Positions 1 through 64,000 of a DNA stretch of 64,000 nucleotides are shown here, one piece after another. A program made the position numbers and the translations under genes. The notes under the pieces were generated by a model. It saw only the letters and a list, made by a program, of their open reading frames with translations. It made no database searches and had not been told where the DNA came from. Position 1 is the stretch's first letter. Every line of letters begins with the position of its first letter. The DNA is from Octopus vulgaris (taxonomy: Eukaryota), in contig OX597824.1 of NCBI GenBank assembly GCA_951406725.2, forward strand, positions 17,918,001-17,982,000. The letters run 5' to 3'.

Positions 1-130
1 TGTATGTATGTATGTGTATGTATGTTTGTATGTATGTATGTATGTATGTATGTGTATGTATGTTTGTATGTATGTAAGTATGTATGTTTGTATGTATGTA
101 TGTTTGTATGTATGTATGTATGTATGTTTG

Positions 131-161
<31 letters not shown>

Positions 162-217
162 GTATTTATGTATGTATGTATGTAGGTATGTTTGTATGTA
201 TGTATGTATGCATTATG

Positions 218-248
<31 letters not shown>

Positions 249-330
249 GTATGTATGTTTGTATGTATGTATGTATGTATGTTTGTATGTAATTATGTAT
301 GTATGTATTTATGTAATTATGTATGTATGC
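1..330. repeat. (TGTA)n microsatellite
   Basis: Near-continuous TGTA/TATG units; explains the MYVC-type ORFs. Confidence 0.97.
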
Positions 331-1169
331 ACGTGTATATGCTTGCCTCTATAAAGCAACAGAGTCGGGGAGACGAAATACGATGTAATAGATTGAAGAC
401 AGTCAATTTATACTTCAACATACATTTGTTATTGTCAAGGATTCTTACACAAGTTAAGGACGTCAGTTCAAATTTCTCTTACACCGTGCTCTGTTTGTTC
501 ACGTGTCCCCTTGAGTGATTAAATATTGCTAATTGATTTATTGAATAACAACAACAACAACTAAAAGCTCACGCTTTGTATGTAACACGATCTCTGTATG
601 AGTAACTTTAATATGTTCCGTATCAAGTTTACGCCTTCCTACCGCCTTAACCTATTTGTTGATCTTTCATTATTCATGCTGATACACATATGAAATATTT
701 ATGACTCCCGACCTTCGAGACTGGACAGGGCTGCCTAAAGAAGGAAAGATAACTAAAGAGAAAATAACATCTTTCTGCGTCAAATATATCTCATTTTCAT
801 TCCCCCATCTGCACATTTTCTCCACCTACCATCTTTCTTCTCTCTCTCTCCTTCCCGTCGTTTCCCCCTCTCTGTCTGCACCCTTCTCTTTTACTTTCTG
901 TCTCCCTTCTGTTACTCTATTTCTCTCTTCCTTCCTACATATTTTCATATATTACGCCCTCGTTCTCTCTAATACGGACTCGTCATCGAAGTGTTTCTCC
1001 CTGTCTATCCTTCCTCCTTATCTCCTTATACAACATTTAATCTCTTCTCCGTCTCGATTTCCATCTTTCTCTCTTTTTTTCTTTGTTTTTCTTTGTTTTG
1101 TTTTGTTTTGTTTTTGTCTCTTTTCGATTTCCTTCTGCACACGGACACTAGATACTTCACATCTTCACT

Positions 1170-1212
1170 GAACAAAAACAACAATAACAAATACAATGAG
1201 AGTAACAATGAT

Positions 1213-1247
<35 letters not shown>

Positions 1248-1350
1248 ACACACACACATACAAAAGAACAATAAACAACATTGTCAGCAGGAACAATAAC
1301 AATAGCACCAGCAGCAGCAACAGCAGCAGCAACGACAGCAATAACAACAG
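1170..1350. repeat. (AAC)n/(CAG)n compound trinucleotide repeat
   Basis: Runs of aac, then cagcag/aac mixtures. Confidence 0.9.
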
Positions 1351-1397
1351 AATCAAAGCCAGAAGAACGAAGCAGTTGACACAGACGATATATTTAC

Positions 1398-1528
1398 TCA
1401 TTCGGCGATTATTACAACAGTGTAAAATGTACTTTGATCTATGGATCTTGTCACTACATGCGTTACGTTGTATTCCCTTCGATGTTGGCGATCTCGTCTG
1501 TTGCCGTGTCCCACACCATGCATTTATT
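1398..1528 (-). other. Candidate exon (131 nt) of an unidentified minus-strand gene
   Basis: Acceptor ttttgtatttgttctgttcag, donor GA|gtaaat, unique and less AT-rich sequence. One frame is open throughout (INAWCGTRQQ...LHCCNNRRM); another reads NKCMVWDTATDEIANIEGNTT*. No homology recognised. Confidence 0.4.
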
Positions 1529-1926
1529 CTGAACAGAACAAATACAAAATAAATGTATTTCTTATAATGACAAGCTTTTCACCGTTTCTTGTGTACAAAT
1601 GATATAGTTGAATGTGTATAACAGCGTGTAGAATTAGAAACTATCCTCCTCTCTCACTCTCTCTCGCTTTCTTTCTGCATAATATGTAGCGTAGATACGT
1701 ACATGTACATATATACAGATACATAAATACATACATACGTATTAATTTTTATATCTATAAATAACACGCGTGTACGTCACGGGGTTAATTAGAAATAAAT
1801 TAAATGGGAGGAAAGGACAAAATTAGCTCAATAACATATTCTGCTCATGATGCTATGTACGTTAGACAACTACATAAATGTTTCCGCAGCATTAGAACTC
1901 TTCAGAAAATTATACGTTTTCCTTAC

Positions 1927-1954
1927 CTGTCCAGTTTGATGAGAGAATCGCAAA
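1927..1954 (-). other. Candidate 28-nt microexon
   Basis: attaacttccttcattttacatttag|TTTGCGATTCTCTCATCAAACTGGACAG|gtaagg: branch-like ttaac, pyrimidine tract and near-consensus donor; all three frames are open. Confidence 0.45.
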
Positions 1955-3319
1955 CTAAATGTAAAATGAAGGAAGTTAATCGATGTAAAATTAGCATATT
2001 TTAAAGATCAAATTACGCAAAGGAATTCAATCAATATCTGTATGAAGAAATTACAATTTGTTTTAAAAACAATTTGATACAATGTAATTAGAATTCTTAA
2101 GGTATATATCGACGTTTAATATATTAGCTTAGCATCTCTTCAGACCACACTGTGCCGCGTACTAAACAAATGTATTCGACTTGACCAACGCCTGTACTCA
2201 AATTGTTCGAAATACTATCCGTTTCATATTGTAATGTAGGGGTGGGAAATGAAGTAAGGACGGCAAAGGACCATTTTGCACTTCACTTCACAGATTTTCG
2301 AGTTAATACTTTTTGTTTAAAAGGAAATGGAGAATGATATCGGGCTTTCTCAGATGTATAAAAAGATTTGGTACTTTTGCCAGGCACTGAAAGGAAGTGC
2401 TACAGTAACCATTTTGCTTTGTGTAACTCACGTCTACTGTTGTTTGATGGCTTAATTTATTAATGAGAATGTCTTGTTTGATCCTCAAATCTTTTATGTT
2501 GTATTCTATTGCCGCGGTGTAACAGTGAAGACTAGAGTGAGGCTATTCTCCAGCTCTTTCTATGAATTATGTATTTTTCTGCATGGGTTCATTGATGCGA
2601 CTACGTAGCCATATTCGCTACAGATATTCAGTAAATAACGTAGATCCGCGAGCGTATATTTATATTGCTGATAAGGAACATGTCCAAAACTGCGATTAAG
2701 TTCTTTTGTGCGAGATGAAATACTATTAATAACATCTAATATAGAAACAAGGATTAAAATCTGTGGAAATGAGTTGATGAAATCTATCCCAGTACTTTTG
2801 TGTTGTATTTCATACTCCCTGGAGGCATGAAAAACAAAGTTGAGTTCAGTGGGATGTGAAATAAGAACAGAAAAAACTACATAAAATATTTCGTTTTTGG
2901 ATTTGGTTTGCAAGATTCTTTATATGAGTTCGTGTGTTGAAGCATATTCTGTTGTGTGTAGGGAGAGTCATTTTCTTTTTGTGCCTTATAATTTTAACGG
3001 AGAGTGTTTTACTTAAAATATATTAAAGCATTATAACCAAACCTCTAAAGATTCTGTAATCCAGAGAATTTACCACTTCTTGTGTGTCGGCACAGGCTTT
3101 TCACAGCTCGCAGTTACTTGGTTATGTGTATCTACTTGACGATGTGTATCTTTGCTCTTGACTTTGAATTGCTCAGTTACCCGAAACAATTTTATACTAT
3201 ATTCGACAGCAAATATCTGGCGTTTGTGTATTTGTCTGAATCGTACAAAAACAATTAGTTGTCCTCCTCACTGTCAGACGAGAACATTTCCCTTCCGGAT
3301 ATATAAAGTATTAAATATA

Positions 3320-3658
3320 CTCTTTTACTTGCTTCAGACATTTGACTGCAGCCATGCTGGAGCACTGCCTTTTAGTCGAAGAAATTGATCTCAGGAATTA
3401 TTCTTTGTGAGCTTGGTACTTATTCTATCGGTATCTTTTACCAAACCGTTAAATTACGGGGACATAAACACATCAACGACAGTTTTAAGCGTCGGTGGGT
3501 TTCATGAACAAACAGACACACATAAATCCACCCACAAGGCTGTGGTCGGCCCGAGGCTATAGCAGAAGACACTTGCCCAAGGTGCCACGCAGTGAGACTG
3601 AACCCTGAACCATAAGATAGAGAAGCAAACCTCTTACCACACAGCCACTCTTGCGTCT
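3320..3658 (-). mobile_element. SINE family A copy with internal deletion
   Basis: Head and 3' half match the other family A copies (e.g. 22842-23260); central microsatellite region is missing. Confidence 0.85.
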
Positions 3659-4178
3659 GTGAGCCTATAATCACTTGTTAGGGTTAATTCTACGGATTTT
3701 CTAAAGAATTTATTGCCAGTACTGAATTTTTACGACTATTCGTATCCGAAAATATAGTGAGATTTGGTTAAAGCACTTGGTGGGAAGGGGTGGGTTGGTT
3801 GGTTTCATATACCTTAGGATATCACTGGTACTTCATTTCATTGAATGTGTGAAAGACAAGGTTGGCCTCGCTTGAAATGGTTTTATGATGACGCATCTGA
3901 TGATGCTATCTGTTGATGTATCTGTTGAAGGCATCCACGATTCGATATCATTCGTTTCCGTGAAATATCGTTGGCACTCGGTATTTTTGGCAATGTGAAA
4001 TGTCCAAAGAAATACGACAGAATATTTTCTCCAGCATGCTTAAATTTCTGACCGCTCGTCGCATTCTACACATAAAGTATAGTAAATAATTGAATAATTA
4101 TGCGAGGCAAAAACACCCAATATTTTCATATCGTATATTCCTTCCATGCACCCCGAGTGTTTGTTGTTGTCTGCTTGT

Positions 4179-4783
4179 TATTTCTTTACTGCCCACAAGG
4201 GGCTACACACAGATGGGACAAACAAGGACAGACAAACGGATTAAAACGATTATATCGACCCCAGTGCGTAACTGGTACTTATTTAATCGACCCCGAAAAG
4301 ATGAAAGGCAAAGTCGACCTCGGCGGAATTTGAACTCAGAACGTAACGGCAGACAAAATACCTATTTCTATTTCTTTACTACCCACAAGGGGCTAAACAT
4401 AGAGGGGACAAACAAGGACAGACAAACGGATTAAGACGATTATATCAACCCCAGTGCGTAACTGGTACTTATTTAATCGACCCCGAAAGGATGAAAGGCA
4501 AAGTCGACCTCTGTGGAATTTGAACTCAGAACGTAACGGCAGACAAAATACCTATTTGTTTACTGTCCACAAGCGGCTACACTCAGATGGGACAAACAAG
4601 GGCAGACAAACGGATTAAGTCGATTACATCGACCCCAGTGCGTAACTGGTACTTATTTAATCGACCCCGAAAATATGAAAGGCATAGTCGACCTCGGTGG
4701 AATTTGACCTCAGAACGTAGCTGCAGACGAAATACGGCTACGCACTTCGCCCGGCGTGCTAACGTCTCTGCCAGCTCGCCGCC
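4179..4783 (-). mobile_element. SINE family B trimer (one head, three bodies)
   Basis: Head GGCGGCGAGCTGGCAG at 4783, B-box-like GAGTTCAAATTCC, central GGTCGACTTTGCCTTTCATCC in each unit; TSD ttgttgtctgc(t/a)tgt at 4164-4178 and 4784-4798. Confidence 0.92.
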
Positions 4784-5182
4784 TTGTTGTCTGCATGTGG
4801 CGTCCTTTCCTTCGTTATTTTTCGGTTTAAGAAACAAAGTTCAATTTTAAATAAGTCTCCATCGTTCAAGAACATGTGGTGTATCATCATGAATTTTATC
4901 GAACACAGGACGTTTTGTACGTTGAGACTTCCTTCGAAGACGTCTAATTGTCCGAGGCATATTATCCACAAAGATACTATTTCCGCAAATGATTGTTGTA
5001 GAGCGTGTATTTCACCTATTGTTCCATTGACTATCGATTTCAATGGCATTATATGTGGTGGTTGTGTTGGTGTAGCTGATGTTGGCGAGGCTGCTACTGT
5101 TGCTGTAGATTCCATTATTCTTGTTAAGTATAAAGCCGACAAGTTTGCTGGTGCCGGTTAGAGAAATATCTGTAGAGATGGT

Positions 5183-5653
5183 CATCAAATCTAAGTAGAG
5201 ACTTCAAACTTGAAACCTTCAAAGCCACAGTCGAACCAATTCTACTATATGGCTCAGAAACCTGGACGTTATCAAAGAAGCTTGAGAGGCGGTTGGATGG
5301 AACCTATACTCGCTTCCTTATGAGAGCTCAAAATCTCTAGTGGAAGCGTCATCCAACCAAAATACAAATGTATGGGGAAACTACCACCTGTGTCATCTCT
5401 TGTGAAAGGTAGGAGAGTCCAGTTTGCTGGACATTGTTGTAGAGCTGAAAAAGAGGTAATTTCTATTCTTCTCCTCTGGAAGCCATCTACTCGCAATACC
5501 AGAGGGCGCACACTCTCCTACCCTGATGTAATCTCCAGGGATACAGGCATCCAGGAACAAGACCTCCGTAATGCCATGATGGACCGTGAATACTAGCGTA
5601 GCATGGTAAACTCCATTGTCTCGACCACGGTCGAACAATGATGATGATTATGA
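5183..5653 (+). mobile_element. 5'-truncated RTE-group LINE 3' end (pseudogenised)
   Basis: Translates to ...PILLYGSETWTL...LDGTYTR...RVQFAGHCCR with stops and a frameshift; (ATG)n tail; 12-bp TSD TGTAGAGATGGT at 5171-5182 and 5654-5665. Confidence 0.88.
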
Positions 5654-6204
5654 TGTAGAGATGGTTTTTATTATGATGTATATGATGACGCTATCTGTTG
5701 ACGTATCTGTTGAAGACATCCACGATTCGATATTATTCGTTTGCATGAAATTATCACAGGTACCACAATTTACAGTTCTGATATTATTGGCACTAGTTAC
5801 TTCTGTGATGCTCTTAGATAAGATAGTGTCTTAAAATCGTACCCATTCTCGCAGCCTTTTCAAATGAATATTGGAAGCCCGAATGCAATATCCACCGCTG
5901 TTGTTTTATTTCATAGGATTTATAGAATTCGTGTCTCTGTCTCATTTTGTTCTTAGCTCAGTCACTTCCTGCATTTCCTGTTCATATATGCATGTACCGC
6001 CATATCAAATTAGAATATTTTTTCTTTTGTTGAATAATTATTTTCTGAGATTGAAAAACAGGGGTTTGTTTCCAATAGAGAGCGAAATTATAAGACGACA
6101 GTGATCGCAGCATTGGTCATTTATACATGAATATAAAAAAATCACATAGACGGGATAAAAAATAAATGGCTTAAATGGGAAAAGTTCACTCACACACAGA
6201 TATA

Positions 6205-6236
6205 AATATACATATATACATACATACATACATACA

Positions 6237-6319
<83 letters not shown>

Positions 6320-6467
6320 TTATGTATATGTCTGTTATATACAGCGCGATACGAAGTCGTGACGCGTCGTTGAGAAAAAGTAAGATACAAAAAATATATA
6401 AATAAATCGACTTTATATGCACAAACACACACACGCACTCACACTTTCACATACACACACACACACA

Positions 6468-6515
<48 letters not shown>
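6205..6515. repeat. (TACA)n, (TA)n and (CA)n microsatellite cluster
   Basis: Direct reading. Confidence 0.92.
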
Positions 6516-6636
6516 AGTGTAAAACTAAAGATATCTGAAAGATTTTACAAAATCAAAAACCATACACGAATTTACATGTAACCGAACGAAATGCACGTAC
6601 AGACTTCAATCAGAATTTAGCATGTATTTTTATATC

Positions 6637-6686
<50 letters not shown>

Positions 6687-7244
6687 CTGTATTTGTGTTT
6701 TGATGACATGCGCAAAGATTAAGGAAGTAGTAGAATGCGGGTAGACAGACTGTTGTGATCAATCATCTGTGAGAAAAGAAGAAGGAAGGAAGAATGTGAA
6801 TTCTTGCTGTGAGAAAACAAAAAACAACGCGAAAAATATATTGCCATTTTTATGAAACTATGTGTTAAATAACATCGAAGGAAACAAACATTAAAATAGA
6901 AAAATAGAAATAGAAGTTTGTCTAGTGTTGAAATGAGATTCTCATTGGTATGCTACGTTTCATCTCACATATATGTGTACGACTGGACTGTGTCTACGAG
7001 TGAGTGTATGTATGCGTATATGTTGCGCCACATATATATTGGTCTGTGTTTGTGTCATGTGACCAGTTCGTTGAATTTAGCTTGGGGTTGTTCATATATC
7101 GAGTTTGTTTTGTTTTGTTTTGTTGTTTTTTTGACTCGTCACTCACGCTATATATTTTTCTAAATTTTCTTCTTGGAAATATTGACAAATGTATTAGAAA
7201 CAAAATTAAAAAGAAAAGAGGAGTGATAAATATAAAAGCGTGTG

Positions 7245-7520
<276 letters not shown>

Positions 7521-7699
7521 TATGAGAGTAAAATCGATGTGTGAATATTTTATTAAAAACACGAGTCAGATCGTATTTTAATCGTGTTATTAGCATCTTT
7601 ATATTTCGTTATTGAATCTACCGTTTCTAAATCCTCTTCTCTCTCTCTCTCTCATGGTGTGAAAACCTCATCATCAGAATGATCTGACGCTATTTTTCC

Positions 7700-8060
7700 T
7701 TTCTATTGCAGACATAAGACCTGCCTGAAACTTTGTGTGAGAAGTTCTGTTAATTACATCGACTATAGTGCTCAATACATACCAGAAATTATTTCCTCGA
7801 CTTCGAAAGATTGAAACGTAGGATTTGTACTCAGAAGGAAAAGGCAGCGAAATGCCTCAAAGCATTTTGCGCGACGTGCTATAAATTCTCCCAGTTCACC
7901 GCTATCAATATACGATAATAATTGTTTCTATTATACGCACAAGGCTTAACATTTTAGGGGAAGGACTAGACAATTATATCGAACCCATTAATTCACTGGT
8001 ATTTGTTTCAATGACACTGAAAATGCAAAAATCAACTTCGGCAGTATTTGAAATCAGAAC
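7700..8060 (-). mobile_element. Two old, degenerate SINE-B copies
   Basis: Decayed matches such as gcattttgcgcgacgtgct and caacttcggcagtatttgaaatcagaac. Confidence 0.6.
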
Positions 8061-8130
8061 AAAAAAAGAAAACGAAAGCGGATGGAATGCCGTAAAGAAT
8101 GTTTCTGTCTTGCAGCTGATTCTAACAGTT

Positions 8131-9190
8131 TATTCTTTCTACTATAGACACAAGATCTGAAATTTGGGGTGAGGGATAAAGTTGATCGCATCGACCCCAG
8201 CATTTGATTGGTATTTAATTTATCGATCCCGAAAGGATGAAAGGAAAAGTCGACCTCGGCGGAATTCGAACTCAGAACGTAAAGGCAGACGAAATGACAA
8301 CGATTCTGCCAGCTCGCCGCCTTTGATTTATCAGTAATAATGGTTTCAGATATTGCCACGAGGGCAGCAATTTTGGGGGAGGGGAGAAGTCGACTTCATC
8401 GACACCAGTATGTCACTGTTACTTAATATATCGACCTCCAAAGAATAACAGGCGAAGTCGACCTCGGCGGAATTTGAACACAGAACGTAGAGACAGACGA
8501 AATACAGCTAAGCATTTCGTCTAGTGCGACAACGTTTCTCTTCTTTTCTTGTCTACTCTAGGCACAAGGCTCGAAATTTTTGGAGAAGGGGCTGGTGGAT
8601 TAGATCGACCCCAGTACGAAACTGGTACTTAATTTATCGACCCCGAAGGGATGAAAGGCAACTACGATCTCGGCGGATTTGAACTGAGAACGTAAAGATA
8701 GACGAAATTTCGCTAAGCATTTCGCCCGGCGCACCAACATTTCTTATTTCTTTATTGGTCACGAGGGGCTAAACATAGAGGGGACAAACAAGGACAGACA
8801 AACGGATTAAGTGTATTACATCGACCCCAGTGCGTAACTGGTACTTAATTTATCGACCCCGAAAGGATGAAAGGCAAAGACGACCTTGGCGGAATTTAAA
8901 CTCAGCGTAACGGCAAACGAAATACCGCTAAGCATTTCGTCCAGTGCGCCAACGTTTCTCATTTCTTTACTGCCCACAAGGGGCTACACACAGGGTGGAC
9001 AAACAAGGACAGACAACCGAATTAAGTCGATTTTATCGACCCCAGTGCGTAACTGGTGATTAAGTTCTCGACCCCTAAAGGATAAAAGGCAAAGTCGACC
9101 TCGGCGGAATTTGAACTCAGAACCTAGCGGTAGACGAAATACGGCTACGCATTTCGCCCGGCGTGCTAACGTTTCTGCCAGCTAACCACC
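8131..9190 (-). mobile_element. SINE-B cluster: single copy (8131-8321) plus mixed-tail tetramer (about 8335-9190)
   Basis: Five occurrences of the B central domain; internal junctions at gaaa(c/t)gtt; 21-bp TSD-like repeat at 8322-8342 and 9191-9211. Confidence 0.9.
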
Positions 9191-9278
9191 TTTGAGCTAC
9201 CAGTAATAATGATGTGACTTTTGCGCGCTTTGTAGCAGGTCGGAATGTCATATGAGAGTGCTGTCATATTTCACCAGA

Positions 9279-9510
9279 AGGCTGCGAGCTGGCAGAAACG
9301 TTAGCACGCCGGGCGAAATGCGTAGCCGTATTTCGTCTGCCGTTACGTTCTGAGTTCAAATTCCGCCGAGGTCGACTTTACCTTTCATCCTTTCGGGGTC
9401 GATAAATTAAGTCCCAGTTAGGCACTGGGGACGAAGCAATCGACTTAATTCCTTTGTCCGTCCTTGTTTATTCTCTCTATGTTTAGCCCCTTGTGGGTAT
9501 TAAAGAAATA
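9279..9510 (+). mobile_element. Full-length SINE-B copy
   Basis: Head through tail aaagaaata; TSD-like atattt(c/t)accagaa on both sides. Confidence 0.92.
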
Positions 9511-9894
9511 TATTTTACCAGAATAGTGATTAAATCTTCAACCTTAGATATCAAAATCATACAACGCTGGCGTCCTTGTTGGAGATATGATTTATCTTAC
9601 ATACGCTGCATCTCCTTATGAATTTGGTTGGTATTTTGCTTATTAAAATCTATGTATCATTGCCATAGTTTTTTGGGGATCCACTGTACTAAATTTTACT
9701 AATGATTTCATATCAAGTTTTATTTTCATGCAGAATTGTATACGGGAATGCAACGGATCCTAGATGCAGATGCGGGGAACAAATGGCGACAAATTGCAGT
9801 AGCTATGTGCACGACGTGATGCTACCAGCATCACATCGGGGAGTCTGCCAGAGAAATCGCAAATTATCAAGGACCACCGACGTTGATGTTATTC

Positions 9895-10235
9895 CTCCTC
9901 CTCCTCCTAACACTACAACTACTACTACTACCACCACCACCACCACCAACACCACCAACACCACCACCACCACCACCACCACCACTACTACTACTACTAC
10001 CACTACTACTACTAATACTAATACTAATACTACTATTACTACAGTATTCTCAATTGATTTCCAACGTGATTAATGGCAATACCGTAGATGTCGATGAAGA
10101 GTGTGAGTATGGATGATGAAGACGACGAGGCTATGATGACGATGACGACGACGATGATGCTGATGCTGAGGAGGAGGAAGAAGTGGAGGAGGCGGTGTTG
10201 GAGGAGGAGGCTGTGGTGGAGGAGGAGGAAGACTA
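9895..10235. repeat. Mixed trinucleotide repeats (ACT/ACC, GAT/GAC, GAG)
   Basis: Direct reading. Confidence 0.88.
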
Positions 10236-10325
10236 TCATAACGCCGACGAAAAAATGACGGTGGGTGGTTATCAGATTTGCGAGGATTCTGTAATATTTT
10301 TGTTCATCTATGTTTGGAAAAGCCA

Positions 10326-10378
<53 letters not shown>

Positions 10379-10456
10379 TTATTATTATTATTAATATTAT
10401 TATTATTATTATTATTATCATTATTATCATTATTATCATTATTATCATTATTATTG

Positions 10457-10487
<31 letters not shown>

Positions 10488-10525
10488 CATTATTATCATT
10501 ATTATCATTATTATCATTATTATTG

Positions 10526-10571
<46 letters not shown>

Positions 10572-10633
10572 CATCCTTATTATCATTATTATTATTATCA
10601 TTATTATTGTCATTATTATTATTTTTATTATTA

Positions 10634-10673
<40 letters not shown>

Positions 10674-10731
10674 CATTATTATTATTATCATTATTATCAT
10701 TATGATTGTCATCATTATTATTATTATTATA

Positions 10732-10803
<72 letters not shown>

Positions 10804-10832
10804 GTAGTAGTAGTTGTTGTCGTTGTTGTTGT
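10326..10832. repeat. Long (ATT/ATC)n microsatellite
   Basis: About 500 bp of att/atc units; source of the poly-Ile and poly-Leu ORFs. Confidence 0.97.
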
Positions 10833-11359
10833 TTTTATTTTTATTGAGTTATGTTTAAACACGACAAATTTTTCATTCATCCAAACTCTTGTTCTTTACT
10901 TTGATGGCGTTATTGAAAAATGACCGTTTCTCCATTCCCCCCGCGTCAAAGCCAAATCTTTGATTCACTGAGTCTTACTGAAGTAAGGAAGATGTCTAGC
11001 TGTGATTAATTTCGTCTGGCACGCGAGCAAAATTAAAGGGGGTGACACAAATAAAGAGAAAATTTGCATACACACATTTTCTTGCTCTCCCTCACACGCA
11101 AACACGAACATCGTACACACACACACACGCGTGCGCACGGCCGTACTTATTCAGTTGTATAGACACAGGGAAACGGTCGCACAAATTCTCAGAATTCAGG
11201 AAATATATCTATCTTCGTGTCTGTATGCATACGTGTCACTCCATATATGCATGAGTGAGAGCGTGTGTATATATTTTCATATACATACAAAAACACCCAT
11301 GCATATATGTGTGTGTGTGTCTGCGTGTATATGTATGTGTATATATATATATATATATT

Positions 11360-11419
<60 letters not shown>

Positions 11420-11424
11420 CATAC

Positions 11425-11455
<31 letters not shown>

Positions 11456-11520
11456 TATATATGGGTTTCTGTGTGTGGATAAGAACAAATACGGACACAC
11501 ATATGTACATATTTTTTACT

Positions 11521-11563
<43 letters not shown>

Positions 11564-12081
11564 ATACATATATACACGTATACATATAAGTATACTTTAT
11601 ACATATCTACATATCCATACGGACACGCACTCACACACAGTGATGTATATAAATACATATATACATAAATAAAAAAATTGTATTTATTACAGTATACGAA
11701 TTGTATTCTGTATGTTCTCTGTATAAATTTTCAATGATTAATATAAATGATTGTCCGTGTAAAACATATTACAGTTTTTATGTACTTATATATTCATATT
11801 CGTAACATCTCCCACTATTTCATATATTTATATACATATATGTGTGTATATTTATATATGCATAATTATATATGTTTTTATATCAATATATATATATTTG
11901 TGTTTGTATTTATATATTTATGTATATGTGTATATACCTGTCAGCCAGTATACCTTGTACTGATCATTCCTTACTGAATATAATTTAAATTACCTCTGTA
12001 TATGTCCCCTGCGAACATATTTGGTATGACATATTTTTGGTAGTTTGTACTATTTGTCATATAGATACATTTTCATAGATA

Positions 12082-12467
12082 TGTTTCTTTATTAGCCATA
12101 TAGGGCAGAACACAGAGGGGACAAATTACAAAGTAGAGCTTTTCTTTTTGGGGAGAAAAAGATAAAAATAAAAAGTAGGGTTGGTTTTTCGAACAAAAGG
12201 GATCGTAAGAAGAGAGAAACAACGATCAATAGAGATCGAGTATCACAGAAATTTCATGATGTAAAGTGTAAAGGGGGAAGCAGGTAAGGCTTATCCGTGG
12301 AAAGAAAAGCCTACGGAAAAGACCACGGTAACCTCGATCAATAGTGTCACATGTTAATGCATTTATTTGCAAGTAAGTAACTCTCTGTTTTAAATTTTTC
12401 TGGGTGCATAGGATTATGCTCAAGGTGGATTCGTCATTCATACGTGCCATCCTTGCTACATTCACCC
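12082..12467 (-). mobile_element. Short 3' fragment of the Tx1/L1-clade LINE
   Basis: Encodes NVARMARMNDESTLSIIL, matching the end of ORF 28049-28921, and shares its 3' UTR; exact 17-bp TSD ATACATTTTCATAGATA at 12065-12081 and 12468-12484. Confidence 0.9.
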
Positions 12468-12849
12468 ATACATTTTCATAGATAATTTAGATCTTCCATT
12501 GCAAGACTATTTCTACATAATCTGTTTTCCATCAAACTCACTTGATCCTCATTTTAAGCAATCTCATATTACTCTTACTTCTTTTATAACCGTGTGTGAG
12601 TGTGGGTGGTTGTATGCAATGACAAACTAGACAACAATCTGAAGTGATGAAACATTCCCTTTTGTTTTTCCAGTGAATACAACAATTCAGAATGCACAAC
12701 CTGGCGCTAAATATTTGATTTTAGTTGACTCCAGCATCGGAACAAATTTCATGCAAGCATGAAGAGGCACGCTGGCAAAACGACGCTGCACTAAACGAAA
12801 ATTTAATCTTCCATTGTGGTTTTGTAGCACGGAACAAAGCGAACCATAT

Positions 12850-13050
12850 ATATATATATATGTATGAGTGTGTATATGTTTGTGTGTTTCTGTTTATGTC
12901 GCCGTAACGTATCGGTTCGACAAAAGAGACTGATAGACTAAGTACTAGGCTTACAAAGAAGAAGGAAGTCCTGGGATCGATTTCCTCGACTAAAGACGGC
13001 GCTCCAGCATGGCCGCAGACAAATGACTGAACCAAGTAAAAGAGTAAATA
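12850..13050 (+). mobile_element. SINE-A 3' half
   Basis: gtactaggcttacaaagaa...ctccagcatggccgcag...gtaaaagagtaa. Confidence 0.8.
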
Positions 13051-13368
13051 TTAAAAAGAGAGAGTATAGTGAGTGCTAGATCAAGGCAGCCAAACAGACA
13101 CTCGCCCTAAAATCGTTGACCTTTTGCTAATACGTGGAACCCCCTATTATTTCCACATCATTACCATTATTAATAAAATTATCATCAACATCGTTACATC
13201 AGCATCTTTATCGTTATGAATATGATCACCATCATAATTTTCGCTATCCTCTACATCCTCATTAATCTAATATTGGGGTTTTTAATGTTTCCTATTATAT
13301 TTACCTTCTTCTCTCTCCTCCCAACCACAATACGACATTAAAGGTAATAAAGCAATAAATTAACTCAC

Positions 13369-13381
13369 CTTTTCCTTTTGT
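13369..13381 (-). other. Candidate 13-nt microexon
   Basis: gttattacgattttctctag|ACAAAAGGAAAAG|gtgagt: consensus donor AAG|GTGAGT and a good acceptor in repeat-free sequence. Confidence 0.45.
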
Positions 13382-14197
13382 CTAGAGAAAATCGTAATAA
13401 CATAAATAATTACGCAATTAAACTAAGACAAAAGCAAAATGATACAGAATAAAATAAAATCAAATTTGTCTTCAAATTCGTCGAGAATATTTAACATTAA
13501 TATTAAGAAGGCAAGTCTATTGTTTCATTTATTTATGAATTTATTAATGTCGAAAATACATTATTTGCAGCTTACATATTCTCTCCCTCTGTCTCTCTCT
13601 GTCTCTGTCTCTGTATCTCTGTCTCTCTCTGTCTCTCTTGTGCATTTCTGTGTCTATCACGTTCATTTTCTTTGGAATTAATCGTTCACTTTCGTTTATT
13701 TCTTTTATATTATTTTCCTTCACCTTGCTATTGCTTATATTTTTTTTTCATACTAAATTCATTATTATTATTATTGTTATTAATATTTATTACCTATTGT
13801 TAGTTTTTCTTCTCTTTTACATCGTTTTAATCGGATTCACAGATTTACTCTTATGGAAAATATTCTTAAGAGCGCACGACAAATTTTCCATTCCTACTTT
13901 ACAGCTATTTTTTTCTGACTTTCTTTTCATTGGCATACAATCTTACATAGAAAATCTCAACTTTACCACCCAACCATCCACCCATCCACCCGTACATCGC
14001 CCATGATTTCACATTTCACCTATATAAAGTATGCCACATCAAACCAACTTGCATACCATTGCACTTCTGTAAATTAGCAGAACCAAATAACATTTCTTTA
14101 AAAAATAATGAAATTTCTCTTTATATGTAGTATTGTTATTTATACTTATTCTTGTAATAAACTTTGCTAAACGCAAATATATACACTATAAATAATA

Positions 14198-14510
14198 AGG
14201 TAAAGACCCCCTTCGGTCATGAATGACCATGGGATTGCACCTAGAAAGTTACCCTCCTAGTCACAAGTCTGGGCAAGGTTGTTTATGGAAGACCAGCAGT
14301 CGCCCATGCATACCAGCCTCCCCTCTCCACGCCACCAGTGTTATCCAAGGGAAAAGCAAAGGGGCCGATACAGCTTGGCACCTGTGACGTCGCAACTCAT
14401 TTCTACAGATGAGTGAACTGGAGCAACGTGAAATAAAGTGCCTTGCTCAAGAGCACAACACGCAGCCCGGTCCGGGATTCGAGCTCACAACCTCACAATC
14501 GTAAGTTCGC
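14198..14510 (-). mobile_element. SINE family C copy (tRNA head truncated)
   Basis: Reverse complement of 21944-22287; B box GCTCGAATCCC followed by a CORE-like cttgagcaaggcacttt segment. Confidence 0.85.
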
Positions 14511-14515
14511 CTTCA

Positions 14516-14517
14516 AC

Positions 14518-14587
<70 letters not shown>

Positions 14588-14600
14588 GTAATAATAATAA
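14516..14600. repeat. (AAT)n microsatellite
   Basis: Direct reading. Confidence 0.97.
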
Positions 14601-14796
14601 TTGTCAGAGGCCAGGGAAAAGTGAGCAAAAACCTCGAGAAGTACGTGGAACAAATAGGGGCTGCAATAAGGGTGTAGCACTTGCAGAAAACAGCACTGAT
14701 TTTCGAGCACCCCAGAAAGTGCTCGAAAAAATAAGAGGAGTTACCTGAGTCCACCGGTGGAGAACAACTGAGCAAATGCAATGATAATGATAATAA
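14599..14796 (+). mobile_element. R4/Dong-like (REL-endonuclease) LINE 3' end
   Basis: IIVRGQGKVSKNLEKYVEQIG...LQKTAL resembles the R4/Dong C-terminal pattern (iiGalG...LQK.ALLgT); flanked by AAT repeats. Confidence 0.7.
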
Positions 14797-14902
14797 TTCT
14801 CTTGTGTTACGATTAATGATTGTGTTTACTGTAAATGCAAGGCCTGGAATTTAGAGAAGAAAGTCAATTGCGTTTGGTGCTACTTATATTAACGATACCA
14901 GC

Positions 14903-15048
14903 AGTAACTTGGCGATTCGGCAAAAGAGACCGATAGAATAAGTACTAGGCTTGCAAAAAATAAGTCCTTGTTGTCGATTTGCTCGACTAAAGGGGGTGCT
15001 CCAGTATGGCCACAGTCAAATAACTGAAACAAGTAAAGAGTAAAGAGT
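14903..15048 (+). mobile_element. SINE-A 3' fragment
   Basis: ttcggcaaaagagaccgatagaataagtactagg through gtaaagag tail. Confidence 0.82.
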
Positions 15049-15690
15049 TGAGACAGTCACTTCTAAACATTGTTTGTAGGTTGGTTGAGTTGTCAGAATC
15101 ATTTTTGTTATCCTTGTGTTGTTATGATAATGAACTCCATTAAAAAACGTCCACTAATAAAATATTTGTTTCTATTCAGCAGTTGTTTAAGACGTCGTGA
15201 ATATTTAGAGCTAAGACAAAATACAATTTTCTGTTACAATTGAAGAAAACTCTTGTTCGTTGAGTATATATTCCATTTTAACAACAGGACCTCCACTGAG
15301 TTAATATTTATTTTCAACTCCTTTGGTGGTATTCGAACTGTGAAGAAGCATAACTAAGTACTACAACGTAATTTATATCCCAGTCCTCTCTTCATATTCT
15401 GCTAAACCACCGCCCATAGAGGCATCAACATATTAAATATCATTAATTAACTTTTAGTTTTTATACGGATAATTCTAAAAAGTATTAAATAAATTTCTTT
15501 TTGGGAATTAATCTAGGATTAAAAGAAGAAAAAATATAAGTATTAAATATGAGTATTATATTAAAAAATTCCTACAGCTGTCGTATTTTTTTTTTCATTT
15601 TATAACTCTTATATCAGACATTTAGCAAAACTGAGAGTAAATAACTGAACATTTATTTTAATTGTGATGTAGTAGATTTTTAAGCATATT

Positions 15691-16093
15691 ACTCTTTACT
15701 CTTTACTCTTTTACTTGTTTCAGTCATTTGACTGCGGCCATGCTGGAGCACCGCCTTCTTAGGACTTATTCTTTATGAAGCGTAGTACTTATTCTATCGG
15801 TCTCTTTTGCCAAACCGCTAAGTTACGGGGACGTGAACACACCAGCATCAGTCGTCAAGCGATGTTGGGGGGGGGGGACAAACAGAGACACAAAAACACA
15901 CACACACACATATATATATATACATATATACGACAGGCTTCTTTCAGTTTCCGCCTACCAAATCCACTGACAAGGCTTTGGTCGGCCCGAGGCTATAGTA
16001 GAAGACACTTGCCCAAGGTGCCACGCAGTGGGACTGAACCCGGAACCATGTGGTTGGTAGAAAAGCTACCTACCACACAGCCACTCCTACGCC
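15691..16093 (-). mobile_element. Near full-length SINE-A
   Basis: tRNA-like head (A box TGGCTGTGTGG, B box GGTTCAGTCCC), internal (TA)n(TG)n, (GTAAA(A)GA)n tail. Confidence 0.92.
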
Positions 16094-16980
16094 TGTCAGG
16101 TTTCATTGAGATCTGTGCCCCAAAGTTGACCCGACTTTGACCACAGCACCTTTGCTGAAAAGCTACATATCTAAAACTTCACTACACAACACGACATTTT
16201 GTTTCTTTATAACATCACAGCATGCAATTGAAATTAGATTTAGTCGGTATTGTAGTTTCAGTGGTTTTGTAGTTACACTTGGATCTCAATCAAGTTTTGT
16301 TTTTAGATATTGAAGAATATGAGAACATTTTCCTTTTTAGTACACTGCTTTCCGCTGGTCAGATTCATATAGAGTGTATTCAGTTGGACATTGTACACTC
16401 GATAATTGTTGAATCATTCTTATTTCGTTTGGTAATCACACCAGGATTTGTCCAACCAAAATAGCATGTGCATACGGCATGCATGAATGTAATAAATTTG
16501 TCATTTTCCCGTTATATATTGAAATTTTAATGTTTGCGAGTAGAAACACAACTACCATATAGTTCTCTATTTCCGCTTCATGCAGTGCTAACTGTACTAA
16601 GCTTCAAATCACAGAGGTTTTTCAATGATATATGACTTCTTTCTCCCAGAAAACCCGGGTTGTTAACCTCTAGACCAACAGTTTTTAGTTTTTGTAAATA
16701 GGGCTGGTGCCTCAGCATAATTGATTGGGAAGAACAGAAGAATAAGCTCCAGTACATGTATTTCATTTATCGGAACCGTACTCAAAGCAGAGAGAACAGA
16801 GGCAGATAACGTAATGACTTTTGGCCGAAATGTTAACCACTCTGCCACTCCGCCGCCTCATATAGCTAAGGACCAATAGAATTTAATGTTACAACGTATA
16901 CTCAGAATTTTTCGTTAAAAAGAATTTAAACAATCTAAGAATATATATCTCTATATTCGATGTATCTATCTATATATATA

Positions 16981-17153
16981 CATACTTTATTTAAAAGCAG
17001 CAGAAATGTAACAAAAGCTGTTACTCCAAGTTTCACGTTCCAGTTCGTCGGACAAAACGTTACATTACTGCTGCTTTTAAATAAAGCATATTACTCTACC
17101 TCTGGTATTTGAGTACTCTTTGCCATCTTGTTTCACATTTCTGTGCTTACTCC

Positions 17154-17155
<2 letters not shown>
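16981..17155. mobile_element. Penelope-type fragment with inverted duplication, between (TA)n tracts
   Basis: 28-bp inverted arms at 16985-17012 and 17059-17086 (27/28) enclose a hammerhead-like motif. Confidence 0.65.
17018..17055 (-). ncRNA. Minimal type I hammerhead ribozyme-like motif (variant core)
   Basis: ttgt-CCGACGA-AC-tggaac-GT-GAAA-C-ttgga-GTA-acag; stems I-III can pair; core is CCGA rather than CUGA. Confidence 0.5.
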
Positions 17156-17193
<38 letters not shown>

Positions 17194-17205
17194 CATACAT
17201 ATATA

Positions 17206-17274
<69 letters not shown>

Positions 17275-17825
17275 AATAGATATGAGTATATATATATGCG
17301 TGAGAGAGTGTGTTTTGTGTTTGTGTGTGGGTACATGTTTGAGTGTGTGTGATTGAGTGTGTGTGTGTTGACAGATTTGTTCAATGTTGAGCTATGTAGC
17401 AACGTACAATCAGGCAATCATAGCATGCTTTTCTGCTGAGTATCATCGACAGGAACAACAACAACAACAGCAACAGCAAAACCAAGAACAGCCACAGCAC
17501 GACTGCCATACCAACAGCCGCATTTCAACAGTAAATCTTAGAAAATTATGTACATTATGCTTCTGCAGCCTTTTCAGAAATATTTCGAAATTCATTTACA
17601 TATTTTTACTTTAGTTGGAGATTCTATCTCAATTTTGTATAATAAATAATAATTCTTTGGCGATATTGGACGCAATATATCTTGAGGGAATACCTTCCGG
17701 GCAATGTTGCATTTTACAGCGTCAATAATTGCTTTTAACGTTAGTTTAATTTCTATAATTTTATTTGTGTGTGTGCGTATATATATATATATATATGTAT
17801 ATCTGTATATATATGCATAAATATT

Positions 17826-17914
<89 letters not shown>

Positions 17915-18170
17915 ATATATGTATGGTTATATATGTATATATGTATATATATATGTGTGTGTGTGCACATATGAATGCATGCATGTGTGCATGTGTGTGT
18001 ATATATACGCCCGGTCACATACACCTACAGACCTTCACTTATACGGGTAGCTGCGTATGTTGGTGAAAAATAGAGAGCAAGAGAGAAGGTTGCGAGGACA
18101 AGGGGAAGGAAATTACTTAAATATGTACATGACTAGATAAACAGGTAGGTAGGTAGGTATGAAGGTAGGT

Positions 18171-18355
<185 letters not shown>

Positions 18356-19534
18356 GAAAAATAGATTCATAGAAGTGTATTCGGGTACGAGACAATGATT
18401 ATATTTACAGTGCGATGAAGAAGCAGATACAGAGGTAAATAGATATGTAAATAGAGATGGAGTGAGACCGAAAGAAATATATAGAAGTGGAGTGAGAAAG
18501 AGAGAGCCAAGAAGGCAAGGAATTGTAGATTGTTAGACAAAGCAAGAGAGAGAGAGAGGGAGGAGAGTGACAGTGTATTTGTGCATGTGTGAGGTAGAGA
18601 AAGAGAAAATTATAGAAAATATAAGCTGTAAGAAACTGGCGTTAAAATGTTCGAATTTAACATGCATAGAACTTTAGAAAGAAACGGATGGATTTTGAGA
18701 CTAAGGAAGAAATATCTATTATGTTAATAACTCGGTTAGCGCACGGAAATTTCGGCAAGTGAGAAAGGGAATAATGTACTGAGGTGGAAAGAAAGATGGG
18801 TGAACGAGTTATCATGGGAGTCGATAACACATTAAAATTGAAGATGGCCGACAGATACACAGAGAGAGAGAAAACCAGAGTGGGCTTGAGCTGGTTGGAT
18901 ATAATATAGATATATAAATTGATAGATAGAAGTACTGGTATATAGTCAGATTGCCAGACAAATAGATAGATAGAGTGAGATTGATACGTACACATGTTTT
19001 TGCGTATATATAGAAGTATCGACAAGCCAAAAGAAAGTTAATTGCAGATGAAGATACATAGATGGACAAAGAGGCAAAGAGAAAGATGAGTGGATAGACA
19101 AAGGAACGGATTCATAGGTAAATATATCGGAAAACAAATGGAGATGGACAGAGACAAAAGTACTGTAATACACATGAATATAGTTAGCTAGTCATGTACA
19201 TATATAGATAAATCGACAGCCATTAGGAATGGGCGACTGATAAATATATATTCAGAGATATATAGTCAGATAAATATATATAAACACACGAGGATATAAA
19301 GTCAGAGATACAGAGACAGAGGGGCATGTATGTGGTTAGGCAGACAGACAGGCAGATAGATAGAAAGATAGATAGATATATAGATAAAAAGATAGGTATG
19401 AAAAGTCAAGGATAAATATATAAATAGAATGTTAACTAGACTGATAAATAAATACACAATTATAACGTTAACTGGAAATATATAAAGATACGCAATCAGA
19501 AAAATGACCAGATATTGGTAGCTAGGTATAGCTA

Positions 19535-19563
19535 GCTAGATAGATAGACAGGTAGACAGACAA

Positions 19564-19648
<85 letters not shown>

Positions 19649-19692
19649 GAGATAGATAGGTAGATAGATAGATAGATTGATAGATAGATAAC

Positions 19693-19763
<71 letters not shown>

Positions 19764-19860
19764 GCAGACAGAAAGAGAGTTAGATATAGAGAGAAATAGA
19801 TAAATAGATAGATAGATAGATAGATAGATAAAAAACAGATAGATATATATAGATGAGCAA

Positions 19861-19956
<96 letters not shown>
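19535..19956. repeat. (AGAT)n/(AGAC)n microsatellite block
   Basis: Direct reading. Confidence 0.95.
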
Positions 19957-20462
19957 GAGAGCTACAAGAAGCAGACTATGAATTTAACAAAAAAATAATA
20001 GTAATATAAAAAAAAGTTTGTGAGATAGAGGAGCAATTTAAAGGACATACTAACAATAATTGGCATATTATGAAAATAGTTACTGTTCGGTGTTTATAAG
20101 TGAACGAAAAAGAAAACACTGCAGAAATGAAAATAAAATATAATACAAAGAACAACAACATAATAACATACTATTCGAGAAATAAATGCATATAAATATA
20201 ATTAAATGCATACACACACACACACATATACATACAAACATATATATATATAATATATGGATGGATGTATGCAAGTAACATAAATAAAATAGTAAACGAA
20301 AAGTGAATAACATAATCACTGTTTATTTTCATCAAATTATACATTAATTTATTTATAATTGTTCCTTGAAATATTATTTTAGATATAAAATCGTTTTCAA
20401 CATATTTTCCATTTGATTTCCGGCGATGCACTACGTTTCGTGTCATACTTATGGCAACCAAG

Positions 20463-20619
20463 TCAAATTAGAACTTCTCCAATTTCTTTAAGCATTTTCT
20501 CCCTGCAATTTATTTTGTACGCATCCGGTTTCGGCGTATTGTAATGGAATGGTGGCCGGAGGCGATAAGTTTTCAATTCAAAGAACTTGTAGAAAAATTC
20601 AAAATCACTAAAAATTTCT
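20463..20619 (-). other. Candidate terminal coding exon
   Basis: Acceptor atttcgtttggttgcag, then 51 sense codons EIFSDFEFFYKFFELKTYRLRPPFHYNTPKPDAYKINCREKMLKEIGEVLI to TGA; the other two frames close early; no homology recognised. Confidence 0.33.
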
Positions 20620-20702
20620 CTGCAACCAAACGAAATAATCTTACATGCCTATTTGCATGTATGTATACATATACTTAGACATATACCTGTATGGATTTAT
20701 AC

Positions 20703-20746
<44 letters not shown>

Positions 20747-20876
20747 GGATACGCACACATTTTCACACTTATATATAATACAAATCGAATACTTCCACGT
20801 ATTTACATAGTTAAATAAATATCCATATACATGTATGTACACATCTTTAGTGTGCATATACACAAACACATGTATA

Positions 20877-20987
<111 letters not shown>

Positions 20988-21003
20988 TATATATATATGC
21001 ATA

Positions 21004-21045
<42 letters not shown>

Positions 21046-21514
21046 TATATTCTACCTTGTCAGACATATAAACAGTATTGCATGCTCATACTCATTTATT
21101 TACACAGCTACATATATATTCAAATGGCTTCCAGCTTTTCATTTTTCTGATATACAAAACCGTGTTCAAATATGGAAGCTAAATTTTCACGCATATGTTT
21201 CCTCGCACACAAACTTCTTTTCGTCTTGTTCTTTCTGTATATAATATGCATAAATTAACTGTACATTTATGCATATTATTTATATAATGTAGTGTTTTAT
21301 TTATTAGTAATTATAATAATATTCTTCCAACGTATTTCTCCCCAAAGTCTTGTTGTTGTTCATGTTTTAACCTAGATTAGCCCTATTCGAGCAGAACTAG
21401 AAGGAAAAGGAATGCTATCCAGACGTATCGTTTATTGAACTATAATAGATCCTGTACTTGCATCCAGTAGGGTTTTACCTCTTTATCAACGTTGCAATAT
21501 ATGAGTTGAGAAAG

Positions 21515-21745
21515 ACGGCGAACTGGCAGAAACGTTAGCACGCCGGGCGAAATGCTCAGCAGTATTCCGTCTGTCGCTACGTTCTGAGTTCAAATTCCGC
21601 CGAGGTCGACTTTGCCTATCATCCTTTCGGGGTCGATTAAATAAGTACCAGTTACGCACTGGTGTCGATATAATCGACTTAAGCCGTTTGTCTGTCCTTG
21701 TTTGCCCTGTCTGTGTGTAGCCCCTTGTTGGTAGTAAAGAAATAG
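21515..21745 (+). mobile_element. Full-length SINE-B
   Basis: Head, central domain and tail agccccttgttggtagtaaagaaata. Confidence 0.92.
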
Positions 21746-21943
21746 GTATTAGAAGAAAGACGTAAAAAGGAAGGTCATGTCCCTAACTGAACAAGGGATT
21801 TCCATCAGCTATTCTTAAAATGAACACACATGCGCGCACACAATCATACGGATATATTTGAGTGCATATGTATTTGTATGTATGTACGTACGTATCTATG
21901 TAGGTACGTTTACGTGCATGTATGTACGTATGTTTTTTTCAAT

Positions 21944-22287
21944 GAAGGCACATGGCTCAGTGATTAGAGCGTCGAGCTGACAATCGTGAGGTTGTTAGCT
22001 CGAATCTCTGACTGGGCTGCGCGTTGTGTTCTTGAGCAAGACACTTTATTTTCACGTTGCTCCAGTTCACTCAGCTGTAGAAATGAGTTGCGACATCACT
22101 GGTGCCAAGATGTATCGGCCCTTGCCTATCCTATGGATAACACTGGTGATGTGGCGAGGGGAGGCCGGTATGCATGGGCGACTGCTGGTCTTCCATAAAA
22201 AAAAAAGCAACCTTGCCCAGACTTGTGCCTCAGAGAGTAACTTTCTAGGTGCAAGCCCATGGTGAGTGTCATGACCGAAGGGGGTCA
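21944..22287 (+). mobile_element. Full-length SINE family C
   Basis: A box TGGCTCAGTGA, B-box-like GCTCGAATC, CORE-like central segment; homologous to 14198-14510. Confidence 0.87.
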
Positions 22288-22559
22288 GAAACAAGCTAGA
22301 GAAACCACCGAAGAGAACACTGCATGTTGATGCTTTACAAACGAAGTCTCTTGGTGTATTTATTCCACATTGAAATAGTGATATTTATTTGTCACTCTCG
22401 CCGTTATCTATGAAGTGAGTGGGAAATTAGCTCACTGGAAACCGTAACCAAGGACGCTATAGTTCACGCGTTGTTATATTTTAAAATAAGCAGCGTTGCT
22501 AGTTCTAAAGTCTCTATGAAAGATGCAAATATTAAATCTACTGAAAAGTAACGGTCAGT

Positions 22560-22685
22560 ACCACCTTTGCCTTTCATCCTTTCGGGGGCGATAAATTAAG
22601 TACCAGTAGCATACCGTAGTCGATCTGGTCGACTGGTTCCCTTCCACAAAATTTCGGGCCTTGTGCCTAGAGTAGAAAAGAATAT
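22560..22685 (+). mobile_element. SINE-B 3' fragment with alternative tail (B2)
   Basis: ctttgcctttcatcctttcgggg...aatttcgggccttgtgcctagagtagaaaag. Confidence 0.85.
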
Positions 22686-22841
22686 ATGATCCGAGAGAAA
22701 TTTTGCTGCTATTATAGACGCTCCTTCCGTGGCCGTCTTTTTTGTGTTTGGATGAACAAATTTTCTTTATTTAATCGTTCTCGTATAGAAGTTGTTTCTT
22801 GCACTGGTAGATTGAGATATATATATATATACATATATATA

Positions 22842-23260
22842 GGCGTAGGAGTGGCTGTGTGGCAAGTAGCTTGCTAATGAACCATATGGTTCCAGGTTCA
22901 GTCCCACTGCATGGCACCTTGGGCAAGTGTCTTCTACTATAGCCTCGGGCCGACCAAAACCTTGTGAGTGGATTTGGTAGACGGAAAATGAAAGAAGCCC
23001 GTCGTATATATGTACATATGTGTGTGTATGTGTTTGTGTGTGTGTGTGTATCTGTGTTTGTCCTCCCCCATCATCACTTGACAACTGATGCTGGTGTGTT
23101 ACGTCCCCGTAACTTAGCGGTTTGGCAAAAGAGACCGATAGAATAAGTACTAGGCTTACAAAGAGTAAGTCCTGGGGTCGATTTGCTCGAATAAAGGCGG
23201 TGCTCCAGCATGGCCACAGTCACATGACTGAAACAAGTAAAAGAGTAAAAGAGTAAAGAG
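22842..23260 (+). mobile_element. Full-length SINE-A
   Basis: Complete head, internal microsatellite and (GTAAAAGA)n tail; inserted between (TA)n tracts. Confidence 0.93.
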
Positions 23261-23362
23261 ATATATATATATATATATATGCATGTGTGTATGTGTGTGT
23301 AAAATAAAAAAATCCATATTAAGTTCAAGACATCACCAAAAATTGAAAAATAGTAAATACAC

Positions 23363-23915
23363 AGATAAATACAGGACAAAAGAAGTTTAACTCCTCCTTA
23401 CTTGTTGATTGTTTTACTACTCCTTATTTCGTATTTTTAACAAAATAATGTGTAGTAAAACAGTCGACACCTGAGGAGGAGTTGGACTTCTGTTGCTATT
23501 TTGTCCTGTATTTATCTCAGTTTCTAAACTGAGGAACATGCCCCAACCTACTGGAAGGTTCGTAATTCCTATTCAAACAAGGAGAGAAGCTCGCATTTAA
23601 AACCAACTTCACTTGTGACTTCGGGAATCTAATTTATGTTATAACTTGCTCAGGTTGTGAACATAACTATATAATACAGACAAGTATGACATTGAAAAGG
23701 ACAACCACACTACATAAGGAACAGATCCAGTTCCTGCATTGCACAGTGATTCATTTGAGTGAACATATAGACAGATGTGCAGGTAATATCGAACCAAACT
23801 TCACAGTTTTCCCCATCTACCAGCGCAAGAAGCAATTTCTATACAAGAACGTTTAAATAAAGAAAATTTGTTCATAAAAAAATACAAAACGTGTGTAAAT
23901 ATGAACGCATAACCA
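23363..23915 (+). mobile_element. Penelope-like element remnant: GIY-YIG endonuclease region preceded by an inverted repeat
   Basis: Frame reads GTCPNLLEG...NFTCDFGNLIYVITCSGCEHNYIIQT...LSEHIDRC...RLNKENLFIKKY, the PLE GIY-YIG pattern; inverted arms at 23363-23420 and 23452-23517. Confidence 0.8.
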
Positions 23916-24270
23916 ACTTTGATCTCAGTATATATTTTAATTCCTGATCACATACCCATCACTATGCATATTTCTTCTCACTACTTCAGCTTTTTAGTTT
24001 TTGTGTATATTCATCCCCTCCCCGAAAGATGAGCAATTACCTCCCCTCTCCCTAATAATAGCGATCACCAATTATTTGCCCTTAGATTTTTCTACGTATT
24101 GGATCATTCATTCATAAACTTCTCCACCCACAACATGGAGTAAAATCTTCTTAAGAAAATACGTAATTACAATAATTTCAATGTCATGATTAACAAAAGC
24201 GATAAACACAATATCAGATATATTGAGAAATATATCATAACCATGTAGAGTGTGTGTATTTTCATTCTTA

Positions 24271-24321
<51 letters not shown>

Positions 24322-24323
<2 letters not shown>

Positions 24324-24465
24324 TTGTTTCTTTCTGTGTTCCTTTCTGCACAAGAGCGTATGCTCGAAACGTAAAAGACTGTTTCTATTCCTGTGCGTTA
24401 TACTAATTCATCTGTTTGTTTTCTACACCACCAATCTTCGTCTTTTGTTTTTTCGTGAATTCTCT
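24322..24465 (+). mobile_element. Short hammerhead-bearing element (family H1), degenerate core at 24342-24377
   Basis: Homologous to 56770-56957 and to 34457-34620 (-); cttt-CTGCACA-A-GAGC-gtat-GCTC-GAAA-CGTA-aaag; flanked by microsatellites. Confidence 0.72.
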
Positions 24466-24466
24466 T

Positions 24467-24558
<92 letters not shown>

Positions 24559-24609
24559 CGTGTGTGTGTATGTGTGTGTGTGTATACGTATATCAATATA
24601 TATGCGAGT

Positions 24610-25550
24610 TTTGAAGTGTGCAATTCAATTTTAACAATTATTTTCTCAAAACTATAATGGAAGTAACAAAGGAGCATATTCGGCATATTTCGCTTTGTGA
24701 GTTCAATAAAGGCAGCAACGCAATGAAAAGTGTGAGAAATATTAATGCAGTATATGTGGATCGGAGATTAAGCATAAGCCAGTGTCAACGAAGTTTCCAG
24801 AAATTTTGCGCCGGAAACTATGGCCCAGAAGAAGAGCGTCGTCCTGGAAGATCTGTAGCGCTCAACGAGGGCGTCCTGCAATATCTGGTGGAAGGAAATC
24901 GGGGAACTAGGAGAAAAGCTTGGATTTGGTCATTTAGCCATTCGTCGACATATTCGTGCCAACGGAAAATTCAGCAAATTGGGTCAATGTGTTCCTCACA
25001 AACTTTCCCACTCTAATCGCACAGAGAATGAATGTGTGCTCTTCTTTACTGTCACTTTTCACTAATGACCCATTTATGGTTCGTATAGTAACTGGCGATG
25101 AGATATGGGTTCCCTATAAAAATATCAAGCGCCGAAGACAGTGAGTAGGGAAAGGAGAAACACTGGCACGACAGACTAAAGAAAAACAACCATCTTTGGT
25201 TTCAAGATGAAAAGTACTCTTCCATTAGGTTAATGATATGCCACGTACCGCTAGGATAACATCCCAAAGTCTGGAGCAGTTTGAATGAGAAACGATGTAC
25301 CACCCACCATATTCGCCGGACATTGTTCCCTCTGATTATCATTTATTCTGCAGTCTTCAAAATCATTTAGACGGAAAAAATACGAATTCTGTACACGAGG
25401 TCAGAACAGTTTAACAGGAGTATTTTTCGTCACGGATGGAAGAGCATTGTAGAAAATGAAGGAGAGTATATCTTAGATTAAAAAAGAAGTATATTTTAAT
25501 TATGAAAAACAAAAGTTTAAAAAAAGCGCAATATTTATGGGATCATCCAA
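24610..25550 (+). pseudogene. Degenerate mariner (DD34D-type) transposon
   Basis: MEVTKEHIRH N-terminus from 24657, IVTGDE, HPPYSPDIVPSDYHLF; frameshifts and deletions; right TIR-like ...tttatgggatcatccaa followed by TA. Confidence 0.9.
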
Positions 25551-25779
25551 TATATATGTGTGTGTGTTTTAAAATTCATGTTTAAAATTCGTGTTACTGT
25601 TACAAAGATTCAATCGTACGTCAATATGCGCTATGGGTTAAGTATTTCTTAAAATATGGAAACATGATATTCAATTATTTTTCAGGCTGTATAATCAATT
25701 ATTAGATCCATAGTTTATCAATACACAATGCAATTAGAAAGTACGTTTGCAATTTTCAAAAAGTTGGGCAACTAAAACT

Positions 25780-26240
25780 TTAAGGATTTAATGAGCTTAA
25801 CGTAAAATCTTGATATATATATATAACATATAAACAGTAGTTTGGCAACCATCGTACTGCTTTGAACGAATGTCTTATAGCACTTAGTCGCAAAAGTTTA
25901 TGTTCAGGTATCCAGTCCAGTTTAAGACGACATTTTGTACAATCATACCAAAACCTAGCTATCTCTCTATCTGTCTGTCTAAGACGAAATAACCAACAGA
26001 ATCTCCTACCCAATTTGATACCTAGAATCTTTGAAAAATTTCAATAAGGAGGTTATACTTCTCAAATTCATTTATAAAGTCTTAGATATTTAGTCACAAA
26101 ATCTGATTTAAGTAGGAGCTAAAGCCTTCTCAAATCAAAACTCGCTGCCTTTATGGAAATATAGATCACGCTGCGTAAAAGCACAGATATCGTGTGTGAA
26201 AATAAGATAAGGTGATTAAGGTGTAAATTCTTTGATGTAG
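25780..26240 (-). mobile_element. Highly degraded LINE 3' region, possibly RTE
   Basis: LDWIPEHK resembles an RTE C-terminal motif; little else is recognisable. Confidence 0.3.
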
Positions 26241-26347
26241 TCTGTGTGATCAGAGCAGATATAATCAATGTAAGTACGAATGATTCAATTATCCTTACAT
26301 GCAACTATTCACAATTACACGCACACATGGAAACACATATGCAAGCG

Positions 26348-26410
<63 letters not shown>

Positions 26411-26574
26411 GAAGAGGAAGCGGGGAGAGAGATAGATAGATACATACGTATACATATATATGCATGTATATAAGAGTATATAAATGCATAAATGCATATA
26501 TATATATATATATGTATATGTATATGTATATATTCGTATATGTATATATATATATATTCGAATATATATAGAGA

Positions 26575-26576
26575 GG

Positions 26577-26674
<98 letters not shown>

Positions 26675-26685
26675 CATACATACAT
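26575..26685. repeat. (AGAT)n microsatellite
   Basis: Direct reading. Confidence 0.95.
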
Positions 26686-26738
26686 TTTCTAAACATCCTG
26701 TCAACACCTCAAATGTAAAATTCTCCAATGGAAAATTC

Positions 26739-26830
26739 TGCCCTGAAGACGGAGGCTGTGTTATCCAATACTGGATCTAAGTCACTATCATTATTCCAGA
26801 CCACCAAGCCCCCAGAAACAGTTATTGGAC
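26739..26830 (+). ncRNA. Hammerhead-like motif with long stem II, in a probable Penelope-type 3' fragment (about 26690-27045)
   Basis: CTGAAGA-c-GGaGGCT...AGCCcCC-a-GAAA-cagtta; stem I is weak; the fragment ends at a TA-rich microsatellite. Confidence 0.38.
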
Positions 26831-27059
26831 CCTTAAAACTCTACCCGTTTCACTCTTGATATCATTCATAATCTGTAAGTCAGATTATTTTATCTTACGT
26901 TTTTTCAGTTAAATATACTTAATATTCTGTGTAAATCGACTTCTTGAATTTGCTTGTCATTACATTTACTCATCTACCGTCTCATGTTCAAATGACTTGA
27001 GCACTTCGAAGTGGATTCTATATAGAGAACACCTGTCTCTAACCTAATATGTATGTATG

Positions 27060-27138
<79 letters not shown>

Positions 27139-27512
27139 TAGATATGTATGTAATATATATACATATATATATTACATACGTACTTGTGTACATAATACAT
27201 ACATACATACCAGTTACATTCATACACATCTATTCACATAAGTAGAAGTATAAAGAAAAGAAGAAATTTAAAGATGCATTTAGCGTGCTTAAGAAGAGTT
27301 CATCCTTTTCGGCAGTTCTGTAAAATAGAGGTACCTGACGTCGAAACACGTACGGCGTAGATGCAAATGCCTACATTTTTTAGTGACGTTTGTAGTCATA
27401 AACATTTAGATCTATACTCATATACGTTTATAGATAGATGGACAGACAGACAGGCAAGCTGACAGACAGAGAGACAGATAGATGGATAGATAGACAGATA
27501 GATAGATGGATG

Positions 27513-27584
<72 letters not shown>

Positions 27585-27585
<1 letters not shown>

Positions 27586-28920
27586 GTTTCTTTATTGGCC
27601 ACACAGGGCTGCACACAGATGGGACAAGTTACAAGGTAGAGCTTTTCTTTTGGGGGATGAAGAGAACAAAAAACAAAAGAAAAAAAGGGGGTGGCGTAGG
27701 TTTTCGATAAAGAGGGATCGTAAAAGGGAAGAAAAGAACAAAAACAAAAAAAAATTGAATAAAATGAAAAGAATAAAAAGAAAAAAAAAGAAGAGGAAAA
27801 GGAACAAAAGGAAAGAGAAATGAAAAAAGAAGAAAAAAGGGGAAAAAAAGGGGAAGAGGAAAAAAAAGAACGATCAATAGGGATCGTGTATCACAGTGTT
27901 ATGATATATGGTGTAAAGGGGAAAGCAAGTAAGGTTTATCCGTGGGAAGAAAAGCCTACGAAAAAGACCACGGTAACCTTGGTCAATATTGTTATATGTT
28001 ACCACATTTGTTTGCAAGTGGGTAACCCTCTGTTTTCAATTTCTGGGTTCATAGGATTATGCTCAAGGTGGCTTCGTCATTCATACGTGCCATCCTTGCT
28101 ACATTCACCCATCTTTTTTTTAAACATTCGCTAGACAAAACTTGCCTCTCTACTCTCACTTTCCTTTTCAAGTGGTACTTGAAGAAGTTGATGAGAGATT
28201 GACCAGAGAGGAAAGTGTTTGTCTCCAATCCTTTCAGACGCGTCCACCAGATACATTCTTTCGCCATAGCCACAAGGATGATGAAAATAGCTCTTCCTTC
28301 CCGTTTGAAGGAAGGAGGCGTGACAATATTGACGATAGACTCAGCTGATAAACCGACTCGTCCCACACGTGACAGCAGTTGTTCGACATAAGCCCACAGG
28401 TCGGAAATTGTTGGACACTGCACGAGTGCGTGCAGAACAGTTTCGTCGCTCTGACTGCATCTCGGGCAGGTCGGCCCCGTGTTTCTCAAGCCGTGTCTGT
28501 AGAGCTTATCCCGAACGGGTAGCGCTTCTCGGTAGCACTGCCAGGCCAGGGATCTCTGGAAGTTTTCCATGGGCCCTGGCCCGAAAGTCGTCCTGAACAG
28601 GCGGGCCAGGTACTCCTCGTCGACGTCCAGGTTCGCCCCGAGCTCGTCGTCGTACCTCCCCTCCACTAATCCCCTATAGAATGCTTTGGTTGTGTTGAAG
28701 TCACTCAAGGTCGACCCGGGACGGCAGAGTTGCTTGAGAGCAACGCGACACTCGCGGTGCCAATCGCCCTTCCTCGGCCTCGTTTTGATCCACGACTGAA
28801 GTTCGGTCATGGAGACGAGCTGCGGGAAAGCGTGCCTCACAAACGGCGACCACACCTGTTCACCGTCGTCTTCATAGAGCCAGAGATGTCGCAGTCTCAG
28901 CGCGTGTCTGCGCATCATCA
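27585..28920 (-). mobile_element. 5'-truncated Tx1/L1-clade LINE
   Basis: GC-rich ORF end plus pyrimidine-rich 3' UTR ending AATAAAGAAAC; GATA repeats on both flanks. Confidence 0.9.
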
Positions 28921-28921
28921 T
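28049..28921 (-). CDS. C-terminal part of LINE ORF2 with zf-RVT (CCHC) domain; transposon-derived and 5'-truncated
   Basis: Uninterrupted 290 codons containing AW...EALPVRDKL...CPRC...ETVLHALVQC...W...IWWTR, the L1/Tx1 zf-RVT signature. Confidence 0.88.
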   Translation of the reverse strand: MMMRRHALRLRHLWLYEDDGEQVWSPFVRHAFPQLVSMTELQSWIKTRPRKGDWHRECRVALKQLCRPGSTLSDFNTTKAFYRGLVEGRYDDELGANLDVDEEYLARLFRTTFGPGPMENFQRSLAWQCYREALPVRDKLYRHGLRNTGPTCPRCSQSDETVLHALVQCPTISDLWAYVEQLLSRVGRVGLSAESIVNIVTPPSFKREGRAIFIILVAMAKECIWWTRLKGLETNTFLSGQSLINFFKYHLKRKVRVERQVLSSECLKKRWVNVARMARMNDEATLSIIL

Positions 28922-28930
28922 AGATAGAAA

Positions 28931-29160
28931 GGCGGTGAGTTGGTAGAATCGTTAGCACGCCGGGCGAAATGCTAGGCTGTATTTCGTCTGCCGTTACGTT
29001 CTGAGTTCAAATTCCGCTGTGGTTGACTTTGCCTTTCATCCTTTCGGGGTCGATAAATTAAGTACCAGTTACGCACCGGGGTCGATGTAATCGACTTAAT
29101 CCGTTTGTGTGTCCTTGTTTGTCTCCTCTGTGTTTAGCCTCTTGTGGGTAGAAAAGAAAT
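28931..29160 (+). mobile_element. Full-length SINE-B followed by (AGAT)n
   Basis: Head ggcggtgagttggtagaatcg through tail aaagaaata. Confidence 0.92.
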
Positions 29161-29166
29161 AGATAT

Positions 29167-29207
<41 letters not shown>

Positions 29208-29289
29208 CAGACAGGATACTACTGATTTAAAATATTCTTGAATACTTAAAGAGAGCAAGCTTATCGTGGAAGGCATTTACGTGCCAGAC

Positions 29290-29620
29290 ACTTGAATGGC
29301 AAATTTCAACCTGCGCTGCTATACGTAAGTGCTATGTGGTGTACTACGAAGCTGAAAGAACCTTGACTAACTACGGTGCTAGGGGGCGTAGAAATATTCC
29401 TGCTTGGAATACTATTTCGAGATAATATCCAAAATGAGATACTACGAGTGTTGAGTGAAGTGAACGACGTCATTGCAGAATAACGAAAGCACAAGTACCG
29501 CTGGACCAAACATCTCGCAATATTCACAGACAACAGTTGCACTTGATGGAAGTTATCAAGGAGATTGGAAAAGGCCACTGAGCAGGCCTCATTAACGATG
29601 GGAATATGATATGGTTAAAT
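29290..29620 (+). mobile_element. Old RTE LINE 3' remnant
   Basis: PALLYVSAMW...LLGILFRDNIQNEILR...YRWTKHLAIFTDN resembles the RTE pattern LYasEtW...i.nE.iR...RWagHvaR. Confidence 0.65.
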
Positions 29621-29750
29621 GATTTGGGACAAGAGCGAAAAGAATACTGCAATCAAGAAAGAATTAGAAGTACATTCTAACCAGGGATGTATATTAGCAT
29701 CACATGATCTGGTGGATACTGTGACACAGTGATATAATACACATATATAA

Positions 29751-29981
29751 GGCGGCGAGCTGGCAGAACCGTTAGCACGCCGGGCGAAATGCGTAGCCGT
29801 ATTTCGTCAGCCGTTACGTTCTGAGTTCAAATTCCGCCGAGGTCGACTTTGCCTTTCATCCTTTCGGGGTCGATAAATTAACTACCAGTTACGCACCGGA
29901 GTCGATGTAATCGACTTAATCCCTTCGTCTGTCCTTGTTTGTCCCCCTCTATGTTTAGCCCCTTGTGGCTAATAAAGAAAC
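29751..29981 (+). mobile_element. Full-length SINE-B
   Basis: Close to the other full-length copies; TSD-like gatataatac(a/g)cat on both sides. Confidence 0.93.
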
Positions 29982-30621
29982 AGATATAATACGCATGTTT
30001 AACGAATAAGTTTAATAACTCTTGTGGGGATATGAGAGTTCCGGACAAAATGCAGTGTATGTAGAGTTCAAATCTTGCTGAAGTGAATATTAACCACTTA
30101 GTTTTATTCAAAGGGGTAATAACATACGTGTCATGTTTAATCTCAGATCGATGAATTTGAAGTGAAACGTCGTTTTTAACATCAATAAGAGACAAAGAAG
30201 CAGAGAAAGACAAATAAGCTGGGTCTATAACTTATCAAATTTACTTAGTTATCTGTCTTATTTTCGACAATTGTCTTCGAAGTTTCAAATCGATACACTC
30301 CATGAAGAAGTTTTAGCAAAAGTTGAAGATGGTAAGTTTCATGCACATATTCTTGCACACTGCTAGTCTTTCAGTCAGTAGCGTGTGACATTCTTACTTT
30401 TCAATAGTGTTCTCATGCAGATGGTTGAAGATTATCTCGTAAGCTATAATTCCTTTAAATGTGACGACCTACGGTGTGCATAGTTCAATTTTTTTCATTA
30501 ATGAAAGATGGATGATACGTATGTTGTCTACGATGCTATATATTGCAAACAAAACAAACCTTGCGAGCAAAACCCTGTTAAAAATCTCATATAACTATAT
30601 ATATACATGCATGCATATATA

Positions 30622-30682
<61 letters not shown>

Positions 30683-30963
30683 AGAAAACATATTTATTCA
30701 TTCTCTTGTTTATCTTATCATTTACATTTTCTCCATGATTTCATTTGATTCCAAGATTTTTTTTCTTCTTTTTACAAATAAACAGATAGAACATTTAAGC
30801 ACTATAAGTTACAAACAATATCAGAAACGCAATACCTACATACATACATACATACATACATACATACATACATACATACATACATACATACATACATACA
30901 TACATTCATATATACATGCAATATGTATGTGTATGTGCGTGTACATACGTACATATATAAAAA

Positions 30964-31024
<61 letters not shown>

Positions 31025-31035
31025 ATATATATGTA

Positions 31036-31095
<60 letters not shown>

Positions 31096-31573
31096 AACAA
31101 AAAACACGAAAGAAAGAAAGAAATGCCGCCAAATTTACAAAAGAAAGTAAAAAAGAAACGCGATATCAAAAATGCACGCGTAAAAATCTTATCGCATCAA
31201 TAGTGTAAGGAATGGACTCGTATCAAGCTTGAAATATCATTCTCTGTGCAACAGTTAGTTTGAACGTCAATAAGCACATATTCTGTTCAATGGATTCTTT
31301 TCAGATGTTAACGTTAGATTTATGAAACACGTTTCATTTTCATTTGTTCCTGTCAAAATGTTTGTATTTACCAGGTTTTATTGATCTATCTACACAGTCT
31401 AGAGCGCATTTTTGTTTTGCCTTGTTGTTATTCTTCGTCACACAGAAGATCATTTATACACATACAATATGATGCGCATACATATATACATTCATATATA
31501 CATACATACATGTATATGTATTCATACATATATAAATATATATATATATATGTGATTATAGAGGTATAGCTAC

Positions 31574-31627
<54 letters not shown>

Positions 31628-31765
31628 GTATGTATATGCATAATTTCGTGTTGCACAAGAAAGTTTGCATCAATTCCGTGATAATGCCTATATACAATTT
31701 AGTCTTTAGAAATGTTTTTGGATGTTTAGTATGTCCATAATAATACAATACACGCATATATATAA

Positions 31766-31838
<73 letters not shown>

Positions 31839-32446
31839 TATATTGATGGAGGTGTACAGTGTTTGCATGAATGATTACATCTGTTTCAAACAAATGTGTA
31901 GAACCATCCTCTCGAAGCATAATCACGAATGGTAGGTTTTTATACCAGGTCTGTATACAAAAAGGAACTGAGATTCTGCGAAAACATTGGCATTTACATG
32001 ACATTGCATATTGCCTGTCTTTAACCGCCGTTGGCTTACTACATTGAAGAAAACGAACATACGATATAAAACATAAATAAATCAGAAATCTTAACAGCAG
32101 GAACAACGAATAAATACAAAATTTGAATAAGAGAGAGAGCATAGAAATATGATGTGGAAGAGAAATAAATGTTAACGGAATAAAAATAGCGTCTGGGTAT
32201 CACAACAGTGCCATACCAATGATTGTATACTGTAAAGTCTATTCCATAGAAATTTTGGAATAATTATTTTTGCTGCTGTTGTTGTTGTTGTTGTTGTTGT
32301 TGTTGTATATTAGACATAGTTTATGATGTTAGGTGCTGGTGTTCGGTTTCATAGAGAGAGTCCTGACGGTAATTATAGACGCGTTTTAAAGTTGAAGAGG
32401 AGAGGAAAGAAATTAAATTATAAAAAAAGGATGAAAAACATATTTA

Positions 32447-32494
<48 letters not shown>

Positions 32495-32495
<1 letters not shown>

Positions 32496-32622
32496 GGCTC
32501 CGTGTTCAGTCCCACTGTGTGGCATCTTGGGCGAGTCTCTTCAACTATAGCCTCGGGCCGACCAAAGCCTTGTGAGTGGATTTGGTAGACGGAAACTCAA
32601 AGAAGCCGGTTGTATATATGTA

Positions 32623-32708
<86 letters not shown>

Positions 32709-32815
32709 CGTGTGTGTTTGTGTCTGTGTTTGTCCCCCTAGCTTTGCTTGACAACCGATGCTGGTGTTTTTTCCGTAACTTAGTGGTTCGGCATAAGAGA
32801 CCGATAGAATAAGTA
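32495..32815 (+). mobile_element. Partial SINE-A with expanded internal (TA)n(TG)n
   Basis: gttcagtcccactg...gtagacggaaact...gaccgatagaataagta. Confidence 0.85.
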
Positions 32816-33024
32816 TATATGCACGAGAGTATGTGTGTGTATGTGTGTGAGTGTGTCTTCCTGTATGAATATCTAGCTGTCTGTGTGTCTATCCGTCCGT
32901 CTGTCTCTCTATCTTTCTGTCTGTCTGCCCCCTCTCTCTCTCTCCCTATGTATGTATATGTACATGCATGTCTGTGTGCACGAGCGTGTGTACAGCAGGC
33001 TAATTTGGGGTTCATTCTCATACC

Positions 33025-33145
33025 TATTTCTTTACTACCCACAAGGGGCTAAACACAGAGGGGGACAAGCAAGGACAGAGAAACGGATTAAGTCGATTAT
33101 ATTGACCCTAGTGTTTCACTGGTACTTATTTAATCAACCCAAAAG
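33025..33145 (-). mobile_element. 5'-truncated SINE-B
   Basis: tatttctttactacccacaaggggct...ggtacttatttaatc. Confidence 0.82.
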
Positions 33146-33529
33146 AGATTTATTTCAGTTTGATGTGATTATCTGTCTTTCAAACGTCTGCTTCTTTCTT
33201 TAATATAGTGTTTGTATATTTGTTCAGGACCTTTTCATGGTGCATCACAGAAAAATACTGCATAGGTGTACTAAGATAAGCTTGTAGAAAAAAGAAAAAA
33301 ATACTATAAGGTGTGGACCAGAATGAATTTGTGTTTAGAAACCGGATGCAGACAGATATACGATAGGCAAGAAATTACTCATGGAAAGAGATAACAGTGG
33401 ATATAAGGCATTTCTTTACAGAACAACCAGCCAAAGAAATGAATGAAACTCAGGGACATCGCAATATAAACTACGCGGGATTTTATAAAACACTAATTCT
33501 TAAATAAATATTAAGAATTCTTGCACATA

Positions 33530-33691
33530 GGCGCAGGAGTGGCTGTGTGGTAAGTAGCTTGCTAACCAACAACTTGGTTCCGGGTTCAGTCCCACTACGT
33601 GGCTACTTGGGCAAGTGTCTTCTGCTATTGCACCGGGCCGACCAATGCCTTGTGAGTGGATTTGGTAGACGGAAACTGAAAGAAGCCTGTC

Positions 33692-33770
<79 letters not shown>

Positions 33771-33943
33771 TATTTGTCCTCCTAGAATTGCTTGACAACT
33801 GATGCTGGTGTGTTTACGTCCCCGTCACTTAGCGGTTCGGCAAAAGTGACCGATCGAATAAGTACTGGGCTTACAAAGAATAAGTCTCGGTGCTCCAGCA
33901 TGGCCTCAGTCAAATGACTGAAACAAGTAAAAGAGTAAAAGAG
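33530..33943 (+). mobile_element. Near full-length SINE-A
   Basis: Head, internal microsatellite and tail present. Confidence 0.92.
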
Positions 33944-34218
33944 ATACACATTATCAAATATATATATATATATATATATAAACAGTATTGTTTGGAAAGA
34001 TAACATCCAGAGACACATATATGAGTATATAAATGTGCACACACAAATAATTCACCAAGAAAGTACATGACCATGGATGCAAGGATAAACGCATTTACTT
34101 AAATAAAATGCCTCATAAATAAACACACACACACACGCATATATAATGCGACCGCGTGTGTATCGTTGGCGATTTTTTTTTCTCCGTCTTCCTTTCCTTG
34201 GATCTTTCCTCTTCTCAT

Positions 34219-34254
34219 GTTTCTGACGAAGAGCTCTGCTCGAAACGTTAAATC
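34219..34254 (+). ncRNA. Minimal hammerhead ribozyme-like motif with canonical core, in a short element (about 34180-34325)
   Basis: gttt-CTGACGA-A-GAGC-tct-GCTC-GAAA-CGTTA-aatc; palindromic AACGTT at stem III. Confidence 0.62.
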
Positions 34255-34342
34255 CTCCTTCTTTCTTTCCTTTCCTGAGCGTCCAATAATACTATACTTG
34301 TTCCACGTCCTCTCTTTGTATTTTCATGTTTGGATTAACTAT

Positions 34343-34620
<278 letters not shown>

Positions 34621-34899
34621 TCGTCATCGTTCCTTAGTTTCTCTACTACATTCAAATATTTGTGTTTTTTTAATGCATTTGAGATTGCATGTCTGGAAGC
34701 ATGTAGATTTACGTACGTAATTAATATTCTGTTGTCCCTTTCACAAAAGAACAATGGTACAGTTAATATAAAGTGTTTTGTTTTAGTCTTTCCATATTAT
34801 AAGTTCCAGTAGCATCTTAGAATTCTCTCTGAGATGCAGTAGTTTCTAACCAACGTCTTTCCTTGTAACATACAACCGTTATGCGTTAGGCTTGTATAA

Positions 34900-35600
34900 T
34901 ACGTGGTGCGGCTTTATATTAGACTTCTCGTATTGCAGTCTGTGGAATCTAGATCCGTTGCTTACAGTTCCATATGTTATAACTGGCCAGCAGTGCAAAT
35001 GACAACTTGTATTCTTCGTATGGAGATGAGTATTAAAACCATTTCAACTCTGTCAATATATGCAGTTTTCATTTGCATTCGCCGAACTTTTGCAAATACA
35101 TAGAATTTTTACCGTCTTACATGACAAAAGATTTGTCGAAAGTGGACTTTTGTAGTTCCTCTACTATCTCCTATTCTTGAATTTCTAGATCATTCTGCTC
35201 ATGTTTCCAGTCTGCCTTTTTTTACATTATGGTAGTGTTTTTAGTTTGGTGTGTTTTTTTTTCATTTTCACGCTTCAAATAAATTTTTGATATCGTGACT
35301 GTTTGACTTAACTCTACTCAGATATATATTTTGCCATCGCTCATTATATCTCATTATGATGATAAATTCACCACGCATTATCGTAGAAACATCGAACATG
35401 TTAAGTGTGACATCAGCTTTAGCAGTCGTGTCTCTGCTTTAGCTGCTATGAAAATGATCTGCCTTCCTGCTGCTGTGAAAAGGACCTTCGTAGCTGCTGC
35501 TGTTGAAGTTCCCAATCGGTCACGTGTCCCAAAATGCGTACTCCAAATCAAGTAGATTCGGCCCCAAATTTACACTTTCGCTTACCTAGTGGTGTCTTGC
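34900..35600 (-). mobile_element. Possible degraded LINE APE-endonuclease remnant
   Basis: IGNFN (compare GDFN) near 35510; otherwise weak. Confidence 0.28.
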
Positions 35601-35625
35601 TATTTTAATATTAGCTATATGTTTA

Positions 35626-36400
35626 AGGCTGTGAGTTGGCAGAAACGTTAGCACGCCGCGCGAAAAGCTTGGCAGTATTTCGTCTGCTGTTACGGTCTGA
35701 GTTCTAATTCCGCCGAGGTCGACTTTGCCTTTTATCCTTTCAGGGTCGATTAAATAAGTACCAGTTACGCACTGGGGTAAATATAATTGACTTAATACGT
35801 GTGTCTGTCCTTGTTTGTCCTCTCTATGTTTAGTCTGAGTTCAAATTCCACCGAGGTCGATTTTACGTTTCATCCTTTCGGGGTCGATTAAATAAATACT
35901 AGTTACGCACTGGGGTCGATATAATCGACTTAATCCATATGTCTGTTCTTGTTTGTCCTCTCTGTGCTTAGCCCCTTGTGGGTAGTAAAGAAATAGGTAT
36001 TTCATCTGTCGCTACGTTCTGAGTTCAAATTCCACCGAGGTCAACTTTGCCTTTCATCATTTTGGCTTCAATAAATTAAGTACCAGTTCCCTACTGGGGT
36101 CGATCTAGTCGACTGGCACCCTCCTCCAAAATTTCGGGCCTTTTGCCTAGAGTAGAAAAGAATATTAATTATATGTTTCAAGGTCGGCATGAGCTGACCG
36201 AACTGTGAACACACCGGACAAATGCTTGACCGTATTTTCTCCGTCTTCACATTCTGAGATCAAATTCCACTGGGCTTACCGCAGCCTTTCATACTTTCAG
36301 GTCCCGTAAAATAAGTACTAGTGAAATACTGGGATCGATGCTATCGACTTCCCCCTCGCCTCAAAAATTGCTGCTCTTGTGCTAAAACTGCAAGCCATTA
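35626..36400 (+). mobile_element. SINE-B array: B1-B1-B2 multimer plus an older B3-tailed copy
   Basis: Four central domains; junction aaagaaata|ggtatttc near 35996. Confidence 0.88.
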
Positions 36401-36975
36401 TTATTTATTTGTTTGAAAATCAAAACCATAAACTCTTCCAAAATCACTGTATTAACGCATACGCACACAGGTATGTTCTCTAGAAAAGATCACGTTCTCT
36501 CACAAAACACATAGCTATATAGTAGCTATTGTGATATTCACATGCACATTGTTTGCGAACGTTCTATGTAAGAAAAGCACGCAGATTTTTTTTTTAAATA
36601 CAACAGTTTCTCACACGCGTAAAGTGAGGACTTTAACAATTTATCCATAAGACTCCATGTTTAAAAAAAATATTATAATCAGTTCCTGTTTTCGAAATAC
36701 GTGTAAATCTCTTAGTTGGCCTGTATTAAGAGACAGTACGAACGGAACAAAAAAAGGCACAGCAACAACAACAATGATAAACATATGTATAGAGAAAGAG
36801 AACCAGAAATAAATTTACAAAATAAAATGAAATTAAGAAACTGTAATATATTAAGACTCCTTAACCCCAAAGATGTAAGAATTTGCCAAACATACATCAT
36901 TTGTAACAGAATAAGCGCAAACGCCACATAACATCGTGAAACGATTTCTAAGCGGATTACATATATTTACTTTTA

Positions 36976-36977
<2 letters not shown>

Positions 36978-37035
<58 letters not shown>

Positions 37036-37118
37036 CAATAATAACAATAATAATAATAATAACAACAATAATGATAATAATAATAATGATAATAATAATA
37101 ATGATAATAATAATAATG

Positions 37119-37173
<55 letters not shown>

Positions 37174-37288
37174 CAACAACAATAATAATAATAATAACAA
37201 CAACAATGATAATAATAATAATGATAATAATAATAATAATAATAATAACAACAGCAATAATAATAATAATAATAATAATAACAACAGC

Positions 37289-37320
<32 letters not shown>

Positions 37321-37408
37321 CAATAATAATAATAATAACAATAATAAAAATAATAATAATAACAACAATAACAGTAATAATAACAACAATAACAATAATA
37401 ATAATAAC

Positions 37409-37489
<81 letters not shown>

Positions 37490-37490
37490 A
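36978..37490. repeat. Long (AAT/AAC/GAT)n microsatellite
   Basis: Direct reading. Confidence 0.97.
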
Positions 37491-37736
37491 AGGAGCTAAA
37501 CAACCACAACATGAACTAAAATAAATGTAATAATGTTTATCCTATTCTTTCAAATATTTATTTTCGTACGAGAATGTTTCATTTATTGACTTTTTATGTG
37601 TTTACGATCTTAACAATGAATTATCTGCCTTTTTCCCCTCTTTCTCTCGCCTGTTTAAAGAAACAAAAATTAACAATGTTTCTTCCTTATTTTCTCTGAC
37701 GTGTCGTTGTTTTCTTTTTTTTTTTCATTATTATCA

Positions 37737-37792
<56 letters not shown>

Positions 37793-38529
37793 GCGATATT
37801 TTATTACATTCTTTGTTAAAGTTATTCACTTTTCACTTCACTTCAATCTACATTTAATATCTCATTAGCAATTTTTATTTCGTTTTATTCTTAAAAATCT
37901 TAAAATTATTATCTTGAATTCATTTTCGAATGACCTCTCAGTTTGATTCGTCATATTGTTACGTTTCTTTCTAGTTTTTTTTTTTTTTTTTTTTTAATTA
38001 TTCTTCTCATTTCTAGTAGAATTAATCCAATTTAACCTTTTTGCATATGAAATTTTCAAATTAAATTTTAATTATTGATTTTCCTTTTTCTTCCGCCCAC
38101 CATTATTTGCTAGTCTTTTATTTTCTTTCATTATTTTTTTTTTTTTTCCTGAAAGGAATTTCTGCAATTATCTGTTAAATGGTTTATTATGTTTAGCATT
38201 AAATCCTAAAAATAACAAAGACATATAAAAGCAAAAACAAAAGCGAATAAATACACATTGTTTTAGATACGCGGCAAAAGAAATTATTGCATAATCCGAA
38301 CACTAAAATATACACACATACATACATACATAACACATATATGATTATATATATAAATATATATATGTATGTATGTATAAATGCATGTATGTATTTGTAT
38401 ATGTATAGTGAAAATATCAAGTTGTTAATTGTTAATTAATTAATTATTGAGTACTACTTATTGAATTATTCATTGATCGTAACAACAGCAACCACAATAA
38501 AGCAACTACTGCCACTGCAAACTCTTCTG

Positions 38530-38930
38530 CTACGATTACTACTACTACTACTGCTACTACTACTACTACTACTAATAGTAGTAGTAGTAACAAAAACAAC
38601 GATGATGATGTTGTTGAGGATGCTTTTGACGACGACGACGATGACGATGATGATTATGATGATGATGATGATGATGATGATAACGGGGATTATGACTATG
38701 ATGATGATTATGATGATGATGCTGGCGGTTATGAGCATGATTATGATGATGATGATGGTAGTGATGATGATTATCATCTTCATGACGACTACGATGATTA
38801 TGATTATGATTATGATAATGATAATGATGGTAGTGACGATGCCAGTGATGATGATGATGATGATGGTGATCAGAACGTTGACGACAACGATGTTAGGGAT
38901 AATTACGATGATGACATCATTGACTTCTTT
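38530..38930. repeat. (ACT)n, (AGT)n and degenerate (GAT)n repeats
   Basis: Direct reading; source of the poly-Met ORF. Confidence 0.92.
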
Positions 38931-39379
38931 ATCAGCGAAAATGGCTGCAATAAACGAAAGACAGCATAAGAGTACAGGAAAAAAAATTAGAATCTAGTGG
39001 GAATTGGTTCTGACCGTTAAAAAATGAAGAAAAAAAAAAAGCACAAAAGTGCTACCTAAATCTTTCCCAATAGGGGTGTTAACTGTTTTGGATCAGTCAA
39101 CGAAAATCTCAGGAAACCCACAAAGAAGCCGAAAAATAAATCCTGCGGTCTACAACGCCTTTTCATAGCCTAACGTTGCATGCTCCATATAGGACACTTT
39201 AACAGTGATTTATTCTCTATGTTTCCTTTTATAGAATTTATTGGAAGAGAAACATCTCTCTCTCTCTCTCTCTCTCTCTCTATTTTCTTCCTTCCCTCTT
39301 TCTCCCTATTTCTATTTCTGCCAACTTCCTCCTTTCCAAGTAATTCTCTGAATATTTTGATGAGCGTTTGACCTTTCAA

Positions 39380-41380
39380 TCTTCTCTACCACATAACCTC
39401 CTTTGCAATATCCAGCCAGTCTTGCCCAGACTGTTGTTTCGAGGCAAATTTCAAGATAGACTGCACTGATAAAGCCGAATATTCTTACTTGTGAGAACAA
39501 CCTTTTAACAAAACTCCATAACTTGGTAATTCCCGAAGGGTGCGTGCACCTCAGATGGCACATCCGTATTTATAGAATTTGTGTGGAACGGGAAATATCC
39601 CTCTGTAACACTTCCAGGAATGTTTTCTGGAACTTACTAAATGTTCCTAGACAGAACGTTTTCCATATATACGAGACAGCTGATTTTTCTCAACATCTAA
39701 CGCTTTCTTGACAGCTTCGGAGATGCTACCCAACAATACTAGTTTTCTACAAAATGCTGGCGGGGAAGTTCCTCCGAACGCATTACATAAATACCGATAT
39801 TCCAGATGGTAATCGTACAATGTTCATCTTCACTTGACCAGGACTTCATCTCGATCAATGAGATAAGTTGTAGAGCAAGAAATCTGAAAAAGAGCGCCCA
39901 CACCTTTTTGCGGTATGGAAAATTCTGTAAATGCCGCTGCTTCAGCGTATGTATGTTCACCAGCAGCTGAAGTGCACCGATCACCTATACACAGAGGATG
40001 TTGGCAATGGATGGAACGTCTGAGCAGCGTAATGCATCGCTTTCACACTAATTGAAAAAAACACACGCCTCCGCCAGATGAGGCGAGAAAATGAGGCCAG
40101 CTGGTCATAGATAATGGATGTTACATTTGCATCACATAACCATCGCTGTCCAAACATTCAAGGATAATTTCCTTTTTTTCTCATTTGTGGAGGGGGCTGG
40201 TTACCCCGTTCGTAACCTGATCCAAATCCCTATACATCAGGAGCTCAACTAGATCACAATTACATGGTTCTATTTGACAGAATTGCCTTGTGCTTCAAAT
40301 TACTAAGCAAGTGATTTTCTTGGTTAAATGTGCTTCTGTAGACGCCTTGTATTCCTTTAAAATGACGCCTACCACCTTGATTTCTCTGGTGTTCGAAACA
40401 TCTATGTTAACAACATCATTATGTGCCGTAATGGCTTTTTGACTAATTTCGACCACAGTACATTTCATCTGTTCCAGTTTTCTCAAAAACTACTCGAGAA
40501 GAATTACATACATACATTAGAGGACAGTCTTGATGGACCAGGGAGACCGTATACAAAATGGTCCGGATAGTTTGCTAACTAATTATATATTCGCGAACAC
40601 AATATTTATTGTGTATTTAAGTAATCCGACCTCTAAAGTCAGCTCTGACGCCGGATCCTTTGAGGATAGCCGTGAAGTAAAGGTGGTTACGCATTCTCTC
40701 ATGGGAAGACCAGGATTGCACACGTGTGCACTTTCTCGGCCGCGCCCATACGACAAGCACCAAGCAGTATTGCTAGAACCTTTGCGAAAATATAAAACTT
40801 TACATTCAGCAGAGTTATGAAGTGAAAATTATTGATTATTCCCCGATATTCATGGTCTTGTACAGCAGCACTTACATGCCCCAGCTTACAGAACAGGGAA
40901 TTCAGTTTTGGGACCAATTGTAGTAGACAGCTGGTAAGACATCTGCGAAAACGTCTAACATGCACGGATCTCGTAGGGCAGTGTCCGCTTCGAAAAACCA
41001 CTTATCATCTCCCATTGAAAAGGTTACTGCAATAGGCTCTCCACAAACCCTGCATCTTCAACCGAAAGTTGAAGGATACTTTCGAGGTAGGCAGTACAAT
41101 CCATTATCTCTCTCAACACAAGCTGCAAACAGTTGAGAAAGAGACCTTTAAAACTGAGACGTAAGCGCACGTCTTAGTTTTTCAAAAACAGAATACTGTA
41201 TATGCTGCCACATAATCCTCCGCCTCTAGTACTCATTGAATACCTTTTGTCTGTTCGTGTCCTACCACACACAATGTGCTCTGGCAAGAAAAACCTGGTT
41301 TAAATTGAATTCCGCCGTACCAATGGCACGTCGGTCGTGGTACCTTTTCTAATCGCCTCTTCTTCACTTACTAATTCCAT
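39380..41380 (-). mobile_element. Long degraded LINE (RTE-like) remnant
   Basis: About 2 kb of balanced-composition sequence with fragmentary RT-like peptides (KKVWALFFRF, GITKLWS...ICLET) in shifting frames. Confidence 0.5.
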
Positions 41381-41437
41381 ACTAATCCTTATAATCACAA
41401 GCCCGATCTCCATACGCCGCTGACAAATTATTTGCAG

Positions 41438-42072
41438 CAGTGCTTCCCAAAACTTTCACATTGGTTCCCAAACCTTTTTATTTTAATGAGTTTTCCTACG
41501 GATACCTTTTAATATGCTTATCCTTATATATACATACATATATTCAAATATATGAAGAACTATTCAAATAGTGAGGCGTAGAAGTGGCTGTGTGGTAAGT
41601 AGCTTGCTTACGAACCACATGGTTCCGGGTTCAGTCCCACTGCGTGGCACCTTGGGCAAGTGTCTTCTACTATAGCCTCGGGCCGACCAAAGCCTTGTGA
41701 GTGGATTTGGTAGACGGAAACTGAAAGAAGCCTGTCGTATATATGTATATATATGTTTACATGTATGTGTGTATATGTTTGTGTGTCTGTGTTTGTCCCC
41801 CTAGCATTGCTTGACAACCGATGCTGGTGTGTTTACGTCAAAAGAGACCGATAGAATAAGTACTGGGCTTACAAAAGAATAAGTCCTGGGGTCGAGTTGC
41901 TGGACTAAAGGCGGTGCTCCAGCATGGCCGCAGTCAAATGACTGAAACAAGTAAAAGAATAAAAGAAAGAAAGAGAAAGAATATACATGGAATTTTGAAT
42001 TTAGTTCACGGACCCCCGGTACTATCTTTGCGGACCACCAGGTTTCCATGGAATCCAGGTTGGTAACCTCTG
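41438..42072. mobile_element. hAT-like MITE interrupted by a SINE-A
   Basis: Termini CAGTGCTTCCCAA and TTGGTAACCTCTG; 8-bp TSD atttgcag / atttacag. Confidence 0.68.
41575..41980 (+). mobile_element. Near full-length SINE-A nested in the MITE
   Basis: Head, body and tail match the other copies. Confidence 0.92.
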
Positions 42073-42249
42073 ATTTACAGAATTAATTTGCATTTTGCAA
42101 GGTAATGTGTGAACACCTATACTGATAATTAATCAAATACTAATAACTAATCAAATAGTGAAAACCAATCAAAGAAATTCATTAACATTCTGAAATATAT
42201 TACGTGAAACTTCAATCTTTAGTTTTTTTCCGAAAACATTGAAACTTAA

Positions 42250-42500
42250 ATAAGGTGTGACTGCGTGGTAAAAATCTTGCTTCCCAAACACATAGTACGG
42301 GGTTCATTCCCACTGTGTAGAATCTTGGGCATTTTTCTTCTACTCGAGCCTCGAGCCGACCAAAGCCGTGTGAGTGGATTTGGTAGACGGAAACTGAAAG
42401 AAGCCTGTCGTATAAATTTCAATATATATGTGTGAGTGTGTGTGTATGTGTGCGTATGTCACCCACCATCCCTTGACAACTGTCAAATGACTGAAATAAA
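42250..42500 (+). mobile_element. Degenerate SINE-A with internal deletion
   Basis: gagtggatttggtagacggaaactgaaagaagcc; gtcaaatgactgaaa. Confidence 0.78.
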
Positions 42501-42557
42501 TATAACAGTAATATATATGTATGTAAATGTATATATGTATGTGTATATGTATGTATG

Positions 42558-42620
<63 letters not shown>

Positions 42621-42744
42621 TTTATTTTTTACTTGGTTGATTGCAACAGTGTTGTAGCACCGCCTTGAAGGCATTTATCGAAGAATTCTACCTCAGAACT
42701 TATTTTTAAAGTTCGAAACAAGTATAAATACCTATCGGCCGCAG

Positions 42745-42856
42745 GAACCCGCGATACACTGAAGAGTCCGCGATAAAATTTACATATATCAGCCAGAAAA
42801 ATCCGCGATGTTCTGAGTTTGCGATAGGTGAACCTGGATAAAGCAAGGGATTACTA
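42745..42856. mobile_element. Possible pogo/Tigger-like transposon end
   Basis: Repeated (cc)gcgata subterminal motifs and terminus agggattacta running into TA; only one end is seen. Confidence 0.4.
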
Positions 42857-43006
42857 TATATATATGACTGTGTGTGCGTGTGTGTGTGCAATAGAAATAT
42901 ACTTGTGTGCAAATATACATACGTTTGGGTGTGCTTATGTATAGATAGCTAATATATAAATATACATATGCATACGCGCACACACATACATATATATACA
43001 TATATA

Positions 43007-43307
43007 TCACCGTGACAGACCAGGCTATCAGATGTTCCTATACATCGCTGGTCACAACGCGTTTCGCATTTTTTTAGCCATCAAATGACGCCACCCTGCT
43101 GGCTAAGCGAGCAGGCCAACAGAAGAAAGAGTGGGAGAAAGTTGTGGGGAAACAGTACAGCAAGGATCACCACCACCACCCGCTGGAGCATCGCGGAGCT
43201 TTAGGTGTTTTCACTCAATTAACACTCACAACGCCCCGTATGGGAATCGAAACCGCAATCCTACAACCGCGAGTCTGCTGCCCTAACCACTGAGCCATTG
43301 CACCTCC
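43007..43307 (-). mobile_element. SINE family D (tRNA-derived head)
   Basis: Minus strand begins GGAGGTGCAATGGCTCAGTGGTTAGGGCAGC with B box GGTTTCGATTCCC; sits between TA/CA microsatellites. Confidence 0.8.
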
Positions 43308-43959
43308 ACACACACACACACACATACACACACATACACACACACACACACACATCTATTTACATATATATATATACACACACAGAAAGGCAATCATAGG
43401 TGTACATCCATTAACTCAGTACACCTGTGTATGGAAATATCAATCTATATTCACACATACATTTTGTTAATCTAAGCAATTATGTTAATATTAGCAGACA
43501 TGCACCTGTGTGTTTCTGTTCACATTTTGTATTTATTTTATCATTGGTTACATGTCATGCAAATGAGAATATTTGCTCTACTGCTTTACATGTACAATAC
43601 ATGTTATTAATTTGATAATGATTAAAATTTGAAATATCAACATAAAAATATACGTAACGAGTTTTCTTAATAACAACAAACACAAATTAAAACACCATCT
43701 ATACACTCGCATCAAACATATTGTTTCATAATGGACATAATGATGTTTATTTATTTTTCTCGTTTTTATTTTTTCACTTTCTTTCTCATTTTCTTATTCC
43801 TTTTTGTAATGTGTTTGCCATCATAAATTCTCGTAACGCATTCCTGATATTTTATCTCCGAAATTTTACAGCATTCCGAGTTAATTATCTACAAAATTCA
43901 CGTAAGGTATATCGTGAATATACGTATTACAGTATAATATCAATTAAAAATGGTGATGC

Positions 43960-44900
<941 letters not shown>

Positions 44901-45487
44901 TGTGCGTCTATGTGTATGCCAGTATGCCAGGCAGGATATAGAGACAGGGATCTCATCACAGAGCGATATAGTGTATAGGAATGCATGATACAAGTAATAA
45001 ATCAGTGAAACAGTTTTTAACATGTTATTAATTTCGTTTTTCATTTAGGTTTTATTTTTCTTCGGATATAAATGTTAGCATTGGTTGCATATGTAACCTT
45101 AGTGTATATATATATTGCAGATTCTGGTGCTAGCTTCTATGTATGTACGTATGTCTATACACGTGTGATGTATCATTTAATGTTTCTATGTGCGTACATG
45201 TTTGTCTTAGCAACATCTTGAAAATAGTTTTGTGTCTCCTGAGGTCTTGCTTTTAATTCACTAAATATATATACATATATATATATATACGTATATGTAT
45301 ATGTACATATACATGTATATGAATGTATATATATATATACACACACAGATGTACATATACATATATATATATATGTATATATATATAGAAACATGTATAT
45401 ATACATATATATGTATATATGTATATATATACACACATGTATATATACATATATATATGTATATATATACATATATATATGCATATA

Positions 45488-45547
<60 letters not shown>

Positions 45548-46009
45548 TATATAAATGCATATATATATATGTATGTATATATATATCATATAAAGAAAAT
45601 TCATCGCACACGAAATTTAAACCAATTTTAACTAGTAAATACAAAGCGACGAATTAAAACGAAAATAAACGAACAACAAAAAGTAGAAGCATAAATACAA
45701 GATGACTACGCGACCTATCAGACAACAGCGAAAGCAACACAACAAAAAAACAAACATCAGTAAGATAGAGCATCACCGCTCTTCTTTACTTCGCTCATCT
45801 TCCCTTCATACCTACAAACCAGGGACCTCAGAGAAAGTTCACATATCTTAATTGTATATTATGTGCTAACTACAAAAACGTTGTCACGAATTTTACTACT
45901 GATGAGTTTAAAGGAAAGCAGTGTTTTTTGTTTTTCTTTCTGTTAACTTTTGGTTTTTAGCCAGGCGCTAACTTTTATGTTATTACCGTTATTATCACCA
46001 TCATTAAGC

Positions 46010-46015
46010 GTTATT

Positions 46016-46085
<70 letters not shown>

Positions 46086-46142
46086 GTTGTAATAGTATTT
46101 TGTGGTGTTGTTCTTATTTTTATTATTGTCATCACGTTGTTG

Positions 46143-46202
<60 letters not shown>

Positions 46203-46247
46203 TCATTATTATTATTATTATTATCATTCTTCTTCTTCTTCTTCTTC

Positions 46248-46323
<76 letters not shown>

Positions 46324-46335
46324 CATTTTTATTAT
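46010..46335. repeat. (ATT)n with an internal (CTT)n
   Basis: Direct reading. Confidence 0.95.
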
Positions 46336-46724
46336 TACGCTATTGCATTTTCAACATAATTTTTTTTTTTTTATATTCTTCCTACAATAAGGAAATTAAA
46401 ACCATTACAAGATGCACTTAGATTTACAAGAAAAATATTAAAAAGCCACAACAAAATAATATTCGAATAATAATGATACACACACGCTTATTGAAAATAT
46501 CTTGTGATAAATATTATATTTTATTTTAGTTCAGTATACGTTATCTGTTATTTTTATATTTTTTATTATTTTTTTGGCATAAAATGAGTAACCGGAAATT
46601 GAATTTCCAACTAAAAGACATATATAACAAAGCAAAACATACATTTATCTGACGTTGATATATGTATATGTATACGTGTATTTGTTTGTGTTTGCGTGTG
46701 CATGTGTGTATAAATATATATGTC

Positions 46725-46755
<31 letters not shown>

Positions 46756-46758
46756 GTG

Positions 46759-46800
<42 letters not shown>

Positions 46801-46853
46801 AATATACACGCATGTCTCTACGAATGCATGTATATATGTGAATTTAATACCAT

Positions 46854-47013
<160 letters not shown>

Positions 47014-47284
47014 TTCACTGCTATCGCTATATCAGCTTAATGCAGAGGCATATCAGTTTTAACAAGTCTTGCATTATCCTTGATAAATGTGCCAACTCCG
47101 TTTACGATAATGTGTATATATAAGAACGTTTGATGTTGAAAGCAAAATTCTTGACCATTCTACACACACGCACTGGGGATGAGTAATTTACACGATCAAA
47201 GAGATGTTTTTAATTGATAAATTTTAATTTCAATACGTCTATCTATCAAAGAATATTACTCGCACGTACCAAAAAAAAAGAAGA

Positions 47285-47363
<79 letters not shown>

Positions 47364-47783
47364 ATAATAATTTTGAAACTTAACAGATCGATAAGAACAT
47401 AATAATTAGCAGAAAAATTTTGATCCATATGAAAAATATAGAGGAATTGTCTGTAATTGTTTATGCTTTCAGTATATTAGAGAAAGCTTGGAAACTTAAT
47501 AAATGGTGTCAGACTGACAAAGAAGCCATTACTACATTCTATTAATGTGAATATAAATCTGACAAACATTTTCGTTTTTGCGATGCGACTGAAAGACACT
47601 GCTCTTCATCATCAGCTATTATTCAATATAGATGTTTGTGTGTGTATATGTGTACGTGTATGAGCATGTGTGATTCTATGTGAGTGTATGTGTGATTGTG
47701 TGATTGTGTAAAATATATAATTGATTTCTCTAACTGTTCCTTTATTTTTGTCTTTTTCCATGTATGTGTATATATATATATAC

Positions 47784-47838
<55 letters not shown>

Positions 47839-47931
47839 CATATTTATACATACACATATATATATACATATATATATATATGTATATACACTCACATATA
47901 TTTGGGTCTTTTTCACTGTATATATATATAA

Positions 47932-47983
<52 letters not shown>

Positions 47984-48047
47984 ATATACATACACATATA
48001 TATATGCATGTAAGTATGTATATCAATATATTAATATATATATATAC

Positions 48048-48078
<31 letters not shown>

Positions 48079-48087
48079 AACATGCAT

Positions 48088-48131
<44 letters not shown>

Positions 48132-48374
48132 GCATACATACATAAACATATATATTTACATGCATGCACATACGCATTTTGTGTATGCATGAATGGACTG
48201 ATATATATATATATATTTATATACATGTGTGTATGTGTGTACATTTGTGGGTGCGTGGTTATGTGTGAATACATGCATGCTTTCATTTAAGCATACGTAC
48301 AAGACAATATATCCATGTATGCACATATTTTAAGCGTATATATTGATACGTCTGGTTTATCAATATTCATTTAC

Positions 48375-48518
48375 CATACGTATATTAAAGAACTCTTTGT
48401 TTTCCATTCACAAATGTGGATAATGATGGTGTAAATGGAGAAAGCAAGAATTATGATTATAATATTTATCTTTGTTCGAGACAATTCAGTATCATCGATC
48501 ATTTCAAGAATGATTTCA
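48375..48518 (-). other. Candidate 144-nt symmetric exon encoding a hydrophobic segment
   Basis: gatctatatttttag|...TATG|gtaaat; only one frame is open: EIILEMIDDTELSRTKINIIIIILAFSIYTIIIHICEWKTKSSLIYV. Confidence 0.27.
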
Positions 48519-49003
48519 CTAAAAATATAGATCAATCTACAAATGGAGAAATACTTTTGACCCAAATGCAATATATGTTTCTTTCTTTCTCTTACCATTG
48601 TCATAAGCGGCCCCAAATGCCAGTTCCACATCTGTGCTGTATTCATTTTCGCCTCCACCAACCTCCTAACTTCCATTATTTCGAGCAAACATTAGCGTTC
48701 TTTAATTGCATATGAACTATTATTTTGTTTCTCTTTGTATGTATGTATGTATGTATGTATGTATGTATGTATGTATGTGTATGTATGTGCATGTATGTAT
48801 TATGTATTTGTCTATATATCTATATATCTTTCTATCTCTATGTCTAAGTATTTCTGCCTATGTATATATAGATTTATTCATTTGTCTATATCTATATCAC
48901 AAACTATTCATCTAACTATGCATCTGGAATATATATATATATATATGTATATGCGCACACACTCATATGCACAAAAAATAAGGATACACACACACTTACA
49001 AGG

Positions 49004-49063
<60 letters not shown>

Positions 49064-49699
49064 CTATTTAGGTGCCTATTAGCTGTAAAACTTTGTGGCT
49101 AGTAGATTAAAAAGGCCTCTAAATGGGGCTTTTTAACATCTTAGTAAAAGAAACAGGGCTTTACAATAGAGCTAAATTGGTTTACGATTAGACCTCCCTC
49201 TACTCTCTCTTGTCTCTCTCGCTCTCTCTCTCTCTTTCTTTCTTTCTCTCTCTCCTTATTTGATCGACGTAAGGAACCTGTGTCCGTAGTAACAACTTCT
49301 TTGTCATGACTGACACAACAAACTTAACTAGAGAAATGATTACTCCGCATAATTGAAAGCATTTGGCGAATTCTTCCAAAAAGGAAATCCAAAGAATAAG
49401 TCGCTTATACTACTACCTGGTACTGTAACTGTGTTGTATGTGCACACTATGTCTCAGTACGGAGACCACACACAAAGAAACCTCTTTGAATGTTCTTTAG
49501 AAAGTTCCCAAGCTTATTAAATTTCTTCGCAACAAAACCGCACATCTCTTAGTAACGGAGCGAGTGAGAAGCCGAGTAATATTCTGATAGTGAACAACAT
49601 GTGTCAGGTAGAATAACAAATCAGTCATAAAAATTTTCAATGTTCATATTTTTGGTATCTCAGTATATATTGAGACACAAGCATATTGCAAGCAATGAA

Positions 49700-51250
49700 G
49701 TAAAAACTTACGTTAACGTTAATTTGTGTGAAAGAGAACAATGAGAAGGCAATGAAATGGACACCATCGAGAGTAGGAAAGGGATTTCTAAATGCAGCAA
49801 ATTGCTCCGCTGTTACCCGTAGAGATTATAAAGTATTTCCTTTTTGGTACCGAATTTGAAGTTGTAGTCATTTTCCACAGCTAATCCTCAGTTTCAAGAT
49901 GTAGTTTTGAATTGTGAGACGAATTCTACGATGAGCTAAAAGTGGAAATAAACGAATGGCACGAAACGTCTCTAGCACGACCATTGGAGAATTCAAAGCC
50001 GTAGCAGTACATTGATGCAATAAGTTGTCAAATAATACAAGAAACTATTAATATAGCCTTGTAAATTTGGACACACTAGCACATGAAGTTCTGTAGTTCT
50101 TTGCATAAATTATTTTATAACAATAATTATTTAGTTCCAAAGCTGAGCAATTTGGATTTAATTCGATAACGAACCGCGAATCACAGTTTAATCGAATAAA
50201 TAAAGTCAGACTACAACATAGTAGACCATGCCTCGCGACAGAATTTTGTTTACCTCTGATCTACACTTGGAACATATTGTAGTTATGGCAAATGATTAAC
50301 TAATTAATTACTTAAACTACAACATTAAATTCAAAAGGGTACTATAAGGGTATGAGATAAGAAAATTGATGATAGAAACATGACACGATTTAGAGGTATG
50401 TTGCACATTCGATGCTGCGCTGGATCATGAGATGGATAATAGAGACGAATTGTGAGATGCTTTCACAATAAATACGACGGGAGAAACCGTAGATTTGAAA
50501 GACAGAAAAGACTTGACGACTCTACTATAAAAAAATGGAGAAAAAAGAGAAAAACCTAGCACAGAAACTGTGAAAAACCCAGGCGATATTGTCGAAGACA
50601 ATCGTTACAAGGAATGGAACAACTTACTCAATATACAGCAATAGAAATACAAGGAAAAAAAAGAAAGAATCTTGACAACAAAATAGAAATCTATACTTAA
50701 AGAACAATAATAGTCAGAATCTTTTCAAAGTCAATTCTTGAAAGAGAAGAAATGATCAAAAAGATGATAACATGCCTACACAGCTGAGGCGCTTCTTTAT
50801 GGAAAGATAGTTTCGAACAAAATCTTACAGTTAACTTTCCACACAATACAGAAGCAATGTTGTAAATCCCGAATGGTCAACCAGATATGAACAAAATAGC
50901 AAGTGAGATGCTTCCAGAAAATGTTATGAGAAGCGAACAAGAATGATGAAATTAGTATGTGTTAGTGAGTTCACAAAAATGTATATATCGGTTGCTTCTT
51001 TCCCGAAACTTCTCCATTTTATTTAAGGGAAGAATAAAGAATTTTAGCTTCATATTGGGAAGAATGAAAACACATTTACTCACCAAACGTCAGCGCTGAC
51101 AGAGGTACAGGGAACTATTTTTTCTAACACTTATCTTGGAAAGAATGAACGCTACGTACCCTTACCGTGTACCTGCCAGCAATTTGCAATTTTAGTGATA
51201 TGATAAAATGCTTGTAATACGCTTGGTAAACAGGCTGACGTAAAGATGAC
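49700..51250 (+). mobile_element. Degraded LINE remnant (APE region and downstream)
   Basis: IGEFKA (compare IGDFNA) near 49983 and DAALDHE (compare SDH) near 50411, in the expected order; A-rich sense strand. Confidence 0.4.
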
Positions 51251-51391
51251 TAAACAGTCATAGAAACCATATCAGAAATTAAAACGTGACAGATATATTT
51301 GGTTCTTATTTTATTAGATTCCAATGCGGTGGGCGGCAAGCGAGCAAAATCATGGAACCCCGTGTCGAATTAACCATCACATTTTGACATA

Positions 51392-51602
51392 TTCTTTTAC
51401 TCTTTTATTTGTTTCAGTCATTTGACTGCGGCCATCCTGCAGCACCGCCTTTAGTCGAGCAAACCCACCCCACGACTTATTCTTTGTAAGCTTAGTACTT
51501 ATTCTATCGGTCTCTTTTGCCGAGCGGCTAAGTTTCGAGGACGTAAACACACCAGCATCGATTGTCAAGTGATGTTTCGGGACAAACACATACACACAAA
51601 AT

Positions 51603-51668
<66 letters not shown>

Positions 51669-51903
51669 AAATAAGCAACAAGGATATCCAGAGGTAATGC
51701 AATACGATCGTTTCGTGCTACTTCATTTAATTGAACAATGCAATCATAACATCAATTTAAAATGCAGAGCAATCTTCAGCTGCACAAAGACAGAGAATTT
51801 AATTAAATTAGAACAGATGAATACATTAGTAAAATTTATACCTCAAATCTCCAAGAAGTTAAGGAGATAAACAAAGAACATGCTGTTCTTACTCCAGCAT
51901 AGA

Positions 51904-51939
<36 letters not shown>

Positions 51940-52045
51940 GGCGGGCTTCTTTCTACGGGTTATAGTAGAGGACACTTGCCGAAAGTGCCACGCAGTGGGA
52001 CTGAACCCGGAACCATGTGGTTGATAAGCAAGCAACTTGCGACAC
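51392..52045 (-). mobile_element. SINE-A split by an insertion in its internal (TA)n
   Basis: 3' half at 51392-51605 and 5' half at about 51938-52045, separated by (TA)n, unique sequence, (TA)n. Confidence 0.85.
51699..51783 (-). ncRNA. Hammerhead ribozyme-like motif in a Penelope-type insert (about 51667-51907)
   Basis: gcag-CTGAAGA-tTGC...GCAc-GAAA-CGATCGTA-ttgc: canonical core, palindromic ACGATCGT stem III, GUA cleavage triplet, 4-bp stem I. Confidence 0.65.
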
Positions 52046-52189
52046 AAAATTTTCTGTATCGTTTTTGCTTCTGTAAATATCCTGTCACTCACGTGTTTCT
52101 TTTCTTGCTTGTTTCTATTTGTCTTTTGTAATTACTTAGTGAAACTTTACATATTTTCAATAGGTAAACTCTTGCGAGATATGAGTAAC

Positions 52190-52423
52190 TATTTCTTTAC
52201 TACCCACAAGGTGCTAAACATAGAGGGGACAAACAAGGACAGACAGAGGGATTAAGTCGATTACATCGACCCCAGTGCGTAACTGGTGCTTATTTAATCG
52301 ACCCCGAAAGGATGAAAGCCAAAGTCGACCTCGGCGGAATTTGAACTCAGAATGTAAGAGCAGACGAAATACGGCTACGCACTTCAAGCATTTCGCCCGG
52401 CGTGCTAACGTTTCTGCCAGCTC
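52190..52423 (-). mobile_element. SINE-B copy
   Basis: 16-bp TSD GCGAGATATGAGTAAC on both sides. Confidence 0.92.
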
Positions 52424-52659
52424 GCGAGATATGAGTAACGTCTTTGAAAATACCTTACCTTTTTGGATTTAATTAGTTGAATGAGCGTACCCTGCTCTGA
52501 ATTTTAAAAAAAAAGTATTTTTATTATTATCATTATTATTATTGTTGTTATTGTTGTTGTTGTTGTTGTTGTTGTTTTTGTTGTTGCTGTTGTTGTTGCT
52601 GCTGTTGTTGTTTTTATCATCCTTCTCCTCCTCCTCATCATCATCAACGATTCTTCTAA

Positions 52660-52940
52660 CGACAAGCTGGAAGAATCGTTAGCACGCATGACGAAATCCT
52701 CGTTACATTATGAGTTCAAATTCCACCGAGGTCGACTTTGCCTTGCATTCTTTCGCGGTCGATACATTAACTACCAGAGAAACACCGGGATTGATGTATT
52801 CGACTTATCCCCTCCCCACAACTTTGAGGCCTTGTGCCTCCAGTAGAAGACACTTGCCCAAGGTGCCACGCAGTGGGACTGGACCCGTAACCATGTGTTT
52901 GATAAACATGCAACTTACGACACAGCCACTCCTGCGCCTA
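52660..52940. mobile_element. Degenerate SINE-B (+) fused to a SINE-A head (-)
   Basis: Junction at a shared agtagaa near 52842. Confidence 0.75.
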
Positions 52941-53135
52941 CACACGCGCGCGTACACCCACACATAACCACACTCACACACACACCCATATATATATATA
53001 TGTATATATGGGTCTCGTGTATGCATATGTGTTTGTGTGCATGTGTGCGTGGGCTTGTGTGCTTATATATGTATCTGTGTTCGCGTATTTACCTGCCCTC
53101 GTACATATGCGCATATATACAAAAGTTTACGCACG

Positions 53136-53199
<64 letters not shown>

Positions 53200-53351
53200 C
53201 ATATACATAGATCTCGTATATGCATTGTGTACGTGTTTTTGTATGTGTGTGAGTATGTGTACCTGCGTACGTTTGTATGCTTACATATGTGTGTGTGCGC
53301 GTATTTATCTATCTACGTAAATATATGCATATATGTAATCATCTACGCACG

Positions 53352-53406
<55 letters not shown>

Positions 53407-53830
53407 ATATATATATATACATATACATACATACACATATAGATATGCGCGTGCGTGTTCAACCATGAACTGCAATGGCCGGAATATATTAAGTAAACAC
53501 TTAGAAGAACTCGAAAAATAATCTTTAAAATGCGAACGTATATTTTTTTGATACGCTGTAATTTTACAATTGACAATAATGATTTTGGCTCTGTGTTCAG
53601 TTTATTTAGTAAAAATGAAAAAAATAAAAACGAGGGGATTATGTGATTAATGCAGTAAGTTGCTTTTTTTTTCATTTCAAATTCTAGCTACATCGTGTTC
53701 AGCCGATAATTTCTGTGCTTAAATTTACATTCCATTTTTTGTCATATTTCATAATTTTATAATTCACTCGTAAGCTTTTTCGTTTGTTTATTTGCTTAAT
53801 TTTAACGTTAATATGCGTGTCTTGACTTAA

Positions 53831-53875
<45 letters not shown>

Positions 53876-54168
53876 GTGTGGTGGTTTGTGTGAGCGCGCA
53901 AGTGTTTGAAAACGTATAGGAGCATTTAAGCAAAGTGCAGCGTAAATAGAAAACCGTATAAAGACTAGAATATATGGATGTGAAAGAAACAAAGAGGAAG
54001 AATGAGCGAGAAAACATGCATTTTTCTGTCTATGTTTACGCTTTTCATATATTAATTTTCTGATGTCTATTATTACTGTTTCATTGTTCCGTATATTTTT
54101 GTTCAGAAAGTCAGTAATCGATAAAGATGAAACCTAATGCGATCTACGATTACATATACATACATACA

Positions 54169-54210
<42 letters not shown>

Positions 54211-54223
54211 TATATATATATAA

Positions 54224-54459
54224 TACTCTCTACTCTTTATGTTTTAATTGTTTCAGTCATTTGAGTGTGGCCATGCTGGAGCACAGCCTTTAGTCGAGCA
54301 AATCGAGCCCAGAACTTCTTCTATGTAAGTCTATTACTCATTCTATCGGTCTCTTTTGCCGAACCGCTAAGTTACGGGGACGTAAACACACCAGCATCGG
54401 TTGTTAAGCGATGTTGGTGGAACAAACACAGACACTCAAACATATGTACACACACACAC

Positions 54460-54532
<73 letters not shown>

Positions 54533-54703
54533 CATACATACATATATACGACGAGCTACTTTCAGTTTCCGTCTACCAGATCCACTCACAAGGCTTTGGT
54601 CGGCCCGAGGTAAGACAATTGACCAAGGTACCACACAGTGGGAGTGAACACGGAACCATGTGGTTCGTAAGCAAGCTACTTACCTCACAGCCACTCCTAC
54701 GCC
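54224..54703 (-). mobile_element. Near full-length SINE-A
   Basis: Head, expanded internal microsatellite and tail present. Confidence 0.9.
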
Positions 54704-55959
54704 TATAACTTTTATTTCATTTTAGTATTAGTTAATTTCGTAGAAAAGAAATTGCATTATTGCTATAAGTAAACGTAACTTACTACGGTATATTACATTG
54801 ATTCATTGAGTGTGTTTTAGTTCAAATCTTATATTAAATCACTTAATAATTCGCATTTTCGCAGACGACAGAATCGTACTAAAATCGTAAGTCGTATGTT
54901 GTAACAAGCGATTATAGACAGATACACTTATACGTGTGTGTGTGTATGTGTGTGTGTGTGTGGATATTTATAATTGGTAAAAAGATAAAACAAATTATAG
55001 CTGTGTGTGTGTACAATGCGCGCGCGAGTTAGCGCGGGAGAGAGACTGGGGTGCAGACAGTGGCAAAGAGAGGTGAGATATCGTTTGCATTGAAGGCATG
55101 TCGTTTGAAGTATACTTATTCACTAAGAAGAAACTAGAATGGTTTATTAATAGCGAATGCGTTTCCTTTGGGAGTATAACGGTCCGAGGCAATGCCTTGG
55201 CGAAACAGTAAGAACATGGGACCAAATACCTTGTGCTATTTGAGATGTTCATTTGTGTTGAGCATAAATGGCACCACAACATAATTGGTTGATGCCCTTA
55301 ACCCACCGTCCGTTTTAAGACCACTAGATGACACCTTGCACACCTTAATGATGTTAAATCTATCGTAAGTATTCGGGCATTGTTTGAGCAGTTTCTGCCA
55401 TCCTATCTATAATACCATATAAGGTTCGATAGGTCTGCCTTCCATCCTGCCTAAAGGACAAAACGTAAGTTAAAGAAAAAGGCTGTAATGATAAATAATT
55501 AAAAATAATGTGGATAGATTTCAAAACTCCGTGATATCCTGTAATATTAGATTTATGTGACACAAAATTTACTTAACCTAAGTTGTTGTAAATAGGTTCA
55601 TAGACTAAACTTAGAAGAATTCGCATATAAATTTACATATAACATTACTTATTAATCTGCACGGCATAACTATGTCATGTACTCGTTCAAATTTATCAGC
55701 AATGCAGTATTTGTAGAACGTCCGGTTCCTATTTGGTGCGTGACATTTGTCTGAATATTTTGCACTTTTCTGTCATAAAATTTTACTCCCTGTAAGATAC
55801 TGGAAACCCATAATATATTATAGCCCCTGAAGTACCTTAAATTTACACCAAATGGATTTCTGAGTATTGCTCTTCTTTGGCACAATCAAGACGCAAACAG
55901 CCATATTTAGCGTAATGATATCAACGGCTTCATTAAGATTCAAGTTCAAACCTGTTCAG

Positions 55960-56762
55960 ATGCGACAATGGATTCCTCACAAACTTTCCCAGTCAAATTG
56001 CACGCAGAGAGTGAATGTTTGCTCTTCTTTACAGTCACATCTCACTAATGAACCATTTTTAGGCAGTATAGTAACTGGTGACGAGAAATGGGTTCTCTAT
56101 AAAAATGTCAAGCGCCGAAGATAGCGAGTAGGGAAAGGAGAAACACTGGCATGCCAGGCTAAATAAGGTCTTCACCCACGTATGTTGTTATCTTTTGGTG
56201 GGATGTGAAATGTTTAGTCTACTTTGAACTTTTAAACTCAAACCGAACTATAACAAAGGAGATCTGCTGCGAGCAGTTTGAGTGGCTTAAGTGAGCGTTC
56301 GAAGAGAAACGACCATCTTTGGTTTCAAGATGAAAGGTGTTCTTCCATCAGGATAATGCGCGGCCACATACAGCGAGGAGGAAATTCGAAAGGTTGGAGC
56401 AGTTTAAATTGGAAACGATGCCTCACCCACCATATTCGCCAGACATTGCCCCATTTGATTAACATTTATTCTACTGTCTTCAAAATCATTTAGACGGAAA
56501 ACATATGAATTCCGTAAGGAGTATTCTTCGTCATGGACAAATGAATTTTGAAAGAGGAGCCTTGCAAGTCTAGCTGATAGATGGATGAGCACTGTAGAAA
56601 ATGAAGGAGAATATGTTTTAGATTTTATAAAAATCTGTTTATCTTAAGTTTGAAAAAATAAAGAAATATTATAAAAGAATATTATAAAATATTATAAAAG
56701 GGGCTATAATACATTATGGGTTTTCAGTAACGGGGAGTAAAATTATTTATGGGATGACCCAA
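55960..56762 (+). pseudogene. Second degenerate mariner, same family, 5' part missing
   Basis: WIPHKL, IVTGDEKW, HQDNARPH, HPPYSPDIAP; TIR-like tttatgggatgacccaa. Confidence 0.9.
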
Positions 56763-56769
56763 CACATAC

Positions 56770-56957
56770 ACACAGATCAGTAGCCACTACACACATTTTT
56801 TTCTCTCCTTGTTTTCTTCTGTGTCCCTTTCTGTAGAAGAGCGTAGGCTCGAAACGTAAAAGACGTCTTCTATTCCTGAGCGTTATACTAATATAACTGT
56901 TTGTTTTGTACACCACGTGTCTTCGCCTTTTGTTTTGTTTTTTCGTGAACTCTCCCT
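56770..56957 (+). mobile_element. H1 hammerhead-bearing element (motif at 56827-56862)
   Basis: cttt-CTGTAGA-A-GAGC-gtag-GCTC-GAAA-CGTA-aaag; ends at (TA)n. Confidence 0.75.
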
Positions 56958-57289
56958 ATATATATATATATGTATGTATATATCATGATAATGTTTTATG
57001 TATATAAAGAGAGAGGAAACGATACCTTTATAATAAAACAGCGAATATATTTCTAGGAAAACAAACAGGAGAGAAGAGAGTGGGAGAAGAACAATAAAAG
57101 ATTATAATGAAATAATTAGTTTTATTGAAAGAGACATCGTCATTAATAGAAAGAAGAATGAGTGTGATTGAGACAGGGAAAAATCAATAGAGTTAGAGAA
57201 AGAGTGAGAAATAAAAGTGGGATGAAGGAGGGAACATTAAACAAAAGAATGGAATGAAATGTATTGGCGCTTACGCGAAAATGTTTCCT

Positions 57290-57830
<541 letters not shown>

Positions 57831-58395
57831 TCAAGGTATTGAGATTTTTATGTGCATATATGTGTATTGAGTTTTAGCACATGTTACATGTTAATAGGTG
57901 CGTTTGAGCATAGACAGCCATGTTTTACGACTTTCCACAATGTAGTGTTCTGTATTATTATTTATTTAATGAGGTACATATTTATTGTAGATCATTCCTT
58001 GTTTATTTTACTATTATATGTTGTTTTTTTTTAAAATATTCTTCATGAAGCAGATATAAGGAAGTGTATTTTACTTAACATAAAATGACATCGTTTGATC
58101 CCAGATTTTACAACTAACTCTCAAACGCTGTGTATAGTTGAATAACTACTTTAACAGTCATGAATTAAAATTGTTCTAGATTTTGAAATTATTTCAGAAA
58201 TATTCTAAAGTATTTCAACTATGTGAGCAGATCCAAAATGTTATACTTCAAATATTTTACTGAATTAGGGAAGGCGATCTTTACGAAAACAATGAATTTA
58301 TAAAATATACATATCTGCTTTATAATTGTTATAAAATCGCATATAGTTCTATTTAGCTCTCGTGAATTTGTATTTAAAAAATTCTCATACGTATA

Positions 58396-58880
<485 letters not shown>

Positions 58881-60058
58881 AAAAATATATATAAGGGCGG
58901 TTATAAGATAAATATGGATAATGAGGAAAAAGGCGTAAAAAGCGAATACATGTGACGAGAGATATAATCAGAGCGGGGGGGGAAATTAAATGAATGTGAA
59001 TGTTAGTCGTGAGATAGAAGGTAAGAAGTGAAAACAAGAGAAAACATTGGGAACATGATATTCTGGAAGAGAAAGAAATTAGTGTGAGACACGGTAAAAG
59101 TGAAGAGAAAAAAAGATATTAAGAGAAAGGGAACCGTTTATGGTTTAATAGTGAAGGGATATATTGAGACAGGCATACGGAGAAAAAGCGCTGTCAGAAA
59201 AAAGACAAATAGGCAATATGGTGGCTGCTAGAAGAAAAAAATGTTATAAAGTCATAAGGATGGATTGTTAGAAGTAAGTTGCAAAATATAATGAAAGGTA
59301 ACATTACGGAGAAAACCGTGAGCGAGAAAATGAATAATTCAGAGAGTAGGGCAGATTGAGCGAATGAAATGTTTCTTACAAGTGGGAAGATACATGGTGC
59401 TTGTAAGAAAGTGAAATATGTCATAATAACAAGATGACGAAGTGAAAAGCTGTTGTGACCATGACAGAATGCCAAAATGCCAAAGAAATGTCAGCGAGAT
59501 AGCAATAGCGATGACAGTTTGATGGGCAACAATGTGGACAAGATGGCGTAGTGTTGACGAAGGAGGCGCCGAATTAGATACCACAAACCTATATGTTAGA
59601 GGTTAATACTTATGGCGTCACATACTCGGAACTAAAAATAATTAGTTTTCACTCTGTTGTGTATACATTAATCTATTTTCTTCTTTGTTTTATTATAACA
59701 AAATTAATGATCACTATGGCTGTTGCTTACAAGTATGAATCAGACCAATCATCGGTTCACTGCATTTCTGAAAGTGGCAGAACCGATAGAGGCGAAGGCT
59801 GTACAATTCCGGCGCAAAAACTACCTAAGAAGGCAAATTTATTGGGAAGCTACGGCTTTTCGACTTTGGTATCGTAAATTACAACTCAAAATTGATATAC
59901 AGTGAGAAGATGCATACAATATTCTATGTATATACATACATAGAAAGAAAATTAGATTATAGGAAAGAAACGTAAATATATAAGTTCCATTAATTTATCT
60001 AGTATCGTTAAAAATAGATATAGAGTTACAGATTTAACTGCGGTGTGTCCTATAAATA

Positions 60059-60884
60059 CCGTAAATCCTCGAGTATAGTCCGCGCTTGAGCATAATACGC
60101 AGGGGATTTTTAGGGAGCGAAACCTTCTGCATTATACGCACACCTTCTCTAACTTGAGTCAAAAAGGTCTATATAACGTCCTTGGTTTGTAAAAAGGTCT
60201 ATGGTAACGTCCTTTATTATTATTGTATATATAACATAGTGCAAACGAGTAGCTATTTTGTGCATTTTGTTTGCAGGAAATAAAGAAATAACAGTTATAA
60301 CGTTTAGTAAATGTTGCTCACTGCAAGTTATGGATGATTCTTTTATGACTTCATTGCTTTCAGGCTTAGCTTAGGGTATTTTCGCGCCCGACATCACAAA
60401 ATGCGTCTGAATAAATATTACCGGGCAGCAAATAGAGACTCGGACATTGCTTAGAAAATAATTTTCATTTTTAACCTCGTATATACGTCCCCTGCCAAAT
60501 TCAAGATCACAACATACATGTACACTGCAACATAATTTCTTTTCCTCAACAGGCCCTGCCCTATTTAACATTGTCCCGAGGGAGATCAAAGAGGAAAAGG
60601 ATCCCATCAACTTCAAACAGAGTCTGGATGGATTCCTTCAAAGAATACCAGACAAGCCACCCATAATTGGATACAACTCACCCAACAAGAACTCACTACT
60701 TGAACAAAACTTGACTTAAACAGGATTCGAATAATCCTATCGGGTGGTGCTATTAAGTTAGACATGGCCTGGACCAATGTCTGGTCGAAACATATCTAAG
60801 TTTTATCTAAGTTTATAGTACGCACTAGGTATTTTGACCTTTGAATTTTGGGAAAAATTGCGGATTATACTCGAGAATTTACGG
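60059..60884. mobile_element. Tc2/pogo-like MITE
   Basis: 25-bp TIRs CCGTAAAT(C/T)CTCGAGTATA(G/A)TCCGC (23/25) with TA on both sides. Confidence 0.88.
60474..60813 (+). mobile_element. CR1/L2-group LINE 3' end nested in the MITE
   Basis: HNFFSSTGPALFNIVPREIK...FKQSLDGFLQRIPDKP; tail of duplicated tatctaagttt. Confidence 0.78.
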
Positions 60885-61471
60885 TACAAAAAATAGGAAG
60901 ATTTTGTATATTCTTACCAATCTATTGCGACCAGTTACGATATCAATTCTGACTTATTTAGAAAATATCGTATCAATACTTATAATATATAAATACGTTA
61001 TTTATACAAATTTTTTTAAACAAATTTTTATGCAGTCATATAAAAATTACATTCCGCAATAGAATACGATTGCTGATACATGCGTATGTGCATACAAATA
61101 ACCGAATGTATATGTAGCTATATCAACTACAAACATGTAGGTTATATAGCTACATGTATGCATACATGTATACGTGCGTGCACACAAAAATACACGCATA
61201 TATTCAAGAGATCTTTTCTTTATATTTTGTATCTTTTCATTTGTCTTGCTCACGTTCTGGCGTCTGCTGAATTTTCTTGAGAACAATCTTTCCTTAGTGG
61301 TCAGACCATTGGGGTCTACTTCTAGCATACTGGATGTCCACTTAGTGGTCAACCTTCTTATATGTATAAGGTAGATAAATATAGTTATGTGTACATATGT
61401 ACATCGTAAATGTAAAGGCACTATAAGTATCTGCTCTTAAATATATTAGTGTGTATATGTATACTCTTTTA

Positions 61472-61656
61472 CTCTTTTACTTGTTTCAGTCATTTGACTG
61501 CGGCCATGCTGGAGCACCGCCTTTAATCGAGCAACTCGACCCCGGGAGTTATTCTTTTGTAAGCCCAGTACTTATTCTTTCGGTCGCTTTTGCCGAACCG
61601 CTAAGTAACGGGGACATAAACACTAGGGGACAAACACAGACACACAAACACACACA

Positions 61657-61702
<46 letters not shown>

Positions 61703-61867
61703 TACGACGGGCTTCTTTCAGTTTCCGTCTACCAAATCCACTCACAAGGCTTTGGTCGGCCCGAGGGTATAGTAGAAGACATTTGCCCAAGGTGCCACGT
61801 AGTGGGACTGAACCCGGAACCATGTGGTTGGTAGACAAGCTACTTACCATACAGTCACTTCTGCGCC
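61472..61867 (-). mobile_element. Near full-length SINE-A
   Basis: Head, internal (TA)n(TG)n and tail present. Confidence 0.92.
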
Positions 61868-63194
61868 TGTATATATATCTATATCCCTCTTTATCTCCTT
61901 CAAACTTTGCGTGCGTTTGCAAATACACACACACACACACGCATATACACACACACTCACACGTACATATATACATACATATACATACATATATATATAC
62001 ACACAAAGAGAAAAACACCCACACGCATACACACACGCGCGCACAGAGACACATAGACTCACACGCACACACTTGAGTGCGCAACTAATTTATGCGCATT
62101 TTTATTAATACATGTCATTAAATGCCCAGTGGAATGTATTTATTTTTACACACACGATGACACACACGTACACATTTACTCCCACACCACCCACACACAC
62201 AAACTCACACGAACGCACACACTATCGGTATACACATCAAGGTGCGAAGTTCGTAAGAGCAAACTGTAGACATCTCGAAAATTCCATTCTCCGTACTGAA
62301 TTTGTCTTATAAGTTAATCATATTATTGCAGTAATACTTTCAGCATTGCCAGGGCTCATTCTATAGAATACATTTAAATTTCATTTTGGTTTATGGTAAA
62401 CCTTGCTGAATGTCTGTTTCCATAACAAAGAAATATCACTTTTGCAGAGCAAGTCTCAAAGTCAAGATTGCGTCAAATCATGTTAGGTTACGATAGAATA
62501 ACAATTTCCATATATCACACGACCGATGTTGAATGCATTAAGATTTTTGTAAAACATTTTTGTGGGACTTTTTCTCGTCTTCTTCAAAATAATTTTTATC
62601 AGTTCTTTGAACAACAGATTAATAACAATACAGATTTGATTAAATATTACTACTACAAATAATAATAATAATAATCATATTAAATTTTGACACAAGGCGA
62701 TTTCCGCACATGATATTTATTCTACGCTGGAGATAACTCCAGCTATCCCAGATTCATGACTACCATTACGCGTGATTTTGATCTTATTGTATCTCTTCGG
62801 TGGTGGGCACTGGTTTGTCAGGCATGGCAGTAGACTAACCTCGCTTGCAATACATAGGAAATACAGTGTCATAGAATCAGGATCTTGTAACTTGGAAACT
62901 AGTCTGTTAGAAACTACATTCGTTACAAATTCGCACACACACACACACGCACACACACACACACACACACTCACTCACACACACATACACACTGGAGCAC
63001 AATGAATGGGAAAGAAAACCAGATGCAAAGAGAAAAGAAATTAAATAAAATTAAAGTGTTTGCTTTGACTGCTATTCGAAGATGATGTAATGGTTTTGAA
63101 AAGAGATGATTATATAATACTTGTGTTTTCTTTCTAAGTGTACGTTCACAAGAACCTCTGTGTGTGTGTGCATGTGTATGTGTGTATGTGACTA

Positions 63195-63232
<38 letters not shown>

Positions 63233-63554
63233 CATGTGTATGTGTGTGGGAATGAGATTGCTTCTTTTTCTGTGTGTCCACGCATGTTGAGAACATGCTA
63301 AACTTAGACAAAGCTTTGAATTACCATTGAGATCGTATATGAAATATCATTCTTTAAACGTGACAGTTTGTTGTGTAAAAATATTAAACAAAAACCCGGC
63401 AGAAGACAATTCACGAAGACACAACATGGCGAAGGGAAACGGAGAAATGGCAGAAAAAGAATAAAATTTGGAAATAATCGTAGTAATAAACGTTTTAAGA
63501 ATAGTAACAACAGTAATAACAGTAATGAAAAAAAGCAGTAGCAACAAGGATAAT

Positions 63555-63586
63555 GATGGTAGTAGTAGTATTAATAGTAGTAGTAT

Positions 63587-63636
<50 letters not shown>

Positions 63637-63669
63637 ATGGTAGTGGTGGTTGTGGTGGTGGTGGTGGTG

Positions 63670-63705
<36 letters not shown>

Positions 63706-63720
63706 GGGGTAGTAGTAGTA
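63555..63720. repeat. (AGT)n/(GGT)n compound repeat
   Basis: Direct reading. Confidence 0.95.
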
Positions 63721-63783
63721 TATATATATATGTTGAGGTAAACCTATGAAAATACAGGGATTCTCGGGAGAGAAATGCATATG

Positions 63784-63822
<39 letters not shown>

Positions 63823-64000
63823 GTATATATGTATGTATATCTGTATGTATGTATATATATATATATATGTATGTATGTGTGTATGCATGGTTATATTTAT
63901 ATATACATATTTATATACACTTATATGTATATGTGCACATATATTTATATAGACTTACATGTATGTATATATTTATATACACATATATGTATATATGTAT

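What the first reader, a model, noticed from the sequence alone, without database searches (positions are those of the whole stretch)
27587..27627. SINE-B1 tail is the 3' end of the Tx1/L1-clade LINE: a SINE-LINE partnership visible in one window
Seen: LINE 27587-27627 (tttctttattggccacacagggctgcacacagatgggacaa) aligns ungapped at 36/41 with SINE tail 4181-4221 (tttctttactgcccacaaggggctacacacagatgggacaa). The second LINE copy at 12082 carries the agaggggacaa variant found in other SINE copies. Both have 12-17-bp-scale TSDs and no poly(A). Established: SINEs borrow LINE 3' ends for recognition, mostly from CR1, L2 and RTE clades; mammalian L1 instead recognises poly(A). A sequence-sharing partner from the L1/Tx1 group is therefore unusual.
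Basis: partly seen in the sequence, partly recalled or inferred. Interest (0 to 1): 0.78.

Follow-up and report, generated by a model that had tools for sequence, protein, structure and literature searches.

The report
Octopus SINE carries Tx1-lineage LINE tail
A very abundant short jumping element in this genome (likely an octopus) ends in the same 55-70 bases as a group of related L1/Tx1-type long elements and likely borrows their copying enzyme through that end, a partnership we found described for this group only in plants and algae, though the long element in this window is likely a cousin of the true partner rather than the partner itself.

Summary
The 36/41 match is real (shuffles reach 27 at best), and 30 of 30 genomic copies of this LINE end in it. 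The LINE (APE-RT-zf-RVT ORF2, CCHC ORF1, no poly(A)) is L1-group and inserts into (TATC)n, which is Tx1-like; no labelled Tx1 reference was available for a tree.

The tail belongs to a lineage. Five LINE families, down to about 45% protein identity, and an ORF1-only element keep a related end: a small predicted hairpin, then AATAAA. The same SINE body carries three different tails, so the SINE likely borrowed this one.

The one-to-one pairing is not supported. The SINE tail matches the ORF1-only element (46-47 of 54) and an older family E (54-56 of 71) better than the window's family. SINE copies are about 6% diverged, against under 1% for the best copies of the youngest families. None of 188 SINE ends sits in (TATC)n; their target duplications start GGTA or AGAA. 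Junction register, TSD length and a pyrimidine at -1 are shared.

Nine literature searches found no animal SINE with an L1/Tx1-derived tail; Repbase and Dfam could not be checked.

The parts
27585..28920 (-). 5'-truncated LINE copy, family A, window subfamily; 98% identical to sister copy L014, 87% to young copy L036
28049..28920 (-). C-terminal part of ORF2, with zf-RVT at about 28394-28552
   Evidence: PF13966, E 1.2e-08
27587..27627 (-). LINE 3' terminal segment shared with the SINE
27598..27609 (-). predicted 3-bp hairpin just before AATAAA (27591-27596); weak, not more stable than shuffles
27513..27584 (-). (TATC)n tract into which the LINE inserted; a TATC-like remnant also lies at its 5' junction (28921-28930)
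12082..12469 (-). second LINE 3' fragment, older A-type subfamily
12067..12081 (-). 3' copy of the 15-bp TSD of the second LINE (5' copy at 12470-12484)
4179..4783 (-). three-unit SINE array (one full unit, two starting at SINE position 51) inside a single 15-bp TSD (4164-4178 and 4784-4798)
29751..29982 (+). full-length SINE monomer, about 232 nt, B box at 29825-29835, TSD beginning GATA
28931..29161 (+). full-length SINE lying head to head with the truncated 5' end of the LINE

Best explanation
The SINE's last 55-70 bases are homologous to the 3' end kept by a group of related L1-group, Tx1-like LINEs in this genome, and the SINE was likely mobilised by the ORF2 protein of one of them, which is predicted to recognise that end (small hairpin plus AATAAAGAAA) rather than poly(A). 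Shown: homology, tail at the exact end of the LINE copies, no poly(A), TSDs that start two bases after AAAGAAA in the SINE, family E and the ORF1-only element. Inferred: a tRNA-head SINE body picked up the tail by template switching from a relative closer to family E or the ORF1-only element X than to the window's family A. Inferred: the main burst (about 6% divergence) was driven by an older family (E, old A or an unsampled one), not by today's young (TATC)n-targeting copies. Untested: binding and trans-mobilisation.
For: 30 of 30 family A loci end in the tail. Family B (83% ORF2 identity to A) shows it in 30 of 30 loci at 28-35 of 41, one scored on a neighbouring A end. Families C (72%), D and E (about 45-50% to C at the C-terminus) keep related ends while their upstream 3' UTRs differ. 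Local alignment scores of the two SINE tail majorities: X 76-80, E 64.5-72.5, old A 60-64, window A 55-59, B 54.5-58.5, D 50-58.5, young A 47-51, C 34.5-44.5; shuffle maxima 28-36.5. All 10 family majorities fold a 3-5 bp hairpin in the same place, and E does so with a different stem, AACCT/AGGTT (13 of 14 E copies against 3% of shuffles). The same SINE body carries three unrelated tails in the window. SINE TSDs in 39 of 88 elements against 2 of 435 mismatched controls, median 14 bp; E 12 of 19, median 15. Pyrimidine at -1 in 34 of 43 anchored TSDs across SINE, E and X1, p 8.5e-5.
Against: No autonomous LINE with an end identical to the SINE's was found: 1 genome hit for an A-type upstream plus SINE-type loop, and of 515 hits of a pattern excluding the SINE body only 100 were listed and about 40 examined. 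No sampled LINE shares the SINE's GGTA or AGAA target. The hairpin is weak: 6 of 7 folds were no better than shuffles, shuffles give a hairpin in 26-70% of cases for all families but E, and covariation on 23 aligned copies was not above the shuffle control (43 of 500 reached it). AATAAA could be kept as a polyadenylation signal instead. The match to family C is at shuffle level for one SINE variant.
Confidence: 0.72

Rival explanations
1. One reading: family A, the LINE in this window, is itself the tail donor and the mobiliser of the SINE.
For: 36 of 41 in the window; the old A subfamily matches 36-37 of 42 and is about 4% diverged among best hits; A/B ends were the commonest LINE ends in 634 kb of unselected DNA, 4 tied with D; several old A copies lie outside microsatellites.
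Against: A lacks the upstream TGTCTGTCC block that the SINE shares with X, E and D. 95 of 114 A/B ends are followed by (TATC)n against 0 of 188 SINE ends. Best young A copies are 0.3% diverged against 6.1% for the SINE (the A sample is biased young).
Confidence: 0.15
2. The tail is a relic: the SINE captured a Tx1-like 3' fragment once but is copied by a relaxed mechanism or by a LINE of another clade.
For: Target sequences match no sampled family of the lineage; covariation is not significant; RTE-like, CR1-like and Dong-like RTs are present in the genome.
Against: SINE copies end at the same base as E and X1 and have similar TSD lengths and the same -1 bias; the CR1-like and Dong-like representatives inspected end differently; no poly(A).
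Confidence: 0.09
3. The similarity runs the other way or is chance: LINE copies carry a captured SINE fragment.
For: SINE ends outnumber LINE ends about 7 to 1 in unselected DNA (64 against 9), so capture is easy to imagine.
Against: Chance is excluded. The end is present in families as distant as 45-50% in protein and in family D, about 15% diverged and so older than the SINE; no LINE end examined carries SINE body sequence; the SINE body has other tails.
Confidence: 0.04

Closest known systems
Maize/sorghum ZmSINE2/3 with LINE1-1_ZM, and Chlamydomonas SINEX-3_CR with L1-1_CR (PMC3472496, passages; PMC3747384, table)
   Same: tRNA-type SINE sharing a short 3' end with an L1-clade LINE, with a proposed stem-loop; called stringent recognition.
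   Different: Here an animal and a Tx1-like, microsatellite-targeting lineage; no poly(A) or poly(T); at least six related families share the end; covariation is not established here.
Crocodilian SINEU with Tx1-Mar (PMC4494074, parts 1-4 of 5 read)
   Same: A SINE linked to Tx1-clade LINEs.
   Different: SINEU has snRNA heads and poly(A) tails, is linked by shared target only, and no LINE sharing its 3' end was detected. Here the tail is shared and the target is not.
Kibi, Koshi and crocodilian microsatellite-targeting Tx1 families (as described in PMC4494074)
   Same: Target-specific insertion into microsatellites: (TATC)n for A and B, (ATT)n for C and D.
   Different: Other repeat units; relationship by RT tree not tested.
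HAL1, ORF1-only derivatives of L1 (mentioned in PMC5786205 and PMC4494074; the HAL1 paper was not held)
   Same: Element X has an ORF1 homologue (29-38% to family A ORF1) followed by the 3' end, with no ORF2 detected between them.
   Different: From a Tx1-like lineage in a mollusc; shares its tail with a SINE; no full-length copy recovered.
Mollusc SINE-LINE pairs and tail swapping (PMC11481361 section 13; PMC4824008 passages)
   Same: One SINE body with several exchangeable tails; 35-61 bp homology at 72-95% identity.
   Different: Partners reported there are CR1, CR1-Zenon, L2 and Nimb; Tx1 has 0 mentions in either text.

Membership tests
L1 group (L1 plus Tx1) | ORF2 with N-terminal APE, RT and C-terminal Cys/His zinc motif, preceded by ORF1 | tested here: met
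   1145-aa ORF2 with PF03372, PF00078, PF13966; ORF1 of about 670 aa upstream; elements about 6.2-6.6 kb.
L1 group (L1 plus Tx1) | RT closer to L1 than RTs of other clades are | tested here: met
   Human L1 ORF2p scores 185 bits over residues 4-872 against 69 for a CR1-like and 83 for a partial RTE-like RT of the same genome. In a 29-row tree A, B, C and homologues form a 100/99 clade apart from five other RTs. The CR1-like, RTE-like and Dong-like labels are recalled from motifs.
Tx1 clade | RT groups with reference Tx1 elements (Xenopus Tx1L, Keno, Kibi, Koshi) | not testable with these tools
   No labelled Tx1 protein came back.
Tx1 clade | Type I ORF1 (RRM plus CCHC knuckle), not Transposase_22 | tested here: inconclusive
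   One CX2CX4HX4C knuckle in both A-type ORF1s and in X1; no Pfam hit, so no Transposase_22; RRM not shown, model unusable at pLDDT 35.5. Link of type I to Tx1: PMC5203782 passages.
Tx1 clade | Target preference for a repeat (over 20% of flanks, criterion in PMC4494074) | tested here: met
   95 of 114 A/B ends in (TATC)n and 32 of 33 C ends in (ATT)n; truncated copies have the repeat on the 5' side too. Best-hit samples, biased young.
tRNA-derived SINE | Short non-coding element with pol III boxes, TSDs and high copy number | tested here: met
   232 nt, B box and imperfect A box by recalled consensus; TSDs; 64 ends in 634 kb. ARAGORN and Rfam found no tRNA; pol III transcription not tested.
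Named SINE superfamily (Meta, CORE, V, Deu, Ceph) or octopus OK/OR1/OR2 | Central domain matches the published consensus | not testable with these tools
   Consensus sequences are in figures or a supplement that could not be searched. A resemblance to the Meta domain is recalled only.
Stringent SINE-LINE pair | Shared 3' terminal sequence | tested here: met
Stringent SINE-LINE pair | Conserved stem-loop with compensatory changes | tested here: inconclusive
   Hairpin in all 10 majorities, different stem in E; not above controls.
Stringent SINE-LINE pair with family A | Same target preference and overlapping age | tested here: not met
   0 of 188 SINE ends in (TATC)n; 6.1% against 0.3% for young A, though old A is about 4%.
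Stringent SINE-LINE pair | Tail required for retrotransposition | not testable with these tools
   Needs a cell assay.

The most novel reading that the evidence does not exclude
One animal Tx1-like lineage uses stringent 3'-end recognition to run a whole entourage (a genome-dominant SINE and ORF1-only elements), and the first four target bases are set by each passenger's own read-through RNA rather than by the endonuclease. SINE masters nested in other SINEs at GGTATT or AGAAAC would keep targeting GGTA or AGAA, LINE masters in (TATC)n would keep targeting (TATC)n, and the enzyme would supply only the -1 pyrimidine and the TSD length. Microsatellite specificity in this lineage would then be inherited through RNA.
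Probability: 0.3. Interest if true: 0.8.

Novelty: new variant of a known kind. Interest (0 to 1): 0.6.

Why it matters
The proposal that L1-clade elements began with stringent 3'-end recognition and relaxed to poly(A) in mammals and plants rests on three plant and algal SINEs (PMC3472496). An animal case in a Tx1-like lineage, with many intact ORF2 copies and a natural series of related tails and different targets, makes that proposal directly testable. It also offers a candidate engine for part of the octopus SINE expansion (SINEs are 11.6% of the O. vulgaris genome, 893 of 900 recently active families unclassified, no partner named; PMC13282606), and a natural set for asking whether endonuclease or RNA pairing picks the target.

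Tried and rejected
Labelled Tx1 references: two homologue searches, a cluster look-up and an atlas search gave no clade names.

ORF1 structure from a single sequence: pLDDT 35.5, not used. Rfam and ARAGORN: nothing. Free-energy and covariation support for the hairpin: not above controls.

RNA 3' end: no RNA holder listed; contigs of four runs did not cover the last 220 bases and say nothing on ends.

Search for a LINE ending exactly like the SINE: not found. The 9 of 197 SINE-type ends without a SINE body were 2 A-type LINE ends and 7 apparent SINE fragments. Fragments at 45-53% identity in L258 and L276 had no recognisable tail; the fragment in L257 was not read.

(TATC)n as an element-encoded tail only: rejected, since truncated copies have it on the 5' side too. 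The repeat finder was swamped by microsatellites. Papers PMC2923044 and PMC85248 were not held. Earlier scan notes: none on this DNA or genome; one on another genome did not bear.

Full report
Observation. The two 41-mers agree at 36 positions; the best of 200 shuffled 41-mers anywhere in the window scores 27. Both are read on the minus strand as 3' ends. The element at 27585-28920 is a 5'-truncated LINE holding the end of ORF2 with zf-RVT. The element at 4179-4783 is an array of a 232-nt SINE with a B box. The window lies in G000, 2.8 Gb in 227 contigs. The closest named homologue of the ORF2 is from Argonauta, so the animal is likely an octopod; that is an inference.

The LINE. A search with the window's ORF2 piece had 33,942 candidates, of which 131 were scored and the best 30 fetched. 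All 30, the window's own included, carry the tail at 37-41 of 41, 360-462 nt after the stop. This sample is biased to young copies. Full elements are about 6.2-6.6 kb with an ORF1 and a 1145-aa ORF2 holding APE, RT and zf-RVT. Human L1 ORF2p scores 185 bits against it, versus 69 and 83 for a CR1-like and a partial RTE-like RT from the same genome (those labels are recalled from motifs). A 29-row RT tree puts families A, B, C and their database homologues in one 100/99 clade apart from five other RTs of this genome (one duplicate B row and one LTR-type ORF were left out). ORF1 has one CCHC knuckle and no Pfam hit. Of 150 LINE ends, 95 of 114 A/B ends are followed by (TATC)n and 32 of 33 C ends by (ATT)n; 3 ends were unassigned. 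Truncated copies have the repeat at the 5' junction too, so it is a target. These features fit Tx1 (PMC4494074, PMC5203782), but no labelled Tx1 sequence was available.

The tail belongs to a lineage. Searching G000 with distant homologues gave family B (83% ORF2 identity to A) and C (72%). A decayed copy in a random stretch led to family D (ends aligned for 22 of 30 loci, one of them a SINE). A pattern for the SINE-type tail without the SINE body upstream gave 515 hits; of the 100 listed most were SINE variants, but a recurring class led to two more groups. Family E is a LINE with about 45-50% C-terminal identity to C. Element X has an ORF1 homologue followed by the 3' end with no ORF2 detected: 3 of 12 loci show the ORF1 directly upstream of the tail by alignment position, a fourth has it slightly further, and 3 of 13 X1 loci are long enough to show it. 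All keep a related end. The SINE tail scores highest against X (46-47 of 54), then E (54-56 of 71), old A (36-37 of 42), window A, B, D and young A, with C near shuffle level. The same SINE body carries two further, unrelated tails in the window. Family D is about 15% diverged, older than the SINE. The direction LINE to SINE is therefore inferred with good support.

Structure. All 10 family majorities fold a 3-5 bp hairpin ending just before the AATA motif. The stems differ: AGCC/GGCT in A and B, GCCC/GGGY in the SINE, AACCT/AGGTT in E. The E case is the strongest (13 of 14 copies against 3% of shuffles); for the others shuffles give 26-70%. Six of seven single folds were no better than shuffles, and covariation of a 3-pair stem on 23 distinct copies was reached by 43 of 500 shuffles. 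The hairpin is plausible, not shown.

Insertion signature. TSDs were found for 39 of 88 SINE elements against 2 of 435 mismatched pairs, median 14 bp, and for 12 of 19 E copies, median 15. Most start two bases after AAAGAAA. Among 43 anchored, non-repetitive TSDs (SINE 30 of 88, E 7 of 19, X1 6 of 13) the base before the target is a pyrimidine in 34 (p 8.5e-5). On the nicked strand that puts a purine 3' of the nick, as recalled for L1 endonuclease. The first four target bases differ by family: GGTA in 14 of 23 for the main SINE variant, AGAA in 3 of 7 for the other, TCTY in 7 of 7 for E, GAG- in 4 of 6 for X1. None of 188 SINE ends is in (TATC)n; 58 are in another SINE. Eight multi-unit arrays lie inside one TSD, which implies read-through transcripts. 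The two SINE variants prefer the same 4-mers at which they nest in other SINEs. Either several unsampled LINE families with these specificities exist, or the RNA downstream of the tail pairs with the nicked DNA and biases the site. PMC4494074 states that the endonuclease mainly sets the target and also that cotranscription with the target can strengthen specificity. I cannot separate the two here.

Age and abundance. In 634 kb of unselected DNA (window plus 57 stretches) there are 64 SINE ends against 4 A/B, 4 D, 1 X, 0 C and 0 E. SINE copies are a median 6.1% from their majority (n 46 and 15). Best-hit samples, biased young, give 0.3% for young A (15), 0.6% for B (9) and C (14), 3.3% for X1 (13), 4.1% for old A (30), 6.1% for E (21) and 15.5% for D (21). 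E, old A and X overlap the SINE in age; the young families look later.

Comparison with print. PMC3472496 (passages) found three SINEs with L1-clade tails among 58 pairs; the table in PMC3747384 (first part read) lists them in maize/sorghum and Chlamydomonas and none in animals. PMC4494074 (parts 1-4 of 5) links SINEU to Tx1-Mar by target only. PMC11481361 (passages, section 13), PMC4824008 and PMC4758252 (passages) give CR1, L2 and Nimb partners for mollusc SINEs. PMC13282606 (first third, passages) lists 13 active L1-Tx1 families in O. vulgaris and names no partner; PMC8967140, PMC5786205, PMC7245038, PMC3531059 and PMC5203782 were seen as passages. Searches returned no report of this pair. 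Subscription papers (the 1994 octopus SINE paper, the Ceph-SINE paper), Repbase, Dfam and one MetaSINE supplement were not seen and could hold it.

Verdict. The sharing is real and the clade is L1-group, most likely Tx1. The partnership is with the lineage; the specific mobiliser is unidentified and is probably not the window's subfamily. New variant of a known kind; interest 0.6.

Noticed in passing
L337, L339, L342, L344, L374, L378, L380: ORF1-only (HAL1-like) elements of this lineage: ORF1 29-38% identical to family A with a CCHC knuckle, then about 0.9 kb to the shared tail, no ORF2 detected; TSDs 15-24 bp, often starting GAG.
   Followed up: partly
window 36096-36180, 36331-36400, 52787-52860 and 12973-13060, 23174-23260: The same SINE body ends in two other tails: one with a C-rich stretch and a CCTTGTG loop, one with a GCTCCAGCATGGCC stem and AAGAGTA repeats. 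Their LINE partners were not sought.
   Followed up: no
window 4179-4783, 8747-9192, 35625-36114; L100, L102, L105, L106, L114: SINE arrays in which later units start at SINE position 51 or 17; 22 of 88 elements have 2-4 units and several sit inside one TSD.
   Followed up: partly
L036 2977-5001 and L050 4486-7101: Family A copies with 99% identical ORF2 carry two ORF1 types only about 68% identical, suggesting ORF1 exchange.
   Followed up: no
G000 C4:93.80-93.83 Mb, C47, C50 (L158, L160-L162, L173-L176): Head-to-tail arrays of family C with a period of about 5.87 kb, units separated by short (ATT)n; contigs C47 and C50 hold several such units.
   Followed up: no
L042, L043, L047, L122, L143: Double LINE ends 170-300 nt apart: young copies inserted into the microsatellite next to an older 3' fragment.
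   Followed up: no
L338 6690-7020 and L340 6770-6990: Two X1 copies on different contigs inserted at the same site of another repeat, with a TSD of about 15 bp in L338.
   Followed up: no
window 39347-40513 (-): Decayed ORF2-like fragment, 24% identical to family C, with no recognisable shared tail.
   Followed up: partly
L044 244-363 (+): One family B end followed by (GATA)n, the opposite orientation to the other B copies.
   Followed up: no
protein P0113: A sea cucumber homologue has an ORF1-like part with three CCHC knuckles fused to the RT in its gene model.
   Followed up: no
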